From Clostridia bacterium (GTDB lineage Bacteria > Bacillota > Clostridia > JAAYHZ01): 64,000 bases of DNA. The translations under genes were made by a program, and so were the position numbers. Below the pieces are notes generated by a model. It saw only the letters and a list, made by a program, of their open reading frames with translations. It had not been told where the DNA came from and ran no database searches. The stretch lies in NCBI GenBank assembly GCA_050950825.1, contig JBMNIH010000005.1, positions 32,001 through 96,000 on the forward strand, given 5' to 3'. This document shows, piece after piece, positions 1-64,000 of the stretch. Positions within the stretch are counted from its first letter, which is position 1, and each line of letters begins with the position of its first letter.

Positions 1-1096
1 CGATGACCGATTCCAAAGCGTTTTTATCCGTGGATAAGCCCTTTGTTCCGTTACCGCTTCTTTTTAACAGAGCATCGACCGTATCGTGGTCGTGACCCAA
101 ACCGTATTTTTCATAGAAATCCGAAGGAAGAGCCGAAACGGTTTCGCTTTGGAATATGAAGTTTCCCAAGCTGTAGAAGACGGGTTTTCCTTTATAGATT
201 TCGATACCTCGCAATACATGAGGTCCGTGACCGATCACGGCGTGGGCGCCGGCATCGATGCATCTTCTTGATGCCGTAACCAAAAAATCCGTAGGCTCGT
301 TTTTATCCGTTCCTTTGATTTGGTGGGAATGGATGCTGACAAGGACGTAATCCGCTTGATTGACGGCTTGCCGTACGGTCTTTTCCAATCGCTCCATATC
401 CTTTTTATCCGGCTTGGTTATGACGCCGGAAACATGACTTTTTTTAAAGACGTATTGTCCGAGCATGAACTCGTCCTCTTGAAGCTTCGGGAGAAATCCT
501 TCCTTTCGTATCATATCGTCATAGGCATTAATCCCGGTTTTCGAAGCAATCCTTTTTAAAACTTCAAACTCCTCCGGTTCCAAAAGGTACTCCGTCGATA
601 CGCGAAGAGGATTGACACCGGGACGACCGACCATGTCTCTTCGTTGTTCTCCGGCTACCCACGAGTCGAACAAGGAGGAGGTTGCCGCAATCAAGGCTAC
701 CCGCCCGGAGGGGCAATCCAAAAAGGCGGGCGCTCCCGCCTCCGCCAAATTCTTGCCGGTTCCGGCATATGTAAATCCGTAATTTTTTAAGTATCGACCG
801 GTGGCTTCCAAACCGCCGTAAGAATAATCCATGGAATGGTTGTTTGCCGTGCCGATTAAGTTGAAACCGTAGTTTCTTAAGGTCTCCAATACCTTCGGCG
901 GTGCGACGGCCCACGTTCCGCCGCTTTGGGCGGAAGGGAAAGCCTCCATGTCGTGTACGGTAGTTTCCAAATTCGTAAACCTTGCCTCTGCGGATTTTAG
1001 AACCTCTTTTACCTTTTGAAATTCCGCATCTTCTTGAGGGCAACAGCGTGTGATAAAGCTGTCTCCCGTAGCCGAAAAAGTCATCTTCGTTTCCAT
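1..1096 (-). CDS. CapA (PGA_cap) family metallophosphatase-like protein, runs off the left edge
   Basis: Absent from ORF track. Manual translation from ATG 1096 gives METKMTFSATGDSFIT..FTNLETT..GTANNHSMDY..DAGAHAVIGHGPHVLRGIEIYKGKPVFYSLGNF, the typical CapA motifs. Confidence 0.85.
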   Translation of the reverse strand, partial: METKMTFSATGDSFITRCCPQEDAEFQKVKEVLKSAEARFTNLETTVHDMEAFPSAQSGGTWAVAPPKVLETLRNYGFNLIGTANNHSMDYSYGGLEATGRYLKNYGFTYAGTGKNLAEAGAPAFLDCPSGRVALIAATSSLFDSWVAGEQRRDMVGRPGVNPLRVSTEYLLEPEEFEVLKRIASKTGINAYDDMIRKEGFLPKLQEDEFMLGQYVFKKSHVSGVITKPDKKDMERLEKTVRQAVNQADYVLVSIHSHQIKGTDKNEPTDFLVTASRRCIDAGAHAVIGHGPHVLRGIEIYKGKPVFYSLGNFIFQSETVSALPSDFYEKYGLGHDHDTVDALLKRSGNGTKGLSTDKNALESVI

Positions 1097-1226
1097 GTCA
1101 TCCCCGTCCCGTTTCCTTGATACCTCTATTGTATGTTTTCCGAACCGCAGAATCAAGTGTTGTCACATCCCGTAGGCAAACGTAATATGCTGTATTGGAT
1201 TTATGTTAATAAAGGAAAGAGGAACC

Positions 1227-1925
1227 ATGTTTGATCCCATTGAAGCCATACGCTTCGATCAAATGATATACCCTGTGAATAATCTTACGAAACAGAACTT
1301 TTGCTTTAACCCCTTTGCCTGCAGAATCAAGGTGGAAGGAAAAGGCACCGTATATGCGATGCCGGATTTACTTACGGCCGTTATCGGCGTTCGTACGGAA
1401 AACGTCCGTCTGGCAACGGCCCAAGCGGAAAACGCCGCAAGAACAAAGCAGTTGTTGGATGCATGGGCCGACGAAGGCATCCCGACAAGCGATATCCAAA
1501 CATACGATTATGCCGTTTATCCTATGTACGATTACACGGAAGGACGCCAAATTTTAAGAGGATACGGCGTTGTCCATAGTTTTTTAATTACGATACGGGA
1601 CATCGAGAACGCGGGACGGATTATCGACATGTCCGTTCAAAACGGAGCCAACGAAATCGGCCAATTGACCTTTTCCGTAGAGGATCCTTCTCGCTATTAC
1701 GGAACCGCCTTGTCAAGAGCTCTTGAAGACGCCGATCGAAAGGCTGCCGCCATAGGCGAAAAATTAGGAGTAGCCGCCTCCATGCGCCCGGTCAGTATCG
1801 TAGAAGAAAGATTCGACCAAGGACCTCCCGTAGGAGTGTCGGGCATCCGAACCGATGCCGCGACACAAATACAGCCGGGGCGCTTGGAAATCACGGCCAC
1901 CGTCCACGTTCTTTACACCTATTAA
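1227..1925 (+). CDS. SIMPL (DUF541) domain protein
   Basis: IKVEGKGTV..PD, AQAENA, DIQT..Y.VYP.YDY, GAN.I..L.F, I.PG.LEITATV; RBS AAAGAGG before ATG 1227. Confidence 0.85.
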   Translation: MFDPIEAIRFDQMIYPVNNLTKQNFCFNPFACRIKVEGKGTVYAMPDLLTAVIGVRTENVRLATAQAENAARTKQLLDAWADEGIPTSDIQTYDYAVYPMYDYTEGRQILRGYGVVHSFLITIRDIENAGRIIDMSVQNGANEIGQLTFSVEDPSRYYGTALSRALEDADRKAAAIGEKLGVAASMRPVSIVEERFDQGPPVGVSGIRTDAATQIQPGRLEITATVHVLYTY

Positions 1926-2143
1926 GAGATTTCGATAACCTCGTAACCGGCTTCCTCAACGGCCTGTTTGATCTTTTCGGAAGACAAATCGGCCGTTAAT
2001 TTTATATCCGCCGTCTTTTTCTTCAAATTGACTTTGACATCCTGTACGCCCTCCAATTCCTTCAAGGCGTTTTCCACCCGCTTCACGCAATGATTGCACG
2101 ACATTCCTTCAATAATGGCTCTTTTTTTCAACATACCGAACAT
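1922..2143 (-). CDS. copZ: Copper chaperone (HMA domain)
   Basis: GMSCNHC metal-binding motif, 73 aa, downstream of copA. Confidence 0.9.
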   Translation of the reverse strand: MFGMLKKRAIIEGMSCNHCVKRVENALKELEGVQDVKVNLKKKTADIKLTADLSSEKIKQAVEEAGYEVIEIS

Positions 2144-2167
2144 CTCCTCTCCGCATATATTTTAACC

Positions 2168-4630
2168 TTACGGCTTAAATTTTCTCAACCTTAATGCATT
2201 GGTTACCACCGACACGGAACTGAATGCCATGGCGGCAGCGGCGATCATGGGATTTAACAACGGTCCGCCGAAAAGGTGCAAAAGCCCCGCCGCAATGGGT
2301 ATTCCTGCCGTGTTGTAGCCGAATGCCCAAAACAAATTTTGCTTTATATTCCTAATGGTTTTTCTGCTTAGCTTCATGGCTACGGCCACATCCGTCAAAT
2401 CGCTTTTCATCAGCACAATATCCGCCGATTCCATGGCCACGTCGGTACCGGAGCCGATGGCAATCCCGATATCCGCTTGGGCCAATGCCGGAGCATCGTT
2501 AATCCCGTCGCCTACCATGGCCGTTTTTTTGCCTTCCGCCCGGAGCTTCTTAATTTCATTGGCTTTGTCCTCCGGCAGCACCTCCGCCAACACGCGGTCG
2601 ATGCCGATCTGTTTTGCAACGGCTTGGGCGGTCCTTTTATTGTCCCCCGTAATCATTACCGTTTCAATGCCCAATGCATGAAGCTCCTCGACGGCTTTTT
2701 TACTGCTCGGCTTAACCGTATCGGCTACCGCAATGATTCCGGCAACCTTGCCGTCTACCGCCACAAACATGGGGGTTTTTCCTTCTTGTGCCAGCCGTTC
2801 CGCTTCCTCCTCCAGGAAAAGCTCCGTGTTACGGTCCGTCATAAGCTTCCGGTTGCCTAAAAGAACCTTTCTTCCTTGAACCGTTACTTGGATACCGTGT
2901 CCGGGTACGGCTTGGAAATCCTCCCCTTCCCGTAATGAAAGCCCTCTGTTTTCCGCCTCCCGTATGATGGCTTCTCCTAAAGGATGCTCGGATCCTCTTT
3001 CCGCGGAAGCGGAGATTTGAAGAAGCTCCGACTCGCTCATAATGCCGGAAGTCAGTATATCGGTTACCTTCGGCTCTCCCTCCGTTACGGTACCGGTTTT
3101 GTCCAAAACGACCGTATCCACTTTATGGGCCGTTTCCAAGGCCTCTCCGCCTTTGATCAAAATCCCGTATTCCGCTCCTTTTCCGGTTCCCACCATAATC
3201 GCGGTAGGCGTAGCCAGCCCCAAAGCACAGGGACATGCGATGACCAAAACGGATATGAAAATGGTCAAGGAAAATTCGGCGCTTTCTCCGGAAAGGTACC
3301 ATGCCAGGCCGGCAATTACGGCAATGGCCATGACGATGGGAACAAAGTATCCGGAGATAATATCCGCCAATTTGGCGATAGGCGCTTTGGAGCCTTGGGC
3401 TTCCTCCACCAGCTTGATGATTTTTGCCAAAGCCGTATCTTTTCCTACCTTGGTTACTCGAAACTTAATGGACCCGTTTTTGTTAATGCTTGCTCCTACC
3501 ACCGAATCCCCGGGATTTTTTTCCGTCGGGATGCTTTCCCCGGTTAACATGGATTCGTCTACCGATGTTCTTCCTTCCGTAATCACCCCGTCCACCGGAA
3601 TCCTCTCCCCGGGCTTTACAAGGACGATATCGCCGATTTCCAATTCCGCAGCCGGGATCACCGTCTCCTTGCCGTCTTTTAGGATGACGGCGGTTTTCGG
3701 TTGCAGCCCCATCAATGCTTTAATGGCTTCGGAGGTTTTTCCTTTCGAGATCATCTCCAAGTGTTTTCCTAACAGGATGAGGGTTATGATCACACCGGCC
3801 GTTTCAAAGTAAAGATGCCCCGCATACTCCGTATCCCCCTGCATAATGCGGATTACGGCATAAATCCCGTACAAAAACGCCGCTAAGGTTCCTACGGCGA
3901 TTAACGAGTCCATGTTAGGAGCTCCTTTAAACAATCTCGAAAACCCGGACGTATAGAATCGGTATCCTGCAATCATGGCGGGAATCACCAAGGCCAATTG
4001 AACCAAAGCAAAGTTCAAAGGATTGTCATGGGGGGATATGGCACGGGGAATCGGCAGCCCCGCCATATGACCCATGGCGATGACAAACAACGGTACGGTA
4101 AATACGGCGGCTACAATCAAACGCCTTCTTAAAGACTTTCTTTCTTTTTCTTTTTTTAAAGCTCTATCGTCCTCCGCACTCATGCCGTCTACGTCCAAAG
4201 CCTTGTAGCCCGCCTTGTTGATGGCATCCTTCAAATCCGATATTCGGATTTGCGCCGTATCGTATAAAACGAAGGCCTTCTCCGCCGCTAAGTTCACGCT
4301 TGCTTCTTTAACTCCCGGAAGCTTTTTTAATGCCCTTTCCACGGCTTGGCTGCAAGCGGCGCAGGTCATCCCTTCCACGGGGATATAGACCTCGCGAATC
4401 GATCCGTCCTTTTCTTCTTCCGCTTTGTAGCCTATCTTTTGTATCGCTTCTTTGATTCCATTCAAATCGATTTTTTCATCGTCGTATTCCACGGTAAGCT
4501 TTTCGGTAGCCAAATTGACGGATGCCTGTCGGATTCCCTCCGTTTTGTCCAATGCTTTTTCAATGGCCCGTGCACAGGCTGCACAGGTCATTCCCGTTAT
4601 ATTTAAATTCTTTTTTTCCATTCCCATCAC
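2168..4630 (-). CDS. copA: Copper-translocating P1B-type ATPase
   Basis: Two GMTCAAC HMA domains, [26 protein letters not shown]. Confidence 0.95.
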
Positions 4631-4647
4631 CGCCTGTCTTTCTCTTG

Positions 4648-4914
4648 TTATTTCAAATACTTATCCAATAAATAGATGATTTCATCGACCTTTTGTTCGC
4701 CTTCGCCTTGCTCAAAGGCTTCTTTTACACAGCCTTTAATATGGCGGTCGATAATTTTCAGATTGGCTTTTTTTAAAAGAGCCGAAACCGCCAGAATTTG
4801 CTTGGAAATGTCCACGCAATAACGGCCTTCCTCCACCATACGAATGACACCGTCCATTTGGCCTCGTGCCGTTTTTAGCAAATTCAAAATTTGTGTCGTT
4901 TCCTTGCTTTCCAT
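4648..4914 (-). CDS. csoR: CsoR/RcnR-family metal-sensing repressor
   Basis: [29 protein letters not shown] (C-H-C ligands); first gene of the cop operon. Confidence 0.9.
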
Positions 4915-5001
4915 GTAAAATCTTTCCCTTCTCACGATCCTTCAAAAATTCTTTTATTCTATGTTTCCAATGATACGAAGTAAAATACCATTCTTCTTCC
5001 A

Positions 5002-5062
5002 TACCTACCCCATATGGGGAGGGGTTATATTTTCATTATACACCCTTTTTTTGATTTGTAAA
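5002..5062 (-). promoter_or_regulatory. sigmaA promoter and probable CsoR operator of the cop operon
   Basis: Minus strand TTTACA-16nt-TATAAT (5062-5035), followed by the palindrome CCCCATATGGGG (5008-5019), like the C/G-tract CsoR operators. Confidence 0.65.
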
Positions 5063-5100
5063 GCTTTTTTCATGAAAACAAAATCGAGAAATACAAGATA

Positions 5101-5126
5101 AAGGGGAGGCATGCTCCTCCCCTCTT
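5101..5126 (-). terminator. Hairpin terminator after the micropeptide pair
   Basis: AGGGGAGG-catgct-CCTCCCCT inverted repeat, T-rich tail on minus strand. Confidence 0.65.
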
Positions 5127-5149
5127 CGGTTCATATTTTATACGATATA

Positions 5150-5266
5150 TTAGTAGCGATTATCCGCGAACAGCAATAAGAATACTAATATAAAGAACAA
5201 TATAGCGCAATCGTCTTTGAAGATATTTCTTCTTACACCGCCAACCAAAGGATTGTTATCGGACAT
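5150..5266 (-). CDS. 38-aa single-TM micropeptide (paralog B)
   Basis: RBS AAGGAGG; MSDNNPLVGGVRRNIFKDDCAILFFILVFLLLFADNRY*; below the ORF-track cutoff. Confidence 0.75.
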   Translation of the reverse strand: MSDNNPLVGGVRRNIFKDDCAILFFILVFLLLFADNRY

Positions 5267-5305
5267 AATGGAACCTCCTTTCTCCGTATGGAATCGATTT
5301 TTTTC

Positions 5306-5392
5306 TTATCTGTAATCGTCTCTTGCGAACAACAAGAGGAACAAGATGATGAAAAACAAAATACCGCAATTGTCTTTAAAAATACCTCCCAT
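5306..5392 (-). CDS. 28-aa single-TM micropeptide (paralog A)
   Basis: G-rich RBS; MGGIFKDNCGILFFIILFLLLFARDDYR*; clear homology to the adjacent peptide. Confidence 0.7.
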   Translation of the reverse strand: MGGIFKDNCGILFFIILFLLLFARDDYR

Positions 5393-5584
5393 TCCAACCC
5401 CCCCTTTATTCTTTGATAGTATATAATATTCTCATTATGTTAAGTTGTTCCTTAAATTTATGAAAACCTTTGTTCCGTACCGAACCGTGATTTTTTCTTG
5501 AAGAATTTGTGATTTTTTCAAAACAAATAAATCCGTGAAATTCACGGATGAAAAAAAGTTTGGATATAAAAAAAGAGCTGTCTT

Positions 5585-6676
5585 TTAAGACAACTCCAAT
5601 GCTTCTTTGATAAAGGATGGCCGGTATCCGTTTTCCACGCACCAGCGTATCGCCGTATCGAAGCGTTCGTAATAGTCCGGCATGTATTTTATATAATGGG
5701 GATAAAAATATTGCTCGTGGACGCAAAGCTCTTTGAAGGTATATAAAGGATGTTGTTTTTGGAATATCTCAAAATCCTTCGGAATATCCGACAGAGGGAT
5801 ATGCTGCATGGATGCACCGTATCGGACAAAGTATACGTCCTCTTGTTTGTCGTAGTAAAACCCGTATATGTTCAAAAGAGCGCACTGCTCCGCATTAAGA
5901 TAATAGCGGATGGATACGTTATCGGGGTCGTGATACCGAAAAGACCCTACAAACGCCTTTACTCCGCAGGATCGTAGGGCTCGTACCGTTTCAAGGGTGG
6001 CATCTCCCCAGTGAACGGTGGTGACCAAACGGGAAAAAGCTTCTTCTCCTGCAAAACGAATGATTTCATCGGCTACCCGCTCGTGCTCGAGCTTCACTTG
6101 GTCGAAGGTGCCTCGGATATAGGGGCGGTCGGGCAGATTGGCGTTTGCATGAAAAGAAAGCCTGAGCCAATCGGAATGGTATGCCCACTCGGACTTGAAT
6201 TTGTCCGGCATTTGGGTAAGATTGAAGCCTCCGAACTCCGGACACTCGTAATAGATATTCAAGTGAAATTTGGTACCGTATTTGTCGTGCATGGTTTTGA
6301 TAAGGTTCAAATACGGATCTTCAAATAGGGATTTGTAGTCCCTTTGTCGCTTTGCAAGGTTTTGAAAGCACCAAATGTTATCATCCAAAGAGAAACGATA
6401 CTTTTTATGGGCATTTTTTAGGTAAAAGACCTCGATAAAGGTTTCTTCTTTGCTATCTTCGTCCCTTGCAACAAGTCGGGTTTTGTACCCCTTCAAAAGG
6501 ACATCCGCCGTATATTGGCTAGTATTATAGGCGCAGGGAACACCGTTTATTGTTATACGCCTTCCTTGCGCAGCGTTTACAATACACCGTATCTTAAGTC
6601 CTTCCTCGGTCTTTTTACCGGCCGCATCCGTTAACATCACGCCGTCAACGGGAAATGCAAAAGAAATATCCGTCAT
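5585..6676 (-). CDS. Hypothetical protein, polysaccharide-deacetylase-like C-terminal barrel
   Basis: 363-aa ORF; FSLDDNI, LSFHA, VHWG, CVHEQY motifs resemble NodB-like metal sites. Confidence 0.55.
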   Translation of the reverse strand: MTDISFAFPVDGVMLTDAAGKKTEEGLKIRCIVNAAQGRRITINGVPCAYNTSQYTADVLLKGYKTRLVARDEDSKEETFIEVFYLKNAHKKYRFSLDDNIWCFQNLAKRQRDYKSLFEDPYLNLIKTMHDKYGTKFHLNIYYECPEFGGFNLTQMPDKFKSEWAYHSDWLRLSFHANANLPDRPYIRGTFDQVKLEHERVADEIIRFAGEEAFSRLVTTVHWGDATLETVRALRSCGVKAFVGSFRYHDPDNVSIRYYLNAEQCALLNIYGFYYDKQEDVYFVRYGASMQHIPLSDIPKDFEIFQKQHPLYTFKELCVHEQYFYPHYIKYMPDYYERFDTAIRWCVENGYRPSFIKEALELS

Positions 6677-6700
6677 ACGAAATACCCCCTTTATGTTTCG

Positions 6701-7381
6701 CTATAGAACCGTTTTCACAAAATCTCCTGCCGTAATGCTATCGTAAGTTACCATACAGTCCATCGCCAAGACGGCAACTCCCGCATCAAAAGCCGCCTTA
6801 AGTTCATCGGCGAAGGCTTTATGGGTCTTTCTATTCGGCGTGAAATAGGAAACATCCTTCATTTGTATGAGAAAAACCATCAGGGGCGAAAAGCCTTCCT
6901 TCATACTTGCCGCAAGCTCCTTGATATGCTTGACCCCTCTTTCGGTAGGCGCATCCGGAAACAGCACCACATCGTTTTCTTCTAACGTCACGCCCTTTAC
7001 TTCCGTTAAAATCTTTTGCTTTTTCGTTTCTATGAGAAAATCAAAGCGGGAGCTTTTGTACGTAAATTCCCTTTTAATGCTTGTAATCTCCCGCTCTTCT
7101 TTATGCTCCATAAGCCATTCATAAAAAACGGTATTCGGCGCTTGGCTGTCGATATTCACCAACCGATTGCCCTTTACAACCGTGATTAGATCGTAAGAGG
7201 TCTTTCGGGTTTCTTTCATTACTTCCTGCACGTAAATTTCGGCGTTTTTCACCAAAAGCTCCTTGCATCGTCCGGTGTTCTTTACATGGCATACGGAAGG
7301 CTTTCCGTCTACGATGATATTGGCAATAAAACGGTTCGGCCGATCGATAAAAACCGCCTTTTTTACGTTTTCATACTTCAT
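6701..7381 (-). CDS. sfsA: DNA/RNA nuclease SfsA
   Basis: RPNRF, HVKNTGR, SRFDF, EVKGVTL, FPDAPTERGVKH. Confidence 0.93.
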   Translation of the reverse strand: MKYENVKKAVFIDRPNRFIANIIVDGKPSVCHVKNTGRCKELLVKNAEIYVQEVMKETRKTSYDLITVVKGNRLVNIDSQAPNTVFYEWLMEHKEEREITSIKREFTYKSSRFDFLIETKKQKILTEVKGVTLEENDVVLFPDAPTERGVKHIKELAASMKEGFSPLMVFLIQMKDVSYFTPNRKTHKAFADELKAAFDAGVAVLAMDCMVTYDSITAGDFVKTVL

Positions 7382-8364
7382 ATGCTATCCTTACGGACCA
7401 AAAGAATTTCTTCTCGTCTCGCGCCTTTTGCTACTTTTACGAATCCGTCCGTTTCCTCTAAGTCCATGTAGCTCATCTTTTGAGGATTCTTCGCTTTGTT
7501 CGTCATGACGGAAGACTGCCCTTCAAAGCATAAATCAAACAAACACCCGACCATCATGGGATTTAAGGCGTAAGAGATGGATTTATAGGTATCCATGGCT
7601 TTTTTGCATCCTTCCATCCATCCCGTTTGCTCTTCTTTGTCCCATGCTTGGGGGTTTGCCGAAGGCTGTATTAAAATATCCGCTTTCTTTTCCGCCAAGG
7701 CTTGAACCACCGGTTCTTTAAAGCAATCCAGGCAGACGGCAATCCCGATATTTCCGAAGGGCGTCGGATACACTTTCAAATCTTCAATTTTCCCTACGCA
7801 CAGGTCAAAGCCTTCCCGGTCCTCCAAACCGGGTACCAAATGGGTTTTCTTTTGCGTTCCGATGAGTTCGCCTTGTTCGTTAAACAAGAAAGAAACGTTA
7901 TAAATGTTCCCGTCGGGTATTTTATACACCGTTTTCTTTATGTCCTTATTCCATTCAAAATCCGGCAGCAATACCGACCCTGCAACCAGAGTCACTCGAT
8001 ACTTTTTGGCCATTCGAGAAAACACATCCAAATACGTTTTGGCCGTTCTTTTCGCCGTGGCCAAAGCCAAAGCTCGAATCCAGCTGACTTTGTACCGTAG
8101 CTTGTAAGGCAGTACTTTCAGACCGTGTTTTTTAATCAGGATTTTAACGGCATCTTGTAATGTTTTTACATCCTTAACCGCTTCATAGGATCTCATAAAT
8201 ACCAAAGGAGTTCCTACGTCCTCCGGAAAAGCCACCAGGATATCTTCTTTCTCGCCCGCTTCCGATCGAATTTTCTTCATCAACGATTCGATTTTGCTTT
8301 CAAAAGCCTGAGGGCTTTTGTAGTCTTCTATATCCCAATGCATCTGAACAGCACAAAAATACAT
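7378..8364 (-). CDS. Carbon-nitrogen hydrolase (nitrilase family)
   Basis: FPE, K(T)HL, VCLD catalytic E-K-C triad. Confidence 0.85.
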   Translation of the reverse strand: MYFCAVQMHWDIEDYKSPQAFESKIESLMKKIRSEAGEKEDILVAFPEDVGTPLVFMRSYEAVKDVKTLQDAVKILIKKHGLKVLPYKLRYKVSWIRALALATAKRTAKTYLDVFSRMAKKYRVTLVAGSVLLPDFEWNKDIKKTVYKIPDGNIYNVSFLFNEQGELIGTQKKTHLVPGLEDREGFDLCVGKIEDLKVYPTPFGNIGIAVCLDCFKEPVVQALAEKKADILIQPSANPQAWDKEEQTGWMEGCKKAMDTYKSISYALNPMMVGCLFDLCFEGQSSVMTNKAKNPQKMSYMDLEETDGFVKVAKGARREEILLVRKDSI

Positions 8365-8455
8365 GGCGATTCTTTCATCCCCCTTTAAATGTAAAACATT
8401 ACGCCCATTATATCATGCCGTATTCGATTTTGTCAAAAAAATAACAAAGCAAAAT

Positions 8456-9445
8456 TTAAAAATCTTCGTACAACGCCACGGTCAAAGCGGAGTAATCTCC
8501 TACCTTTTCTCCTAAGGCCGCAGGTACAACGGAGCATACGGAAGCGGACCTGTATAAGGTTTCTTCTTCGATCACCTTCTTTGCATAAGACCATAAAAGG
8601 TCTTTGCTTCGGGCAAATACGCCTCCGATCACAATCTTTTCCGGGTTCAACAAGTCGATTAAAATGGAAAGGCTTCTTCCTAAATATTCTCCGCTTATGC
8701 GGTAAACCTCCAAGGCCAATTCGTCTCCCTCGAAGGCCGCCATGGCCACGGATTTGGCGGTTATCTCGTCCAACCGATCAAGGCCTTCGCAAAAAGATAC
8801 CTTCTCCCCTTTTTGAAACCGTTCGAGAGCCATGCTTTGCGCCAATCGGGCAATGCCTCCGCCGCTGCAGAAGCCTTCCGCGGAGCCCGACTTTCCATAT
8901 CCGACGGGGCCGAATCTTTCCAAGCGTATATGCCCGATTTCCCCCGCCATGTTATTGGCCCCTGTGTACAAAGCGCCGTTTAGGATAAGCCCTGCACCGA
9001 AACCGGTGCCGAAGGTTAAAAACACCATGTTTTTGCAGCCCTTTCCCGCACCGAATTTCCATTCCGCCAAGGCGCAAGCATCCGCATCGTTAGAAAGCTT
9101 AGCCCTGATCCCCGTCTTTTCTTCGACCAACCGCACAACCGGAAACTCGTCCCATCCCGGCAAATTGGGAGGCGATAAAACCATTCCCTTTTTACCGTCC
9201 AAAGGACCGCCGCAGCTGATGCCTACCGATGCGATATTGTTTTCGCCGTATTTATCAATCAGCATTTTCATTTCACGGCAAGCTCGATCCACGGTTTCCT
9301 CAGGAGTTTTGCATTCGGCCGTGAGGAAAAAGACGCGATCGATGACATCAATGGCTTCACGTCCCGGTTCCAGGGTTCCTTTTCCGATGGATACGGCACA
9401 TTTGGTGCCGCCGATATCAAAACCTAAAATTGTTTTCATAGTCAT
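8456..9445 (-). CDS. ROK family sugar kinase
   Basis: DIGGTK, NDADACALAE, GTGFGAG, GEIGH. Confidence 0.9.
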   Translation of the reverse strand: MTMKTILGFDIGGTKCAVSIGKGTLEPGREAIDVIDRVFFLTAECKTPEETVDRACREMKMLIDKYGENNIASVGISCGGPLDGKKGMVLSPPNLPGWDEFPVVRLVEEKTGIRAKLSNDADACALAEWKFGAGKGCKNMVFLTFGTGFGAGLILNGALYTGANNMAGEIGHIRLERFGPVGYGKSGSAEGFCSGGGIARLAQSMALERFQKGEKVSFCEGLDRLDEITAKSVAMAAFEGDELALEVYRISGEYLGRSLSILIDLLNPEKIVIGGVFARSKDLLWSYAKKVIEEETLYRSASVCSVVPAALGEKVGDYSALTVALYEDF

Positions 9446-9474
9446 ACCTAACCTAAATTTCGTTTTTTTCTATT

Positions 9475-10329
9475 TTAATATATGATTGCAGGTCCTTCGC
9501 CTTCAACCACATGGACCTTGACTCCTAATTCCTCCATCCACCCGCGCACAATAACCGTCTTATATTTTGCCGTATTGAAGCCTCTGCCAAGATCGTTGTC
9601 GTATAGCCACATGGGAGCAGACCAAAGGCATATTTCAGGCTGAACATATTCGTAAACGTTTTTATTGACACCGTTTTGGCCGTGATGGGCCATTTGAACG
9701 ATATCGCTTTTCAGCTTTTTCCCGTATCGTTCGGCCAACATGTCTCCGGCATAGGGACCAAGATCCCCTAAAAACAACGCCGTCTTTTCGTTCGGAAAGG
9801 CAATGCGAAACACAAGAGACGTATCGTTTACCGCATAACCGTTGTTTGTCGACGGGTCGATAAGGTTGCAAACCTTTGCAGGGTCATGGAGAAATTCGAT
9901 CTTCAAACCGGCAGGCTCGATAACATCGCCTTCACAGACAACGGTACAAATATCCGTATAAGTATGAAGAAGGTCAAATATTTTACCGGTTTGTACTTTG
10001 TAAACGGGCTCCGTTTGATTGATCCACTCTTGGGGCGGGAAATTATAGTATATCCTGTTAATTTTCACGCCGCCGGGATTATTCATGATCTCGATTAATG
10101 CAGCATAATGGTCGTCATGGCAGTGCGTAATAATCCACGCTTCCACTTCGCCGCCTCTTTTCATGATTTCATCGCGCAGATAATCCGCATCCCCGGTATT
10201 GCCCCCGTCAATCACAACAACCGGGCCGGAGGGCGGGTGAATGATATATGACATCATTTGAACAAGTGTCATATTCGGCGCTTGCAAAAGCCGGTAGCCC
10301 TGAAGTCCGAAGTTAATTTCTTTCATCAT
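9475..10329 (-). CDS. MBL-fold metallo-hydrolase (ComEC-like)
   Basis: IDGG, THCHDDH, LGD, AHHG. Confidence 0.85.
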   Translation of the reverse strand: MMKEINFGLQGYRLLQAPNMTLVQMMSYIIHPPSGPVVVIDGGNTGDADYLRDEIMKRGGEVEAWIITHCHDDHYAALIEIMNNPGGVKINRIYYNFPPQEWINQTEPVYKVQTGKIFDLLHTYTDICTVVCEGDVIEPAGLKIEFLHDPAKVCNLIDPSTNNGYAVNDTSLVFRIAFPNEKTALFLGDLGPYAGDMLAERYGKKLKSDIVQMAHHGQNGVNKNVYEYVQPEICLWSAPMWLYDNDLGRGFNTAKYKTVIVRGWMEELGVKVHVVEGEGPAIIY

Positions 10330-10392
10330 AATGTATTCTCCTTTTTCACCATACCCAAAAAAAACCGATCTTAAAGATTTGAGTATATGATA

Positions 10393-12111
10393 TCAATAAC
10401 CGTTATTATTTTGTTTTAAAAGCTTTGAAAGCCTCGGGAGTATGTCTTTCCCTCTTTCCGTAGGCACTACCCTTCCTTTGCCGTCGCCGGCCAAAACATT
10501 CGCTGTTTCATATAAAGTCATGCGAGAGAATAATCCCGTATCTCGAAGAAATTCATACTCCGCCGGGAAATCCCAATAGGTATAGCGCTCAATCGTGAGC
10601 GGAACATCGTAGGACTTGGCCGTTTCCAGCATACGTAAGCATTGCGGATCCGACAACAGGAATTTTGGCGTGTTATAATACATCCTGAAGTTAATCTCGT
10701 CCGGTCGTATTTCTTTAAGCCAACGTTCCCACTGCCATTCCACATTCATCGGATATGCATAACGCCGATCAAGAGGAATCGGATTATGAAGCATTTCGAT
10801 ATTTAAAGTAAGAAAAATCTTTTTACCCTTCGCACGTATACGTTTTGCCGCTTCCATAAACAGCTCCGTATATGCATCACCGCGAATTTTGGCAATCTTA
10901 TCGAGCTCCATATTTTCCTCTTTGCAATATCCGTACCTTCGATAATATTCTTCTTTTATGCAGTCGTTATACCCGTATGCCAAAGGCTCGTCTACATGAA
11001 CCGAATGGCATTCGATTCGATTTCCCACAAGATCATACCCGTCGTCCATGGCATCTTCCAGGGTTTGAAGCCAATACTCGCGTACCGCCGGCTCGCACTC
11101 GCAAAGTGCGCCGTGGACATAGCGGTTTTTTCCCTTTGCGATGGCCAAAAATCCTTCGCTTCCTTTCGGGTCCAAGGTTATCGCTTGGTAAGCTCCGAAT
11201 CCGTCATCGAAATGAAAGCCTGCTTCAAGGAACGGACGGTTCAAGGGAGTAGGTCTTCTTGTGCCGCCCGGAGTGGCGCATATTTTGTTCCCTTGCAAGT
11301 CAAAGCATGCAATTGCATGAACCGGCGTATTGCGAAAAAGCCGTTTGTCGTCGCAATCACCTTCGCAGCGCACGCCTATGGCAACGAACGGATCGGCTAT
11401 TTCAAGATTACCCAATGTGAGCACTTGTATCGGCATTCCTTTTAATGTGAGAAGCTCCGTATCATAATCCGGAACCGTTTTTGATATCACAACGGTTTCT
11501 TGTGCAAGCTCTTCGGATACGGAAAAGTCGAAGGGCTTTGTATAGGGTTTATAATAGGAATTATCTTTTGACGTATAGATTGTAATATTTTCTTTCTTGA
11601 TTCTTGACGGTACATTGTTTTGCTTGTACAGCTTTATCGAACCGATAACCTTGTTCACCGCATCGGAATCGATATCCCATGAACGGCGTTTAATACGAAG
11701 CTCCGGATGCTTTTGCAGAAACGTTGAAGTGACAAGGAGCCGGCCGCCGAGATGAGGTATTCCCGAATTGATATTTTTATCCTTTGTATAGTACGGGGAA
11801 TATACGGTCCATATTCCTTGTTCTTGGGGGCGCATCACTACCGCCGCTTCCATTCCGTGACGTTTTGCCGCATCAACAAAAACTCGAGAGTAATTCGGCA
11901 TGTTTTTTGATGTTTGATTCTGCGTTATGTAGTTCGGTGCCTCATTATTGAAAATCCATCCGTATTCACGATTACCGTAGTATTGAACATAAATACGGTC
12001 GAATCCTACATCGGATAGCTGTGAAATCATGGATTCCACCATGTCCGGAGTATACTCGACACATGCATCATCGGGAAAATCTACGAGTGCGGATAGCTTC
12101 ATCGTGTTCAC
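10393..12111 (-). CDS. Hypothetical protein, possibly glycoside-hydrolase-like TIM barrel
   Basis: 572-aa ORF in a sugar-utilisation context; weak GH-like segments only. Confidence 0.5.
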   Translation of the reverse strand: MNTMKLSALVDFPDDACVEYTPDMVESMISQLSDVGFDRIYVQYYGNREYGWIFNNEAPNYITQNQTSKNMPNYSRVFVDAAKRHGMEAAVVMRPQEQGIWTVYSPYYTKDKNINSGIPHLGGRLLVTSTFLQKHPELRIKRRSWDIDSDAVNKVIGSIKLYKQNNVPSRIKKENITIYTSKDNSYYKPYTKPFDFSVSEELAQETVVISKTVPDYDTELLTLKGMPIQVLTLGNLEIADPFVAIGVRCEGDCDDKRLFRNTPVHAIACFDLQGNKICATPGGTRRPTPLNRPFLEAGFHFDDGFGAYQAITLDPKGSEGFLAIAKGKNRYVHGALCECEPAVREYWLQTLEDAMDDGYDLVGNRIECHSVHVDEPLAYGYNDCIKEEYYRRYGYCKEENMELDKIAKIRGDAYTELFMEAAKRIRAKGKKIFLTLNIEMLHNPIPLDRRYAYPMNVEWQWERWLKEIRPDEINFRMYYNTPKFLLSDPQCLRMLETAKSYDVPLTIERYTYWDFPAEYEFLRDTGLFSRMTLYETANVLAGDGKGRVVPTERGKDILPRLSKLLKQNNNGY

Positions 12112-12297
12112 TTCCTTATACGTATTTGACCGTTCCGGAAAACTCTTCTTATGGCTAAATTAACGAATCCCGATACGCTTGTCAATAATTACTTTTACGG
12201 AGCATGAGTTTGTTACGCACAACAGGGTACCTCCGGATACGGAGCCTTTGAATATGTGATAAGAATAAGTGAAAAATAACGCGAATACGGAAAGGAA

Positions 12298-12825
12298 GTG
12301 TTGTATGATTATGGAAAGAATCTTGCAGACAAGATTGCAGGAGAAGCCGGATCAATTAAAGAACTATCCGAATACGGAACCCATACGCTCGGACTCTGCA
12401 GTGCACTCGATCTTGGTCCTCGAAATTTAAGTCGTGATAAAGAAAATCCCGAGCTCCCTATTTCCGACACATTTGCCGTTGTGAATATGAATCTTTCTCC
12501 GGGTGTAAGAGAAATGCATACTCACCGGCAATCGGAGTGGGGATTCGTTCCGGTAGGAGCAAGCGGCTTCCATTATGTACAAAACATCAGCGATGAACCT
12601 CTGCAGTTTCTTGAGGTCTTTAACAGCGAGCATTTTGTCGATATATCCGTATTAAATCTTCCGGATAGTTTCTTTGATTCTGTCCGCAAAGGAAGCAATC
12701 CTGTAGTGAAATACAGAAACTTTGAATTTCCGTATGCACAAAACACACCGCAGAACGTCTGCTACTTTAAAGACTTTAAATTCAAAGCACCTGCGGATCC
12801 GGACGACAAAAACTATTCTGTCTGA
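12298..12825 (+). pseudogene. Internally deleted oxalate decarboxylase (OxdC-like bicupin) remnant
   Basis: Contiguous blocks PRNLSRDKENP / ELPIS..VNM.L.PG.REMHTH..SEW / GFVP..HYVQNISDEPLQFLEVF / NPVVK match separated parts of B. subtilis OxdC as recalled. Confidence 0.65.
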
Positions 12826-12969
12826 ACCGTCGCCCGCTATAGAATCTATTGAGAATAATTATAAATAGCTATACACCTCAAAACGAAAGATGCCGTTCTA
12901 TGTTAGGAGGTGCTTTTTTGATAAATGGAAGTATTCGAATTGACCGTTCGCGATCCCTGACATCTACAA

Positions 12970-13197
12970 CTAATCAAACATCAACAATTTCGGATTAATA
13001 ATTAACTCTTTTTCAATTTGTGAAGCTATGCCGGTTATCGTTGCTACTCCATGGATTTCAAGAATTTTCGGCTCAGCTTCCAGTACTGTTCCATCTTCTT
13101 TACAATATCGGTTTGAATGAATTCCTATCCTGAGAAATCCATAATCCAATTTATCTTCATATTCAGATACCCCGGTATTTCCCACATTGTAAAACAA
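12970..13197 (-). pseudogene. Probable gene fragment
   Basis: 75-aa AT-rich ORF with TTG start, no clear RBS, in a degraded interval. Confidence 0.3.
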
Positions 13198-13354
13198 GCC
13201 TTTATGCCGGTAGCTTATTTTTTTACAGGCTCGGTCTTACGATGGCAGTTCTATCAACTATCAAAGGCAATAATTTGTTGATATTCTCATTCTCCAAAAT
13301 ATCTGTATGGAATCCTACAAAAGTCTTACCGCGTTATTATTAGCTCAGAATGAA

Positions 13355-13389
13355 CAAAAAAAGTCCACAGCGGCTGAAGCCGTGTGAAC
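13355..13389 (-). terminator. Terminator of the nitrilase-DegT-deacetylase operon
   Basis: CAC-A-GCGGC tgaa GCCGT-GTG stem with a T run on minus strand. Confidence 0.5.
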
Positions 13390-13427
13390 CCATAATGTTA
13401 ATGTTGATATATTTCATTTATAAATAA

Positions 13428-14426
13428 CTATCTTGTTTGAATAGCAATTTCACTGCCGTCCTTAACGGGAACGGTAAAGCATAAACATGCTCCTCCCAAA
13501 GGATATGTGTTTGCGGTTTTATCGTCAACGGTTACGGTTATGGCTTCGGGAGTATAAACGCTCTTTAGAATAAAGGTCAGTTCTCTGCACATTACTTGCT
13601 CCGGCAGCCCTTTTATACGGATTTTGAATTTCCCCCGGTTTTCCGGGCATTTTTCTATTTCCGTATGCTTTCGCATATAGCGATAATCCACCACATCATC
13701 GGGATTGGCAAACCAGCAATCGTATTTTCCTTCCTCAACGATCGTTTCAAGTCTTTCTTTATGATGCTCGGCACTGCAATCTTTATAATCATGTACGGCT
13801 TTTTCCAAAGGGCAGTGCAAGTAATCTACAATCCATCCATTGTATTTTTTCGCTTGGTGAATACGTTTGTACGGATCAAAAGCGCTGTCATATAAATCGC
13901 TGAATTTTTCATGCAACGGCGGTCTGTTGATCCAAAAAAGATCCTCCGCATCGGAGTAATTCAGGTCGTCCGTAATACTCATTCCCGCGATATATCCGTA
14001 TTCTTTTGCTTTTCCTATAACCTCCGATGTCAGGTTTCGATTGCTTCCGGGGGATGTATAGATCGTCACTCTTCTTCCTATGACCCTTTCAAGCTCTTCT
14101 TTTGCCTGAAGGAGCTCCCTCTCCGGGTTTTCCATTACCATTCCGTGGCTCCAGGAATGACAGCCTACTCCCCACCCTCTTGACATAATATCGAGCAATT
14201 CATCCTTATCCATGTGTTTCATACCGTTAAACGAACTTGCTCCTATGTTTCGAATTATACCGATATGTCCCGATACCACCTCTACATGACCCGGGATACC
14301 CAGTCTGTCGTGCGTAGGGATTACGTACCTGTATAAATCCGATAACGCCTCATCATAGGAGGCGGAGTAGACCCATTCTTTGGCATACTTCCATAAAGCG
14401 ATTGACAGTTCAAGCTTATCTTTCAT
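13428..14426 (-). CDS. Polysaccharide deacetylase family protein
   Basis: ASYDE, GWGVGCHSWSH, TSPG, DYLH NodB-type motifs. Confidence 0.75.
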   Translation of the reverse strand: MKDKLELSIALWKYAKEWVYSASYDEALSDLYRYVIPTHDRLGIPGHVEVVSGHIGIIRNIGASSFNGMKHMDKDELLDIMSRGWGVGCHSWSHGMVMENPERELLQAKEELERVIGRRVTIYTSPGSNRNLTSEVIGKAKEYGYIAGMSITDDLNYSDAEDLFWINRPPLHEKFSDLYDSAFDPYKRIHQAKKYNGWIVDYLHCPLEKAVHDYKDCSAEHHKERLETIVEEGKYDCWFANPDDVVDYRYMRKHTEIEKCPENRGKFKIRIKGLPEQVMCRELTFILKSVYTPEAITVTVDDKTANTYPLGGACLCFTVPVKDGSEIAIQTR

Positions 14427-14472
14427 AATCGAACATCCCCCTTAGCGCCAATTACACCGGCAACATTTATCC

Positions 14473-15720
14473 CTATTTTTTATAATGCCTTTCGGCTACG
14501 TATTTTACGATCTCGTAAACGGTTTCGCAGTCTTGCTCCGTATATCTTTCGCATATGGTTGACCACCGAATCCAGTTATCAAGATATTTTTTTGCATTGG
14601 GACAGGTATCGCCTCCGTATTGATATTCACGTGAAGCGGGAGGCATGGAATACGGATAAATCTTTTTCTCCGCATACTCTTGAAGGAAAGTGCATGCTTC
14701 GGGCAAAAGGTAATAACGGCCGGTTCCGGCACCGGTGATGCCAAGATCCGCGCATTCTTTGGCAAAAGCATCGACCGTGCAATCGAAGATTTCCGGATCG
14801 ATTCGAAAACCCATCATCCAGCAGGACCATACTTCTTGGTACTCGGGAATCTTTTCGCAATAAATACCCGGTATCGTGTTTAGTTTTTCCGTAATGAGTC
14901 GCGCCGCCTTATCTCTTTTTGCCACATTATCCGGCAAAATTTCGAGCTGGGCCAAGTTTATGGCCGCCGTACAATTGGGCATACGAATTGCACTGCCGGG
15001 TACCGTATGCAAGCGTCCGAAGCCTTCCTTCATTTCCGCTCCACGGCTCTGGCAGCGGAACTTGGCATAGCCGGCAATAGTGTCGTTATCGGTAATGAAG
15101 CATCCTCCGATATCGGAGCCCATGGTTTTTTCTCCGTCGAAGGAAAAAGCTCCGGCATCACCGATGGTTCCTGCAAACCTTCCTTTGTACTTGCTTGCCA
15201 CGGCTTGGCAGGCATCTTCGATAACAAGCAGACCGTGTTTTTTAGCCAACTCCATAATAGGATCCATATCGCACATTAAACCCATCTTGTGCACCACGAC
15301 GATTGCACGTGTTCTGTCGGTAATACAGGGCTCGATGGTCTCGGCACTGACATTGATGCTGTTCGGAGCCGTATCCGCAAATACGGGAATGCAATTGTTT
15401 TTAATAAATCCCATGATGGTGCCGTAATCGGTAACGGGGCTAAAGATGACTTCGTCGCCCGGATTGAAATTTAAAGCCTCGGCAAGAGCCAAGATGGCAT
15501 TGGAGCATCCGGGAGCGGAAATACAGTATTTTACTCCCATTGCTTTGCAGAATTCTTTTTCAAAACGGCCGACCATATCCACCGTAAGTCCGCCGTCAAT
15601 AATTTCTTGCAAGTATTTCATGGCATTCGGTCCGATGTTTCGAGGAAACGGTGTCGGAAGCTTTCCTTTGAGATCCTTGTATGCGGCAAAACCGAACTTT
15701 GCATTGTTGTTTGTGTTCAT
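14473..15720 (-). CDS. DegT/DnrJ/EryC1/StrS family PLP aminotransferase
   Basis: PGDEVI, PVFAD, IEDACQA, FSFDGEKT (catalytic Lys); RBS AGAGGAGG before ATG 15720. Confidence 0.9.
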   Translation of the reverse strand: MNTNNNAKFGFAAYKDLKGKLPTPFPRNIGPNAMKYLQEIIDGGLTVDMVGRFEKEFCKAMGVKYCISAPGCSNAILALAEALNFNPGDEVIFSPVTDYGTIMGFIKNNCIPVFADTAPNSINVSAETIEPCITDRTRAIVVVHKMGLMCDMDPIMELAKKHGLLVIEDACQAVASKYKGRFAGTIGDAGAFSFDGEKTMGSDIGGCFITDNDTIAGYAKFRCQSRGAEMKEGFGRLHTVPGSAIRMPNCTAAINLAQLEILPDNVAKRDKAARLITEKLNTIPGIYCEKIPEYQEVWSCWMMGFRIDPEIFDCTVDAFAKECADLGITGAGTGRYYLLPEACTFLQEYAEKKIYPYSMPPASREYQYGGDTCPNAKKYLDNWIRWSTICERYTEQDCETVYEIVKYVAERHYKK

Positions 15721-15787
15721 AAATGAAATCCTCCTCTTTACATATAATTGCGATGGTTGTTCTTTTACATTCCCGATAGAAAGCTCT

Positions 15788-16699
15788 TTACTCTTTCTCA
15801 TAAATGATGGGATTTTTTAATTTCCACTTTTTCTCTTCGTCTTTCTCGCATATTTGACCGTAGAGCTCGGGTCTTCTCATGCCGAGAAAGCATTCCTTTA
15901 ACGTGGGCATTTCCAGCTTTAAGTCTCCTTTTGCCCAGTATTCATACAATTGGTCCAAATCCACCGTTGCGATGGCATAGCCGGGAAGATGGCTCGTATC
16001 GGCACGGGTTCTGCCGTAAGGGTCTACGATTCTTGAGTGTCCCGGATGCTTTCCGGAAAGATAGGGAACCTGGACGAAATGGCTGGTTATGACGTAATAT
16101 TGATTATCGACGGCTCTTGCATTGACAAGGCTTTCGCACAAATTTCCCGTATAGTCCATCCAGCCGGCAGGATGTGCGACAATATCCGCACCGTTAAGTG
16201 CCATAATGGTCCACATTTCCGGATAGTGAATATCCATGCATAGGGCAACGCCCAGCTTCCCGATATCCAAATCCATTACCGGGAATTCATCGCCCGGGGT
16301 AAAAAACGCTCTTTCTCCGGGGTAGAGATGAACCTTTCTATACTTTCCTACATAACCGCCTTTTCTGTCGAGTACAACGGCTACGTTATAGTATTTGTCG
16401 CCGTCGACTTCAACCGCTCCGTAAACCAAATTGCTGTTTAATTTTCTAGCCAGCTCGGACATTTTGGCTTGTAGAGGTGCATCCGAGTCGGGGATTCTTT
16501 CCGCCATTTTTCTTTTCATCTCGTAATTTAGCTGTGCATGGGCAAAGTATTCGGGTAGAACCATCAAGTCCGGCTTTTCATTTGCCGCTTCCGTTAAAAT
16601 TTGCTCCGCGCTTTCCACCATGTTATTATAGTACTCCATGCCGGACAGCTTATTATTCAGGATCATGGAAACCGTACCCAATCTCACTTTTCTGCTCAT
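15788..16699 (-). CDS. Carbon-nitrogen hydrolase family protein
   Basis: LPE, YRKVHL, LCMD triad; GHSRIVDPYG. Confidence 0.9.
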   Translation of the reverse strand: MSRKVRLGTVSMILNNKLSGMEYYNNMVESAEQILTEAANEKPDLMVLPEYFAHAQLNYEMKRKMAERIPDSDAPLQAKMSELARKLNSNLVYGAVEVDGDKYYNVAVVLDRKGGYVGKYRKVHLYPGERAFFTPGDEFPVMDLDIGKLGVALCMDIHYPEMWTIMALNGADIVAHPAGWMDYTGNLCESLVNARAVDNQYYVITSHFVQVPYLSGKHPGHSRIVDPYGRTRADTSHLPGYAIATVDLDQLYEYWAKGDLKLEMPTLKECFLGMRRPELYGQICEKDEEKKWKLKNPIIYEKE

Positions 16700-16913
16700 C
16701 GACCGATACCTCCTATCGGAATGATAATTTATTTTATATATCGTTATTTAGAGTTCCCTTATCGTTTGTATCGTAAATATCGTGTGTTCATTTGAAAGCA
16801 ATTATTTTGAAAGAAAACAGATCCGTAATTTCATTGTGTTATAGCACAATTATAATGGAAAGGCCGTTAAAGAATACAAAGAATATTGCTTTTCATGTTA
16901 GAAAAATTGCTTA

Positions 16914-17792
16914 TTATTTATATACAATGTCTTTTCTGTCTTTTAAGTAAAAGTATAAATTGGGCTCGTATTTTTTTGCATATTCGATGGGTGTTATGGA
17001 CTCTTTTTGATTGAATACCCGGCTGAAGTATCCGGGGTCGCTAAAGCCCACACTGTAAGCGATCTGCGATATATTCAAGTCGGAATACATCAATAATTCT
17101 TTCGCCTTCGAAATTCTTAAGGCGGTAAAATGCTTCATGGGAGTCGTACCGTAGTGCTTTTTAAAGCGCCGGCAGAAATGATACTTGGACATATTCGCGA
17201 TTTTAGCCAGATCCTCTAAATCCAAATCCATAGTCAAATTGTTCTTCATATATTCCGCCACATGATGTAAGCTCTTTATATCCGGTGAATTTTTATGGGC
17301 TGCCGTATTTCCGCCGTTCGTACCGATTACATTGCTCCTATGAATATTGAAATTATTGCTCTTTTGTCTTAATAAAGACAGCAATATTTCCGTAAACTGC
17401 AGATTGATGAAATCCTCAAGATACGGTTCTTTTTTCATTCCCTCGTGAATGAAGTTTTCAAGCTTATGTCTAATATCAAGTCTCGACAGCCTTATTTGAT
17501 GCGGCAGCCGATTCAAATGAGAAGCCAGCTCTTCATTATTCACTTCAAACTTGATTTCAATGACTCGCATGCCGTCCTTGCTTTTTGTTTCAAGACCGTG
17601 TGTTATGCCTTGATGCGTCAGATAGAAATCATTTTCTTGGACGATATATTCGTTTCCGGCCACCGTGATTTTTCCGGTGCCGCTGAGGACATAGATATAG
17701 TGGTAATAGGAATGCTTATGGGGCTGCAGTCCCAAACCGATCCTGTAGCTTTCTTTTGAAAACCATATAACATTGACACCGAAATCCAGCAT
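16914..17792 (-). CDS. AraC family transcriptional regulator
   Basis: N-terminal cupin (PHKH..GTG..H); C-terminal IAYSVGFSDPGYFSRVF. Confidence 0.92.
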   Translation of the reverse strand: MLDFGVNVIWFSKESYRIGLGLQPHKHSYYHYIYVLSGTGKITVAGNEYIVQENDFYLTHQGITHGLETKSKDGMRVIEIKFEVNNEELASHLNRLPHQIRLSRLDIRHKLENFIHEGMKKEPYLEDFINLQFTEILLSLLRQKSNNFNIHRSNVIGTNGGNTAAHKNSPDIKSLHHVAEYMKNNLTMDLDLEDLAKIANMSKYHFCRRFKKHYGTTPMKHFTALRISKAKELLMYSDLNISQIAYSVGFSDPGYFSRVFNQKESITPIEYAKKYEPNLYFYLKDRKDIVYK

Positions 17793-18139
17793 ATCGATAC
17801 TTCCTCATTTTCGATTAAAATCATCGGATAATAAAACAGACGGCTTTTATATATTTTACACCATGAAAAGCGAAATTTTCAGGAAAAAATAATGGATATA
17901 CCGGAAGAAATAGCGATGAAATCAATTTAAAATGAATGTAAAAATAAGGGGGTTACCCCACGATTCGCTCCGAAGCATTGTTCCTTGAAAACTTTATAAA
18001 ATTCATAAATCGCTTCAATATATCGAGATCAACGAAGGCATATTTCAAATAAACAAAAAAGAAGAAGGGGGTACCGTTATTCTTGGGATCGTATGGACAA
18101 ATTTAAAAATTTGTGTTCTGATATATACATATTGTCCGT

Positions 18140-19360
18140 ATGGTTAACCGGCAGGTAGGTATAAGTATGGAAAGAATAAGCATACAAGAAGGATTTATTA
18201 AGGATAAGAATTGGATTATCGGCCCGAGTATCGTCCGTTGCTCCAAAAAGAATGCACCCGGCTACGGCTCGCTTTTAATGATTGCCACGCTCAGCGACGG
18301 CAGCGACAGCGGCGCCGTAACCGCCCAGTGGAGAAGCGAGGATGGCGGCAAAACCTTTACTCGTGAACGGGATATGGAGTATTCTTACGTGTGTGACGGT
18401 AACGGCAGCCGTATTAAAATAGGAGACGGCAGTTTGTATGCCGACGAGGAACACGATGTTATTCTATACATCGGAAACGATGCCTTCTGGGAGAAAAACG
18501 CCTTTGAAAGCACTAAAAGGTGCTATTTACCGTATTACCGTTTGTCCTATGACAACGGCTATAGCTGGACGGAAAAAAAGTTTATCATTACGGAAGGCAT
18601 GACACCGCAAAACCCGATTCCCGATGTCGTTTACGGCCGCAATATGACATTGAGCTGCCAGCCTGTCATTATTCGCAGCGCCGACGGCGCACTGCTTGTG
18701 GGGATTCACACCCAAATCGTCAACGAAAACGGTCGGCTTGTAGAGCCTTCGGGATTTCACTTTTTTAAAGCGGGTGCGCTTCGCGGAGTTTGGAACGGAA
18801 ACGGATACTCTTGGTCATTCGGTCAATATGTCAGCGTCGCAGCGGACATTTCTTCACGGGGCGTATTCGAGCCCATGTTCGTAAGGCGCAAGGGAAACGG
18901 CGTTATGATGATCATGCGTTCCAGCAACTCCCGTTTTACGGATACCATGATCCCTTGTAAGTACTACGCGCTTTCCGATGACAACGGTATCACATGGTCA
19001 CAAGCCATGCCCTTGCTCTATGACGACGGTACGGTGATGTATTCGTCCTCGAGCATCTTAAAGCCTCTTGTTCACAGCAACGGTAAGGTTTATATCTCCT
19101 GCGTTATCACCGAGCGCAACGCGGTAGATGGCAACCTGCCGCGTTATCCTTTATGTATTGCGGAGCTGGACACCGATTCTTGTACCGTTCTTCGGTCAAG
19201 CGTCCGCATCATCGATACGAAACGCGCCGAATATGCCGACTACACCAATCATTGCATTTTTGAGGAGCCGGATACCGGAAAAATTATCGTGCTTGCGCCG
19301 TTTTGGCTGCACGGTCCCGGATCGGATATGATTCTCAACCGTTACGAGCTCTCGCCGTAA
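18140..19360 (+). CDS. Sialidase/BNR-repeat glycoside hydrolase
   Basis: Asp-boxes SEDGGKTF, SYDNGYSW, SDDNGITW; FEP motif. Confidence 0.8.
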   Translation: MVNRQVGISMERISIQEGFIKDKNWIIGPSIVRCSKKNAPGYGSLLMIATLSDGSDSGAVTAQWRSEDGGKTFTRERDMEYSYVCDGNGSRIKIGDGSLYADEEHDVILYIGNDAFWEKNAFESTKRCYLPYYRLSYDNGYSWTEKKFIITEGMTPQNPIPDVVYGRNMTLSCQPVIIRSADGALLVGIHTQIVNENGRLVEPSGFHFFKAGALRGVWNGNGYSWSFGQYVSVAADISSRGVFEPMFVRRKGNGVMMIMRSSNSRFTDTMIPCKYYALSDDNGITWSQAMPLLYDDGTVMYSSSSILKPLVHSNGKVYISCVITERNAVDGNLPRYPLCIAELDTDSCTVLRSSVRIIDTKRAEYADYTNHCIFEEPDTGKIIVLAPFWLHGPGSDMILNRYELSP

Positions 19361-20139
19361 CGCTTCCTGAATTTCAAAGGCGGTGTTGAATACGTTTTCG
19401 TAAAGTTGTCGTAGAAGACGGATAAGCTGTTAAAGCCGCATTCAAACGCTATTTCCGTGACCGGCTTATCCGTAGTCTTTATCAGCATTACGGCCTTCGA
19501 CAATCTCCGCTTGTTTATATACTCCGTAACTCCTACGCCAAGCTTCTTTTTAAAATAGCTTGAAAAATAACCGACACTCATGTTGACGGCACCGGCAACA
19601 TCCTCCAATGTTATCTTCTCCGATAGATGGCTATCAATATAGTCAAGGGCGGTGCGAAGCGTTTTATCGTCCGACTTGGATATTCCTTGTATCGGAATGA
19701 AACGCCGAATGAGGGATGTCGATAAATTTACCAACAAATTGTTAATCACCAAATCGCATCCCGGTTTTTTCTCGTTGAATTCGTTATAGAGGGTTTCAAA
19801 CAAAACCGATAAATCTTCGCTTTTTCCGTTATACAGGATAGGTATGGCGGGGTATTGGTTGCCGTAGAGTATGCGAAAGTATTTTTCCAATTCATTACCG
19901 TAGGAACTAAGTGACAGCATGTAGGGATAGTAGCCCGCCGAATATACGATCGTTTCCGTTATCGCAAACCATGTGTGGGGTATATAGGCATTGATCAAAA
20001 TGACATCGCCTTCTTTTAACTCATACTGCTTGTCCTTAAAGCAATAAAGAAGCTTACCCTGTTCCGTTTGTTTTTGACAGGCCGAGAAATTCAACAGCAA
20101 GGCAACTATTAAAATAATAGCTACAAAAACTTTTTTCAT
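19342..20139 (-). CDS. AraC-family regulator fused to a lipoprotein signal peptide (chimera, possibly pseudogene)
   Basis: MKK-hydrophobic-FSAC lipobox, partial cupin (YELKEGDVILIN..PH), and full AraC HTH (IAFECGFNSLSVF). Confidence 0.7.
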   Translation of the reverse strand: MKKVFVAIILIVALLLNFSACQKQTEQGKLLYCFKDKQYELKEGDVILINAYIPHTWFAITETIVYSAGYYPYMLSLSSYGNELEKYFRILYGNQYPAIPILYNGKSEDLSVLFETLYNEFNEKKPGCDLVINNLLVNLSTSLIRRFIPIQGISKSDDKTLRTALDYIDSHLSEKITLEDVAGAVNMSVGYFSSYFKKKLGVGVTEYINKRRLSKAVMLIKTTDKPVTEIAFECGFNSLSVFYDNFTKTYSTPPLKFRKRYGESS

Positions 20140-20571
20140 CCTCTATACCTCCTTACGGTTATGCGTAGTGTCAAAAATTCCGAATGGAATTTGACCTAAG
20201 ATACCTAATTTACTAGCTTTCACTAGATATGAACCTTCGACGACTCCCGCAATGCAGATCCGATTTCCGGCTTCATCTTTCGGTTTTTCCTATAAAATTT
20301 TCAAAGATCTATACTTTGCCTTTCATGTTGTTAATATCCTCTATATTCATTCTAAACAAGTCTATTCCTTATTTCTTCCGGCTTGTAAACAACTATTTCC
20401 TGAAAATTTAGCTTTTTATAAAAAATCACTGACCGGATTTCACAACAAAACTACGGATAGATTCTTTTTTCATTGAAAATGCGTTTAAAAGAAACGGAAG
20501 CGGAAAAAGCCGAAATCCGAAACGATAGAAATGTCATAAATCGAGTAAATAGAAGAAAACAAACCTTACAT

Positions 20572-20633
20572 AACCGGTCCGAAAACCGATAATTCGGACC
20601 GGTTTAAAAAACCTCATGAATTCATGAGGTTTT
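20572..20633 (-). terminator. Tandem hairpins ending the MBOAT operon
   Basis: AACCGGTCCGAA..TTCGGACCGGTT and perfect palindrome AAAACCTCATGAATTCATGAGGTTTT. Confidence 0.7.
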
Positions 20634-20643
20634 GATAAGGCTT

Positions 20644-21756
20644 TTATCGTAACATGGCGCTATTGTTGAATACCATGGTGTTGTACAGGAATAAAACGTC
20701 GATGTCTTTCGAAAAGTCCAAACGGTCTCCCAAAAGTTCATAGGGAATGTAGCGAATATCCACGAGGGTGATTTTCGAATACCCGCATAACAAAAGGGGT
20801 GCTATGCTGCTTCCGAAAGAATCTCGAAAAATAATCAATTCCTTGCCGGATGTGTTGGAAGGGTTTTCGATTGTCAGTATGGTTCTTGCACCGGATAAAA
20901 ATACGTCGTAAGGGTCGTAGCCTTCGAATAATTCCGGCCTGTAAATATCGGTGTATTCCTTGGTTTCGTAATCGTATACGGTTGCCCGATCCAAGTACGC
21001 ATGAGTTAAATATGTCAACGTATCGGGTTTTGTTTTTATAGCCGCTTGGCCGTAATAGGAGCCGTAGAAAGGATAAAGCTTTTGCTTTTCATAGGTAAAG
21101 TCCGAGGCCTTTTCCTCTCTTCCTAGGGTCTTTAAAATAAGGTCCGCAACGGGAATGATTTTTTCCTGATCCCAATGAATATCGGTAAGATAAAACATAT
21201 CCTTGTCCATGGCATCAAAAAGATCGATATAGGATATATCCTTTATATTCTCCTTTATCAATTGCTCCATTTTCTCGTAATCAAAGGACAAGGATCCGTT
21301 TAAAGGAGCGAAGAAGTAGTTTTTATCCGGTATGACGGCCACAAATACGTTTTTGTCTTTGAAATATTTTTCTTTAATCTTGTTCAGCTTTTCCGCTCCT
21401 CGTATAACCGATTTTTCATCCAAAGGATACTCCATTTTGTTTATGTTTCCGTTTGCGATATAAATCTTGTTGTTATCTTTTTGGAAAAACAAATGGTAGC
21501 GGCTCCACGCCTTAACTCCTCGGAAAAAGTCCCTTAACACAAACTGATCCAAGGTATACTTTTCAAATTCGTCAAACCAGTCTCCCGAGAGCACGCTTTT
21601 TATCGTAACTTTAGGAAAGGCCTTCAGCTTTCTTCGTTCGCTTTTGGAAAATTCAAGGTCGGGCGAAACAATATTGACAAAAGCAAAGCATATCAAGGTT
21701 AAAGAAAATATGACCGTAACTACCCAACTCTTTATTTTCTCTCTCATAAAAATCAC
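20644..21756 (-). CDS. DHHW/AlgJ-like SGNH acetyltransferase partner
   Basis: N-terminal TM, SERR.L..FP, FY.TDIHW, IFRDSFG. Confidence 0.85.
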   Translation of the reverse strand: MIFMREKIKSWVVTVIFSLTLICFAFVNIVSPDLEFSKSERRKLKAFPKVTIKSVLSGDWFDEFEKYTLDQFVLRDFFRGVKAWSRYHLFFQKDNNKIYIANGNINKMEYPLDEKSVIRGAEKLNKIKEKYFKDKNVFVAVIPDKNYFFAPLNGSLSFDYEKMEQLIKENIKDISYIDLFDAMDKDMFYLTDIHWDQEKIIPVADLILKTLGREEKASDFTYEKQKLYPFYGSYYGQAAIKTKPDTLTYLTHAYLDRATVYDYETKEYTDIYRPELFEGYDPYDVFLSGARTILTIENPSNTSGKELIIFRDSFGSSIAPLLLCGYSKITLVDIRYIPYELLGDRLDFSKDIDVLFLYNTMVFNNSAMLR

Positions 21757-21770
21757 TCCTTTCCTAAAAA

Positions 21771-23174
21771 TTAAAACCTGAAATACAAAAAGGGATTAAA
21801 GGACCCGTCGACCAAATGACCGGTCACTAAAAGCATCATGGCCAACAGGAAAACAGGTTCCGCAAAGGTCATTACGTACTTGCCCGCTTTTTTTTCTTTG
21901 AGTCGGCGAAAGGCTTTTGCCGCCAAAGGCGTCGCCCCGATGGCTGCTATTAAAAGAACGATTCCGTAGCTTCGTAAATAGTACACGGTTTCTATCCCGG
22001 AAAAAGGTATATTCAAAAGGCCGAACATGCCTTTTAAGTTCCTTATGCTTTCTTCCAAGGAATCGGCATTAAAGAGCACAAAGCTTACGGTAACGGCAAA
22101 GAGCGTATAGACTCTTTGAACAATGGCCGGTGCTTTTTCCAAAAAGGCTTTGAAAACATATTTTTCAAGTATCAAGAGGACGGCAAAGTACAAACCCCAA
22201 AGAATAAAGTTCCATTGGGCGCCGTGCCAAAACCCGGTTAAAAACCATACTACGAATACGTTGAGAAACCATCTTAATACCGGAACCCGGTTTCCTCCCA
22301 TGGGAATGTACACGTAGTCGCGAAACCAAGTTCCCAAAGAGATGTGCCATCTTCTCCAAAACTCCGAAACGCTTTTGGATATAAACGGGTAGTTGAAGTT
22401 TTCAAGAAATTTAAAACCGAATATTCTGCCTAATCCGATGGCCATATCGCTGTATCCCGAAAAATCAAAGTAAACTTGGAGCATAAAGGATACGGTCATG
22501 ATCCAATAAAACAAAACGGTTTTTTCGGTTGCGTTCAAAAAATGCGTTCCTAACTCTCCTAAGGTATTGGCCAAGATCACCTTTTTCGAAAGCCCGATAA
22601 TAAATCGCCGCACGCCTTCCGAAAAGCCTTCCAACGTGTGTTTTCGACTTTTAAGCTCCTCTTCGATTGTGGTGTAGCGAACAATAGGTCCTGCAATCAA
22701 CTGCGGAAACAAACACACGTAAGTCAAAAAATCAAGTACGTTCTTTTGAACCTTTGCATCTCCGCGGTACACGTCGATCACATAAGACAGGATCTGAAAC
22801 GTATAAAAGCTGATTCCGATGGGCAATGCCAATTTTAAAAGGGGAATTTGGGTATTTAATAATCGGTTGGCGTTTTGTATGAAAAAGTCCGTATATTTAA
22901 AGTAGAGTAAACCCGCAAGGCTGAAAAAGATAGAGGAAGCAAGAGGCAGCTTGCCGCCGCCCCTTGCTTTTGCCTTTTCGATCCATAATCCGTGGAGGTA
23001 TCCCGATACCGCCGATACAATCATCAACAGAACATAGGTCGGTTCTCCGTAAAAGTAGAAAAACAAGCTGGAGAATAATAATACCGTGTTTTTAAATTTG
23101 TTAGGTACGATAAAATACAGGATCAGGACCGTCGGCAAAAAATAGTACAGAAAGCTTATACTTGAAAACAGCAT
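21771..23174 (-). CDS. MBOAT family O-acyltransferase (AlgI/DltB-like)
   Basis: LPIGISFYTFQ, FPQLIAGPI, DFSGYSDMA, FWRRWHISL, GFWHGA. Confidence 0.93.
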   Translation of the reverse strand: MLFSSISFLYYFLPTVLILYFIVPNKFKNTVLLFSSLFFYFYGEPTYVLLMIVSAVSGYLHGLWIEKAKARGGGKLPLASSIFFSLAGLLYFKYTDFFIQNANRLLNTQIPLLKLALPIGISFYTFQILSYVIDVYRGDAKVQKNVLDFLTYVCLFPQLIAGPIVRYTTIEEELKSRKHTLEGFSEGVRRFIIGLSKKVILANTLGELGTHFLNATEKTVLFYWIMTVSFMLQVYFDFSGYSDMAIGLGRIFGFKFLENFNYPFISKSVSEFWRRWHISLGTWFRDYVYIPMGGNRVPVLRWFLNVFVVWFLTGFWHGAQWNFILWGLYFAVLLILEKYVFKAFLEKAPAIVQRVYTLFAVTVSFVLFNADSLEESIRNLKGMFGLLNIPFSGIETVYYLRSYGIVLLIAAIGATPLAAKAFRRLKEKKAGKYVMTFAEPVFLLAMMLLVTGHLVDGSFNPFLYFRF

Positions 23175-23177
23175 TTA

Positions 23178-23672
23178 TTAGTCTTTCAGCGCCAAAAATG
23201 CTTGGTGCAGTTCTTGCGCATTGGTATTGCTCATCACCAAGAAGATGACATCACCGATGTTGTCGACGATCACATTTTCTTCGTCAACGCCTACGCAAAT
23301 CCATTTTCTCGGGTCTACATTTTTCTTTATATCGGCCTTCATTTGCTCAATGTCGGCTCCTTCTTTAGCACGGACTAAGCATAAAGAATAAGCGCCGGGC
23401 TGCATGATGGGTTCCGAAGCAATGGCTTCTTCGTATTCCATTTCTTCGACTCCAAGATGATACTTGATGTTTTCTTCCGTAATTTCTTGGACCATCAGTC
23501 CCTCTTCAACGAATCTCTTAAAGGAGTCGTCCAACTCCGCCGTTTCGTAGATTTTGTCCAGAATGTCTTCCAGACTGCCTTCCAAACCGGAAGGTTCGGT
23601 ATTTTCGGATTTGCAAGCGACAAAGCTGAATGCAACCGATAAAGCAATCAATACCAAAATTAGTTTTTTCAT
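23178..23672 (-). CDS. Lipoprotein (DUF4358-like) of the MBOAT operon
   Basis: Lipobox FVAC; DPRKWICV motif. Confidence 0.7.
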   Translation of the reverse strand: MKKLILVLIALSVAFSFVACKSENTEPSGLEGSLEDILDKIYETAELDDSFKRFVEEGLMVQEITEENIKYHLGVEEMEYEEAIASEPIMQPGAYSLCLVRAKEGADIEQMKADIKKNVDPRKWICVGVDEENVIVDNIGDVIFLVMSNTNAQELHQAFLALKD

Positions 23673-23712
23673 TGTATTTCTCCTTTGATTTAAAAAATTG
23701 ATTACGTTACAT

Positions 23713-23740
23713 TAGACGAAGACAAAGCAAATAGGTTCCC
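23713..23740 (-). promoter_or_regulatory. ECF sigma-factor-type promoter
   Basis: Minus strand GGAAC-16nt-CGTCTA about 40 nt upstream of the lipoprotein start. Confidence 0.6.
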
Positions 23741-23817
23741 TGTATCGTAAAAAAACGATCCTCTTTATTTTCCGGTATTAAAGGAAAAGGCAAACAATAA
23801 ACGGCAAAGGGTACAAA

Positions 23818-23852
23818 AAACCCGCTTGAACGGGACCGTTCAAACGGGTTTT
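23818..23852 (-). terminator. Terminator after the heparinase-like genes
   Basis: AAACCCG(C)TTGAACGG-ga-CCGTTCAA(A)CGGGTTT inverted repeat with T tail. Confidence 0.75.
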
Positions 23853-23882
23853 GATGCCTTCTATTCCATGTGATTTAAAGAA

Positions 23883-26800
23883 TCAGCCCTTTATCAGCTT
23901 TGCAAGAGGAATTCGGAAGGTATCGTTCACACGAATGTTATACACATACTCTTCGCGAGACTTCCCCTTAAAGGACCGTATCAAGGTAACGCCGCCGATG
24001 TCAAGCTCGATGCTCCCGTCGGGATTCGATTTTGCGCTTCGGATTTTGTACGCACCGTTTTCTTCTTTATCGTTGTCGATATAAATGAAGCGGCCGGCCA
24101 AGTCCATTGGATCTACATTTGGGCTATCGGGTCTTATGAATATTTTGTTGCTGTCCGAAAGGGTTTTTGTAAAGTCTGTCACCTTTCCGGTTACGGCTCC
24201 TTTGTCCGCAATCTTCCCGTCGATTATATCGCCGTCATTTACGTATTTAAACAGGACTTTTCCGTCCCTTTCGGCATACACCCCTATAAAGCCTCGAAAA
24301 TCAAACAGGTTATCCACGCGGTATGTTGCACCGGGATTTGTCGAATAAACGATGTAGTCCGTTCTGCCCTTTGCCGTTGTCACTTTGACGGCCTTTACCT
24401 TATCTTTCGGATCTATATTTCCGTCTATTAAAACCGCATCCGCAGCTTCAACGGATTTTAAGATTCTTCGATGCCTGTACGGCTCGAAAACGACGGTAAA
24501 CAACGTATCCAAATCGCTTCCCGTACGCTTTACAAAAACATAATCGAGATCGGGCACGTTGATGTTTTGGTACTTTTTCGGCGTATGCCCCTTAACGACG
24601 GCCACTTCATCGAAAGGCTCATCGGACAGCACGGTCATACGCAGGTGAAGCCCCGAAGGATCGGATAGGACTTTGTTAAAATCCTTCACCTTAAAATCCA
24701 CGGAGAACGAAGAAGGCTTGTTTTGATCCCGCCTTACGGTATGGGTCCAAGTGTATCCTCTCGGGTATACCGTTTTGTACCGCCAAGACTGCGGCGAATG
24801 GGGATCCGGTCCGTACGGCACGTCCGGTCCCGCATAGGAGCCGACGTAATTTCCGTTTTCGTCTTGCTGCGGAATCAAGCAAAGCCCTTCCGTTTCATCA
24901 ATCTCATCCGATTGGGAATGGAAGCTGTACAAATGGGATTGTCCTCCTAGAATTCGGAAAAAGTCCACGCCGTAGCATATCTTATCTTCCGCCTCCACCA
25001 TGACCAAGGATCTTCTGTAGCTTTCCGTTTTTTCGAATTGCTTCGGGGCATCCACATCCATAACCTTGACGATACCGCTGTCATCAAAATGAAGCGGATA
25101 ACCTCCTTTTCCGTTGGGGAAAGGTTGATTTTGCGTCTCCCCGTCTACCAATACCGTGTTGTGGCTTAACGTCTGCTGCACCCACTGCAAGCGGTTAGGC
25201 TGCACCCCGGTCATTTCGGGATACCCGAGATCCGGTGCCATGTTCAAATCAAAAGCGCTGATTCCCAAATTTAACGTGTCCCGATGCCCGTGTCCCGTAT
25301 TCCTACCGAAATACATCCAAAAATCCTGCTTGCCTAAGCTTTTGTCGGCGGGATTGGAACGCAGTATGGCAAAGCCGAAACCGGTCATCATATCGCTTTC
25401 CAATTCGAGAGGCCCCTTTTGATCGATGACTTCCTGCACCTTTTGCCGGATATCCAAAGGATCCTTTTCCGTTATGCCTAACCTCAATCCTTCCGTTTTG
25501 TTTCCGTTTTCAAGAAATGCAATCCGGGCGAACACGTCGTCCTTGTATTTTTGAAATCCTTTAAGGGCGATCTCCTTCGACATCCATATAAAGGTACCCG
25601 CCGTGCTCCCGGAGTCACCGATTTGAGGAGAATAGTAGCCTCCGGCGATTACCGGTATCAATGCGGTAAACATCTTTTTAAACTTGGGATGACCGTACAA
25701 ATCCGCCTCTTTGACCTTGTCGTAGCCGTCCAAAACGTCCGCCACGCTCATCATGGAACGGATCCAGCCCACGTTGTAGCCGGAGGCCTCGTCCCCCATG
25801 CCGTCCCGGTCCACAATATCGATCAAGGTCCTTTCGATGTTGCCGCCCGTAATGGGAACGTTCCGGTCTCCGTCGGCCATCAGCCATTCGATCCATTGCT
25901 TGGACTCGGGCATGGTATCCAATACAACGGCAATCGTTGCCACCGCCAGTTGGTGATATCCGAAATTCCCCAAAACCTCCCCGTTTACGGCTCCCTCGAA
26001 GCTTGCCCGCAAAATACCGTCTTCAATGTTGTTTCGTATTTGCGTTCCGTTGGTTTTGGCATGGCTCATTTTCACGGTCTTCGATTTTTCATACAAGTAA
26101 TTCACAACGTAGGGATCGTCGAATACGGGAAACAGACAATCGTAGGCTTCCGCTAAGGTTCTTACCACACCGGTCTCCCATATGGAATCGATGGTTTTTC
26201 CTTTCCAACCTCTTCCGTGGCATTCGTCTCCTAATAGGTAGTGATAATCGGGGTAAAGGTCCGCAACTCGGTCCAGCAAAATACCTCCCGCTCGTCCGTA
26301 CTTCGGATCCCCCGTATAGGCGTAGGCTAAGGCCAAGGCATGCAGCGCTTCCACAATGGCGCTTCCTCCTTTTTGGCTCTTGCACCAAAGTCCCCAATGC
26401 ATGTAGTAGCCGATATACGTATGCCTTTCCATGACGCCGTTTTCGTAAATATGGGGATTTCCCTTTTCGTCCTTGGGGATATATCCGAATCCGTCGTCTA
26501 CACCCCAGCCTTCTCCCTTTTCGGGATAAAGCTCGTTTACCAAATACCCGGGTTTTCCCGATCGGATCAGCAAATCGTTCTTTTCCTTGGCCAAAACCGG
26601 GTCAAACACGCCGTATTCGTTAATCCCGAGCTTATAATATTCGCCGAAATTATTGCTTGGAAACCTTCTTTGGCAATGAGGGCACTTCACCTTCCAAGGA
26701 TCCTCCAACGCATTGATAATCCAAGGATAGTTGCCGTAAAGAGCCCGAAGGTCCGTGCCGCAGTAGCGGCAGTAGTACCCGAACGGGTCTCCTTCCTTTC

Positions 26801-27260
26801 CTACGGTAAGGCAGCGGGCGATTCCCTCTCCCGGGACCAAATCCCACAGCTTGTCTTCGAATTTCAAGTAGTAGTCTGCCGATTCGATCACCGCATCCGC
26901 TTCTTTTTTCGCCCAATCGTACCTACGGATGTTTTCCCTTGCAATCAGCCGTTTTTCCGTGGTCATCAGGGTAGGCTTCGTTTTCCCTACGAAAACCGGC
27001 AAACGAGCTTCCGTGCTAACAACGTCATTATCGTATTCCGCCGTCACACGGAACACCGCATCTCCTTCTTTTTTCGGCGTTACAAAGCCGTCGCAAGATA
27101 CATCCGCAACCTCCGGCGTCAAGGACTCGAATGTTACATTGATATCGGATCGATTTACTTTTTCTCCCGACTCCGGATACCCGGTTATATACAACCTGCA
27201 GTTATTGTCCGAAAGCTTAATATATCGGCTTCCTCCGGCCGTTACATCTATTCTAAGCAT
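23883..27260 (-). CDS. Heparinase II/III-like polysaccharide lyase with N-terminal Ig-like domain
   Basis: GHGHRDTLNL, PDLGYP, TLSHNTVLVDG; CRYC/CPHC pair; no signal peptide. Confidence 0.8.
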   Translation of the reverse strand: MLRIDVTAGGSRYIKLSDNNCRLYITGYPESGEKVNRSDINVTFESLTPEVADVSCDGFVTPKKEGDAVFRVTAEYDNDVVSTEARLPVFVGKTKPTLMTTEKRLIARENIRRYDWAKKEADAVIESADYYLKFEDKLWDLVPGEGIARCLTVGKEGDPFGYYCRYCGTDLRALYGNYPWIINALEDPWKVKCPHCQRRFPSNNFGEYYKLGINEYGVFDPVLAKEKNDLLIRSGKPGYLVNELYPEKGEGWGVDDGFGYIPKDEKGNPHIYENGVMERHTYIGYYMHWGLWCKSQKGGSAIVEALHALALAYAYTGDPKYGRAGGILLDRVADLYPDYHYLLGDECHGRGWKGKTIDSIWETGVVRTLAEAYDCLFPVFDDPYVVNYLYEKSKTVKMSHAKTNGTQIRNNIEDGILRASFEGAVNGEVLGNFGYHQLAVATIAVVLDTMPESKQWIEWLMADGDRNVPITGGNIERTLIDIVDRDGMGDEASGYNVGWIRSMMSVADVLDGYDKVKEADLYGHPKFKKMFTALIPVIAGGYYSPQIGDSGSTAGTFIWMSKEIALKGFQKYKDDVFARIAFLENGNKTEGLRLGITEKDPLDIRQKVQEVIDQKGPLELESDMMTGFGFAILRSNPADKSLGKQDFWMYFGRNTGHGHRDTLNLGISAFDLNMAPDLGYPEMTGVQPNRLQWVQQTLSHNTVLVDGETQNQPFPNGKGGYPLHFDDSGIVKVMDVDAPKQFEKTESYRRSLVMVEAEDKICYGVDFFRILGGQSHLYSFHSQSDEIDETEGLCLIPQQDENGNYVGSYAGPDVPYGPDPHSPQSWRYKTVYPRGYTWTHTVRRDQNKPSSFSVDFKVKDFNKVLSDPSGLHLRMTVLSDEPFDEVAVVKGHTPKKYQNINVPDLDYVFVKRTGSDLDTLFTVVFEPYRHRRILKSVEAADAVLIDGNIDPKDKVKAVKVTTAKGRTDYIVYSTNPGATYRVDNLFDFRGFIGVYAERDGKVLFKYVNDGDIIDGKIADKGAVTGKVTDFTKTLSDSNKIFIRPDSPNVDPMDLAGRFIYIDNDKEENGAYKIRSAKSNPDGSIELDIGGVTLIRSFKGKSREEYVYNIRVNDTFRIPLAKLIKG

Positions 27261-27325
27261 GGATAGTCCTCCTTTGAAAAATCCCCATGGACAATTCCGT
27301 CCATGGGTTTTCGAAATCCGGTTTT

Positions 27326-29950
27326 TTACTTAAAGCTTTGATGTACGACAGGCCTTCTTATAACTTCATGGATTCCGTCGTAGGTCCTTAAAGGAAAACA
27401 TTGATCCGTGCTTTGGCCCTTCACGGGATCAAAGACGAACCCTAAGCTGCCGTCCAACACAATTTCGGTAAATTCTCCTTTGCGATTCCACGCCTTTACT
27501 TTATACCCGAAGGTCCGATCCTTTCTTCGAATCAAGACGGTTTCGTTCTTTTCGGGATTCATGAGTCCCTTCGGATCGTATACCGTAATTTTGCTTTCTT
27601 CGTATCCCGATTCCACCCGTTCGAAAGGACAAGCGACAAAAGGCTCGGTTGCGATTACGGTATCGTTAAAACGAATCGTACCGCAGCTTACCGACACATC
27701 CGAAGGCTTGCCGTCTTTCATTCTCAAAAAGCCGTACAGCCCGTTTACGGTTACATAAGAGGCATCGTCCGTCGGTAAGGAATAGTCCTTCCGGATGTTG
27801 AAAAACACATAATCCGAGAAAGAATCTCCTTGGATTTTAAGAATGACGCTGTCTCCTTCTTGATAAACCTTTCGAATCGTATTGATCTTTGCTTCGCCGT
27901 CATAAGGTTCCATCACCGAGCAGAAAACGGAGCCTTCTTCACCGGGAAATCTTCTTACCATAACGAACGGACGCAAATAGCGCTCCAACGCATCGTCGTC
28001 GTTATTTCCTTGTCTTACGGAGGAAGAAAAGCCGGTGTACAACCGATCCGTATCTTCCGTAAAGCTGCGGATACGGATTCCCAATTGTTTTTCCCGTTCA
28101 TCCGGCAAAAACTTTTCCTTTTCGTCTTTCGGACCTACCGGTAAACCGGTGTAGGAAAAGTTCCATTTGACCTGTCCCGATTCGGAAGGGGAAGCTTCTT
28201 TGATGTTGCTTAATAAGCCGTAGATGTATCCTTTTCTGGCGCAGTGAAAGACTTGGTGTTCTCCCGTCGGAGGAGCAAACTCCGTACCTTCGGGAAGAAG
28301 GGTATCCAATTTGACATAACGGTCATACGAAGGGTCCTCCATAACCGGCTCTTGTTCGGCGATACAGTCGCCGTGGAGGATGTAATCGTGTTGCTTGCCT
28401 CCTTTTACGAAAAACAGATCCGTCAAATAGAAGTTCTTTGAATTCGTTTGGATTCGGGCAATCGTACGCCTGTATTCCTCCGTTAATCCGGGGTAAACTT
28501 GGGGATTGTCTACGGATAGGATTTGAAATACGGGATTACGATCGTCGTAGAACCGTAAATTGCCGTCAACGACGTGCTTGTGCCCGCTGTGCTGGTTTTT
28601 GCAGTCCACAACAACGGTGTTGTGAGCCAACGTGGCTAACGTCAAGCAACGGTACTTGGTATGGGTGTAGCCGATATCCGACAGCATTTCTCTTCCGTAC
28701 GCCGTTACCATTATGGACAAGCCGTCCATATGCTGGTGACCGTATCCCCCGCGGAAGGTTAAGTCCACCCTTCCCGTCGACTCTCCGATACCTCCGGTTA
28801 AACAACCGTGTCCTAGCACGGGCAGGAGGAAGGATTCTTCTTTGTGGTCATTCGGTACCTTCGGATAAGGATATTTTGCATGCCCCCAAGAATCATGGCA
28901 GGTCAATCGTCCTCCGTAAGGGAATTTTTGTTTCTCCAAAGTATCCACAATCCCTTTAATTTCCGGGCACAAATCCCTTAAGGAGGTTCCGTCTAAAAAC
29001 AAATCCGATTCTCCGGGAACATAAGAAGGCGGGTCTATCCATCCGTCATAATAGTCGCAGACCTCCAGGATTCCGTTTAAGGTTTGGGCGGTATAGTCCG
29101 GGCTTCCTTCGCACCACGCGCCGTCGGCAAAAAATCCTTCTTTGATAAGCTTCTTAATATCCGGAATGGGATAGTGTATGTATTTGACGTCTTTTAATAT
29201 CCGCCCCAGCTTTACGATGGTTCGCCAAAGGTAGGGGTGCATATTTCCAAGACCCGTTTTTTGGGCTATTAAATGGTCCGCATTGTCTCTGAAAAACCAC
29301 TCGATTTTACCCCGGACGTCTTCATTCATTTCCTTGTCCAGGTCCTGCCAAAAATCACCGTCTTTTAATATTTCATAAGCCGATAGCAAATCCAATTTCA
29401 GATCCGTAAAGCCCCACCAGTGGTAACGGGCGGTACGATAATCTTGTCTGCAGTCCTTCGGGTCGACGTATCCTTGGTACCATTGCTTCTGAATAAAGGG
29501 ATAATCGAAGTGCCAGCAGTACCGAGGCCATACGACGGCAAATCGGTGAAGCATCAATGCCGCTTTCCTTGCATACTCCGTATTTTTCGTCTCTTTCCAT
29601 CTTTGGGCAAGCTTTAATATCAAGGCTTCGCAAAACGCTCTTTTGTTGTATTCGCGGGACGCCGTAAAGTAGTAGCGGTACCCCTCTTTGTTTTCGTAAT
29701 AGGGGTAAGAAATGATGTCTCCGCCCGGCGACAAGACCTCTTCCGTCTTATCGTCTTTGTATATATCGTTAGGATATGCCATACCGCAGTAGGTACAGCG
29801 GACCACATCCGGCTCATCCGGCCTCCAGTCCCTCAATTGGTTTTCTTGGTACCCTCCGGTGCAATTGGGACAGCCTACGAAATACAAGCCGGCTCTGTCC
29901 GGAACCAGCTCCAAAAGCCGACTTTCCGATAAATTCATCCATTGGTCCAT
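27326..29950 (-). CDS. Heparinase II/III-like polysaccharide lyase
   Basis: DGAWCEGSPDY, GHQHMDGLS, SDIGYT, TLAHNTVVVD; N-terminal CPNC/CTYC. Confidence 0.8.
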   Translation of the reverse strand: MDQWMNLSESRLLELVPDRAGLYFVGCPNCTGGYQENQLRDWRPDEPDVVRCTYCGMAYPNDIYKDDKTEEVLSPGGDIISYPYYENKEGYRYYFTASREYNKRAFCEALILKLAQRWKETKNTEYARKAALMLHRFAVVWPRYCWHFDYPFIQKQWYQGYVDPKDCRQDYRTARYHWWGFTDLKLDLLSAYEILKDGDFWQDLDKEMNEDVRGKIEWFFRDNADHLIAQKTGLGNMHPYLWRTIVKLGRILKDVKYIHYPIPDIKKLIKEGFFADGAWCEGSPDYTAQTLNGILEVCDYYDGWIDPPSYVPGESDLFLDGTSLRDLCPEIKGIVDTLEKQKFPYGGRLTCHDSWGHAKYPYPKVPNDHKEESFLLPVLGHGCLTGGIGESTGRVDLTFRGGYGHQHMDGLSIMVTAYGREMLSDIGYTHTKYRCLTLATLAHNTVVVDCKNQHSGHKHVVDGNLRFYDDRNPVFQILSVDNPQVYPGLTEEYRRTIARIQTNSKNFYLTDLFFVKGGKQHDYILHGDCIAEQEPVMEDPSYDRYVKLDTLLPEGTEFAPPTGEHQVFHCARKGYIYGLLSNIKEASPSESGQVKWNFSYTGLPVGPKDEKEKFLPDEREKQLGIRIRSFTEDTDRLYTGFSSSVRQGNNDDDALERYLRPFVMVRRFPGEEGSVFCSVMEPYDGEAKINTIRKVYQEGDSVILKIQGDSFSDYVFFNIRKDYSLPTDDASYVTVNGLYGFLRMKDGKPSDVSVSCGTIRFNDTVIATEPFVACPFERVESGYEESKITVYDPKGLMNPEKNETVLIRRKDRTFGYKVKAWNRKGEFTEIVLDGSLGFVFDPVKGQSTDQCFPLRTYDGIHEVIRRPVVHQSFK

Positions 29951-29968
29951 GGTTTCGCCCTCCAAAAA

Positions 29969-30460
29969 TTATAACTCCGTGTAATAGATTACCGTCTGAA
30001 GCTGCCGGTCAAAACCGGATTGCTCGTATGCTTTTCTTGCGGATGCAAAAGTCGGTCCCAAACCGGTATCCACTCTTGCATATTTCATGCCCTTTTCCCG
30101 CATGGTATCCATCGCCTTTTTATACAAACGTTTTCCGATACCGCGTCCTTGGTACGCGGGATCCACGCTGTTGTTGCCCAATATACCGCATAGAGTTTGA
30201 TCGTCGCATTTTAACGTAACGAAGCCTACGATCTTGCCGTCGATTTCCGCCACGAAGGCATCCCAACCGCTTCCTTCTTTGCAAGCGTCTCGAACCGCTT
30301 TTTTCTTTTTCTCTTTCCAATCCTTGTGAACCGCCTGAAAGATGTTATCTCCCATCTTTTCTCGATAGAAGTCATAGTGTACGGAAAAAGCCTTCACCGC
30401 GATTTCCTCTACGACTTCAATGTCCGAATCAACTACTCTTCTGATTACAATATCGTCCAT
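29969..30460 (-). CDS. GNAT family N-acetyltransferase
   Basis: VDPAYQGRGIG acetyl-CoA motif; A.KAYE..GF. Confidence 0.9.
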   Translation of the reverse strand: MDDIVIRRVVDSDIEVVEEIAVKAFSVHYDFYREKMGDNIFQAVHKDWKEKKKKAVRDACKEGSGWDAFVAEIDGKIVGFVTLKCDDQTLCGILGNNSVDPAYQGRGIGKRLYKKAMDTMREKGMKYARVDTGLGPTFASARKAYEQSGFDRQLQTVIYYTEL

Positions 30461-30612
30461 TTTTATCCTCCCTAAGGTCGGTATTGTGTGTTCATTATAT
30501 CATAGCCGCATCTTTGTACCATAAAAAGTTTGGGAAGGTTTGAAACCCGGAAGGTTGATGTTTTAGGAAGGATTTTATAGAATGAAAGCATAGAAACCGA
30601 CGGGAGGGCATT

Positions 30613-31776
30613 ATGGACGAACGGATTTTCATACCTTACGGCTTTTTGATTGTGGTAGACGATGTAGGCTGGTGGTGCGGGTATGACCAAAGGTACAAAA
30701 ACGGACCGTCCCGCTCCGGCATCGAACGTTACCACTGCATTGAAGACTACAAAGCCATCATCGAGATCGGAAAAAGCTTAAACATGCGAATCAAGTGCGG
30801 GTTTGTGGCGGGAGAATGGGACCGAAATAACATATTGGCCAAGGTGCCAAACTCCAACAAGCACGGGTCCGATTGGGACAATGCGTCAAGGCTCCACCCT
30901 CAGATCGAAGAAGCGGCCCACCTTATCAATGCCAACAGTCCGTACATCGAGCTTGCCATGCACGGCGTTATGCATATGTACCGGGACGATGACGGAAAAA
31001 TGCAGCCTGCCGAATTTTATCAACGAGACGAAAAAACGGGCAAAAACCGCATGACGCCGCCATCCGTTATACGGCGGCACATCGATGCGTTTTTTGAGAT
31101 ATTGCGGCAAAACCGGTTGTCTACCGACATTGTAAGCTTCATTCCCCCCTGCTTTATATACACCTACTCCAAGGAAGATGACCACCTTTCACATATTCTC
31201 GCCGAATACGGCATCAAATACATATCCACCCCTTTTCCGAGCATGCAGTACACTTCTTCCGAAAAACCGGTTTCCGCCTGCGTGGAAAACGGAATCATCA
31301 CGGTAGACAGAACCGGGGATTTGACCGGGTGGTACGAGGTCGATGCCAAAACTCCCGAAACAATCAAGAAAAGCTACTACGGCATGCACTGGCCTAACTT
31401 TTTGAACCAAGACCCCGACAAGAACATGGATACGGTAAACCGATGGATTCGGTACTTTAAAAAATACGAAGGCCAATTCGAGATATTGCCGGCAAGAAAC
31501 AACATGGAAGGGTCCTCCCAAGCCTTGTACAAAAGGTTTATCGATATGAAGGTTTCGGAAGACAAGGCGGTTTTGGATTTTACCGAACCGAACCTACGGG
31601 AAGCGACGGGCCTTACCGATTACTTTTTCATCAATGCCAAAAACAACGTGACCTTATCCGCCGACTCCTCCGTCGATATAGAGGCCGACAAGATTTACGA
31701 AGACTATACCACCTACAAGATCACCCGAAAAAAACCTTATTCGCCTTACGCCGTCCTTACAATTAATAGTCGGTAG
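30613..31776 (+). CDS. Hypothetical protein, deacetylase-like (NodB-type) fold
   Basis: IVVDDVGW, ELAMHG..H, SFIPP, GMHW. Confidence 0.55.
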   Translation: MDERIFIPYGFLIVVDDVGWWCGYDQRYKNGPSRSGIERYHCIEDYKAIIEIGKSLNMRIKCGFVAGEWDRNNILAKVPNSNKHGSDWDNASRLHPQIEEAAHLINANSPYIELAMHGVMHMYRDDDGKMQPAEFYQRDEKTGKNRMTPPSVIRRHIDAFFEILRQNRLSTDIVSFIPPCFIYTYSKEDDHLSHILAEYGIKYISTPFPSMQYTSSEKPVSACVENGIITVDRTGDLTGWYEVDAKTPETIKKSYYGMHWPNFLNQDPDKNMDTVNRWIRYFKKYEGQFEILPARNNMEGSSQALYKRFIDMKVSEDKAVLDFTEPNLREATGLTDYFFINAKNNVTLSADSSVDIEADKIYEDYTTYKITRKKPYSPYAVLTINSR

Positions 31777-33688
31777 CCTTTACCTTGGCGATGGTTTTTT
31801 CAATGTATCGTTTTAACTTTTCCTCGAAAACATCGGGAGTGATTTCTTTGTTTTCAATCATAAACAAGCCTTTTTCCCAGCTCGCCGTCAAGATCGGGTT
31901 TAAAAGCTCCTTAGCGGTTCGAGCCACAATATTGACGATTTCCTCCCCTTTGGGAGTCGGCGTTACGATACGGGTTCTCGGTTGAATCTTGATGTGCTTG
32001 TTGTCCGCCAATTTTTGTATGATTCCCGCTCTTGTTGCGGATGTTCCGATACCGCAGGTTTTGATTTGTTCTCTTAATTCCTCGTCCTCAATGTATCTTC
32101 CGGCCTTCTCCATGGCCACGATCAAGGTACCGTCGGTGTACCTTGGAGGAGGCTTTGTTTCCTTTTGCTCCGTATGAAACCCGTCGATGCGGCAGGGTTC
32201 GCCCTTGATGAGGTTTTGTATCGGCGAGTCGGACAGGTCCTCTTCCTTTTTCTCGGACATATCGTAAACCTCTTTCCAGCCGATGGCCTTTAAAGCTTTG
32301 GAATTCGTAACAAAGGTCTCTCCGTCCACATCCGTTTCCACCTTTACGGTATTGTATTCGGCGGGAGGATAAAAGACCGCTAAGAACCGCTTTACTATCA
32401 AATCGTAAATCTTTTTTTCCTTCTCCTCCAACAAAGACAAATCCTTGGTTACATAGGTCGGGATAATGGCATAGTGATCCTGTACCTTGCCGTCATCCAC
32501 AAACCGTTTGTTGTTTTTATTCACCGCAAAAGGCCCGAATGTCTTTATTTTCGCAACGCTTTCTTTGTATGCGACGTTTTTGTAAAGGCCGTTCAATATT
32601 TTCGGCAGCTCCGGAAGCACCTCGGTGGATAAAACCCTGCTATCCGTTCTCGGGTAAGAAATGAGCTTTTTCTCGTAGAGGTCTTGGGCGATCTCCAAGG
32701 TTTTGTTAACCGAAATTTTAAACCTTTTGTTGGCTTCCGATTGTAGCTCCGCAAGGTTAAACAAAAGAGGAGGCGGCTCCTTCTTTATTTTCTTTTCCAC
32801 CTTTTTTACCTTGGCCGTCTTTCCTTCCAACCTTTTGATTAATTCTTCGGCTTCTTCCTTGCTCAGGTATTTTTCTTGAGGTTCTTCTTCGTCCTTGCCG
32901 TTCTCCGCTTTTTTATCCTCTTTTTTCGGCTGCCACTTTCCTTTGTAGGAAATTTTGCTTTCCTCGGAGAAAAAGTCGGCGGTAACGATATAGTAGGGTT
33001 TGGGTATGAAGTTGCGAATCTCTCTTTCTCTTTGGACCACCAGACCCAAAACGCAAGTCATAACCCTGCCGATAGGAATGACTGTCTTTTTTTCTTCATT
33101 TAAAACTTGGGAGAGCTTTTTCCCGTATCGGATGGTATAGAGTCGGCTGAAGTTCATGCCGAAAAGCCAATCTTCCTTGGCTCGGCAATAGGCGGCATTC
33201 CCTAAGGAATCGTATTCCGAAAGGTCTTTTGCTTCTTGGATTCCTTTAAGGATGGCCTCTTTCGTTTGGGCGTTAATCCATACCCTCTTCACCGGTTTCG
33301 TACATTTCGTTCGATGGTATACCAGACGGAAGATGTACTCCCCTTCCCGTCCGCTGTCGGTACAGGAATAGACGATATCGATATCCTTTCGATTCATGAG
33401 CTTTTCAATGGTTTTAAACTGCTTGGCAACTCCTTTGCCCTTGATGACTTCGTAAATGTATTGATCGGGAATGATAGGCAGGTCTTCGATCCTCCAGTAC
33501 CGGTATTTCGGATCATATGCTTCCGGGTAAGCAAGCGTCACCAAGTGCCCGTAGCACCAGGATATGACGGAGTCGTTTTGTTCGGCAAAGCCTTTCTTAC
33601 GGTCGGAGGGCGTGATTTTTATTCCCAGTGCTTCCGCAAAGCTTACGGCTACCGACGGTTTTTCGGTTATGTATAGCTTTTTACCCAC
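31763..33688 (-). CDS. topB: DNA topoisomerase III (type IA)
   Basis: ITEKPSVA TOPRIM, TDSGREGE, GRVMT, ISYPRTDS catalytic Tyr, GIGTSATRA. Confidence 0.9.
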   Translation of the reverse strand: MGKKLYITEKPSVAVSFAEALGIKITPSDRKKGFAEQNDSVISWCYGHLVTLAYPEAYDPKYRYWRIEDLPIIPDQYIYEVIKGKGVAKQFKTIEKLMNRKDIDIVYSCTDSGREGEYIFRLVYHRTKCTKPVKRVWINAQTKEAILKGIQEAKDLSEYDSLGNAAYCRAKEDWLFGMNFSRLYTIRYGKKLSQVLNEEKKTVIPIGRVMTCVLGLVVQREREIRNFIPKPYYIVTADFFSEESKISYKGKWQPKKEDKKAENGKDEEEPQEKYLSKEEAEELIKRLEGKTAKVKKVEKKIKKEPPPLLFNLAELQSEANKRFKISVNKTLEIAQDLYEKKLISYPRTDSRVLSTEVLPELPKILNGLYKNVAYKESVAKIKTFGPFAVNKNNKRFVDDGKVQDHYAIIPTYVTKDLSLLEEKEKKIYDLIVKRFLAVFYPPAEYNTVKVETDVDGETFVTNSKALKAIGWKEVYDMSEKKEEDLSDSPIQNLIKGEPCRIDGFHTEQKETKPPPRYTDGTLIVAMEKAGRYIEDEELREQIKTCGIGTSATRAGIIQKLADNKHIKIQPRTRIVTPTPKGEEIVNIVARTAKELLNPILTASWEKGLFMIENKEITPDVFEEKLKRYIEKTIAKVKATDY

Positions 33689-33832
33689 TTACCTCACCTT
33701 TCATCCCTTGTTCTTTGATTCATAGCCATTGTACATGCTTTGATTTTGGTTTTCAATGGAAACAGCCCTTCTTTCGAAAGGCTGTCCTTTTTCATCGAAT
33801 TTTTTCTCCGGTCGGGATTGTTGTACCCCTTC

Positions 33833-34192
33833 TCATTCGTTGTATTTTAAATTACTCCCTCGGAATTCGTCCTTCGGGTATTTTTCTTCGTTGGCATCCA
33901 GCTTGCTTTTCAATGCATCGGACAAATCCATGCCGTTCATTTGGGCAAATCGAAGGATAAAGAAAAAGGTATCCGCCAATTCCTCTTCGATCTTTTTCCG
34001 TTTTTCGGGAGATTCCATCATGCGTTGCATCTGTTCTTCCGACTTAAAGCGGAACAAATCCAACAATTCATTGGCTTCGGTGGATATTCCGATAGCCAAA
34101 TCCTTCGGATTATGAAACTGACTCCAGTCCCTATCCTCGCAAAACTTTTTAACCGCTTCTTTGCATTCTTTGACAGTGATTCGATCGTCCAT
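33833..34192 (-). CDS. MazG-like nucleotide pyrophosphohydrolase
   Basis: RDWSQFHNPKDLA..EANELL..EELAD..N.EKYP. Confidence 0.9.
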   Translation of the reverse strand: MDDRITVKECKEAVKKFCEDRDWSQFHNPKDLAIGISTEANELLDLFRFKSEEQMQRMMESPEKRKKIEEELADTFFFILRFAQMNGMDLSDALKSKLDANEEKYPKDEFRGSNLKYNE

Positions 34193-34201
34193 CGTCTTTT
34201 C

Positions 34202-36067
34202 CTACTTCATCATTCTTTTTAAATATTCTCTCAACCCCGGGTCCGTACAGTACACATAACAGCCCTTCATGCCCCGTGTCAAAAGCGTTCGGTACGTGTT
34301 GCGGATAATTTCATCGGCCAATTTTTCGGCTTTTTCAGGATCTTCTTTGGCCATCGCCTTTATTCCGTGAATGGATCGGTCGGATTTGGCACGTGCCGTG
34401 TAGTCGGTAATGACGCGGCCGTTTTCGTATCTTAAGTCATTGCCGATAATAACGCCTACGTAATCGAATTCCAAGCCTTGCGCCGTATGAATGCATCCCG
34501 CTTGGTATACCGAATCCTTGTCGATGGCATACGTGGAGGTGGAAGAAAGATTCCAGCTTATGCCGAAATCCCCGATTTTAATATCGTGATAGTTCGGGTT
34601 GTTCTGTTCCTTTTTCGGCCACTCCCAACAGTAGCCTGCAAGAATTCGTGCACGGTTTGAAGGACGATTGAGCTCGATAATAGTATCCCTTAAAACCTTC
34701 GGATCATCCAACACATGAAAATCGTAATCGATTCCTTCCAAGGTATAGTTGGCCGTCTCCCTTATACCCAATACATTATCGATCCAAGCCAAATAACCGT
34801 CGGACCCGTTGCAGCGGAATTGAGAAACCAATTCGTTTTCATATATTTCCGCTCCGAATAACATCGCTTGTTTTTTGATTTCCTCGACGCTTCCGATGTC
34901 TTTGATATGGATTCTTTGGTGTTCATCGATAAAGAAAATACTGCACTTGGCTGCGTTTATGATTTCTTTTATTTGGTTTTCGCCTACGTTGGACATCATC
35001 CCGGATTTTTCATTAAGACGATGGGCTTCGTCTACGATAAGGGTATCGATGTAGTTTTTCGGTACGTCCACGTAACTTCCGGAGCTTTTAAACAAGTTGT
35101 GGATACGGCCTTTTGTAAGAGTGCCGGTCAGCTTGGCTACATATACGTTTCTCGGTGCGCTGTTTTTCGAAACGTATTGGCACAGCTGATCTCTGTTTGT
35201 CAGTTCCGCCAAAAGGTTTACCGCCACAACGGATTTTCCTGTACCGGGTCCGCCTTTTACAATGTATACTCTCTTTTTCTCATCCTTCTTGCTTTTTTCA
35301 GCCAATTCCATGGCTTCATCAAAGACAACCTTTTGTTCGTCTAACATGATGAACTCTCGGTTCCCTTTCAACATACTAGTCAAGGAATCCTGCAAGCTTT
35401 TCGAAGGACGAATTTTCCCTTTATCGATTAGATACAGCGTTTCGCGGTTATCTCCGTACTTGATGAATTTTTTGATGAAAGCTCTTAGTTTTACGATATC
35501 GCCGTGGGCGAATACCGGTGCTTTCGTAAGGTACGCCCTATATTTCGGGTGCTCAATAACATCATGAGGTTCTTTTATGTAATTATGAAGATAGGCACAG
35601 GGTATAAGCTTTATTTTTTGGTCTTGAACATTGGCGTTATAATCTTCGAGCATGGCACAATAGGACCAAGCTTGATAAGAAGGATGTACGACTCTTCTCA
35701 ACCCTTGTCCAACATAGGTTTCCACGAGAGCATCGCTTCCTTCGACAAGTCGCACCTTGTCCCATTGTTTCAGCTCGATGACAACGGCATTTTTGCTTCG
35801 TTTTTCTCCGTAACCGGACAAGATAAAATCGATTCTCTTTGCCGTTTGCGGTATATTGTACTCGATGGCAACCCCGGAGTTATACGGTATGTGCGGATCG
35901 TTTAATACCTTGTACATATACTGCAGCGAATTCTCCCAAGCGTTGTATTCATTCTTCGAAATCCTTCTCCGCATCTTTTCATATATCAACGTTTCAATCC
36001 GTGAAGGCAGCACATCTTCTTCCATACCCGACATAAAATCCGATTTTATACCTTCGTATATGAGCAT
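34202..36067 (-). CDS. DUF2075 / Schlafen-group-3-like nuclease-helicase
   Basis: N-terminal RIDF..IELKQW (PD-(D/E)xK-like); GGPGTGKS, DEAHR, QFRC, QGLEFDY, LLTRG. Confidence 0.85.
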   Translation of the reverse strand: MLIYEGIKSDFMSGMEEDVLPSRIETLIYEKMRRRISKNEYNAWENSLQYMYKVLNDPHIPYNSGVAIEYNIPQTAKRIDFILSGYGEKRSKNAVVIELKQWDKVRLVEGSDALVETYVGQGLRRVVHPSYQAWSYCAMLEDYNANVQDQKIKLIPCAYLHNYIKEPHDVIEHPKYRAYLTKAPVFAHGDIVKLRAFIKKFIKYGDNRETLYLIDKGKIRPSKSLQDSLTSMLKGNREFIMLDEQKVVFDEAMELAEKSKKDEKKRVYIVKGGPGTGKSVVAVNLLAELTNRDQLCQYVSKNSAPRNVYVAKLTGTLTKGRIHNLFKSSGSYVDVPKNYIDTLIVDEAHRLNEKSGMMSNVGENQIKEIINAAKCSIFFIDEHQRIHIKDIGSVEEIKKQAMLFGAEIYENELVSQFRCNGSDGYLAWIDNVLGIRETANYTLEGIDYDFHVLDDPKVLRDTIIELNRPSNRARILAGYCWEWPKKEQNNPNYHDIKIGDFGISWNLSSTSTYAIDKDSVYQAGCIHTAQGLEFDYVGVIIGNDLRYENGRVITDYTARAKSDRSIHGIKAMAKEDPEKAEKLADEIIRNTYRTLLTRGMKGCYVYCTDPGLREYLKRMMK

Positions 36068-36084
36068 GCTATTCCCTCTTTCTC

Positions 36085-38643
36085 CTATTCATTACTATCA
36101 TAATCCATAAGACTTTTATACTTTTCCTCCAAGCGTTCTTTATAGAACCTTCTTGTTCGGTAATCTATCGTGTCTTTAAAATGCTTTAGGAATGAACCGT
36201 TGGTTATATACGGTTCCAGTTCTTCCGTTAAACAGAATAATCCGTCTTCCTCGTAGAAAAACTCTCCGGCTGACTGCATGAGAAATTTCATAGGATTTCT
36301 TCGGGCAAGACTGACATATTCTTTTTTACCCCAGTTTATATATTCGGCACTGCTTTTATCCTTTAAAAGGTCAATAGAATTGGACCTTTTGGCATAGAAC
36401 TCTTTAAAGCTTCTGTAAATATCCTCGTCAGTTACTTTAAGCTTCATGTCTCCGTTGTTATAGAAAGCCAATAATACGGGCATTTTATACATTTTCGTCA
36501 TACTCGTATTTTCAATTTCCCTAAGAAAAGCATGGGCTTTTGTGCCGATTAATAATTTTTCTTCTTCGGATGCTTCCCCGATCTTATCCAAAAAGGAAAG
36601 ATAATCACGAAAGATATTCAGCTCTTTTCTTGTTCTTATGGTTTTATACAATCCTTCGTCCATGTAGGTATAGATTGCAAGCCTTAAGGGTTTGGCATCA
36701 AGCTTGTCCTTTATTCGATCGTATTCATCACGTATTTTATCGTAGAGTCCTTTTTCTTCTTCCGCCATGCGCTTAAATAGGTCGATAATACGAAGGTCAA
36801 AGTCAACGATACAATCATCCGGATAATCTTCTTCCTTCGGTATAGAAAAAGCTTTGGATTTACCGTCATACCCCTTTATATCTCCCGTCAAGAAAAAGGG
36901 GATCAAGTACGCCTTTTTGTAATTTCCGATAAAGTCCAAAACATTGACGTATTTTTTGTTGCCTTTTTTACGTAAACCTCTTCCGAGCTGCTGCAAAAAT
37001 ACGGTGGGCGATTCGGTAGGTCTTAGAAACATGACCATATCCACTTCAGGGATATCAAGACCTTCATTGAACATATCTACGGAAAAGATTACGTTAATTT
37101 CGGCTCTTTTTAATTTCTCAACCGCTTCCTTACGGTCCAAAACAAAAGAGTTCCCGTCGGTTAAATTCTTATCGTCACTAATGACGGCACAGGCTTGAAT
37201 TCCGTTATTCATAAAATATTCCGCCATGTAAACGGCGTGCTTTCTACCTGAGCAGAATCCCAACGCTCTTATGCTGTTGTATTTTCTATAATGCTCTAAA
37301 ATGAGGTCCGCTCTGCTTTCGTTACTTAACGCATCTTCCAGCTGTCTTTCGTCGTATTTCCCGTGCCTATAATCAATCTCGCTGTAATTCGTCCGGTCAA
37401 ACACTCCGTAATAGCGGAAGGGCACCAGCCAGCCTTTGTTTATGGCTTCTTTCAAGCGAGCTTCATAAACGACGTTGTAATCGCAGAGGGCAAAAACGTC
37501 TTGGTTGTCCAATCTTTCGGGAGTAGCGGTAAGTCCGAGCAAAAATTTCGGCTTAAAATATTCGATGATGTTTAAATAGCTTTCAGCTACCGCATGGTGA
37601 AATTCGTCAATGACAATATAATCAAAGGCATCCTTGGCAAAATACGAATCGCTTAAATATTCTTTTCGTCCTAATGTTTGTACCGTGGAAAAGATGATAT
37701 CGGCATCCGTGTCCTTACGATTCCCGCTAAAAAAGCCCGTGGTAGCATCCGGTTTAACACGTTTAAAGGTTTGCTCCGCTTGATTCAAGATCTCTTCCCT
37801 ATGAGCGATAAACAGTATTCTTTCGAATTTCAGAGAATCAAAAGCCGCTAAAAACGTTTTACCGGTACCGGTGGCAGCCACTACAATTCCTCGGTCCCAT
37901 CCGTCGGATCTGGATTTTTTCAATTCGTATAAAGCTTCGATTTGGGGACCCATGGGACACGGAAACTTGATTATTTCACATTCCTTTTCAACCTCTCCAT
38001 TATCAAAATCCGCTTGCTCCTCCGCCGCCTTGGACTCTTCCGATAGAGCTTGCCCGTCTTCTAGCTTTTCGATTTCTTCAAAGATTTTTGGCTTTTTCCA
38101 GCTCTTTGAGTACCGGCGCATTTCATTGTCATCTACAATAATGGATTTATTTAAGAACAAGTCTTCGAAGGTTTTTCGGAAATAATTGAATTCTTCCGGA
38201 TTGATTTTGGAATTAATTCTGTAATTCCATTCGATACCGTCCGTTAAAGCCGAACGAGATATATTGGATGATCCGATGAAAATATCGCCGTGGTCCCCGT
38301 ATTCAAAAATATAAGCTTTCGGATGAAAGGATTTGTTAGGCACGCCGTAAAAGCGTAAATCCACTTTATCGCCTAAGATATCCTTTAGCAAATAAAGAGC
38401 GGGCGGCTGCGTTATCTTAAGGTAGTTTCCGCATAAAATCCTTAACCGGGCTCCCCGGTCCACCGCTTCTTTAAAATCATTCACCAAAAGCCTAACACCG
38501 GATTCCATAAGAAAAGATACGATAATATCGATATTCTGAGCTTTATAAATGCATTCCTTAAGATAGTAATACAAAAAGTCCGTATCACCGGTGATGCAAT
38601 TTCTTTTGAATGAATGATTGTTATCCCATATCATCTCAGACAT
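36085..38643 (-). CDS. PLD-nuclease + SF2 (ResIII/DEAD) helicase fusion
   Basis: HPKAYIF..GSSN PLD motif; ATGTGKT, DEFHH, TATP, QQLGRGLR; start uncertain (38634/38643/38712). Confidence 0.88.
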   Translation of the reverse strand: MSEMIWDNNHSFKRNCITGDTDFLYYYLKECIYKAQNIDIIVSFLMESGVRLLVNDFKEAVDRGARLRILCGNYLKITQPPALYLLKDILGDKVDLRFYGVPNKSFHPKAYIFEYGDHGDIFIGSSNISRSALTDGIEWNYRINSKINPEEFNYFRKTFEDLFLNKSIIVDDNEMRRYSKSWKKPKIFEEIEKLEDGQALSEESKAAEEQADFDNGEVEKECEIIKFPCPMGPQIEALYELKKSRSDGWDRGIVVAATGTGKTFLAAFDSLKFERILFIAHREEILNQAEQTFKRVKPDATTGFFSGNRKDTDADIIFSTVQTLGRKEYLSDSYFAKDAFDYIVIDEFHHAVAESYLNIIEYFKPKFLLGLTATPERLDNQDVFALCDYNVVYEARLKEAINKGWLVPFRYYGVFDRTNYSEIDYRHGKYDERQLEDALSNESRADLILEHYRKYNSIRALGFCSGRKHAVYMAEYFMNNGIQACAVISDDKNLTDGNSFVLDRKEAVEKLKRAEINVIFSVDMFNEGLDIPEVDMVMFLRPTESPTVFLQQLGRGLRKKGNKKYVNVLDFIGNYKKAYLIPFFLTGDIKGYDGKSKAFSIPKEEDYPDDCIVDFDLRIIDLFKRMAEEEKGLYDKIRDEYDRIKDKLDAKPLRLAIYTYMDEGLYKTIRTRKELNIFRDYLSFLDKIGEASEEEKLLIGTKAHAFLREIENTSMTKMYKMPVLLAFYNNGDMKLKVTDEDIYRSFKEFYAKRSNSIDLLKDKSSAEYINWGKKEYVSLARRNPMKFLMQSAGEFFYEEDGLFCLTEELEPYITNGSFLKHFKDTIDYRTRRFYKERLEEKYKSLMDYDSNE

Positions 38644-38818
38644 ACCTCTTAACACTACGGATATGCATTTATACAAGGTTTTTAACCCGCATATCGGAAG
38701 ACGCTCAAGCATAAAGCTTCAACCGTATTTATTATAGCAAATAACGACAATATTCGACATAAAGAATAAAAAGAAATGCAATAACACCCTATTTTAACCA
38801 AAATATCGGTTATCGCGA

Positions 38819-39502
38819 TCAGTCATTGGTAGCATCCCCGTCTCCCTGTACCGGGATGGTTTCTCCGAGGAAAGTAGGCTGAGGTTGTAGGATAACGTAT
38901 ATGAAGTCCTTGACACGGGCCAGTATTTCCCGTAGATCGCGGTATTCTTGACCTGCATAAGGCCTTAGATCCGAAGATACGCCGATAGCATCAATTCCTA
39001 AGCCTTTTGCGACGTACAATGCTCGATAAAGGTGGTATTCTTGCGTTACGATAACCGCCTTTTTCACCAAAAAGATATCTCTTGCTCGGTACAGGCTGTC
39101 GTATGTAGAAAATCCGGCATGGTCCATAAAGACATGAGAAGACGGAATACCTCGGTCAATGGCAAACTTTTTCATAACATTGACTTCGTCGTAATCGTCT
39201 TTTCCGTGGTCACCGCTCATAAGAAGCCGATTCGAAAGACCTTTTTCATAAAGCGCGGTACCGGTGATCAAACGGTCTTCCAGCATGTGGCTCGGCCGGT
39301 CTCCCCATACCCCTGCCCCTAATATCAATATACAGTCCGCCTCATAATTCGTTATATCATTAATTGTATAAATCCTGTCCTTTACCGAGTTTCGTACATA
39401 GCCGTTAATAAGGAAAACGGCTAAAAGACCTACCGTAACGAGCAGGATAATCGTTGTTATGAATTTTAATATGCATCGAAATAATATCTTCAATAGTTTC
39501 AT
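38819..39502 (-). CDS. SanA/ElyC/YdcF (DUF218) family protein
   Basis: LILGAG, LEDRL, LMSGD, DHAGFSTYDS, VTQEYHLYRA, REILAR. Confidence 0.88.
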   Translation of the reverse strand: MKLLKILFRCILKFITTIILLVTVGLLAVFLINGYVRNSVKDRIYTINDITNYEADCILILGAGVWGDRPSHMLEDRLITGTALYEKGLSNRLLMSGDHGKDDYDEVNVMKKFAIDRGIPSSHVFMDHAGFSTYDSLYRARDIFLVKKAVIVTQEYHLYRALYVAKGLGIDAIGVSSDLRPYAGQEYRDLREILARVKDFIYVILQPQPTFLGETIPVQGDGDATND

Positions 39503-39717
39503 CGCCGTCTACTCTTTTAATTTCTTTTCACCATGGTAGCATAGGTCAAAGGCTTCTATCAACCGTTAACATTTTACGGTATAAAAGGAAATCCTGTCAT
39601 GAAAAAATTCATATTTAATTCATTGATTATCTGAGGTTTTACCTGTATAATTAAACACTGTATGTAATTGAAATTATTTCAGTAATCCTTTTGAAGTGGA
39701 GACAAAAAAGCAATCAG

Positions 39718-40329
39718 ATGAATGTATTAACTCATATAGGTATATCGTTACGCCTAAGGAATGCCATCAAGCGTTCCATGGACGTGAAGCTTTCAACGTT
39801 AGGGTTTATTTGGGGGAATGTTAAGCCGGATTTGATTTCGAGACAAAGAAAAATCCCTCATTTTAAGAAAGATGCGGATTTATATTTCCGCACGGAAGTA
39901 AGACGTATTATCAATAAAAGGATCTATGAAAACGAAAAGTGTCCCGTAGACTTTTCCGTTCACTTAGGCACAATTACCCATTATTTATCGGACTTTTTTT
40001 GCCACGCCCATTCCGAAAACTTTAAGGGCGGGTTTTTTAAACATAACCTTTATGAAGCTTGGCTTAATTTGCATTGCGCCGTCCATTCCGGGCGCATCGT
40101 TCAAGAACATGAAAATGCCGACGTGATATTCTACAACTCAAACGCTATCTGCAACCGCATTGATAAGCTTCAGTATAAGTACTTAAAATCCAAAAAAAGT
40201 GCTAGACCCGAAACCGATTTGAACTACCTGTACAAAGCATGCATGATGCTAAGCCGCTCGATTATAGCAAGCTGCTTGGTAGGCGTGGAAGCCGTTGCAA
40301 TTCCACAGCTATCTGTTTTTACCCCTTGA
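39718..40329 (+). CDS. Zinc-dependent phospholipase C family protein
   Basis: N-terminal TH, GNVKPD, LG..THYLSDFFCHAH, H..YE. Confidence 0.8.
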   Translation: MNVLTHIGISLRLRNAIKRSMDVKLSTLGFIWGNVKPDLISRQRKIPHFKKDADLYFRTEVRRIINKRIYENEKCPVDFSVHLGTITHYLSDFFCHAHSENFKGGFFKHNLYEAWLNLHCAVHSGRIVQEHENADVIFYNSNAICNRIDKLQYKYLKSKKSARPETDLNYLYKACMMLSRSIIASCLVGVEAVAIPQLSVFTP

Positions 40330-40333
40330 TCCT

Positions 40334-40366
40334 AAGAACCGGCAGAGAAATCTTCCGGTTCTTTTT
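40334..40366 (+). terminator. Intrinsic terminator
   Basis: AAGAACCGG..CCGGTTCTT followed by T tract. Confidence 0.7.
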
Positions 40367-40606
40367 CATATGAACACGCATCAATACTCTCATTCACAAT
40401 CTTAGAAAATCTAATATATCTCATATTCTATATAATTCATTAATACTTATTGTAGCTTTCTTGGAATGATATGGTATAATACCCGTGTAGCCGGTATGAA
40501 TATACGGCAGCTTATAGACATTCGTTAAGGTTGACTGTTCTGTTGACGGAACGGGGGCAAAAGTCCCCGTTTGATATAATCAACAAACCTTAAGGAGGTA
40601 TATTGC

Positions 40607-42472
40607 ATGTTAAAAAAACAACTGCAAGGAATCTGTCTGCTACTGGCGGCAATGCTACTGTTGGCATCGGTAGGCTGTACGGGGTCGGAGGTGGAACCGG
40701 AAGCAACCTCAGAAACAACCGTAACTTCAAAGCAAGCTGTCGTAACTACAACGGCAGGCGTAACGACGACGACAAAAACGGAGACAACGACCCAAGCGGT
40801 AGAGGAGAATCCTTTTGAGGAATTCTATGAAATTTCCTGGATATTCGGCTTTTGCGATACTTACGTAGAAGGCGCATACGACGAGCTGATGATCGAAGAA
40901 AGATATAACATCGATCTTAAGTGCTGGAATATCAGCTACTACGACACGGAAGGTCTTACCATGATGTTAGCCGCCGGAGACATACCGGATTTCAGTAACC
41001 TTGCAAGAGGCGGAAAAACACCTCAGCAATTGTACGAAGAAGGCTACACAAGATCCGTATCCTTGGATATGTACAAAAAGTACTTCCCCTATTATTATGA
41101 ATTGATGCAAAATCATGCGCCTACAAGCTTTGAACGAAATAATATCCGAGGTACCGAGGAATATTACGGAATCTCTTGGGTCCGAAGCAACTACAAGATG
41201 TTTTACAACGCTCCTTTGTTCAGGCTTGATTGGCTTGAAAATATCGGTTATTCCATTCCCGAAGAAGAGCTTATTCCCATTGTACTGACATCCGAAAAAC
41301 TGGCAAAATACAGCGGCCAAACCTACATAACAACGTATATGTTCGAACACGATGAGCTAAACGACATCTTCCGTGCATTCACCGAGGACGACCCGGACGG
41401 AAACGGAGAAGACGATACTTATGCCGCCGTGATTAACCCGAACACATTCAGAAACGTGTGGGTGGACCTGTATTGGGGTCAATTCGGGGTCATTTCTTCG
41501 GAAGCCAACTATTTATATCTGGATGAGATCACGGGCGATGTGGTTCCTTGGTTTGCATACACCGGGTACAGGGACTATGTCATATGGGCATCGGATATGT
41601 ACCGTAAAGGCTATATGCGAACTCTTCCTGACGGTACTTTCTACGACATCCTTCTGGCTACCTGGATGACAGGCAAAGTCGGTTACTTTAATGCGGACAG
41701 ACAATACATCGCAAGACCCGATGCTCCGGACTATTCCGACAGGCAGCCTCCCCAAGGTCTATGGCTTCGAGGCGAAGAAGACGCTACTTTCGTGATGATG
41801 CCTTGCTTGAAAGGCCCCGGAAAGTCATGGGGAAACAAAAGATATGTTCTTGACGCGTTTATTGACGGTGCAGGAGGCACTACCGTTATCGGAGCCCAAG
41901 TTTCCGACGGAAAATTGGCGAGAATTCTGACCATCTATAATGATTATAACGTTAACAAAGACGATCCTTGGTTCCGTCAAGTCTACCAAGGAATTGAAGG
42001 CGTACATTTTACATGGTCCGGCGAACCTTGGAACAGCTCGAAGATCACAACTCCCGAGGAACTCATACCTCCGAAATATCGAAGAGGCGGATCGAACATC
42101 GGCGTAGGGGCTTTCTCTCCCGATCCGAACCTTTATGTTCATGAAGCTTACAGACAAATCTGGCTCATCCATATCGAAGACCGCTGGGTGGAAAAATACG
42201 CAATTCATCCGTACAAATTCATCAGCTTGTTGGATATGGGAGAAGATCTGTATAACAAGTATAACGAAGCTTGGGCGGAAATCAGCCCCCAACTGAATCC
42301 GATTATCAATGACTTTGCGAACCGCACTTGGAACGGCGAAATCGCCAACATCAATACGGAGTGGGAGGAATACCTCAATCGGTTATACGCGGCAGGCTTG
42401 GAAGATTTGATCCGCGACTACTATATGAACGATAACTTCCGATTGTACACACCTCCTGAAATATACGAATAA
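40607..42472 (+). CDS. Extracellular solute-binding lipoprotein (carbohydrate ABC type)
   Basis: Lipobox SVGC, Thr-rich linker, LAAGDIPD, RLDWLE, DPDGNG.DDT, YQGIEGVH. Confidence 0.8.
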   Translation: MLKKQLQGICLLLAAMLLLASVGCTGSEVEPEATSETTVTSKQAVVTTTAGVTTTTKTETTTQAVEENPFEEFYEISWIFGFCDTYVEGAYDELMIEERYNIDLKCWNISYYDTEGLTMMLAAGDIPDFSNLARGGKTPQQLYEEGYTRSVSLDMYKKYFPYYYELMQNHAPTSFERNNIRGTEEYYGISWVRSNYKMFYNAPLFRLDWLENIGYSIPEEELIPIVLTSEKLAKYSGQTYITTYMFEHDELNDIFRAFTEDDPDGNGEDDTYAAVINPNTFRNVWVDLYWGQFGVISSEANYLYLDEITGDVVPWFAYTGYRDYVIWASDMYRKGYMRTLPDGTFYDILLATWMTGKVGYFNADRQYIARPDAPDYSDRQPPQGLWLRGEEDATFVMMPCLKGPGKSWGNKRYVLDAFIDGAGGTTVIGAQVSDGKLARILTIYNDYNVNKDDPWFRQVYQGIEGVHFTWSGEPWNSSKITTPEELIPPKYRRGGSNIGVGAFSPDPNLYVHEAYRQIWLIHIEDRWVEKYAIHPYKFISLLDMGEDLYNKYNEAWAEISPQLNPIINDFANRTWNGEIANINTEWEEYLNRLYAAGLEDLIRDYYMNDNFRLYTPPEIYE

Positions 42473-42499
42473 CGAAGCGTAGCGGTTTGTACAAATTTT

Positions 42500-42524
42500 G
42501 AAGGCGGCTTTTTAAGCCGCCTTC
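42500..42524. terminator. Hairpin between convergent genes
   Basis: GAAGGCGGC-tttttaa-GCCGCCTTC. Confidence 0.65.
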
Positions 42525-42542
42525 TGATTCTATCATTCAATT

Positions 42543-43778
42543 CTAAAAGTGAATCATGACGCCGGTGTCGGCCAAAGCTTGCTGCAATTGCTCGATAGGG
42601 ATTTCGGTTAAGTCCTTCGACATTTTTACCGCCATTGCCGCCGCTTGGCCGGCCGCTTGACCGGTTAAAATGGCGGGCGGTATTACTCTTGTCACGTCCC
42701 ATGCCCAACCGGCTGCGGATACGGATCTTCCGGCAGTGAGCAGATTGGAGAACTTCGAGTTGTACAAACAACGGTAGGGCACCTCGTAAACAATGTCTCG
42801 CTTGGTAAAATCGCATATGGCGCCGATAGAGTCGTCAAAGTGCTTGTATTGATCTTGCTCCGTCAGCTCATAGTCCCCTATGATTCTTCGTGTTGTACGG
42901 AATTGCGGCATAAAGGGAAGCATTACGATATCTCTTTCGAAACGATTGTCATTTTGAATAAGCTCAACGGTTCTTCTATGGCCTTCGATTACATACTCCG
43001 TAATATCCCTTACGTCGGTTCCGTCAAGCTTCTTCATCCCTTCCGGATGGCCTTTTCCGTAAAGGTTCGACCCGATATTAAAGGGACGAACACCTTTTTC
43101 TATTTTTCGATCGCCGAGGGCCGCCTCCATGGATTCCATATCCATCACCCGCCCCCAAAAAGAAAACCAATTGCCCGTCGTTTCCGTCGGGACTCCTGCT
43201 CGATACAAAAGGTCGGAATCTCCCGTCGCATCAATGACGATCTTCGCTTTGTAATATTGTCGTCCGGATTTGTTTTCCACTATCACCCCTTGGCAGGCTC
43301 CTTGGTCCATAACCGGCTTGCAGGCCAAGGTGTCAAACAAAAGGTCCGTTCCGTGTTCCTTCAGAAAACCGGTTAACGACATGGCAAATATGTAAGGAGA
43401 AAAACGGGTTACGTAACGGGGAGGATTCTGCCGATTGCTATCCGTTAAAAGCTCCGGATTGATGTTTTCTCGTTTTCCTTCCGCCGCATCCTTCCAGGGT
43501 CCCGGTACGGTATCGTAACCGTACTTGATGGAGAAGCGCAAAAGCTCCTCGCATACTCCCCCGATGATTTTTCGGCCTCGGCCGTCGCATAAGGGTTCGA
43601 TATAGTTTATGAGTCCGTTTGTGGCAAGACCGCCTAGCAAAATGCTTTTTTCCATCAAGAGGGTTTTACATCCGGCTCTTGAAGCCGTTAGCGCCGCCGC
43701 CACACCGGCGACTCCTCCTCCGGCCACCAAAACGTCGTATTCCGCTATCTTAGGCACTTCCAAATATTCCTTAATCAT
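42543..43778 (-). CDS. FAD-dependent oxidoreductase
   Basis: DVLVAGGGVAG, LGGLAT.G, IDATGD, VPYRCL, NLLTAGR, GQAAG. Confidence 0.88.
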   Translation of the reverse strand: MIKEYLEVPKIAEYDVLVAGGGVAGVAAALTASRAGCKTLLMEKSILLGGLATNGLINYIEPLCDGRGRKIIGGVCEELLRFSIKYGYDTVPGPWKDAAEGKRENINPELLTDSNRQNPPRYVTRFSPYIFAMSLTGFLKEHGTDLLFDTLACKPVMDQGACQGVIVENKSGRQYYKAKIVIDATGDSDLLYRAGVPTETTGNWFSFWGRVMDMESMEAALGDRKIEKGVRPFNIGSNLYGKGHPEGMKKLDGTDVRDITEYVIEGHRRTVELIQNDNRFERDIVMLPFMPQFRTTRRIIGDYELTEQDQYKHFDDSIGAICDFTKRDIVYEVPYRCLYNSKFSNLLTAGRSVSAAGWAWDVTRVIPPAILTGQAAGQAAAMAVKMSKDLTEIPIEQLQQALADTGVMIHF

Positions 43779-43938
43779 CCGCCCTACCTCCAAAAGATCG
43801 TGTGCGTTGGTACCTTTATTGTACATTAAAAATTCTCATCTTGCAGTATGGACTTTCTATTCTTTCTATATATAATATTCTTAAATGAGGCAAATCAGGT
43901 TTTTTCAAGAAGAAAAAGTAAAATGCCGAGAGGTTCCT

Positions 43939-45513
43939 ATGCAAAATATTGATCGAATCCAAGAAACCGCTTATCAACTGATTTTAGAATTTTTAACCGG
44001 TGAAGAAAAACCGATTCCCCGTTTCGACCTTAACGACGAAACGGCGCTTTTGAACCTGTTATATAACCGCAAAGTTCTGTTTGCTTTGTCGCCTCTTTTG
44101 GAAAAAAAGCTTTCCGCACCTTCCGTAACCAAAATGAAGGTTCTAACGGCTCATCATAAGAACGTAATTCGGAAAAGGCTTTCCGTTGCAAAAGAGGTGA
44201 TGGATACCGCCATAGAAAACCGTATCCCTTGCGTCTTCATCAAAGGCATGGCTTTATCCCGGCTCATATACGAAGACATATACATAAGACCGGGTAACGA
44301 TTTGGATTTTTGGACGGGCCCCGAATATGCATTGCCCCTTGCAGAAATCTTATTACAAAAAGACTTCTATATCAGCGGCCGCCCGGATCCGAAGACCGGG
44401 AAGGCGGAAAAAATTAAAAAGCCCGTTATGATTCCGGGCTCCTACTATTACGAATACACCGTAGAAAAGGAAGTCGACGGTTTTTCCATAAAAGCGGAGA
44501 TTAAAAAGCTATCCAGCGCCTTGCTATTCTTAAAGAACAGTCCCTATCGGGAAAACATGCTCCAATACACGGAAGAAATCGATTTGGAAGGAAACCGGTT
44601 TGTAACAAGCGATTTGGAATATACCCTTCTTCATTTGTGCGCAAACACATATGTTAATACCGAAAGCGAATTCGGCGTCCTTCATTCTCATCATTGGATC
44701 GATTACATGGATTTGTACCTTTTCTTAAAAAAGTATCAAAATGCTCTGGATTGGAAAAAGGTAAAAGAGCACGGAGAAAACTTGGGCATAACCCATCGAA
44801 TCTACAAAACCTTTAACGACGTCAAAGAATTGTTCGGTTTTCCGATGGACGAATCGATTATCGGACAGTTTACCTTTAACCCCGAAAATGTTACGCATGA
44901 AAGGGTATTCCCGAGCGGTTCCTTAACCGATTGGAAAATGAGCATCAAGGAAAGGTTTTTCTACCCTAAGGAACGGATTATCGAATACTATAAAGGTATA
45001 AGAGCCGAAAAATTCCGACAAGAATACGTAGAAAAAAGCACGTATCGGGTAGAAACAATCGACGACAATCCTCCTTTCTTACGGATGGCGGATGAAGCGG
45101 GGATTGATTACGCCGATTTAAGAATATATAAAGACGATAAAGGACTCTATTTTCATTTGGATCTTGCCGAGGTTGTTAAGAAAAATCCTACGGATTATCA
45201 AGTGCTTTTGTCCTTGTTCAATAACGACATGGAATCCGACGTCTACCAAACCGTCATCCGAACCCATTACGACTCCAACGGCATCTACGCCGATTTGGAG
45301 GATCACAAGCACAAAACGACCGACGCCCTAACGGCGGTGCAAAAGGATGACAGTATTCTTTTACATATCCCCTTCGACAGCATAATCGGGTGGAAAAAAA
45401 GGCTTCTTGCCTTCTCCATCTATTTTTTCAAAAAGATCGAAAACGGTGCCTACGATTACACGGCAGGGGTTATAAAGTCCGATTTGGAAAAAGCAAAGTA
45501 CATCCGGTTCTGA
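43939..45513 (+). CDS. Nucleotidyltransferase family protein (NTP_transf_5-like)
   Basis: IKGMALS..Y....R.GNDLDF motif; LLHLC..; DLY, LDW C-terminal pattern. Confidence 0.75.
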   Translation: MQNIDRIQETAYQLILEFLTGEEKPIPRFDLNDETALLNLLYNRKVLFALSPLLEKKLSAPSVTKMKVLTAHHKNVIRKRLSVAKEVMDTAIENRIPCVFIKGMALSRLIYEDIYIRPGNDLDFWTGPEYALPLAEILLQKDFYISGRPDPKTGKAEKIKKPVMIPGSYYYEYTVEKEVDGFSIKAEIKKLSSALLFLKNSPYRENMLQYTEEIDLEGNRFVTSDLEYTLLHLCANTYVNTESEFGVLHSHHWIDYMDLYLFLKKYQNALDWKKVKEHGENLGITHRIYKTFNDVKELFGFPMDESIIGQFTFNPENVTHERVFPSGSLTDWKMSIKERFFYPKERIIEYYKGIRAEKFRQEYVEKSTYRVETIDDNPPFLRMADEAGIDYADLRIYKDDKGLYFHLDLAEVVKKNPTDYQVLLSLFNNDMESDVYQTVIRTHYDSNGIYADLEDHKHKTTDALTAVQKDDSILLHIPFDSIIGWKKRLLAFSIYFFKKIENGAYDYTAGVIKSDLEKAKYIRF

Positions 45514-45537
45514 TCAAAAAGACGGTACATAATAAAA

Positions 45538-45575
45538 CATGGGCGGAAAAAAAGCATGCTCTTTTTCCGCCCATG
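45538..45575. terminator. Hairpin between convergent genes
   Basis: CATGGGCGGAAAAA..TTTTTCCGCCCATG. Confidence 0.75.
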
Positions 45576-45606
45576 TGTATATATATCAAACGGTCACGTA
45601 CGTTTA

Positions 45607-46320
45607 TTACACTTTTTCTATATTCTCAATCAAAGCGCCAAGCCCGATGGCGCTGTCCACCGGCAACGAAAAGCAAATACCGGTTCCTGCGGTATTCAGC
45701 CCCACTTCATGCGTGATGCTTTCCATAATCGCCAGCTTCTTTTCCTTCGGGGCTAAAATCAGGACAAGATCTTTTTCCGGCTGTATGGTAATACCCAAGT
45801 ATTTTTTCGCTTCCTTCGATCCCAAACCGCGGGCATGAACAACGGTTCCTCCGCCGGCACCCGCTTTTTTTGCCGCTTCCATCACTTGGTCATAAAATCC
45901 GCTGTTGACGATGGTTACGATTAAATGATAAGGTTCTTTTGACGTTAAAGGCATATCCTCACTTCCTATCTTTAAATTCTCTTCCGCTTGCACACAAATT
46001 CCGGAAAGAATGCTGCTGACGCTGCTTACGTTCACGGTAAATGCGATTCCCGTACCGGGCTTGCTAAAGTCGATACAATCCTGCAATTGCTTTAACAAGT
46101 AATTCGTCATTCGTTTTGTTTGTACGCTAATGGAAACGGTTTTCTTAGGACCTCCGTATCCGAGTATCTCATATACGGCGGATTTTGCCGAACCCTTTCC
46201 GTGGGTCAATAACAATATGGGAGCATCGTTATTCTTAAACACGTTCGTAAGAACGTCTTCCAAACCGTGATCCACAATTGCGAACAAAGCATCCAGCTTG
46301 GTTTCAGAGTGATTAACCAT
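45607..46320 (-). CDS. Tandem P-II-like regulatory protein
   Basis: Two P-II-like repeats (GKGSA..GTGIAF; GAGGGTVVHARG..GTGICFSLPV). Confidence 0.8.
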   Translation of the reverse strand: MVNHSETKLDALFAIVDHGLEDVLTNVFKNNDAPILLLTHGKGSAKSAVYEILGYGGPKKTVSISVQTKRMTNYLLKQLQDCIDFSKPGTGIAFTVNVSSVSSILSGICVQAEENLKIGSEDMPLTSKEPYHLIVTIVNSGFYDQVMEAAKKAGAGGGTVVHARGLGSKEAKKYLGITIQPEKDLVLILAPKEKKLAIMESITHEVGLNTAGTGICFSLPVDSAIGLGALIENIEKV

Positions 46321-47971
46321 CTTTCCCCTCCATCTCGCTAAAATCGGCGGTTATCCTTTTGCCATTATACTCATTCGTTTTATCACTTGCAACGGAAGCA
46401 TAAACCGCCTCTTTATCCTCTTGTTCCACAGGACCTGCAATTTCACCTTCTTGTTTTTCTTCTTGGTCCTCAAAAGAGTACTCCAACTCGATAATGGTAT
46501 CCTCGATCTCGGGAACCACCATTTCTTTTCTTGCCCTCTTGGATTTTATTGCATATACCAATCCGAACAGCTGCAAAGTAATAACCGGTGTCAAGGCCAC
46601 CAAAGCAACGATTCCGAATGCATCGGCATAGATGTTTCCGCCCATAGCCTCGGATGCGCCGATAGCCAGAGGAAGCATAAACGTTGCGGCCAACGGCCCG
46701 GAAGCCACGGCACCGGAGTCAAAGGCGATGGACGTAAAAAGCCGAGGTACAACAAACGTAAGGGCCAAAGCGAATACATACCCGGGAATAACAAAATACA
46801 AAAGGGAAAGTCCTGTGACAACTCGCAGCATGGCCAATCCTACCGAAACGGCTACCCCTACGGACAATCCGATTCCCATGGATTTTGCCGAAACGGCGCC
46901 CTCCGTTACTTCCTCCACTTGTCTTTTTAAAACAAAAACGGCCGGTTCGGCGGCAACCACAAAATAGCCGATCACCATTCCTACCAAAATGAGTACGACG
47001 GGACCGTTATTCTTCAACAATACGCTGCCTAACCGGTATCCTATCGGAAGAAAACCCGTGTTGACACCCAGCAAAAACAACACAAGACCTAAAAACGTGT
47101 AGACGGTCCCCGTGCCGATTTTTAAAATCTCTTTGAGCTTTAAACGAAGCTTAAAGACTTGAAAAACGGCAAAGGTTGCAATCATGGGCAACAAGGCTAC
47201 CGCTACCTGCTTTGTATACTCTCCAAAATGGGAGCGAAAAAGCTTCGCTATATCCCTTACGGACGTTACGGAAGGAACCGTCATGGCGCTTCCTCCGGAG
47301 GGAGTAAAGAACATCCCCAAAATCAATACGGTAATAATGGGGCCGATCAAGCAAAGAGAAATTAAGCCGAAGCTGTCTTCTTCCGACGTTTTATCGGCAC
47401 GAATGGATGCCAACCCCAGTCCCAAAGCCATGACAAAGGGCACCATAATAGGTCCCGTGGTAACTCCCCCCGATTCCCAAGCAATGGAAAGAAAGCTTTT
47501 GCCGGTAAAACAGGAGAGCACAAAGGCGATTGAATAACAGCTTATCAGTATGTAGGACAGCGGGATTTGGAATAAAACACGTAAAAAAGCGCCTACAAGG
47601 GCAAGTCCTACGCCTACGGATACGCCGATAATGATAACGGTGTTCGGCACGCCGTTGATTTGTCCCGCCATAACCGCAAGGTCCGGCTCCGCGATGGTTA
47701 TAAACACACCGATAATGAAAGATAATATGACGATTAACAACAGTTTTCCGGTCTTTACCAATGCCGATCCGATATGTTCGCCTATAGGGATGAGGGACAT
47801 GTCGACACCGAAATTAAACAAGGTGATCCCTGCAATCACCGCGGCTGCACTTACAAGAAAAAGAATCACGTTCCATGACGGCATCGGCGCAATGGTATAG
47901 CTTAGGAGCACAACCAGAATTACAATTGGAAATACCGAAAAGGATGACTCCTTCAATTTCGCTAAAAGCAA
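46313..47971 (-). CDS. DUF1538 membrane protein (duplicated)
   Basis: AEPDL/AEPAV, ESGGVTTGP/DSGAVASGP, FG repeats; many TMs. Confidence 0.85.
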   Translation of the reverse strand: MLLAKLKESSFSVFPIVILVVLLSYTIAPMPSWNVILFLVSAAAVIAGITLFNFGVDMSLIPIGEHIGSALVKTGKLLLIVILSFIIGVFITIAEPDLAVMAGQINGVPNTVIIIGVSVGVGLALVGAFLRVLFQIPLSYILISCYSIAFVLSCFTGKSFLSIAWESGGVTTGPIMVPFVMALGLGLASIRADKTSEEDSFGLISLCLIGPIITVLILGMFFTPSGGSAMTVPSVTSVRDIAKLFRSHFGEYTKQVAVALLPMIATFAVFQVFKLRLKLKEILKIGTGTVYTFLGLVLFLLGVNTGFLPIGYRLGSVLLKNNGPVVLILVGMVIGYFVVAAEPAVFVLKRQVEEVTEGAVSAKSMGIGLSVGVAVSVGLAMLRVVTGLSLLYFVIPGYVFALALTFVVPRLFTSIAFDSGAVASGPLAATFMLPLAIGASEAMGGNIYADAFGIVALVALTPVITLQLFGLVYAIKSKRARKEMVVPEIEDTIIELEYSFEDQEEKQEGEIAGPVEQEDKEAVYASVASDKTNEYNGKRITADFSEMEGKDG

Positions 47972-48101
47972 TCTACGTATTTTATTTCACTCCTTCTTCA
48001 GTTTTTTTGGAAAATAAGCTTTTGTTTTACTAAGGTTGATATGTATTAAAACAAAAAGAAATGTACGACATTACTTATGATAACATAAACAGAAACCAAA
48101 A

Positions 48102-48146
48102 GCAGCCTCTTATTCTTTAATTGTATGTTAAAGATCAAGAGGCTGC
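48102..48146 (-). terminator. Hairpin downstream of the histidine kinase
   Basis: GCAGCCTCTT..AAGAGGCTGC, T tail on minus strand. Confidence 0.55.
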
Positions 48147-48189
48147 GTTAATATAATAGGGTTTCACATAGGCTAACGTAACGAAATTT

Positions 48190-49482
48190 TTACTGCTCGA
48201 TTTGGATTTCAAACCAAAAGAGGCTTCCTTTCCCCTCTTCGGTTTCCACTCCGTAGGTACCGTCGTGCATCTCGATAATCTTTTTGACAATGGAAAGACC
48301 TAAGCCCGTACCCATAATGGGCCGCTTATGATTCTTATCCACCTTATAATACCGATCCCGGATATAGGGTAAATCGCTCTTTCGAATCCCTTCTCCTTTG
48401 TCGATGACTTCGATTCTTACGTTTTTATCGTTTGTTCTTTGCCGTACCAAAACCGTTTTGTCTTCTCCGCTGTGGGTTATGGCATTGAGAAGAAGGTTAT
48501 ATAATACTTGGGTGATTTTCACCTCGTCGGCAACTACGCCAACATCCTCGAAGGCTTCAAACTCCAGCCGATAACCCTCGTGCTTTACAAGCTCGTTCAT
48601 CCGGTTGACGGTTCGTTTTAAGCTCTCCGTCAAGTTGTAGCTCATCTTGTTCAGCTTCGATACCCCCGCTTCAAGTAAAGAAATGTCCGGCATATCGTTC
48701 ACCAAGGAGGTTAATCGTTTTGTTTCGTCCATAATGATTTGACTTTGGTCCGGCGTAACCTCGTCCGGGAAGTCGTGCATCATCTCCGCATAGCTGTATA
48801 TGAGAGCAAGAGGGGTACGCAAATCGTGGGAGACGTTTGCAATCAGCTCCCGCCGCAGCCGCTCCGTCTTCGAAAGCTCGGTAGCCGCCGTGTTTAACGT
48901 ATCCGACAATTCCTTGATTTCCAAATACCCTTTCCCGCGAAATTCCGTGTCGTAGTTTCCCTTTGCCAATGCTTTTGCGCTTTGGTTGATTTTCTCAATG
49001 GGCTTGGATATGTGCTTGGCGATGAGGATGGCAAGCATGGTTGCCAAAAGCACCATCATCCCCGTAATGATAACAAGCCGGATTTGCAGGGTGGACACGG
49101 TGGAATCGACCGGGGTTATCATGGCGTGAAAGGTAAGCGATATCTTTTTGCCGTCCTCCAAAACAAACTCCCGGACCGAGGTTATGGTCTCCGGTCCGTT
49201 TTTATGTCTTCCCGGCGCAGGGAGAGAAGGAGGATAAAATTCTTGAGTCGGCCTTACGGTAATGGCTTTGGACGCTTCCAGCTCAAGCAGTATATTCCCT
49301 AGCTCCGGATTGTTAATATTTTTCTCCACCGTCTGAATCGCTTTTTCCATCTCCATCTTACGAACGAATTTATACATGTCGCTTAAAAAAACCGTCTGAA
49401 AAATCCACAGGATGGCCAAAAGCAATACGCAAAACCCCAGGAGAAAAATAAATATTTTCCATTTTAATTTCAGCTTATCCAT
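48190..49482 (-). CDS. HAMP-domain sensor histidine kinase
   Basis: 2 TMs, HAMP, SHDLRTPL, NLLLNA, D.GEGI, GTGLGL. Confidence 0.92.
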   Translation of the reverse strand: MDKLKLKWKIFIFLLGFCVLLLAILWIFQTVFLSDMYKFVRKMEMEKAIQTVEKNINNPELGNILLELEASKAITVRPTQEFYPPSLPAPGRHKNGPETITSVREFVLEDGKKISLTFHAMITPVDSTVSTLQIRLVIITGMMVLLATMLAILIAKHISKPIEKINQSAKALAKGNYDTEFRGKGYLEIKELSDTLNTAATELSKTERLRRELIANVSHDLRTPLALIYSYAEMMHDFPDEVTPDQSQIIMDETKRLTSLVNDMPDISLLEAGVSKLNKMSYNLTESLKRTVNRMNELVKHEGYRLEFEAFEDVGVVADEVKITQVLYNLLLNAITHSGEDKTVLVRQRTNDKNVRIEVIDKGEGIRKSDLPYIRDRYYKVDKNHKRPIMGTGLGLSIVKKIIEMHDGTYGVETEEGKGSLFWFEIQIEQ

Positions 49483-50161
49483 CGAATCGATACCCCAGCC
49501 CGCGAAGGGTTTTTATATACTGTGCATAGGGGCCTAAGGATTTTCTTAGCAATTTCATATGGGTATCCAACGTTCGGTCGTCGCCGTAGTAGTTAAAGCC
49601 CCACACCTCCGTCATAATCTTTTCCCTTGGCACCGCTATGTTTTTATTCCGTATTAAGAAAAACAACAGGTCGTATTCTTTCGGCGACAAATTCACTTCC
49701 TCGCCGTCAATAAACACCTTGTATGCCGTCAAATCCGCTTTAAAGCCGTCTTTTTCGAAAACCACGTGGCCTTCGTCATCGGATTTTGCAGGCTTGCTTT
49801 TTTCCATACGGCGTAATATGGCGCCGATTCTCAGCATAATCTCCTTGGAAGAAAAGGGCTTTACCACGTAGTCGTCTACGCCGAGTTCAAAACCCAATAC
49901 CTTGTCATACTCTTCGCCCCGGGCGGACAGCATGATGATGGGAGTGTCCGAAAATTTACGAATTTCCTTTACGGCGGAAAAGCCGTCCATTCCCGGCATC
50001 ATGATATCCATAATGATGATGTCAAAATCGTTGTTTCGGCAAAGCTCTATGGCTTCCAAGCCGTCATCGGCTTCGAAAACCTCGTTGCCCTCGAAAACGG
50101 CATACCTTTTGATCACCGCTCGAAGGCCCGCTTCATCGTCGCATATTAGAATTTTTGCCAT
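49475..50161 (-). CDS. OmpR-family response regulator
   Basis: DD, DIMMP, KPF, LSPKEYDLL, RTLDTH, RGLGY. Confidence 0.93.
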   Translation of the reverse strand: MAKILICDDEAGLRAVIKRYAVFEGNEVFEADDGLEAIELCRNNDFDIIIMDIMMPGMDGFSAVKEIRKFSDTPIIMLSARGEEYDKVLGFELGVDDYVVKPFSSKEIMLRIGAILRRMEKSKPAKSDDEGHVVFEKDGFKADLTAYKVFIDGEEVNLSPKEYDLLFFLIRNKNIAVPREKIMTEVWGFNYYGDDRTLDTHMKLLRKSLGPYAQYIKTLRGLGYRFDG

Positions 50162-50249
50162 TTATCACATCATCCCTTTCTTCGGTATGCTTGATTTTAC
50201 CATAGAATAATCGGGAGCATACCGTATCGTCATCCGCCTTGATTTTAAC

Positions 50250-52307
50250 CTAATAGCTTCTTTTATACCGTGCCACAAATACCGTGGCGGCAACCGGTAA
50301 AAGAACAAGCACACCCGTGAGTATCGGCGAATTGCTTTGATTATCCCGTGATCTCGGTATATTTATATTCGTACGGTTTTGGGTCCGCCCTTCCCGGTTC
50401 TCTTGGCCTCCCGGAAAGAACCCTCCCTGTCCCGGGCCGCCTTGGGCCGGCATTTGTCGGTCGGGAACGGCTCTTTGTTGTCCGTCTTGGAAAAACCATC
50501 CAAACCCGCCTTCTTGTTGGAATCCTCCCGGAAACTCAAAATTTCTACCGTCTCTGCCTCCTAGCATGCTTCCTAATACGGACAGGTTCAAATTTCCCGC
50601 AGGCACCAACTTATTCGGATTTTGGGCCTGTTCCTGCGTTGTAGAAGGAACCGATCCGTCAAGCTGCCCTTGCACGCTTTGGGCGCGGAGATTCCCTAGG
50701 GTTATAAACGCGGAGACGGCCGTTTTGTATTCCTCGTAAGAGCAAAAGGCGGTAGGGTCGTTTTTCACGTATTCGGAAATCAAAGCGTCCAGCTCTTTGA
50801 TTTTCTGCTCGAACTTCCCTTCCGAGAAATAGTTGTCAACCAACCGCTGCAAATAGCCGTGGTAGCGATCCTTGTATTCTTCATCGGACAACAGCTTATC
50901 GATCAAAGGACGGCTTGCCATGCTCACACCGCTTACGGGCGTGTCAACGGGAAAGTTGATCACGGAAGAAGCGCTGCTGTTAAAGAATCCGCCCCAAGCA
51001 AGGTTGTAGTCCCAAGGCAGGACGGTAACTTTTCCGTCTCGCTCGTAAATATAGTAGTTTTGCGCCATTTGGGAGCTGTAGCTGTCCAAGTTCACAACAA
51101 AGGTATGTGCCGCCAAATAGCGTAATATCTTGTCGATGTCAAAGTACTTTTCAAGGTCTTTTCCTTCCGATAAAGCTTTGATCGCTTCGATAACGCGTAA
51201 ATAATCTTTTTCCGTTCCTTTTCCTACCGTGTTGTTAAAAATCGCCGGGTAGCTTTGGGGGTTGTCATCGATGTATTCCAAGCTGCCTCCCGAGCCTCCT
51301 CTCATGCCCATACCCCCGAAGTTCCAATTAAACCCGCCGTTATTATTCCATGCCGGCGGATTGAAATCATCCATTGCCGGCGGATTATTATCACTCGTCC
51401 CCGGAGGATTGTTTTGAGGAGGATTCATAAAAGGCCAAGCGTTTTGCTGCGGAAAACGCGGAGTATTCGAGTCGGAGGGTTCTCTTGTCTCGGGAGGCGA
51501 ATCGGAAGGCGAAAACCCTCTCGGAGGTGTCGACGGCGCCCCTCCTTCATTTCGAGGCCCCTGTTGAAAACCGGGATTCTGCTGAAACGCACCTCCGAAA
51601 GGCATTTGGGGCCATCCTTCTTGCCTGTTCGGCATGTTTTCTTGTTCTCCCCGTCCGAAATCGCCGATGTTTCCTCCGAATCCCGACATTTTTACGTTGT
51701 ACAGCATTCCTTTCGTATCGCCGAAAACCCGCTGTTCATAGCTGTCGTTATACAGTTCCACGGCAAGGTACAGTCCCCAAGGTTCACCGTTTACCTTAAC
51801 CTCCGCATAACCGAAATAGGGAGCGTCTACGCCGGCTTCACGCGTCAAATCGTAGGAGATATACTCCTTCATGTATGTATAATCCCCTAGCATGTTGTTG
51901 ATAACAAAGCTTTCCAGGCCGAAACAGGTCTGTTTTTTGACGTATTCGTTAAATTGAAGGCGAAAGCTGTATCGATCGCTGTTGGAGCTTGCCACTTGGG
52001 TTAAGCTGGAGTTCCCTTTGGGGCGAATGCCGATGTTCATAAATTTCGTGCCGTTTACAATCACATCCGCCATAATAAACTGCTCGTTGATGGCATTGTC
52101 CAGCATTTCCTGCCAGTCGTCTTCATCCGCGAGGATGTCAATGGAAATGATGTCGGTACCGAAAATCTTCCGCGCATACTCCGGTTCCGTTTTCAGATTC
52201 CCCTTTTGGGCTTCCGTATTCGCTACCGCCACAAGGGTAACGCTTACGGCCAAGGCGAAAATTACGGCAATCGCCACGACAATATGTATCTTATTATTCT
52301 TAATCAT
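50250..52307 (-). CDS. CotH kinase family protein, membrane-anchored
   Basis: GIRPKGNSS, GLYLAVE, NLDSY..NYY, LPWDYNLAWG; N- and C-terminal hydrophobic segments; P/G/Q-rich inserts. Confidence 0.88.
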   Translation of the reverse strand: MIKNNKIHIVVAIAVIFALAVSVTLVAVANTEAQKGNLKTEPEYARKIFGTDIISIDILADEDDWQEMLDNAINEQFIMADVIVNGTKFMNIGIRPKGNSSLTQVASSNSDRYSFRLQFNEYVKKQTCFGLESFVINNMLGDYTYMKEYISYDLTREAGVDAPYFGYAEVKVNGEPWGLYLAVELYNDSYEQRVFGDTKGMLYNVKMSGFGGNIGDFGRGEQENMPNRQEGWPQMPFGGAFQQNPGFQQGPRNEGGAPSTPPRGFSPSDSPPETREPSDSNTPRFPQQNAWPFMNPPQNNPPGTSDNNPPAMDDFNPPAWNNNGGFNWNFGGMGMRGGSGGSLEYIDDNPQSYPAIFNNTVGKGTEKDYLRVIEAIKALSEGKDLEKYFDIDKILRYLAAHTFVVNLDSYSSQMAQNYYIYERDGKVTVLPWDYNLAWGGFFNSSASSVINFPVDTPVSGVSMASRPLIDKLLSDEEYKDRYHGYLQRLVDNYFSEGKFEQKIKELDALISEYVKNDPTAFCSYEEYKTAVSAFITLGNLRAQSVQGQLDGSVPSTTQEQAQNPNKLVPAGNLNLSVLGSMLGGRDGRNFEFPGGFQQEGGFGWFFQDGQQRAVPDRQMPAQGGPGQGGFFPGGQENREGRTQNRTNINIPRSRDNQSNSPILTGVLVLLPVAATVFVARYKRSY

Positions 52308-52326
52308 GCTTTCACCCCATTAAACT

Positions 52327-52998
52327 TTAGTCGGCGTATTCGCCGTTGAAGCTTACAAGGCAAGCATTGTTCACTCCGTTTATCTTTAACAATTCATTTA
52401 AAAGCTTTGCCGACATGTCCAAAAGGCGTACTTCGACGGTAAGCTCGATGCCGTTTTTGGAAACGGTCTTCGATTTGATTATATTCTTCTTTGTTTTTTC
52501 CTTGATTAAATTCATGCAATCCTGCTCCGCTTTATCATCCGCAAGGTTCAGCACCACGATGTACGGCGTATCGGTGCTTTTCCTGTTTACGAAAATAAAG
52601 AGCATAAGACCGATGAATAGCGATCCGATGATGGCAAGCGGAATCAACCCCGCACCCAATACGATGCCCGCCGAAATCGCCCAGAACAAAAAGGCAATAT
52701 CCAAGGGCTCCTTAATGGCCGTTCGAAAACGAACAATGGATAACGCGCCTACCATACCGAGGGACAGCACCAAATTCGATGTGACCGCAAGGATGATGAG
52801 GGTAGTGATCATGGTCATCGCCATAATGGAAACACCGAAGGCCGCGGAGTACATGACCCCCGAATAGGTTTTTTTGTAAACGTAAAAGATAAACAGCCCG
52901 ATGGCGAAAGCAAGTAGCATGGCAAGGGCTACATCCAAAACGGAAAATTCAACGGCCTTTTCCAAAAAGCTCGATTTAAAAACATCTCGAAAAGTCAT
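52327..52998 (-). CDS. DUF4956 membrane protein
   Basis: SLGMVGALSIVRFRTAIKEP. Confidence 0.88.
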   Translation of the reverse strand: MTFRDVFKSSFLEKAVEFSVLDVALAMLLAFAIGLFIFYVYKKTYSGVMYSAAFGVSIMAMTMITTLIILAVTSNLVLSLGMVGALSIVRFRTAIKEPLDIAFLFWAISAGIVLGAGLIPLAIIGSLFIGLMLFIFVNRKSTDTPYIVVLNLADDKAEQDCMNLIKEKTKKNIIKSKTVSKNGIELTVEVRLLDMSAKLLNELLKINGVNNACLVSFNGEYAD

Positions 52999-53022
52999 AG
53001 CATTTCCTCCTCACAATCTCTT

Positions 53023-53700
53023 CTAAATATATCTTGCCGCTGCATATTTGGAAAACGACGTACTTTTTCTGCCGGAAAGCGAAACCGCACCTCGGATGAT
53101 TTCAGGCAAGAAGCTGTCGTACTTAACTTCGAGATTATACACGTCTTGAATGGGTATGGGAGCCGGTTCTTTTTTTAAGAAACCATAAACATTGGAGCCT
53201 GTTCGTATGTCGTAATCCAGCGTCACCCTCACGTTCCCCGGAGAGTATACAAACGCTTCGCGCCAATACTCCACAATGTTTTTCGGTCGAAGCTGCAGGT
53301 AAAACATTTTCGCATAAAGCTCCAAGCAGAAAGGATTCTCCTTTTCCTTTAAAACGGCATAATCCCCCGAAAGGAGCCTTTTGCAATCTTCCTCCGATAA
53401 AAGGGCACCTTCTTTATAGCATAAGCCGCCTTGCTTGCTCTTTTTTTCAAGGCGTATAAAAGAGGTATCGTTGTTGTACAACCTTAAGCGAAATTTCTCA
53501 CGCCCGTCTACTCCGTTGATTTTTTCCATTAACACTTTGTCGTTGTAATTATCGAAGTAGAGGCTTTTGACACGATAGCCGTATCCTTCCTTGGAGTTCT
53601 CATCCCGTTTTGCGATTAGGGAAAGCCGGGACCGAAGCTCCAACAAATCGGCGTAATTGATATAGTGCTTCAGCTCACGTCTGCCGCATGGTCGGCTCAT
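53023..53700 (-). CDS. VTC-domain (polyphosphate polymerase-like) protein
   Basis: RELKH, SLYFD, REKFRLRLY, LEKK, Y.REAF, RVTLD, LEVKY, SKY; RBS before ATG 53700. Confidence 0.88.
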   Translation of the reverse strand: MSRPCGRRELKHYINYADLLELRSRLSLIAKRDENSKEGYGYRVKSLYFDNYNDKVLMEKINGVDGREKFRLRLYNNDTSFIRLEKKSKQGGLCYKEGALLSEEDCKRLLSGDYAVLKEKENPFCLELYAKMFYLQLRPKNIVEYWREAFVYSPGNVRVTLDYDIRTGSNVYGFLKKEPAPIPIQDVYNLEVKYDSFLPEIIRGAVSLSGRKSTSFSKYAAARYI

Positions 53701-53731
53701 CCTCTCCTCTCCTTTCCTCTCGGATAAGTCC

Positions 53732-53785
53732 ATTATAGGCGATGAAACTGAAATGCATTTGTCCGTTATCTGAACTTTATCTGAA
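53732..53785 (-). promoter_or_regulatory. -10 box and tandem direct repeats (OmpR-type site) of the VTC operon
   Basis: TTCAGATAA twice with 11-nt period (53785-53777, 53774-53766) upstream of TATAAT (53737-53732). Confidence 0.55.
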
Positions 53786-53834
53786 AATTTTATAAAGAAT
53801 CCATATAAAAAAGTCAAGAAGAAAATATCCGGTA

Positions 53835-55205
53835 TTATCCGTACAAACGCTTGATCAGCTTAAGTCCCTTTTTCCCGGTAGAGTAACGGAAAGGGATGTC
53901 AAAAAGCGTGGTTTGCTTCAAAATAATTTTTTTATGAGAAAAAGCATCGAAGCTTGCTTTCCCGTGGTAATATCCCATCCCGCTTTTCCCTACTCCTCCA
54001 AAGGGCAAATAGGGAGACGTCACGTGAAATATGGTATCGTTGATACAGCCTCCCCCAAAGGAGACGTTACTTAAAACTTCTTTTTCGACGGCGGAGCTTT
54101 CCGTAAACAAGTACAGGGCCAAAGGATCGGGATGCCGAAGAATTCCGTTGAAAACCTCCGTTAAGCTGTCGTACTCCATAACGGGAAGTACGGGTCCGAA
54201 TATTTCCTCCTGCATAACGTGATGCTCCCAAGTGATGCCGGTTAAAACCGTAGGTTCGATTACCAAGCGCTCTTCATCAAAGGAGCCTCCTAAGATAATT
54301 TCTCCTTCGTTCAAATAACCGGTCAGACGTTGAAAATGCTTCCGGTTCACAATCCTTGTATAATGAGGGTTTTTTACGGGAGAAGCACCGTAAAGATCAA
54401 AAACGGCTTTTTTCAGCTCTTCCAAAAAAAGATCACGGACATTTCGGTGTACGTAAACGTAATCCGGAGCTATGCATGTTTGACCTGCATTGATAAACTT
54501 CCCCCAAACGATTCTTTTTGCGGCAAGCCGGATTTTGGCATCCTCATGGACGATGCAAGGCGATTTTCCTCCAAGCTCCAGGGTAACGGGAGTCAAATGC
54601 CTCGCCGCCTTTTCCATCACGATTTTCCCCACTCTTTCGCTGCCGGTGAAAAATATTTTATCAAACGGCTCCTCCAAAAGATCTTGTCCGGTATCGATAT
54701 CGCCCGGCACTACGGCGATATATTCTTCCGGATAGAGTTTTTTGATGATGTCCTCCAAAACCTCGGAGGTTTTCAAGGACATCTCCGACGGCTTGATGAC
54801 GGCACAGTTACCCGCACCGATAGCCCCGATCAAAGGAGCGATGGCAAGCTGAAAAGGATAATTCCAAGGGGATAAAATAAGCGCCGTGCCGTAAGGGTCG
54901 GAGTACACGGTATTTACAGAACCGATCTGAAACCAAGATGACTTTACTCTTTTCGGTTTTGCCCAAGACCGAAGATTTTTTAAGAAAAAGCGAATCTCCT
55001 CCAAGACATAGCCGATTTCGGTGGTATAGGCTTCGAAATCCGATTTATTTAAGTCTTTTTTCAAAGCATCCGTTATTTTGCTTTCGTTTTCCTTGATGGA
55101 TTCTTTTAAGTCTTGTAAGGCTTTTATCCGATACTCTATGTTCTTGGTCTTACCGGTTAAAAAGAAATCTTTTTGCTTTCGGACAAGATCGTGAGCATCC
55201 TTCAT
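53835..55205 (-). CDS. Aldehyde dehydrogenase (ALDH3-like)
   Basis: PWNYP, KPSE, FTGS, LELGGKSP, GQTCIAPD, EEIFGP, PFGGVG.SG. Confidence 0.93.
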   Translation of the reverse strand: MKDAHDLVRKQKDFFLTGKTKNIEYRIKALQDLKESIKENESKITDALKKDLNKSDFEAYTTEIGYVLEEIRFFLKNLRSWAKPKRVKSSWFQIGSVNTVYSDPYGTALILSPWNYPFQLAIAPLIGAIGAGNCAVIKPSEMSLKTSEVLEDIIKKLYPEEYIAVVPGDIDTGQDLLEEPFDKIFFTGSERVGKIVMEKAARHLTPVTLELGGKSPCIVHEDAKIRLAAKRIVWGKFINAGQTCIAPDYVYVHRNVRDLFLEELKKAVFDLYGASPVKNPHYTRIVNRKHFQRLTGYLNEGEIILGGSFDEERLVIEPTVLTGITWEHHVMQEEIFGPVLPVMEYDSLTEVFNGILRHPDPLALYLFTESSAVEKEVLSNVSFGGGCINDTIFHVTSPYLPFGGVGKSGMGYYHGKASFDAFSHKKIILKQTTLFDIPFRYSTGKKGLKLIKRLYG

Positions 55206-55223
55206 CTGCATTCCTCCTGACAT

Positions 55224-55248
55224 AAAAAGGAGTCGCTCGTGACTCCTT
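55224..55248 (-). terminator. Terminator closing the RiPP operon
   Basis: Minus strand AAGGAGTC-acgagc-GACTCCTT-TTT. Confidence 0.65.
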
Positions 55249-55316
55249 GATATTTTCCGTATTTTATCCGCTCCATAGCCGACGTAAAGTTTTTCGGCGG
55301 CAACAAGCTTTCCCCT

Positions 55317-55790
55317 TTATTTTATCCTATGCTTCGAAAGCATGCAAATCCATTTGTAATATCGGCCTTTAAAAACTTGCTCCGTGTTTTTCACAACAAG
55401 AAACCTTTTATGCATCTTTAAAGAAAGAAAGACAATCAAAATGCTTTTTAAGCCGTAGGAGACCTTCTGCTCCGTTCCGTCGTCCCTGATTATTGTAACC
55501 ACCCTTCCGAAGCAATCCTTCGGATCAACGCTTTCGACGGCTACGGCATGGTCGCCTTTTATATACCACATATCCTTTTTCATTCGAACGATTCGGTGGG
55601 TAAGAAGCCTTCCTTTTTGATCAAAGGCGGTCACGATATCCCCTATTCGATAGCTTTCCGCTTTTTCAAGAACCACTTGATCCCCGGAGGATATGATAGG
55701 TTCCATACTGACTCCCTTCACCGTGATGCGATTGTTGTTTTGTCTTAATTGTATTTCGGTCAGAGCTTTATACAGATTGGTTTGATCCAT
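55317..55790 (-). CDS. S24/S26 family peptidase (Ser-His signal-peptidase-like)
   Basis: GVSMEP..SGD, GDIV, THRI, KGD. Confidence 0.85.
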   Translation of the reverse strand: MDQTNLYKALTEIQLRQNNNRITVKGVSMEPIISSGDQVVLEKAESYRIGDIVTAFDQKGRLLTHRIVRMKKDMWYIKGDHAVAVESVDPKDCFGRVVTIIRDDGTEQKVSYGLKSILIVFLSLKMHKRFLVVKNTEQVFKGRYYKWICMLSKHRIK

Positions 55791-56601
55791 GGACGGTTCC
55801 TCTTAAAACCTCTTCTACATAATCCATACGGCTGTAGTTTAATTCATGCGTTCCGGCCTTTGCAAGCTCAATCAACAATTGGACGAAAGAAGGATCCGGT
55901 TTTTGGACGGTATATTGATTCTTCAAAAGCATTAAAAACCCTTCCTGTGACGAGAGCGGGCTTAAAGCTTGGATATCCTTTGTTCTTGCGATCTTGAATA
56001 TTCCTGCCAATGAATACTCCGAGTTTTTATATGACGCGTATACGACCTTTCTCTTGATATCTCCGTACTCGAAAAACTCCCCTTCGACGTCGATTCCGCA
56101 ATTTGTTAAAACCTCCGCTCCGCCTTCTCTTAATTGGATCGGACGAGGAAAAGGAATGATTTTTTTATCTTTTTTACGTATAAGCGCCAAGTCGTCCGAC
56201 AAATAGTCGAATCCCCGCTTGACCAAATAGGCGGTGAGGGTGGATTTTCCGGATCCCGTAGTTCCGGTTAGGATAAAGGCTTTGCCGGATAAACCGACTA
56301 CGGCTCCGTGTATGGCAAGAATCTCCTCGTCTACGGTCGTGGATTCGAACAGAATGTTTTCTATGGCTTGCAAGGCATAGCCACGAGGGATTTTTATCGT
56401 GCTTCCTTGGCAAGTAAAAAGACCGATTTTTGCTTCGTAGGTAATCTCCACGGTCCGGTCTTCGGAGACAGTTTCAAGGCGCATCGGGTTTTGTATAAAG
56501 GGATTGTAGAAAGCATAGAGAATTCGGGTTAACGATTCATCGTCGGTATTCACAACAACAACGGGTTTTTGATAGGGGCGTTTGATTCGTATTTTATGCA
56601 T
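55768..56601 (-). CDS. HPr-kinase-like P-loop kinase (RiPP-associated)
   Basis: IHGAVV..G....GTTGSGKST..LSDD..PFP. Confidence 0.8.
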   Translation of the reverse strand: MHKIRIKRPYQKPVVVVNTDDESLTRILYAFYNPFIQNPMRLETVSEDRTVEITYEAKIGLFTCQGSTIKIPRGYALQAIENILFESTTVDEEILAIHGAVVGLSGKAFILTGTTGSGKSTLTAYLVKRGFDYLSDDLALIRKKDKKIIPFPRPIQLREGGAEVLTNCGIDVEGEFFEYGDIKRKVVYASYKNSEYSLAGIFKIARTKDIQALSPLSSQEGFLMLLKNQYTVQKPDPSFVQLLIELAKAGTHELNYSRMDYVEEVLRGTVHGSNQSV

Positions 56602-57625
56602 GTAGATCTTCCCTGCGCATAGTCAGTACGTTTTTTGCCACTTGTCTGGATATTTGCAGTTTTCGGAAATTGCAGTCCCCGTCATCGGCAAGATAATCCT
56701 TCGTAAGATGATATGCGGATGCGGCGCAGCCTCTTCCGCATAAGTTTTTGCTTATACATTTGTGGCATCCGTAGTCGCACTTTTGTCTTTCCGACAATAG
56801 CGATTGCAGCTCCTTCAGTTTTTCTTCCATGGAGTCGAAATCAAGCCGGTACAAGGAACCGACGGAAAATTCGGGTTCATACAAGTTTTGGCAAGGTTGA
56901 ATGTCTCCGTTGGATTTAACGCAGATACTCAGCCGGTCTAAATTAATTATGGAGCAATTAAAAGTGGCGTAAGGTACGGTAGTCTTAATCCCGTACTTTT
57001 CTTGAAGCTTCTCGATTTTTTCAATGACCTTCAGTTTTTCTTCGGGAGTCAGTTCGATTTCCCTCCAATACCGGTCCGCATGTCCCATTTTCTCCGCAAA
57101 TGCAAAGGAAGGCTTGCAATTGTTTTCAATTGCAAGCACAAAATACTCCTCAACTAAACTGAAATTAAGTCGAGAAACGGTCATTTTGATGATCGGAGAG
57201 ACCTTAGGCTGAAAAGAAGACAAATTTCTCATTGTCTTCATGTAACTGCCTTTTTCCCGAACCCTTGCGTTAGTTTCGTCATCGATACCGTCAATACTGA
57301 ACTGTACGGAGAAACGATCATCCGTTTCCAGTAGACGATAAAAACGGTCGCATCGTACGGTGCCGTTTGTCACCACGAAGAAAGACAATTCTTTGTGCTT
57401 TTCCATCACATCCAGAACCTGTCCCCACTGTCGGTGCAGCAACGGTTCGCCTCCGGAAATGTCAAAGATGGATAATCCGTATCTTTGATGAAAAGCAACA
57501 AGAAACTTTTCAAGCTCATCGGCCGGAATTTCCTGCAGTTCCCTTTTTGAGCCGGATGCGTTGTAGCAATGTCGGCAATTCAGATTGCACCTATTCGTAA
57601 TTTCCACATAGCAAGACCGTATCAT
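56594..57625 (-). CDS. Radical SAM/SPASM peptide maturase
   Basis: CNLNCRHC, SGGEPLL, TNG, SIDG; SPASM C..GDIQPC..CHKC..LCGRGC..C. Confidence 0.92.
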   Translation of the reverse strand: MIRSCYVEITNRCNLNCRHCYNASGSKRELQEIPADELEKFLVAFHQRYGLSIFDISGGEPLLHRQWGQVLDVMEKHKELSFFVVTNGTVRCDRFYRLLETDDRFSVQFSIDGIDDETNARVREKGSYMKTMRNLSSFQPKVSPIIKMTVSRLNFSLVEEYFVLAIENNCKPSFAFAEKMGHADRYWREIELTPEEKLKVIEKIEKLQEKYGIKTTVPYATFNCSIINLDRLSICVKSNGDIQPCQNLYEPEFSVGSLYRLDFDSMEEKLKELQSLLSERQKCDYGCHKCISKNLCGRGCAASAYHLTKDYLADDGDCNFRKLQISRQVAKNVLTMRREDLHA

Positions 57626-57906
57626 CCGACTGTTTCTTTCTCCGCTTTTTTCAGTAAACCGTTCTCTACAAACCGGTTTACCAATTCCTTAATGTCATTT
57701 TGAATAACGCTGCGTTCACCTTCGTACTTTTCAAGCAGCATGTCCGTAGCTTCTTCAAGATCCCTTTCGGTCTCAAAGCAGTTCAAGACATCCAAAGCTA
57801 TACCGTCTAACACCAGGGTATTCCCCGTGCTGCCGTCAAAGTATACACAGCCTTCTCCGTCGTCTAAGGGCATTTCCTCATAGACGATGCTCTTTATGAA
57901 CCTCAT
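57622..57906 (-). CDS. PqqD family RiPP recognition element (RRE)
   Basis: 94 aa; beta strands then L..KYE....IQNDI.E....F.E.GLL helical pattern; between precursor and rSAM. Confidence 0.85.
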   Translation of the reverse strand: MRFIKSIVYEEMPLDDGEGCVYFDGSTGNTLVLDGIALDVLNCFETERDLEEATDMLLEKYEGERSVIQNDIKELVNRFVENGLLKKAEKETVG

Positions 57907-58052
57907 AGAGCCATCCTACCTATGCGTATGAGATCACAAGCAACTCCATAGGTTGAGCATGCTCCGGAAACCACAACCTTATTGAGCTCATCCAACGTGA
58001 TGACCTCCATTGTCGGTTTCTGCCACTGCTTCTTGATCGTTTCTTGTTTCAT
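57903..58052 (-). CDS. 49-aa RiPP precursor peptide (unannotated)
   Basis: RBS AGGAGG (58066-58061); MKQETIKKQWQKPTMEVITLDELNKVVVSGACSTYGVACDLIRIGRMAL*; stop overlaps the PqqD start (ATGA). Confidence 0.82.
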   Translation of the reverse strand: MKQETIKKQWQKPTMEVITLDELNKVVVSGACSTYGVACDLIRIGRMAL

Positions 58053-58074
58053 TGTTCAATCCTCCTATCGATTA

Positions 58075-59136
58075 TTAGTGTATAATCTTTTTCAGTTGTC
58101 TTAAGGCAATATTGATTGAATCCGGTCGGATCTTGTAATAGGAGCGCTTGCCTTCGTTTCTTCTTTCCACCAATCCCGATTGGTACAAAATATCCAAATG
58201 GTGGGACAGGGAGGATAAGGGTAATCCCAATCGCTCCGCGATTTCACTGGCAAACAATTCCCCGTCTTTAATGGTTTTGATGATGCTTATTCGTGTTTCA
58301 TCGGTAAAGGCTTTGAAGAACGTAATTTCATCCTCGTGAATATCCTGTACGACCTGCAAGCCTCTATCGTAATCAAATCCTAAATATACATTCAAAGTCC
58401 GTCTATACATTCGATATTGTATGGTATAGGGTATGAAAAATCCTACGGCAAGTCGAACCGTTGTAAATCGGCCTGATTTTACAAGGCTTGCATAGTTATC
58501 GGACATCTTCATAAGCCGGCTGTCGCCGTAGGCTTCAAATCTTTTTCCGACGGTTTCATAATATTCATCGATCAATTTTCGGTGGTTATCGTACTCGATT
58601 TCCAACTCTCTTGCAAAGTCCGTCAATGATTTGACTATTTTTCGCTTCGTTCCTTCAGGGGATTCGATCAACGATAGCATGTTCCATTTCAGGTCCGCAT
58701 CCAAATTGATGCCGTCCAAAAACACCATTAACAGTTTCTTGTTTTCTAATAGGAATTGATAAAAGGAGTCGGGAAAATGATTCTTCGAATCATAAAAATC
58801 CAATAATTTTATTTGCAATTCATCGGTGTCGATATCGTTAAAAGCATTGATTAACTCCTCAATGGATTCACCGTTCACCAACGATTCCGCCATTAAATTA
58901 GGAAAAAAGGTCATTCCGTTATCACATGTGTGAAAAAAAAGGCGAATCAAAGGAAGGTCATTTTTTATGTATTCTCGTAAACGAGAATACGCGGTTTTAA
59001 CATTTCGCGGCACAGAGAGGTCATAATCGGTATAGATTTCATCAAGATTTTTGCACCGCGTTAACAGATTAAGAAGAGCAGTAAAATCATAAATTTTACC
59101 CTTCTCCGGCTCGTACAAGTATGTTATGTCATTCAT
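58075..59136 (-). CDS. ArsR/SmtB-family regulator with large N-terminal domain
   Basis: C-terminal FKAFTDETRISI..EIAERLGL..SSLSHHL..L..SGLV..EG...YY. Confidence 0.85.
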   Translation of the reverse strand: MNDITYLYEPEKGKIYDFTALLNLLTRCKNLDEIYTDYDLSVPRNVKTAYSRLREYIKNDLPLIRLFFHTCDNGMTFFPNLMAESLVNGESIEELINAFNDIDTDELQIKLLDFYDSKNHFPDSFYQFLLENKKLLMVFLDGINLDADLKWNMLSLIESPEGTKRKIVKSLTDFARELEIEYDNHRKLIDEYYETVGKRFEAYGDSRLMKMSDNYASLVKSGRFTTVRLAVGFFIPYTIQYRMYRRTLNVYLGFDYDRGLQVVQDIHEDEITFFKAFTDETRISIIKTIKDGELFASEIAERLGLPLSSLSHHLDILYQSGLVERRNEGKRSYYKIRPDSINIALRQLKKIIH

Positions 59137-59327
59137 TATATTACCTCAAAAATATTATCAATGATAATGGAAAACACGAACCAAAACAGTTCGATCGGTT
59201 ATCTGTCGTAATTTTTTCGTATAATTTTATATTTTTCTTTAGTAACGACCGATAAATTCATTAATATCGCCTAAATTGGTTGATATCCCCTAAAAATCTT
59301 CCTTTATTTTACCTCACATCGAAATTA

Positions 59328-59355
59328 ATTATATCATTCCTTTGTTTAAATTCAA
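59328..59355 (-). promoter_or_regulatory. sigmaA promoter for the ArsR-RiPP operon
   Basis: TTGAAT-16nt-TATAAT with extended TGn. Confidence 0.5.
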
Positions 59356-59521
59356 TCACTTTATTACTAAAATCTTGATTTTTAGCACAAATTTATTTTT
59401 AAAAATGTTAAATTTCTGCCTTCAAGCCTTATATATCCCCGTTACCACTACAGTTCCGAAGGGTTTTATGGTAAGATGGAAAAAATAATTTCAACATCAA
59501 AGAACAGCGGAGATACCATAC

Positions 59522-60211
59522 ATGATCATGTACAAATACGAAACCCATGCTCACACATCGGAAATCAGCCTGTGCGGAAAAATCAGCGCCGCGGATTTGG
59601 TCAGGTTCTATAAACAACAAGGATACAAAGGCATATTCATAACCGACCATTTCATAACCGGCAACACAACGGTACCGAAGGATTTGCCTTGGAAAACACG
59701 CATCGATATGTACTGCAAGGGCTTTGAAAACGCATATGCGGAGGGAAAGCGTATCGGGATTGACGTCTTTTTCGGTTGGGAACACTCATTTCAAGGAACG
59801 GACTTTTTGACCTACGGTTTGGACAAAGAATGGCTTTACGAACATCCGGAGCTGGAGGCAGCGGACCTGAATACATACAGCGACATTGTAAGGGCTAGCG
59901 GCGGTTTTGTGGTTCATGCCCATCCCTTTCGCGAAGCCGGCTATATCAGTATGATCCGTCTGCTTCCCCGTAAGGTGGATGCGGTGGAAACGGACAATTC
60001 ATGCCGAACGGATTTTGAAAACTTTTTGGCCAATCAGTATGCCGAAAATTACGGCCTTTTGAAATTCGCCGGGTCCGATAACCACAGAGGGCCTCTTCCT
60101 CGCCTTGCGGGAATACAGGTGGCCGAGCCTTTAAAAACGGAAACGGATCCGGTTGATGCCATAAAATCCGGGAAATTTGAAATGTTCTCGCTTATCAACG
60201 ACGGAAAATGA
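59522..60211 (+). CDS. PHP domain phosphoesterase
   Basis: ETHAHT, ITDH, HAHPFR, GSDNH. Confidence 0.88.
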   Translation: MIMYKYETHAHTSEISLCGKISAADLVRFYKQQGYKGIFITDHFITGNTTVPKDLPWKTRIDMYCKGFENAYAEGKRIGIDVFFGWEHSFQGTDFLTYGLDKEWLYEHPELEAADLNTYSDIVRASGGFVVHAHPFREAGYISMIRLLPRKVDAVETDNSCRTDFENFLANQYAENYGLLKFAGSDNHRGPLPRLAGIQVAEPLKTETDPVDAIKSGKFEMFSLINDGK

Positions 60212-60344
60212 CATTCAATATTCCATAGAAACTATGGTGTATAGAAGAAAAAGTTGAATCATCATTCGGGGAATGCTAGAATGAAACAAAGAAGCTTTGA
60301 AGCTTTTGGCTAGGCCAATAGGATAAATAAAAGGAGTTGATTGT

Positions 60345-61169
60345 ATGCCATTACCGGTAGCGCTGCAAATGTATTCGGTAAGAGACGAATTAAGTAAAGA
60401 TTACAAAGCCACGTTAGAAAAAGTCAAGGCCATGGGCTACGACTATGTGGAATTAGCCGGGTTCGGAGGAAAAAGCGTCGATGAAATAAAGAAACTGTAC
60501 CAAGATGCCGGACTATGCATCATATCCGCCCATGTAGCTATTTCGGAACTGTTAGAGGACACGAAGAAAACCTTGTCGGAATATGCCTCTTTAGGCTGCT
60601 CCTATATCGCCATTCCTTGGCTGGAAGAAGAAAGACGTCCGGGGCATAAGGGATTTGAACCGACCATTCAAGACATTTTAAACATCGGAAGAATCGCAAA
60701 GGAAATGGGAATGAGCCTGCTTTATCACAACCACGATTTTGAGTTTGTCACAATCGACGGAAAATACGCTTTGGACATTCTGTACGAAACGATACCGGCG
60801 GATATCTTACAGTCCGAAATCGATACCTGTTGGGTTCATTTTGCCGGCGTCAATCCCGTGGAATATTTGAAAAAATTCAAAGGACGTGCACCCGTTGTAC
60901 ACTTGAAAGATTTCACCGCCGACGACACATCCTCTTCCGACACTCCCTACGACCTCATCATGAGCAATGCGCCGAAAAAGACAAGAGAGGAATCCCACTT
61001 TAAATTCCAACCTTTAGGCTACGGAAAACAAGACATTCCTTCTTTATTGGAAGCTTGCGAATACGTAGGAGCCAAATACGTTATCGTGGAACAAGACGTT
61101 TCAACCGATCGAACCGGTTTGGAGGATGCGGAAATCAGCCGTAACACATTGAAAAAATACGGATGGTAA
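60345..61169 (+). CDS. Sugar phosphate isomerase/epimerase (AP endonuclease 2 TIM barrel)
   Basis: LQMYSVR, VELAG, YHNHDFEF, EIDTCW, HLKD, VEQD. Confidence 0.88.
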   Translation: MPLPVALQMYSVRDELSKDYKATLEKVKAMGYDYVELAGFGGKSVDEIKKLYQDAGLCIISAHVAISELLEDTKKTLSEYASLGCSYIAIPWLEEERRPGHKGFEPTIQDILNIGRIAKEMGMSLLYHNHDFEFVTIDGKYALDILYETIPADILQSEIDTCWVHFAGVNPVEYLKKFKGRAPVVHLKDFTADDTSSSDTPYDLIMSNAPKKTREESHFKFQPLGYGKQDIPSLLEACEYVGAKYVIVEQDVSTDRTGLEDAEISRNTLKKYGW

Positions 61170-61227
61170 AATAGAAGGATATATTAAAAGGGGTAAGATG
61201 TCCGATTCATTTTTTAAATCGGACACC

Positions 61228-61800
61228 TTACCCCATTTCTATAAGGTCGCCTTCCATGGCTTCCGCCTCTTTTTTATCGTGAGTCACCATAATCACGGTT
61301 TTTCCTTTTGTATACTCTTTGATGTATTCCATAACCGAAATCTTCGTATCCTTATCCAATCCTTTAAAAGGCTCGTCAAGAAAAAGGATGTCACGGTCCG
61401 CCAAAACGGCGCGGACAATGGACACTCTCCGCCTCATACCGCCGCTTAACCGGTTCACCGGTTTATTCATGCTGTCTCCCAAACCGATTCGATTTAAATG
61501 CTCTTTAATCGTTTCGATTTTTACGTTTTTGCCGCAAACAATACGTACGTTGGATATGGCGCCGAAGGTTTCGCATAAGCGTTCTTCTTGAAAAACGGCG
61601 CTCTTTCTTTCAGGGATGCCCGTAATATTCCCTTCGTCGGGAGTCAATAAGCCCGCCATAATATTAAGCAGAGTCGTTTTCCCGCATCCGGAGGGTCCCA
61701 TAATGCAAGTGACTTTGCCTTTTTTAATGACGGCGGAAAAATTCGTCAGTACTTTTTTGTCGCCGAAGCTTTTGGAGATATTGTCGAGCCGTATATCCAT
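61228..61800 (-). CDS. NitT/TauT ABC transporter ATP-binding protein
   Basis: GPSGCGKT, LSGGM, LDEPF, VTHD; ATG 61800 overlaps the permease stop. Confidence 0.9.
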   Translation of the reverse strand: MDIRLDNISKSFGDKKVLTNFSAVIKKGKVTCIMGPSGCGKTTLLNIMAGLLTPDEGNITGIPERKSAVFQEERLCETFGAISNVRIVCGKNVKIETIKEHLNRIGLGDSMNKPVNRLSGGMRRRVSIVRAVLADRDILFLDEPFKGLDKDTKISVMEYIKEYTKGKTVIMVTHDKKEAEAMEGDLIEMG

Positions 61801-62618
61801 CAATATGTCTCCCTTAGGTTCAAAAGATATGCCAATGTCTTTACAAAAATCTTTTCCGCTAGGATGCTTAAGGCGATAATCACCAAGGTCCAAGCGAAAA
61901 GATCTCCCGTACTGAAATACACCTTCGCTTCGTAAAGCCTCTCTCCGATTGAGCCCGTAGGAATACCGATTACCTCGGCGGCGACGCCGGCCTTCCAGGA
62001 AAGCCCGATGGACACGGTGCAAGCGGAGAGAATGTAGGGCGTAAGGTGCGGTATATATATGTACCGCAGTCTTCTCCACCATCCGATATTAAACAAGTCG
62101 GCCATTTCCAAAAGCTGTTTGTCCGTGCTTCGTATCCCCAAAAGTACATTGGTATATACAATGGGCAGCACCATCAGAAAGGAAATGAATACGGATAGAT
62201 TCCTGGAATTCAACCAAATAAGGCAAAGAATGATGAAAGAAGCCACAGGCGTAGCTTTTATGGCCGCCATGTAAGGGCGAAGCAAGATATCGGCAATACG
62301 AAATCGGCCGGCGATGACGGCCAGCAAGGTGCCGATGAAAGACCCGATTAAAAAGCCGGATAGAATTCGGGATACGGAAAAAGCAACGGAACGCCAAAAA
62401 TCCCCTGTCGGAATCATGCGGAATAACCGCTCCAAAACGACAAAGGGCGTTACCAAAAGCAGCCGGTTGTTTATGGCCATGGCAAGAAGCTGCCATAAAA
62501 GGAGGGCGGCTAAAACAGCCGCCGCTTTTTCCAACCTCTTTTTATTTCGATTGATAATAGAAATCAGCCTCCGGAAGCTTTCCTCCCACGGCTTTCGGGT
62601 TTTGTGTGAAGAGCACAT
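61800..62618 (-). CDS. NitT/TauT ABC transporter permease (start uncertain)
   Basis: ATPVAS, LLEMA..F, SWKAGVAAE. Confidence 0.88.
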   Translation of the reverse strand: MCSSHKTRKPWEESFRRLISIINRNKKRLEKAAAVLAALLLWQLLAMAINNRLLLVTPFVVLERLFRMIPTGDFWRSVAFSVSRILSGFLIGSFIGTLLAVIAGRFRIADILLRPYMAAIKATPVASFIILCLIWLNSRNLSVFISFLMVLPIVYTNVLLGIRSTDKQLLEMADLFNIGWWRRLRYIYIPHLTPYILSACTVSIGLSWKAGVAAEVIGIPTGSIGERLYEAKVYFSTGDLFAWTLVIIALSILAEKIFVKTLAYLLNLRETY

Positions 62619-63519
62619 TCAAATATCCCTCCAAGACGGTCTTCATTTCATCCCCGTCTATATATGTGATATTGCAGTACGGAATCGCTTTTTCCGCTAC
62701 CTTCGCCGCAACGATACCGAATTGCTCCGATAACTCGGCGGTCTTCGCGACATCGTCATTGGCTTTTTCCGTGGACGTTTTGTATTCTTTCAAAAACGCG
62801 GCAATTTGATCAGGATACTGTTCCGCAAATTCGCTTCTTACCACCAACACACCGGTAACCGATAAGCTTCCCGTTTTCAGATCCTCCCACGCCTTGTTCA
62901 AATCCAGCGCCATCCGCAGTCCTTCCACTTGGGTTTGGGCAACCGTTACGTAAGGTTGGGGAAGCATCGCCACTCCGGTTGCCGATTGGGAAAGAAGAGC
63001 CACGATTTCGGTAGGCTCGGATTTCCATTCCAGGGTTACGTCGTTGTCCGGATCGATTCCGTTTTCTTTAAGCAAGTAGCGTAGGTTGTATTCCGGAACG
63101 GAACCTTTGCCGCTGGCGTAAATGGTCTTGCCCTTCAAATCGGCGAAGGATTTCACAGAATCTCCTTTTTCCACAATGTACAAAACGCCTAAGGTGTTAA
63201 TAGCCAAAATTTTGATCTTTCCTTCGGTGTTGTTGTATAGAACCGAGGCCAAGTTGGCCGGTACGGCGGCAATGTCCAGTTCTCCTTGCAAAAGCTTCGG
63301 AGTCACTTCATCCGCGGAACCGTACACCGTAAGTTCATATTTATTCTTCGTTTCTCCTTTATCGGAAGAATCGATTAAATTCACCAAGCCGATGGATGTA
63401 GGGCCCTTTAATCCCCCTATGCGAATATCAACGCCTTCAACGGACTCGTCTTTTTTACATGCCGTTAAAAACGATAAAACCAGCGTTAAAACTGTGAGCA
63501 AGCAAATAATCTTTTTCAA
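62542..63519 (-). CDS. NitT/TauT ABC substrate-binding lipoprotein
   Basis: Lipobox LTAC, LKGPT, DIAAVPAN, LPQP, LP..DFYY. Confidence 0.88.
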   Translation of the reverse strand: MKKIICLLTVLTLVLSFLTACKKDESVEGVDIRIGGLKGPTSIGLVNLIDSSDKGETKNKYELTVYGSADEVTPKLLQGELDIAAVPANLASVLYNNTEGKIKILAINTLGVLYIVEKGDSVKSFADLKGKTIYASGKGSVPEYNLRYLLKENGIDPDNDVTLEWKSEPTEIVALLSQSATGVAMLPQPYVTVAQTQVEGLRMALDLNKAWEDLKTGSLSVTGVLVVRSEFAEQYPDQIAAFLKEYKTSTEKANDDVAKTAELSEQFGIVAAKVAEKAIPYCNITYIDGDEMKTVLEGYLNVLFTQNPKAVGGKLPEADFYYQSK

Positions 63520-63535
63520 CTGTATTCCCTTCTTT

Positions 63536-63602
63536 CTGTTAACAATTTATCAATCAAGTATTCTTTGCCTGCTATTATATAACCACACGACATGGAAAGC
63601 AA
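63536..63602 (-). promoter_or_regulatory. sigmaA promoter with downstream Rex-like palindrome
   Basis: TTGCTT-17nt-TATAAT (63602-63574); TTGATAA-attg-TTAACAG (63553-63536). Confidence 0.5.
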
Positions 63603-63706
63603 GTTTACATTATTGATTATCCGTCCGGCGAAACGGAGTAAAAAAATAGTTTAGAAGTGACGAAAAGGCTTTTTATGCTTAAACATATATTTTCATTGAT
63701 CCGACT

Positions 63707-63753
63707 AAAAAGCAAATGGAAGAACGCATTGTCGGCTCTTCCATTTGCTTTTT
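63707..63753 (-). terminator. Intrinsic terminator
   Basis: AAAAAGCAAATGGAAGA..TCTTCCATTTGCTTTTT. Confidence 0.75.
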
Positions 63754-63821
63754 CAATGATTTTTCAATATTAAAACTTTCCGACTCTTACCTTTTCGTTG
63801 TTGTCCTCATTGCAAGGTTTA

Positions 63822-64000
63822 TCAAAATCTATAGGGGAACTGTCCAATAATACCTTGTGTCATCACATCCGCCATTCTTAAAGCAAGCGCTTCAATTCGA
63901 TCAAATATATCTATACTCTCCTCGTATTGTCCGGTTAAGATATAAACAGCTTCGGATTTGGTCATTGCCAAATGCTCATACAGCATTGTCTTCCATTCTT
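63822..64000 (-). CDS. C-terminus of a conserved helical Bacillota protein (family often loosely labelled acetylglutamate kinase or LysM-associated), truncated by window edge
   Basis: Manual translation EWKTMLYEHLAMTKSEAV..FDRIEALALRMADVMTQGIIGQFPYRF*. Confidence 0.6.
   Translation of the reverse strand, partial: EWKTMLYEHLAMTKSEAVYILTGQYEESIDIFDRIEALALRMADVMTQGIIGQFPYRF

Follow-up and report, generated by a model that had tools for sequence, protein, structure and literature searches.

We have analyzed a window of 64,000 nt from the genome of an anaerobic-digester Clostridia bacterium. Its list of open reading frames contains six intact genes between positions 55317 and 59136, all of them in the minus strand, as claimed in the original prediction. 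From 5' to 3', they code for an ArsR-type regulator and a precursor peptide, followed by an RRE of PqqD type, a radical SAM/SPASM enzyme, a kinase resembling HprK and a peptidase resembling signal peptidase I. Domain profiles and conservation uphold these six assignments, which had already been made. A gap of 22 nt, with an AGGAGG ribosome-binding site ahead of the precursor start, is found between the regulator and the precursor gene. The last five genes overlap successively, as had also been stated, by 4, 4, 8 and 23 nt from precursor to peptidase. No lasso cyclase or exporter is found among the six genes, as the original prediction says, and no NTase either.

The operon was supposed to lie between a sigmaA promoter and a terminator. 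A promoter-like site (TTGAAT-16-TGnTATAAT, 59355–59328, minus strand) is the best one in our scan, a consensus match only, and it lies in an intergenic region of 30% GC, with the regulator gene starting about 190 nt downstream. Since the scan detects 11 such sites, compared with 9.9 ± 2.6 in shuffles, this site is not significant by itself; RNA-library contigs which end near 59281–59312 are a weak hint in its favor. A terminator-like hairpin with an 8–9 bp stem followed by TTTTTAT (55248–55227, minus strand) is found 69 nt past the stop codon of the peptidase gene, and the same scan gives 10 terminator-like sites, compared with 4.7 ± 1.8 in shuffles. Beyond this hairpin the RNA-library depth drops, as far as contigs can tell. 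Among 20 runs from 18 studies, six RNA libraries contain the operon stretch. In four of them the contig depth over 55.3–59.2 kb is 2–163, and most flanking bins have 0–4 (up to 20). One contig of 2635 nt extends from the peptidase gene through the 3' end of the regulator gene. These contigs may contain DNA, and transcript ends and levels cannot be read from them.

A synteny search for homologous cassettes, suggested in the original prediction, places the cassette in a conserved family, with 54 related loci from species-representative genomes, plus that of a close relative, L085. In these 55 loci the radical SAM gene is accompanied by PqqD in 54 cases, by the kinase in 47 and by the peptidase in 46, a co-occurrence which makes the cassette more than a chance association. 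Regulator homologues appear in 37 loci, mostly with the precursor gene as their immediate downstream neighbor, and exporters in 18. There are 29 well-covered loci, whose flanks extend for 4 kb or more on each side: PqqD is present in all 29, the kinase in 26, the peptidase in 25 and an ArsR-like gene in 24, and the PF14907 NTase is found in 26 and an exporter in 12. The small ORF, whose absence from homologous cassettes had been considered decisive against the prediction, is found as a conserved precursor in 23 of these 29. In L085, the closest relative, the NTase gene follows the peptidase gene; the window has its terminator at that place. No NTase match is found in L004, L008 and L013, the last two of which offer just about 1.1 kb upstream of the radical SAM gene.

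The precursor gene (57903–58052, minus strand) is a conserved small ORF with a ribosome-binding site, and it codes for a peptide of 49 amino acids, MKQETIKKQWQKPTMEVITLDELNKVVVSGACSTYGVACDLIRIGRMAL. The family to which it belongs (34 sequences aligned, 39 examined, 307 profile matches) confirms its claimed role as precursor. Residues 1–31 form the leader, with the motif W10-x-x-P13, and the predicted core (residues 32–49) contains S33 and C39. These four residues are invariant in the alignment of 34 precursors, and within the core only the Ser and the Cys are. WxxP is found in 37 of the 39 precursors examined, a Ser exactly 23 residues past the leader Trp in 38 and a Cys 2–8 residues C-terminal to this Ser in 38. 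The second residue before the Ser is A, G or S and the fourth is A, V, L, I or S, each in 38 of 39, a composition in line with the (-3,-1) rule for cleavage by signal peptidase I. A profile search matches 307 cluster representatives. Among the best 150 of them, 148 are short proteins; in 143 of these, WxxP is retained together with the Ser at +23, and a Cys stands 1–8 residues after the Ser in 141 of the 143. The cores of the relatives are short (median 12 amino acids) and contain Cys. According to our reading of the alignment, type-1 cores mostly have an aromatic residue two positions past the Ser; type-2 cores have no conserved aromatic there. Residues 7–19 give a weak match to NF033524 (E 1.6e-3).

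In one strain allele, 25 of 36 differences are packed into 173 nt covering the precursor gene, with 20 in the gene itself. They produce 10 amino acid changes in the precursor, and W10, P13, C32, S33 and C39 are unchanged. A second case is the pair L021 and L022, whose enzymes are identical in 1802 of 1804 residues. One of their precursors is identical in 33 of 38 residues, and we read all five differing residues as belonging to the core. The core varies between strains and the enzymes stay the same: The operon is under selection.

The RRE (57622–57906, minus strand, 94 amino acids) is a discrete protein of the PqqD family, confirmed by PF05402 (E 4.6e-10), and it is the sole PqqD in the genome. 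Its family profile is closest to lasso B1 RREs, TbiB1 (9.2e-10) followed by TfuB1; the values for PbaB1 (9x90) and LppB (9x8z) are 7.1e-6 and 4.6e-5.

The peptidase (55317–55790, minus strand, 157 amino acids, PF00717 E 8.9e-8) is a cytoplasmic SpI-like enzyme of the archaeal/SipW type, in the S24/S26 clan. It scores 42.4 with the archaeal-type signal peptidase I model TIGR02228, compared with a cut-off of 51.85. Its Ser/His/Asp triad (S28, H65 and D80, in G-x-S-M-x-P, H-R and K-G-D) is invariant in 46 of 46 homologues. In most relatives the peptidase is fused to the RRE (architecture B, for example L012, 5276–5998), and in architecture C it is fused to an NTase. The role of leader protease claimed for this enzyme is well founded, given the invariant triad, the RRE fusions and the experimental precedent of LppS (PMC13381572). 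A complex prediction for peptidase, RRE and precursor, which adds weak support to an action on the leader, gives a score of 0.49, with 0.08 for the best control; scores up to 0.60 count as a weak pass. Of 80 solved complexes 58 reach this mark, as do 2 of 110 mismatches. The pLDDT of the partners is at least 87, and the runs share at least 90% of contacts. This pairing was already a likely guess before the prediction.

The kinase (55768–56601, minus strand, 277 amino acids) matches the HprK-related models TIGR04352 HprK_rel_A (73 bits, cut-off 200) and TIGR00679 (35 bits), in both cases below cut-off. The motifs of this HprK-like P-loop kinase are H98, G118-K119-S-T121, D136-D137 and R158; all 44 homologues retain H98, G118, K119, T121, D137 and R158, and 41 of them retain D136. 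The AF2 model (pLDDT 93.4) has PEP carboxykinase as its best Foldseek match (E 1.4e-7, TMq about 0.6). A genome search reveals no second gene of this type. The regulator (58075–59136, minus strand, 353 amino acids) begins with a helical domain, about 255 amino acids long and with no assigned family, and ends with a winged HTH of ArsR/SmtB type (NF033788, 74.6 bits, cut-off 55, residues 272–342 only). In its AF2 model (pLDDT 90.3), solved ArsR repressors match residues 260–353 only.

The radical SAM enzyme (56594–57625, minus strand, 343 amino acids, PF04055 E 6.7e-19) has the CX3CX2C motif at C13, C17 and C20 and lacks an N-terminal RRE domain. The radical SAM part of the original assignment is confirmed by PF04055. 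The SPASM profile, PF13186, gives no score on this protein; SPASM is assigned from the invariant seven-Cys pattern (C224..G240..C245, C287xxC290x5C296x3C300, C318) and the end-to-end alignment to SPASM families. The enzyme reaches no NCBIfam cut-off. The best model is MftC (96 bits, cut-off 265, aligned over 8–320 of 343), and the curated sactipeptide and ranthipeptide maturase models give 52–83 bits, with cut-offs of 300–850. Its best solved relative is SkfB (1.6e-27), followed by anSME, PqqE and CteB. The family includes 57 cluster representatives with at least 190 bits, and identity is at most 30% below that value. The closest solved or curated relatives are peptide maturases. These relatives (SkfB, PqqE, CteB, MftC, PapB), the full seven-Cys SPASM and the invariant substrate Cys suggest that it acts on a peptide. 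Both this enzyme and the kinase fall below every curated cut-off, so their chemistry cannot be read from homology.

The product of the operon is very probably a short modified peptide. With somewhat better than even confidence, we consider this locus a functional RiPP operon of an uncharacterized family, in which an LPP-type module (precursor, discrete RRE, HprK-like kinase and SpI-like peptidase) is combined with a radical SAM/SPASM enzyme and an ArsR-type regulator, with the following chemistry. We infer every chemical step, and likewise where exactly the leader is cut, in which order the steps occur and what the biological role is. The RRE would bind the W10-x-x-P13 motif of the leader and present the peptide to the three enzymes. 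The kinase would phosphorylate Ser33, perhaps repeatedly: This residue, 23 positions past the Trp and two past the predicted cut, resembles the polyphosphorylated Ser3 of LPP. The SPASM enzyme would make an intramolecular cross-link via Cys39, most likely a thioether. Both phosphorylation and radical cross-linking are deduced from the invariant Ser and Cys. The peptidase, docked on the RRE-leader complex, would cut past a run of small residues (V-S-G-A | C-S) and free an 18-residue core, and the ArsR-like protein would regulate the operon.

The same route may instead include a radical SAM step without a thioether: a C–C or C–O cross-link to the aromatic at core position 4, an epimerization, an anSME-like oxidation of Cys or Ser, or some other reaction. 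We consider this possible, although rather unlikely. MftC, the top curated match, carries out C–C bond formation and decarboxylation, anSME is the second solved relative, and most type-1 cores have the aromatic in place. The Ser–Cys spacing, which varies from 1 to 8 residues, would also be unusual if both residues were bridged to one another. Nevertheless, Ser and Cys are the sole invariant core residues, type-2 cores have no conserved aromatic there, and thioether maturases such as SkfB, CteB and PapB are typically recognized by a full seven-Cys SPASM and an invariant Cys in the substrate. The Ser may have a different function. L049, a whole contig of 12 kb, contains RRE, radical SAM, regulator, precursor and two ABC genes, with neither kinase nor peptidase, and keeps the Ser, which might therefore serve the radical SAM step or cleavage instead of phosphorylation.

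It is quite improbable that the phosphate on Ser33 is eliminated to give dehydroalanine, to which Cys39 would add to form a lanthionine-type ring, with the radical SAM enzyme assisting elimination or doing some other job. A lanthionine does require a Ser and a Cys like the invariant ones found here, and class III and IV lanthipeptide synthetases use kinase-then-elimination chemistry. On the other hand, domain profiles detect no lyase or cyclase domain in the six proteins, the radical SAM enzyme would be left without a role although no gene of the family is better conserved, and LPP phosphates remain on Ser (PMC13381572). An intracellular cofactor or regulator ligand, comparable to mycofactocin or PQQ, instead of a secreted natural product, is very improbable: The missing exporter, the MftC match and the tight linkage of regulator and precursor genes agree with it, but exporters are found in related loci, the core is hypervariable between strains, unlike cofactor precursors, no C-terminal residue is conserved and MftC is far below its cut-off. 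Least probable of all is a decaying remnant which has lost NTase and exporter and no longer makes its finished product, as the terminator in the place of the NTase gene of L085 and most well-covered relatives might suggest, since the six frames are intact with their catalytic residues, contig depth is raised in four RNA libraries, L004, L008 and L013 give no NTase match either, and deletion of lppN left the detected LPP products unchanged (PMC13381572).

The preferred reading, phosphorylation combined with a radical cross-link, may be compared with several known systems. SynChlorMet (ScmC/D/E/F), the HprK-related kinase A system and GeoRSP are cassettes defined by bioinformatics and, to our knowledge, uncharacterized, in which HprK-like, PqqD and radical SAM/SPASM proteins occur together. 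They have three protein types in common with the window, but all models are missed by far (ScmC 18 bits, cut-off 125; ScmE 91, cut-off 400; GeoRSP radical SAM 59, cut-off 400; geo_PqqD 17, cut-off 100). In mycofactocin (MftA/B/C/E), too, a small precursor goes together with a separate PqqD-like RRE, a radical SAM/SPASM enzyme and a peptidase, but the window precursor lacks the Val-Tyr end and has a hypervariable core, and the operon includes a kinase. SkfB, CteB, PapB, StsB and AlbA share an auxiliary-cluster C-terminal domain, an RRE-dependent precursor with Cys and a dedicated peptidase; in sactipeptide and ranthipeptide enzymes, however, the RRE is an N-terminal domain instead of a separate protein, and these systems include neither a kinase nor a SpI-like peptidase. 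Phosphorylated lasso peptides (paeninodin PadeK, pseudomycoidin PsmK/PsmN) resemble the family in the WxxP leader, the B1-type RRE, the HprK-like kinase and the NTase of relatives. The operon has no lasso cyclase and the genome no B2 transglutaminase-type protease (0 PF13471 matches), and the phospho-acceptor of lasso peptides is the C-terminal Ser, unlike the invariant Ser at core position 2 here.

The closest characterized system is the LPP family, the linear polyphosphorylated peptides of Bacilli (lppA-K-B-S-D-N; Popov et al., Nat Commun 2026, PMC13381572). According to the text of that paper, it comprises an HprK kinase, an RRE, a SpI-like leader peptidase, an NTP transferase and an exporter; LppK polyphosphorylates core Ser3, and LppS, with triad S29/H68/D93, requires LppB. 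In both families the leader contains [Y/W]xxP and a conserved Ser follows the cut by 2–3 residues, and relatives of the window operon carry a PF14907-type NTase (most) and an ABC exporter (some). The differences are also clear. Instead of YxxP the leader has WxxP, which is disfavored by LppB-type RREs and preferred by paeninodin-type ones, and the Trp-to-Ser spacing is 23 instead of 19. Cores have a median of 12 amino acids with Cys, compared with 45 and more. Instead of Bacilli, the hosts are Clostridia found in the gut and in digesters. The window operon lacks NTase and exporter, and it includes a radical SAM/SPASM gene and a linked ArsR-like regulator. The LPP cleavage site, F-E-T|x-x-S, breaks the (-3,-1) rule, so the window cut could be one residue earlier. 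The terms radical SAM, rSAM, SPASM and thioether have 0 occurrences in the main text of PMC13381572. The original claim that this enzyme set has no characterized product holds when the radical SAM enzyme is included, as our literature search found none, but the kinase-RRE-SpI-peptidase module was characterized in 2026 as LPP, which makes the set less unprecedented than proposed. What would be new here is a radical SAM step joined to an LPP-like phosphopeptide pathway, whose kinase-RRE-peptidase module is itself known.

The operon at window 55317-59136 (-) is a real, intact RiPP operon, present in RNA libraries. With its six genes it represents, in minimal form, a family which is sizeable and uncharacterised. 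Six ORFs on the reverse strand fill this region, in agreement with the six co-oriented genes of the original prediction. From the upstream end, they code for an ArsR-like protein of 353 aa (58075-59136, -), a precursor of 49 aa which ends in M-A-L (57903-58052, -), a PqqD protein (57622-57906, -; PF05402, E 4.6e-10), which is the RiPP recognition element (RRE), a radical SAM enzyme (rSAM; 56594-57625, -; PF04055, Radical_SAM, 6.7e-19), a kinase-like protein (55768-56601, -; HprK-related kinase A, 73 bits with a cut-off of 200) and a signal-peptidase-I-like peptidase (55317-55790, -; Peptidase_S24, 8.9e-8). The successive overlap of the last five genes is also found, with 4, 4, 8 and 23 nt. The rSAM/SPASM gene sits between the RRE and kinase genes and is translationally coupled, and the precursor ORF has an AGGAGG at normal spacing upstream. 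The source genome (3.55 Mb, 11 contigs) is 97% complete by marker genes. It has a single PqqD gene and a single HprK-related gene, both in the operon.

Among the promoter-like sites of the region, the best one (59355-59328, -) reads TTGAAT-16-TATAAT, preceded by a TG, and is found in an intergenic stretch with 30% GC. Over the whole scan such sites are not enriched: 11 were found, compared with 9.9 +/- 2.6 in shuffled sequences. A hairpin followed by a T-run (55248-55227, -) is located downstream of the last gene. Just upstream of the -35 element there is an 11 nt inverted repeat (59385-59419), with two arms 13 nt apart and 91% complementary. The ArsR-like protein might use this repeat as its operator, but the region is AT-rich, and so are the inverted repeats found in it.

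Other genes in the window may be mentioned. Three co-oriented genes at 50250-53817 (-), coding for a CotH kinase-domain protein (685 aa), a DUF4956 protein (223 aa) and a VTC-domain protein (264 aa), adjoin the downstream neighbour of the operon, and a two-component system (48190-50161) is found downstream of the CotH gene. A 621 aa ORF at 40607-42472 (+) has no Pfam family at E <= 1e-4. The six genes of the operon include neither an exporter, as predicted, nor a nucleotidyltransferase (NTase). In the whole genome PF14907 (NTP_transf_5) is found once, in a 542 aa protein (43885-45513, +), 9.8 kb away and on the opposite strand. This protein is 21-30% identical to the NTases linked to clusters of the family, and 26% identical over 271 aa (E 7e-22) to the NTase which directly follows the peptidase in L085, a close relative of the window operon. 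It could be a detached partner similar to LppN and encoded in trans, or it could be unrelated.

A search with the rSAM considered 1761 candidates, of which 123 reach E <= 1e-10. Of the cluster representatives, 57 score at least 190 bits, with 34-99% identity; beyond these the identity drops to 30% or less. The scan of species-representative genomes kept 80 loci. The synteny search proposed at the outset does find homologous cassettes: 54 of these loci (L001-L054) are family members, with 33-53% identity, mostly from gut, rumen and digester Clostridia; nearly all are Clostridia MAGs from gut, rumen and faeces. The family is present in two of the three genomes of the small order to which the window belongs, and in at least 9 of 400 genomes in an even sample of its class, a floor since at most five candidates were scored per genome. 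The distribution is therefore patchy. One close relative (G001) carries two family copies, one of them being L085. Two genomes which carry the family have a second, distant rSAM (L055 and L056, 27-29% identical). In L056 (5354-5548 (+), 5965-7005 (+)) this rSAM adjoins another ArsR-like/precursor pair, and also a longer precursor-like ORF which has YxxP in place of WxxP and several Cys.

We have counted genes in 55 related loci by BLAST of the proteins of the window and its relatives with all their ORFs; numbers in brackets refer to the 29 loci with at least 4 kb on both sides. PqqD is found in 54 loci (29), the kinase in 47 (26), the peptidase in 46 (25), a PF14907-type NTase in 41 (26), the ArsR-like regulator in 37 (24), the precursor in 30 (23), a 391 aa protein with a PP-binding domain in 23 (14) and an ABC exporter in 18 (12). 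Three gene orders may be distinguished. Architecture A, regulator-precursor-RRE-rSAM-kinase-peptidase, is found in the window, L001, L085 (where the NTase comes after the peptidase) and L008 (with no regulator or precursor within the stretch available there). Most loci have architecture B: kinase, a peptidase~PqqD fusion, rSAM and more genes, with a divergent regulator-precursor pair. The 391 aa protein, which carries an N-terminal phosphopantetheine-attachment domain, is frequent in this architecture, its gene being placed between the rSAM and NTase genes (L012 7021-8196 (+) is an example). Ten loci have architecture C: RRE, kinase, a peptidase~NTase fusion, regulator, rSAM and two precursors. 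L049 is a minimal variant: on its whole contig of 12,041 nt, RRE and rSAM are accompanied by regulator and precursor, and by two genes for ABC transporters. Kinase and peptidase are absent from this contig, and the precursor still has the invariant Ser.

The small ORF is conserved in the homologous cassettes, as expected for a precursor. A jackhmmer search from the window ORF detected 37 small ORFs. They are spread over 31 loci out of 80, with 29 in the family set of 54 and the other two being L055 and L056; many loci with no precursor match are broken by contig ends. A stop-to-stop six-frame search for further precursors gave only noise (E > 0.3), and no precursor is found in the 812 nt upstream of the PqqD gene in L008. 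Together with those of the window and L085, there are 39 precursors. WxxP is present in 37 of them. Four other features are found in 38 out of 39: Ser at exactly Trp+23, Cys 2-8 residues after this Ser, A/G/S at Ser-2 and A/V/L/I/S at Ser-4, the degenerate ORF of L017 being the single exception in each count. In an alignment of 34 precursors the only invariant residues are W10, P13, S33 and C39, in the numbering of the window precursor; it omits L017, the atypical L056 5354-5548, L047, L050 and L021 9693-9839, which is identical in its core to L022 8511-8657. None of these 34 precursors reaches a cut-off in NCBIfam.

When 1.84 billion representatives were searched with the precursor profile, 307 proteins had E <= 1e-3. 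The best 150 of these 307 matches were examined. Two long ones (P0122 and P0223) are repeat proteins with no WxxP at the matched places, they were judged chance matches and set aside. Among the 148 short proteins remaining, 143 have WxxP with Ser at +23, and 141 of these 143 have Cys 1-8 residues after the Ser. Among these short proteins the Ser is preceded by Arg in 56 cases, by Cys in 49 and by Trp in 14, a C-terminal Arg is found in 105, and the median core has 12 residues. Cores are short (9-30 residues), and Ser and Cys are their only fixed positions.

The domain searches that had been proposed for the enzymes were only partly successful: PF05402, PF04055 and an S24-type peptidase were found, PF13186 (SPASM) gave no score for the rSAM of the window, and the HprK-related model remained below its cut-off. 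The CX3CX2C motif of the rSAM (C13, C17, C20) and a full seven-Cys SPASM pattern are invariant in a 28-member alignment, formed by the window protein and 27 sequences which we selected among the 57 close cluster representatives. The best profile match of this enzyme is SkfB (1.6e-27), followed by anSME, PqqE and CteB; its NCBIfam leaders (MftC, ScmE, NirJ2 and PapB) are all far under the cut-off. It has no RRE domain of its own. The best profile matches of the discrete RRE are lasso B1 proteins, TbiB1 (9.2e-10) and TfuB1 (1.4e-6); PbaB1 (9x90, 7.1e-6) and LppB (9x8z, 4.6e-5) are also matched.

In the kinase, H98, G118, K119, T121, D137 and R158 are conserved throughout a set of 44 sequences, from which ORFs under 200 aa were excluded; D136 is present in 41 of them. 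The match to HprK-related kinase A covers the P-loop region only, and there are partial matches below cut-off to TIGR04352, TIGR00679 and PF07475. The AF2 model (pLDDT 93.4) has a fold similar to PEP carboxykinase. Foldseek gives PEP carboxykinases, with no HPr kinase among the 50 matches listed. The HprK label of this protein rests on its sequence motifs.

The peptidase has G-x-S28-M-x-P, H65-R66 and K78-G79-D80 invariant in 46 of 46 sequences (best match per locus at E < 1e-5). By its motifs, S28/H65/D80 is the Ser/His/Asp arrangement of ER/archaeal-type signal peptidases, and the best NCBIfam models are TIGR02228 (archaeal-type signal peptidase I) and SipW. Comparison of the sequence with the PDB gave no meaningful match. 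No hydrophobic N-terminal stretch is seen by eye, so the peptidase would work in the cytoplasm. Weak support for docking of the peptidase on the RRE-leader complex comes from a predicted complex of three chains, in which the peptidase is the partner: the score was 0.49, with 0.08 for the best control; passes at 0.60 or under are weak. The partner has pLDDT of at least 87, with at least 90% contact agreement. Of 80 solved complexes, 58 reach the mark used, while only 2 mismatches out of 110 do so. The peptidase~RRE fusion of architecture B supports, independently, a putative cooperation of the two proteins.

In architectures A and B the regulator is encoded ahead of the precursor. The ArsR/SmtB HTH of the window regulator is confined to residues 272-342 (NF033788, 74.6 bits, cut-off 55). 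In the AF2 model of the whole protein (pLDDT 90.3), a helical N-terminal domain (1-220) is followed by a small sheet and the ArsR wHTH. With Foldseek and VIA-align only the C-terminal wHTH matched solved structures. DUF5937 was considered for this domain (Atlas lead 0.86) and discarded, PF19361 being matched by none of 26 family members.

The stretch is contained in 20 runs from 18 studies, and all of them carry a label of digester, biogas, bioreactor, sludge or plain metagenome. Six runs are RNA libraries; in contigs from four of these the word depth over the operon is 2-163. On either flank, the aldehyde dehydrogenase and PHP genes have depth 0-4 in most bins, with isolated bins up to 20. 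These contigs do not give transcript ends or levels, DNA carry-over is possible, and gaps in their cover (for example 54.4-54.9 kb in library X7) are not evidence of absence.

One RNA-library contig of 2635 nt spans the operon from the peptidase gene into the regulator gene. It has 36 differences with the window, 25 of them within 173 nt (57885-58057), and 20 of these 25 inside the precursor gene. This allele changes 10 of the 49 precursor residues, three in the leader and seven after the Ser; W10, P13, C32, S33 and C39 are kept. The same allele is found in a second study, over the part which its contig covers. A similar case is given by L021 and L022, which are identical in 1802 of 1804 residues over five proteins (RRE, kinase, peptidase~NTase, regulator and rSAM). 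Their precursors L021 8152-8268 and L022 6970-7086 differ in 5 of 38 residues, all of them in the core by eye. The core is therefore a hotspot of variation, as in bacteriocins and pherotype signals.

The pathway we propose is based on the analogy with linear polyphosphorylated peptides (LPPs) and on the anatomy of genes and motifs. The RRE would bind WxxP in the leader, the kinase would phosphorylate Ser33, and the SPASM enzyme would use the same RRE and form a cross-link via Cys39. The peptidase would then dock on the RRE-leader complex and cut after the run of small residues, to give a core of 18 residues. A cut at A31|C32 is favoured because of the (-3,-1) pattern V-S-G-A|C-S; a less probable cut one residue earlier would place Ser at +3, as in LPP. 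A product with phospho-Ser and a thioether is our best-supported guess, slightly more probable than not. Some facts speak against parts of this pathway: the Ser-Cys spacing is variable, L049 keeps the Ser with no kinase or peptidase, and the window operon has no NTase or exporter, the lone PF14907 gene being a distant relative.

The cores are short and have two fixed positions, therefore the chemistry should be easy to test. The hypervariability of the core, with enzymes that remain identical, suggests that the peptides serve in conflict or recognition at the level of strains within anaerobic communities. A far-reaching and rather unlikely possibility would be a new RiPP class, with (poly)phosphoserine at core position 2 and an rSAM thioether, whose products act as strain-specific signals or narrow-spectrum weapons, the hypervariable core being matched to its producer by the tightly linked regulator, whose ArsR-type HTH is joined to a 255-residue N-terminal domain which would sense the peptide.

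The original prediction considered that no product of this enzyme set had been characterised. This holds for the complete set: our literature searches found no paper on a pathway with radical SAM, HprK-like kinase and RRE. It does not hold for the kinase-RRE-SpI-peptidase module, known from LPP (PMC13381572). As for known maturases and cassettes, no curated cut-off of NCBIfam for them is reached by the operon proteins. SynChlorMet cut-offs are missed (ScmE 91/400, ScmF 78/400, ScmC 18/125), as are those of HprK-related kinase A and GeoRSP (HprK_rel_A 73/200, GeoRSP_rSAM 59/400, geo_PqqD 17/100). Mycofactocin is different, with TIGR03962 (MftC) at 96 bits for a cut-off of 265 and a precursor which ends in M-A-L in the operon, not in Val-Tyr. 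Paeninodin-type lasso peptides also differ: none of the six proteins has a lasso cyclase domain, as predicted, or is a B2 transglutaminase-type leader protease, and PF13471 (lasso B2) has no match in the 97% complete genome. In the text available to us, two genome-mining papers mention HPr kinases only in lasso clusters. Sactipeptides and ranthipeptides share with the operon an rSAM with CX3CX2C and a SPASM auxiliary-cluster domain, and a core Cys as potential sulfur donor. Nevertheless, the operon rSAM has 52-83 bits with models of their maturases (PapB, StsB, SkfB, AlbA, CteB-like), whose cut-offs are 300-850.

The closest system is LPP, as described in the main text of Popov et al. 2026 (PMC13381572). 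LPP clusters of Bacilli contain a precursor, the HprK kinase LppK, the RRE LppB, the SipW-like peptidase LppS, an exporter and an NTP transferase. LppK adds up to four phosphates to core Ser3. Leader removal by LppS (S29/H68/D93) requires LppB, and is poor when the precursor is not phosphorylated. The leader consensus is YxxPxVLxHQxIxFET|xxS. The terms radical SAM, rSAM, SPASM, thioether and ArsR do not occur in this main text. Compared with this description, the window operon lacks the NTP transferase (LppN) and the MsbA-like exporter (LppD), and its precursor family has WxxP, Ser at +23 instead of +19 and no HQxIxFET. LPPs, first described in 2026, are reported there as linear peptides of Bacilli with no further class-defining maturase, whereas here the module is coupled to a radical SAM/SPASM enzyme. 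This coupling defines a large family, with 307 precursor cluster representatives and 54 loci in species-representative genomes. [quoted passage not shown] In summary, the family combines the LPP-type kinase-RRE-SpI-peptidase module with two further components, a radical SAM/SPASM maturase and an ArsR-type regulator.

Follow-up and report, generated by a model that had tools for sequence, protein, structure and literature searches.

In the 64,000-nucleotide stretch of DNA from a Clostridia bacterium that we analysed (the window), six minus-strand genes form an operon that runs, in order, through a regulator, a small precursor gene, a PqqD-family protein, a radical SAM/SPASM (rSAM) enzyme, an HprK-like kinase and a SipW-type S24/S26 peptidase, and then reaches a terminator-like hairpin. 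Along the operon the genes overlap by 4, 4, 8 and 23 nt. The small gene (57903-58052, minus strand) has 49 codons and its translation is MKQETIKKQWQKPTMEVITLDELNKVVVSGACSTYGVACDLIRIGRMAL, in which C32 and C39 make up a CX6C pattern. A first-pass annotation of this DNA had proposed it as a hidden precursor gene, with a strong AGGAGG ribosome-binding site and an ATGA coupling to pqqD. Both are present: the AGGAGG, read directly from the sequence (58061-58066, minus strand), lies 8 nt upstream of the ATG, and the stop TGA (57903-57905) overlaps the ATG of pqqD (57904-57906), the minus strand reading ATGA.

The operon and its orthologues

The regulator (58075-59136, minus strand; 353 aa), whose gene stops 22 nt upstream of where the precursor gene begins, consists of an N-terminal all-helical domain and a C-terminal ArsR/SmtB winged helix (residues ~260-353; NF033788, E=4e-21; PF01022/PF12840). 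In its AlphaFold2 model (pLDDT 87.5) only residues ~250-353 match ArsR-family chains of the PDB, and in fold searches with the whole model the ArsR winged helix alone fills the match lists. Homologues of this regulator adjoin the precursor in related loci, and it probably controls the operon. At the other end, 69 nt past the peptidase stop, a consensus scan gave a pattern match to a terminator-like hairpin with a T-run (55227-55248, minus strand), the likely end of the operon. Genes for an exporter, an NTP transferase or ACP-FkbH are absent from the window operon; as related loci carry them (ABC exporters at loci L008 and L013, for example), the window represents a minimal version. An NTP_transf_5 gene at 43885-45513 was considered as a part of the operon and rejected, being unlinked, 10 kb away and on the other strand. 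It is the genome's only PF14907 gene and is 22% identical to the cluster-linked type.

With the rSAM enzyme as query, 22 orthologous loci were found, and the same gene set was found again in 18 of them. The kinase is complete at 18 loci, with a partial copy at one more, and the peptidase is present at 18, in 11 of which it is fused to PqqD. Both are missing at three loci, namely two contigs of 1.7 kb and L010, where, within 6 kb, PqqD and the rSAM enzyme are accompanied by neither a kinase nor a peptidase nor a precursor; L004 retains a kinase fragment only and no peptidase because its contig ends.

Conservation of the reading frame upstream of pqqD, which the first-pass annotation had set as a test of its proposal, is borne out by HMM matches to the precursor, which adjoin this gene set at 14 of the 22 loci. 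Nearly all of the homologous precursors at the orthologous loci have a GGAGG-like site 6-10 nt 5' of the start. The precursor search found none in L010, L085-L089 and L091 and only a degenerate match in L094 (E=0.06), loci of which most have under 2.5 kb of sequence upstream of the kinase gene; two different precursors are found at each of L006, L168 and L095. Six close homologues are already annotated as proteins in public data, and a profile of 21 homologues, run against 1.84 billion proteins, returned 271 cluster representatives at E<=0.001 (clusters at 50% identity). The operon occurs only here and there (8 of 399 genomes of the class), and it was not found in the one same-genus genome searched.

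The stretch is contained in 22 metatranscriptome runs from 19 studies. Contigs from four runs (four studies) cover the ORF, one of them, of 934 nt, corresponding to 57155-58088; such contigs attest presence in RNA libraries, in which DNA can also occur, and are not in themselves proof of transcription or translation. Their depth in the four runs is mostly 12.7-169 over 56121-58339 (2-7 in the lowest bins) and at most 7.2 over 52000-56120, a measure that cannot rank genes; the runs had been chosen with this stretch. In one run a step in depth near 58080-58090 hints at a promoter within the regulator gene. Six strain variants fall within the ORF, three of them synonymous and three changing the leader (T5A, I6N, T14K), with none in residues 15-49.

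One might suppose a chance ORF without a product, given that the ORF is short and the ORF list purely mechanical. The probability of this is negligible, as it is contradicted by the 271 representatives, the genomic context, the ribosome-binding site, the translational coupling and the absence of strain variants from the core. The conserved family and context, the ribosome-binding sites in relatives and the ATGA overlap support the claim that the ORF at 57903-58052 is a RiPP precursor. Judged from its sequence, the 49-codon gene is the precursor of a large family of small modified peptides of anaerobic Clostridia.

Leader, core and modifying enzymes

Family statistics were drawn from 148 small peptides (147 of the 150 matches listed and the window's own). 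The leader, set by family alignments and statistics at residues 1-31 (MKQETIKKQWQKPTMEVITLDELNKVVVSGA; 57960-58052, minus strand), is marked in the alignments by W10-x-K12-P13, T17, E22-L23, I/V at position -5 and a terminal S-G-A. Among the matches listed, 146 of the 148 peptides have [W/Y]xxP, and 142 of the 148 (the P+20 peptides) have a Ser (140) or a Thr (2) exactly 20 residues after the Pro; within these 142 the aromatic residue is W in 135 and Y in 7, and a K directly precedes the Pro in 115. The W-x-K-P motif first claimed for the single peptide thus holds for the family, the consensus of which reads K-W-x-K-P-x-h-x-T-h-x3-E-L-x3-I-x-[A/V]-[A/S]-A before the predicted cut and x-S after it. 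Residues 7-19 of the leader match NF033524, the paeninodin lasso model (E=0.0016; 18.1 bits, cut-off 27). The first-pass annotation had also taken (W/Y)-x-x-P-x-hydrophobic for a motif bound in PqqA and lasso leaders; the lasso part agrees with Popov et al. (PMC13381572), according to whom discrete lasso RREs recognise the motif [Y/W]xxPx[L/V/I/F/A].

The PqqD-family protein (57622-57906, minus strand; 94 aa), a discrete RiPP recognition element (RRE), had been correctly named (PF05402, E=4.6e-10; 40.1 bits vs a cut-off of 23.4). A profile of its family finds, in the PDB, the lasso RREs TbiB1 (5v1u, 1.4e-8) and 9x90_B (6.3e-6) ahead of the PqqD-family chain 9x8z_B (7.5e-4). Prediction of the RRE-leader complex, with alignments built in this analysis as input, gave an ipSAE of 0.44 vs 0.02 for the best control, with contact agreement between runs of at least 92% and a partner pLDDT of at least 62. 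The pairing suggested by the first-pass annotation thus stands clear of its controls, but is rated only 'weak support'. Of 80 solved complexes 58 attain this mark, as do 2 of 110 mismatches; at an ipSAE of 0.60 or less only 7 of the 80 solved complexes and both mismatches attain it. The pass may moreover reflect memorised structures, because similar RRE-leader complexes are already solved. Very probably, the discrete PqqD would bind the leader through W10-x-K12-P13 and the beta-strand residues that follow.

The putative core spans residues 32-49 (CSTYGVACDLIRIGRMAL; 57906-57959, minus strand). Its boundary, taken from the fixed spacing and an A-x-A-like motif, is placed after Ala31 and could be off by one residue. 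The cleavage after S-G-A proposed earlier fits the family: among the matches listed, position -1 is Ala in 137 and position -3 is A/V/S/L/I in 138 of the 142 P+20 peptides, and the distance from the Pro is fixed. It was proposed as signal-peptidase-like, and the operon's own peptidase is indeed of the SipW signal-peptidase type.

Within the core, S33 and C39 are invariant in the family alignment and nearly so across the 148 small peptides listed. Among the matches listed, a Cys follows the conserved Ser in 141 of the 142 P+20 peptides, whereas the +1 residue is variable: at the position of C32, 47 of the 142 have Arg and 11 have Trp. The earlier proposal of two Cys residues as thioether donors therefore fails for the family, because only C39 is invariant and C32 varies; WxKP and C39 are conserved among the homologues, but not C32. 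Similarly, of the Ser-Thr-Tyr put forward as kinase acceptors, Ser33 is retained (140 Ser and 2 Thr among 142), but Thr34 and Tyr35 are not conserved. Among the matches listed, cores are 10-36 residues long (median 13) and variable in sequence; of the 142, 108 end in R/K and 34 in another residue, and in 90 of the 107 cores that end in R/K and have a Cys after the Ser, the first such Cys is found 5 or 6 residues before the C-terminus. The Ser-to-Cys distance is loose (2-8 residues), and the Cys-to-C-terminus spacing tight, in these matches. The window peptide is atypical in that it ends in Leu, not R/K, with Cys39 7 residues before R46. The codons for C, R and W, all found at core +1, are each one mutation away from UGA. 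A selenocysteine at core +1 was considered and, for the 26 loci re-translated with TGA read-through, rejected: only known precursors came out, lengthened across flanking TGA codons, and no leader ending in TGA was found.

The kinase (55768-56601, minus strand; 277 aa; TIGR04352, PF07475) has H98, a P-loop with G118-K119, and D136-D137. It matches TIGR04352 with E=1.9e-20 and 73 bits, below the cut-off of 200. H98, K119 and D137 are kept in 18 of 18 sequences and D136 in 16, the other 2 having Glu; these residues correspond to the His-Lys-Asp-Asp motif of the lasso kinases (PMC9266682). The candidate leader peptidase (55317-55790, minus strand; 157 aa) is a SipW/archaeal-type, signal-peptidase-like (S24/S26) serine peptidase with the motifs GVS28MEP, H65-R66 and K78-G79-D80. 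It falls below the cut-off of TIGR02228 (E=6.1e-11; 42.4 bits vs 51.85) and above that of PF00717 (E=8.9e-8), and a sequence search of the PDB gave no meaningful match. S28 is present in 17 of 18 sequences, and H65 and D80 in all 18. If the pathway proposed below holds, its natural fusions to the RRE would be a direct argument that the RRE presents the cut site.

The rSAM/SPASM enzyme (56594-57625, minus strand; 343 aa; PF04055) lacks an N-terminal RRE. Its CX3CX2C cysteines (C13/C17/C20) and all seven SPASM cysteines (C224, C245, C287, C290, C296, C300, C318) are kept in 30 of 30 sequences. As candidates for an eighth SPASM ligand, C235 is Cys in 23 and C220 in 16 of the 30. CteB has an open site on auxiliary cluster I, a point that the review consulted does not make, and the variability of C235 and C220 fits such a site, to which we attach little weight. 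About 58 clusters, at E<1e-50, make up the distinct subfamily to which the enzyme belongs. All its NCBIfam matches are far below the cut-offs (the best, MftC, at 96.1 bits vs 265; PapB 82.7 vs 340, StsB 76.3 vs 625, SkfB 57.9 vs 300, AlbA 52.4 vs 850), and the best scores go to different chemistries (MftC, ScmE, NirJ2, PapB). SkfB (6efn, 8.9e-13) and CteB (5wgg, 2e-6) are its sole sequence matches in the PDB.

A proposed pathway and its alternatives

Among published systems, the LPP pathway of Bacillota (LppA/B/K/S/N/D; Popov et al., Nat Commun 2026, PMC13381572) comes nearest. There LppK polyphosphorylates core Ser3 of LppA, the kinase modifying one Ser near the cut site and not accepting Thr or Tyr in its place, and the peptidase LppS (S29/H68/D93) cuts only when the RRE LppB is present, preferring the phosphorylated precursor and cutting after a Thr, with Phe at -3 (PMC13381572). 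The reading that we prefer, and hold to be probable, is that the window carries a six-gene hybrid operon, in which a leader/RRE/kinase/SipW-peptidase module of LPP/paeninodin type is joined to an rSAM/SPASM enzyme and the ORF is the RiPP precursor. From the gene content, motifs, conservation and spacing that were observed, we infer each chemical step and the order of the steps, phosphorylation, thioether formation and the cut site among them. With PqqD on the leader, the HprK-like kinase would, in the likelier case, phosphorylate Ser33, two residues behind the predicted cut, and possibly more than once. There is a good likelihood that the rSAM/SPASM enzyme makes some radical SAM modification of the core at or through Cys39; its most likely product would be a thioether crosslink from Cys39 to a residue of the C-terminal segment, which we advance tentatively. 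The SipW-type Ser/His/Asp peptidase, guided by PqqD, would then probably cut after Ala31, plus or minus one residue, and free the 18-residue core.

The kinase, RRE and SipW-type peptidase do match the LPP core set, and a Ser lies near the cut site as in LppA (PMC13381572), so that one could picture a linear phosphopeptide of the LPP kind, only phosphorylated and trimmed, with the rSAM enzyme serving another substrate or being a relic. We regard this as unlikely: the rSAM gene shares 4 nt with pqqD and 8 nt with the kinase gene, a family precursor is identifiable in 14 of the 22 loci that were found through the rSAM enzyme, whose rSAM and SPASM cysteines are invariant (30/30), and the main text of the LPP paper (PMC13381572) contains none of the words 'radical', 'rSAM' and 'SPASM'. 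Moreover, the core Cys, kept in 141 of 142 peptides among the matches listed, would be needless in a purely phosphorylated linear peptide. That no core residue is universal except Ser33 and one downstream Cys would also suit a lanthionine-like bond, formed if phosphoSer33 were eliminated to dehydroalanine and Cys39 added to it, with the rSAM enzyme doing something else; kinase-then-elimination is the logic of class III/IV lanthipeptides (PMC4289311). It is made very improbable by the lack of any lyase or cyclase domain found in the operon, by the stable (poly)phosphate that the homologous LPP kinase leaves on Ser (PMC13381572), and by the spacing in the matches listed, loose from Ser to Cys (2-8) but tight from Cys to C-terminus.

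A discrete PqqD, an rSAM/SPASM enzyme and a peptidase are also used in the making of PQQ and mycofactocin, and the ORF might on this ground encode the precursor of a peptide-derived cofactor; the rSAM enzyme here is likewise RRE-less, its best NCBIfam score is to MftC (96.1 bits here, 108 in L005) and the window operon is without an exporter. Those scores, however, are far below the MftC cut-off of 265, and PqqE is absent among the best 25 NCBIfam matches (75.5 vs 381 in L005). Cofactor precursors are as a rule nearly invariant, whereas the cores vary (10-36 residues among the matches listed), with two precursors at L006, L168 and L095. With ABC exporters in several related loci (L008, L013) and a patchy occurrence (8 of 399 class genomes, and none found in the one same-genus genome searched), a cofactor seems quite improbable. 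More remote still is a paeninodin-type lasso precursor cyclised by lasso enzymes encoded elsewhere, to which the NF033524 match of leader residues 7-19 (E=0.0016), the W-type leader motif, a PqqD profile nearest to lasso RREs and an Asp at core position 9 might point. The match covers the leader part only and, at 18.1 bits, stays short of the cut-off of 27. The family does not share an acidic residue at core positions 7-9, and the C-terminus here is Leu, where the paeninodin-type kinase site is a C-terminal Ser (PMC9266682). Neither a lasso cyclase nor a B2 protease (PF13471) is encoded in the operon, and PF13471 has 0 matches in its own genome, which is 97.1% complete.

The hybrid operon, which we continue to prefer, may define an undescribed RiPP class of at least 271 precursor clusters, comprising phosphoSer peptides of 10-18 residues with an rSAM crosslink on an invariant Cys 5-6 residues from a C-terminal Arg; this wider proposal is a tentative one. 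Our literature searches found in print no rSAM-coupled kinase/S24 RiPP cluster, nor a peptidase-RRE fusion with it. In one paper from these searches HPr kinase is named in a lasso context only; the RRE-Finder paper leaves kinase, HPr, nucleotidyltransferase and S24 unmentioned, as does a 2025 RRE paper for these and signal peptidase, and a 2023 leader-protease review for S24, S26, signal peptidase and LexA. If true, the proposal would extend LPP chemistry from linear phosphopeptides of Bacilli to crosslinked ones in strict anaerobes of digesters and guts, and provide a second, independent setting for a SipW-type leader peptidase. It would also provide a defined rSAM/SPASM subfamily with hundreds of natural substrates and sharp anchor residues (Ser +2, one Cys, C-terminal Arg). 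A minimal six-gene operon would suit heterologous reconstitution, and this compact variant, which occurs in RNA libraries from well-studied bioreactors, offers a practical way in.

Comparison with known systems

With the maturases of sactipeptides and ranthipeptides (SkfB, CteB, PapB, StsB) the window system shares a seven-Cys SPASM domain and a short Cys-bearing core. It differs in that its rSAM enzyme is below every characterised thioether-family cut-off, most cores contain no more than one or two Cys, and a kinase and a SipW-type peptidase belong to the set. Most sactisynthases have the RRE fused to the enzyme, whereas here it is separate. An HprK-related protein is likewise paired with a protein of the PqqD family in the HPr-rel-A system (kinase TIGR04352, PqqD TIGR04353), and in the SynChlorMet cassette (ScmC/ScmE/ScmF) such a pair is accompanied by two rSAM/SPASM enzymes. 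In L005 the PqqD domain clears the TIGR04353 cut-off (37.2 vs 35), and window proteins match TIGR04352, ScmE, ScmF and ScmC, all below the cut-offs. Both are bioinformatic families, for which we found no experimental work in a search swamped by unrelated 'SCMC' papers.

The likeness to the paeninodin-type systems (PadeK/ThcoK, PsmK/PsmN) is closer: a W-type leader motif, which is typical of paeninodin leaders (PMC13381572), an HprK-like kinase with His-Lys-Asp-Asp, a discrete lasso-like RRE as the nearest PDB relative, and an NTP transferase in related loci. The leader peptidase there, by contrast, is of the transglutaminase-like cysteine type, and here a serine peptidase. The function of both the LPP and the paeninodin families is still unknown (PMC13381572).

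The LPP pathway itself resembles the window operon in its discrete PqqD-type RRE next to the precursor, its HprK-like kinase and its [Y/W]xxP leader, in a SipW/archaeal-type Ser/His/Asp peptidase, as judged by family models and catalytic residues, in a Ser placed two or three residues past the cut (here at +2, Ser in 140 and Thr in 2 of 142 among the matches listed), and in the NTP_transf_5 transferase and ABC exporters carried by related loci. The leader motif is YxxPxVLxHQxIxFETxxS there and W-type with another downstream motif here, and Pro and Ser lie 15 residues apart there but 20 here; the analogy at the cut and phosphorylation sites is therefore positional, and not one by alignment. The cut context is F-E-T there and A-x-A-like here, and the LppA core has 45 residues, whereas the family core here has a median of 13, holds an invariant Cys and in most cases ends in Arg. 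The hosts are Bacilli there and anaerobic Clostridia here, and the window operon is without equivalents of LppN (NTP transferase) and LppD (MsbA-like exporter). Finally, the product of the LPP pathway is linear, whereas here a conserved rSAM/SPASM gene is coupled to the precursor, RRE, kinase and peptidase.

The precursor ORF and its operon

The minus-strand ORF at 57903-58052 translates to MKQETIKKQWQKPTMEVITLDELNKVVVSGACSTYGVACDLIRIGRMAL, identical to the peptide read in the first-pass annotation. The AGGAGG ribosome-binding site proposed there is found at 58061-58066, with the ATG 8 nt further, and the proposed ATGA coupling is also present, the precursor stop codon overlapping the start of the adjoining gene (57622-57906, -), which belongs to the PqqD family (PF05402, E=4.6e-10, over the gathering score). 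The tightly packed operon lies entirely on the minus strand. It begins with a 353-aa regulator whose C-terminal part is an ArsR/SmtB winged helix (58075-59136), followed by the precursor and PqqD; next come a 343-aa radical SAM (rSAM)/SPASM enzyme without an N-terminal RiPP recognition element (RRE) (56594-57625), a 277-aa HprK-like kinase (55768-56601) and a 157-aa peptidase (S24/S26; 55317-55790) of the type of the archaeal and SipW signal peptidases. From the precursor onwards, consecutive genes overlap by 4, 4, 8 and 23 nt. By pattern match only, a terminator-like hairpin lies 3' of the operon (55248-55227, -) and the best promoter-like site upstream of the regulator (59355-59328, -).

The genes flanking the operon look unrelated to it; they encode an aldehyde dehydrogenase, VTC, DUF4956 and CotH proteins and a two-component system. 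Downstream of the aldehyde dehydrogenase lies a neighbouring gene set (50250-53817, -) that appears unconnected with the operon: it encodes a 685-aa CotH kinase-like protein, which has a long low-complexity insert rich in Pro, Gly and Asn, together with a DUF4956 protein and a VTC-domain protein. Residues 1-255 of the regulator form an all-helical domain, modelled confidently (pLDDT about 90) and kept beside precursors, which has no Pfam or NCBIfam match; in a PDB fold search with the regulator model, the match lists were taken up by the ArsR domain. This N-terminal domain could serve the system as its sensor.

The stretch is present in 22 metatranscriptome runs from 19 studies (biogas/anaerobic digesters, sludge reactors). 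In four runs from four studies, contig depth over 56121-58339 (5' part of the rSAM gene, pqqD and precursor) is mostly 12.7-169, with lowest bins of 2-7, and is at most 7.2 over 52000-56120; a single 934-nt contig covers 57155-58088. Genes cannot be ranked by contig depth, the selection of runs was made with this stretch and DNA may be present, so that these figures only hint at transcription. Within one RNA run, depth falls from 38.8 (57155-58088) to 4.1 (58079-58939) around 58080-58090, just upstream of the precursor ribosome-binding site; an additional promoter within the 3'-terminal part of the regulator gene would fit this drop, transcript starts being beyond what contigs can show. Six strain variants fall in the precursor ORF, three of them synonymous and the others T5A, I6N and T14K, with none in residues 15-49.

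The precursor family and its loci

ORF 57903-58052 is a genuine precursor and belongs to a large uncharacterised RiPP family. Six close homologues, 71-96% identical, exist as called proteins. A search of 1.84 billion representatives with a profile of 21 precursors (alignment A2) yielded 271 matches at E<=0.001, and 147 of the 150 matches listed are peptides of 34-78 residues. Together with the window's own peptide these make 148, of which 146 carry [W/Y]xxP and 142 have Ser or Thr exactly 20 residues after the Pro (Ser 140, Thr 2), the other six being out of register. Among these 142, again from the matches listed, the aromatic of the motif is W in 135 and Y in 7, and K precedes the Pro in 115, which bears out the W-x-K-P leader motif first noted in the window peptide. 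Relative to the predicted cut, position -5 is I/V in 138, -3 is A/V/S/L/I in 138, -2 is A/S/G in 130, -1 is Ala in 137 and Gly in 3, and +1 is Cys in 74, Arg in 47 and Trp in 11; a Cys lies behind the Ser in 141, and the C-terminus is Arg in 96 and Lys in 12. Still among the matches listed, +4 is aromatic in 61 of the 74 peptides with Cys at +1; the Ser-to-Cys spacing is spread over 2-8 residues, and of 107 cores that end in R/K and have a Cys past the Ser, 90 have the first such Cys 5 or 6 residues ahead of the C-terminus. The window peptide is somewhat atypical: it is among the 34 of 142 without a terminal R/K, and its R46 sits 7 residues past C39.

The first-pass annotation had taken both core Cys as thioether donors and Ser-Thr-Tyr as kinase acceptors. 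That outline stands, with the residues redrawn: Ser33 and Cys39 matter, not Cys32, Thr34 and Tyr35. Ser33 is the sole conserved hydroxyl residue near the cut, and an alignment of 89 precursors (A4) shows no variation at W10, P13, S33 or C39, although these precursors were picked by eye for compact length and the counts on 142 and 148 peptides are therefore the unbiased figures. Position +1 draws on a restricted set, Cys, Arg or Trp in 132 of the 142 among the matches listed, whose codons are one base apart from each other and from UGA. Selenocysteine at this position was considered and rejected for 26 loci, in which a read-through test found no UGA there.

The rSAM enzyme defines a distinct subfamily of about 58 clusters at E<1e-50 and 34-60% identity, below which there is a gap down to about 30%. 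An alignment of 30 hand-picked clusters of the 58 (A1) was used to fetch 9 orthologous loci from species genomes (L004-L012) and 11 from metagenomes (L084-L094), and relatives supplied two more (L167, L168), for a total of 22; fewer than 22 are independent, because L092 repeats L090 and L093 repeats L012. Sought beside these orthologous genes with a precursor HMM, a homologous small ORF was found in 14 of the 22 loci, with two copies each in L006, L168 and the more distant L095; most precursor-negative loci have only a short sequence 5' of the kinase gene. A GGAGG-like site precedes the start by 6-10 nt in almost every precursor ORF. In L007 (860-1100, -), from Fumia xinanensis NSJ-33, a one-base frameshift splits the homologue, which starts MKLWHKP in one frame and continues as LTLTAKELKVQIKAAARSWGCTTAQSR in another, whether through a sequencing error or because the gene is a pseudogene in this cultured strain. 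The kinase is complete in 18 of the 22 loci and the peptidase present in 18. Both are missing from L087 and L091 (1.7-kb contigs) and from L010; L004 has a partial kinase and no peptidase because its contig ends. Among 399 genomes sampled from the class, an rSAM orthologue (E<=1e-50) was found in 8 (5 of 217 genera); one genome of the same family has it twice, and the single same-genus genome searched gave none; the distribution is therefore patchy.

The enzymes

The peptidase keeps S28 in 17 of 18 sequences, and H65-R66 and K78-G79-D80 in 17 or 18 of 18; His where LexA-type and bacterial-type enzymes have Lys is characteristic of the SipW/Sec11 type. No N-terminal hydrophobic anchor was seen in its sequence. 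The exception at S28 is L095 (8097-8441), where Cys replaces the catalytic Ser (GQCMHP); this distant relative has two rSAM genes and Cys-rich cores. In 11 loci (L005, L008, L009, L084-L086, L088-L090, L092, L094) the peptidase is fused at its C-terminal side to a PqqD RRE (239-246 aa), which makes a serine-protease equivalent of the lasso B protein in its fused form; in L006 (2673-4808) and L168 (8381-10510) its fusion partner is an NTP_transf_5 domain, in proteins of about 710 aa.

In all 30 sequences aligned, the rSAM enzyme retains CX3CX2C together with exactly seven cysteines of the SPASM domain; candidates for an eighth ligand are variable (C235 in 23, C220 in 16 of 30). Its NCBIfam search reached no cut-off (best MftC 96 bits, ScmE 91, NirJ2 85, PapB 83), and its PDB sequence relatives are SkfB and CteB only. 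Kinase residues H98, K119 and D137 are present in 18 of 18 sequences and D136 in 16, with Glu in the remaining two; they correspond to the His-Lys-Asp-Asp motif that was shown essential for lasso-peptide kinases (PMC9266682).

Related loci carry ACP-FkbH fusions (TIGR01686, over cut-off), NTP_transf_5 genes and ABC exporter pairs, none of which is in the window operon. In L005, L008 and L012, ACP-FkbH or FkbH genes adjoin NTP_transf_5, a hint that phosphoserine in these relatives is decorated with a glycerate-derived or nucleotide-linked group. The window has one 542-aa NTP_transf_5 protein (PF14907; 43885-45513, +), the sole one in the genome, encoded 10 kb off the operon on the opposite strand and 22% identical to the cluster-linked transferases.

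Proposed maturation and known phosphopeptide pathways

The linear polyphosphorylated peptide (LPP) pathway, as described in the main text of Popov et al. 2026 (PMC13381572), was defined in Bacillota. There LppA is the precursor (leader motif YxxPxVLxHQxIxFETxxS), LppB a discrete RRE, LppK an HprK-like kinase that places up to four phosphates on core Ser3 and leaves S3A, S3T and S3Y unmodified, LppS a SipW-like peptidase (S29/H68/D93) that cuts after T-1, needs LppB and is poor on unphosphorylated precursor, LppN an NTP transferase and LppD an exporter; the choice of RRE is set by Y versus W in the motif, W being typical of paeninodin-type lasso leaders. That main text makes no mention of radical SAM/rSAM, SPASM or Clostridia.

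For the window system we infer each chemical step, and the order of steps, as follows. PqqD would hold the leader and offer a defined bond to the peptidase, as has been shown for LppB and LppS; this is argued jointly by the naturally occurring peptidase-RRE fusions, the A/V-x-A pattern and the constant 19-residue distance between the RRE-binding Pro and +1. The cut would fall after Ala31, give or take one residue. A complex prediction of PqqD with leader residues 1-34 (ipSAE 0.44 versus 0.02 for the best control; at least 92% contact agreement between runs; partner pLDDT at least 62) weakly supports binding. The mark it reached is also attained by 58 of the 80 solved complexes and by 2 of the 110 mismatches; those attaining it at 0.60 or under are just 7 of the 80 and both mismatches, and the pass may reflect likeness only, since own alignments were used and similar RRE-leader complexes are solved. 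Ser33 is the best candidate for the kinase target, as the only conserved hydroxyl residue there and by analogy with LppA Ser3. The third modification would most likely be an rSAM-catalysed crosslink through Cys39, given the invariant Cys and the full SPASM domain; the tight Cys-to-C-terminus spacing suggests a partner in the C-terminal segment.

The shared RRE, kinase and peptidase type might suggest a purely LPP-type linear peptide, but this is unlikely with a coupled, conserved rSAM enzyme and an invariant core Cys. A lasso precursor might be read from the W-type leader, the weak match to the paeninodin precursor model (NF033524, 18.1 bits versus 27) and the PqqD profile, in which lasso RREs outscore the PqqD-family chain 9x8z_B; it too is unlikely, however, as the operon is without a cyclase or B2 protease, the 97%-complete genome has zero PF13471 matches and the C-terminal Ser is absent. 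Variable cores, two precursors at some loci and exporters in related loci make a cofactor precursor unlikely despite the PqqD partner, and a lanthionine-like route, for which the core Cys and Ser might be invoked, has no lyase in the operon to go with it.

The best description of the system is a variant of the LPP/paeninodin-type phosphopeptide pathways that includes a radical SAM enzyme. As far as the LPP description goes, the two have in common an RRE, an HprK-like kinase, a peptidase of the same type and a Ser just past the cut, whereas the window system has a coupled rSAM/SPASM enzyme, a W-type leader with a Pro-to-Ser distance of 20 rather than 15, an A-x-A-like cut-site context, a short, Cys-bearing core and hosts among the Clostridia. 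Its patchy spread is like that reported for both LPP and paeninodins.
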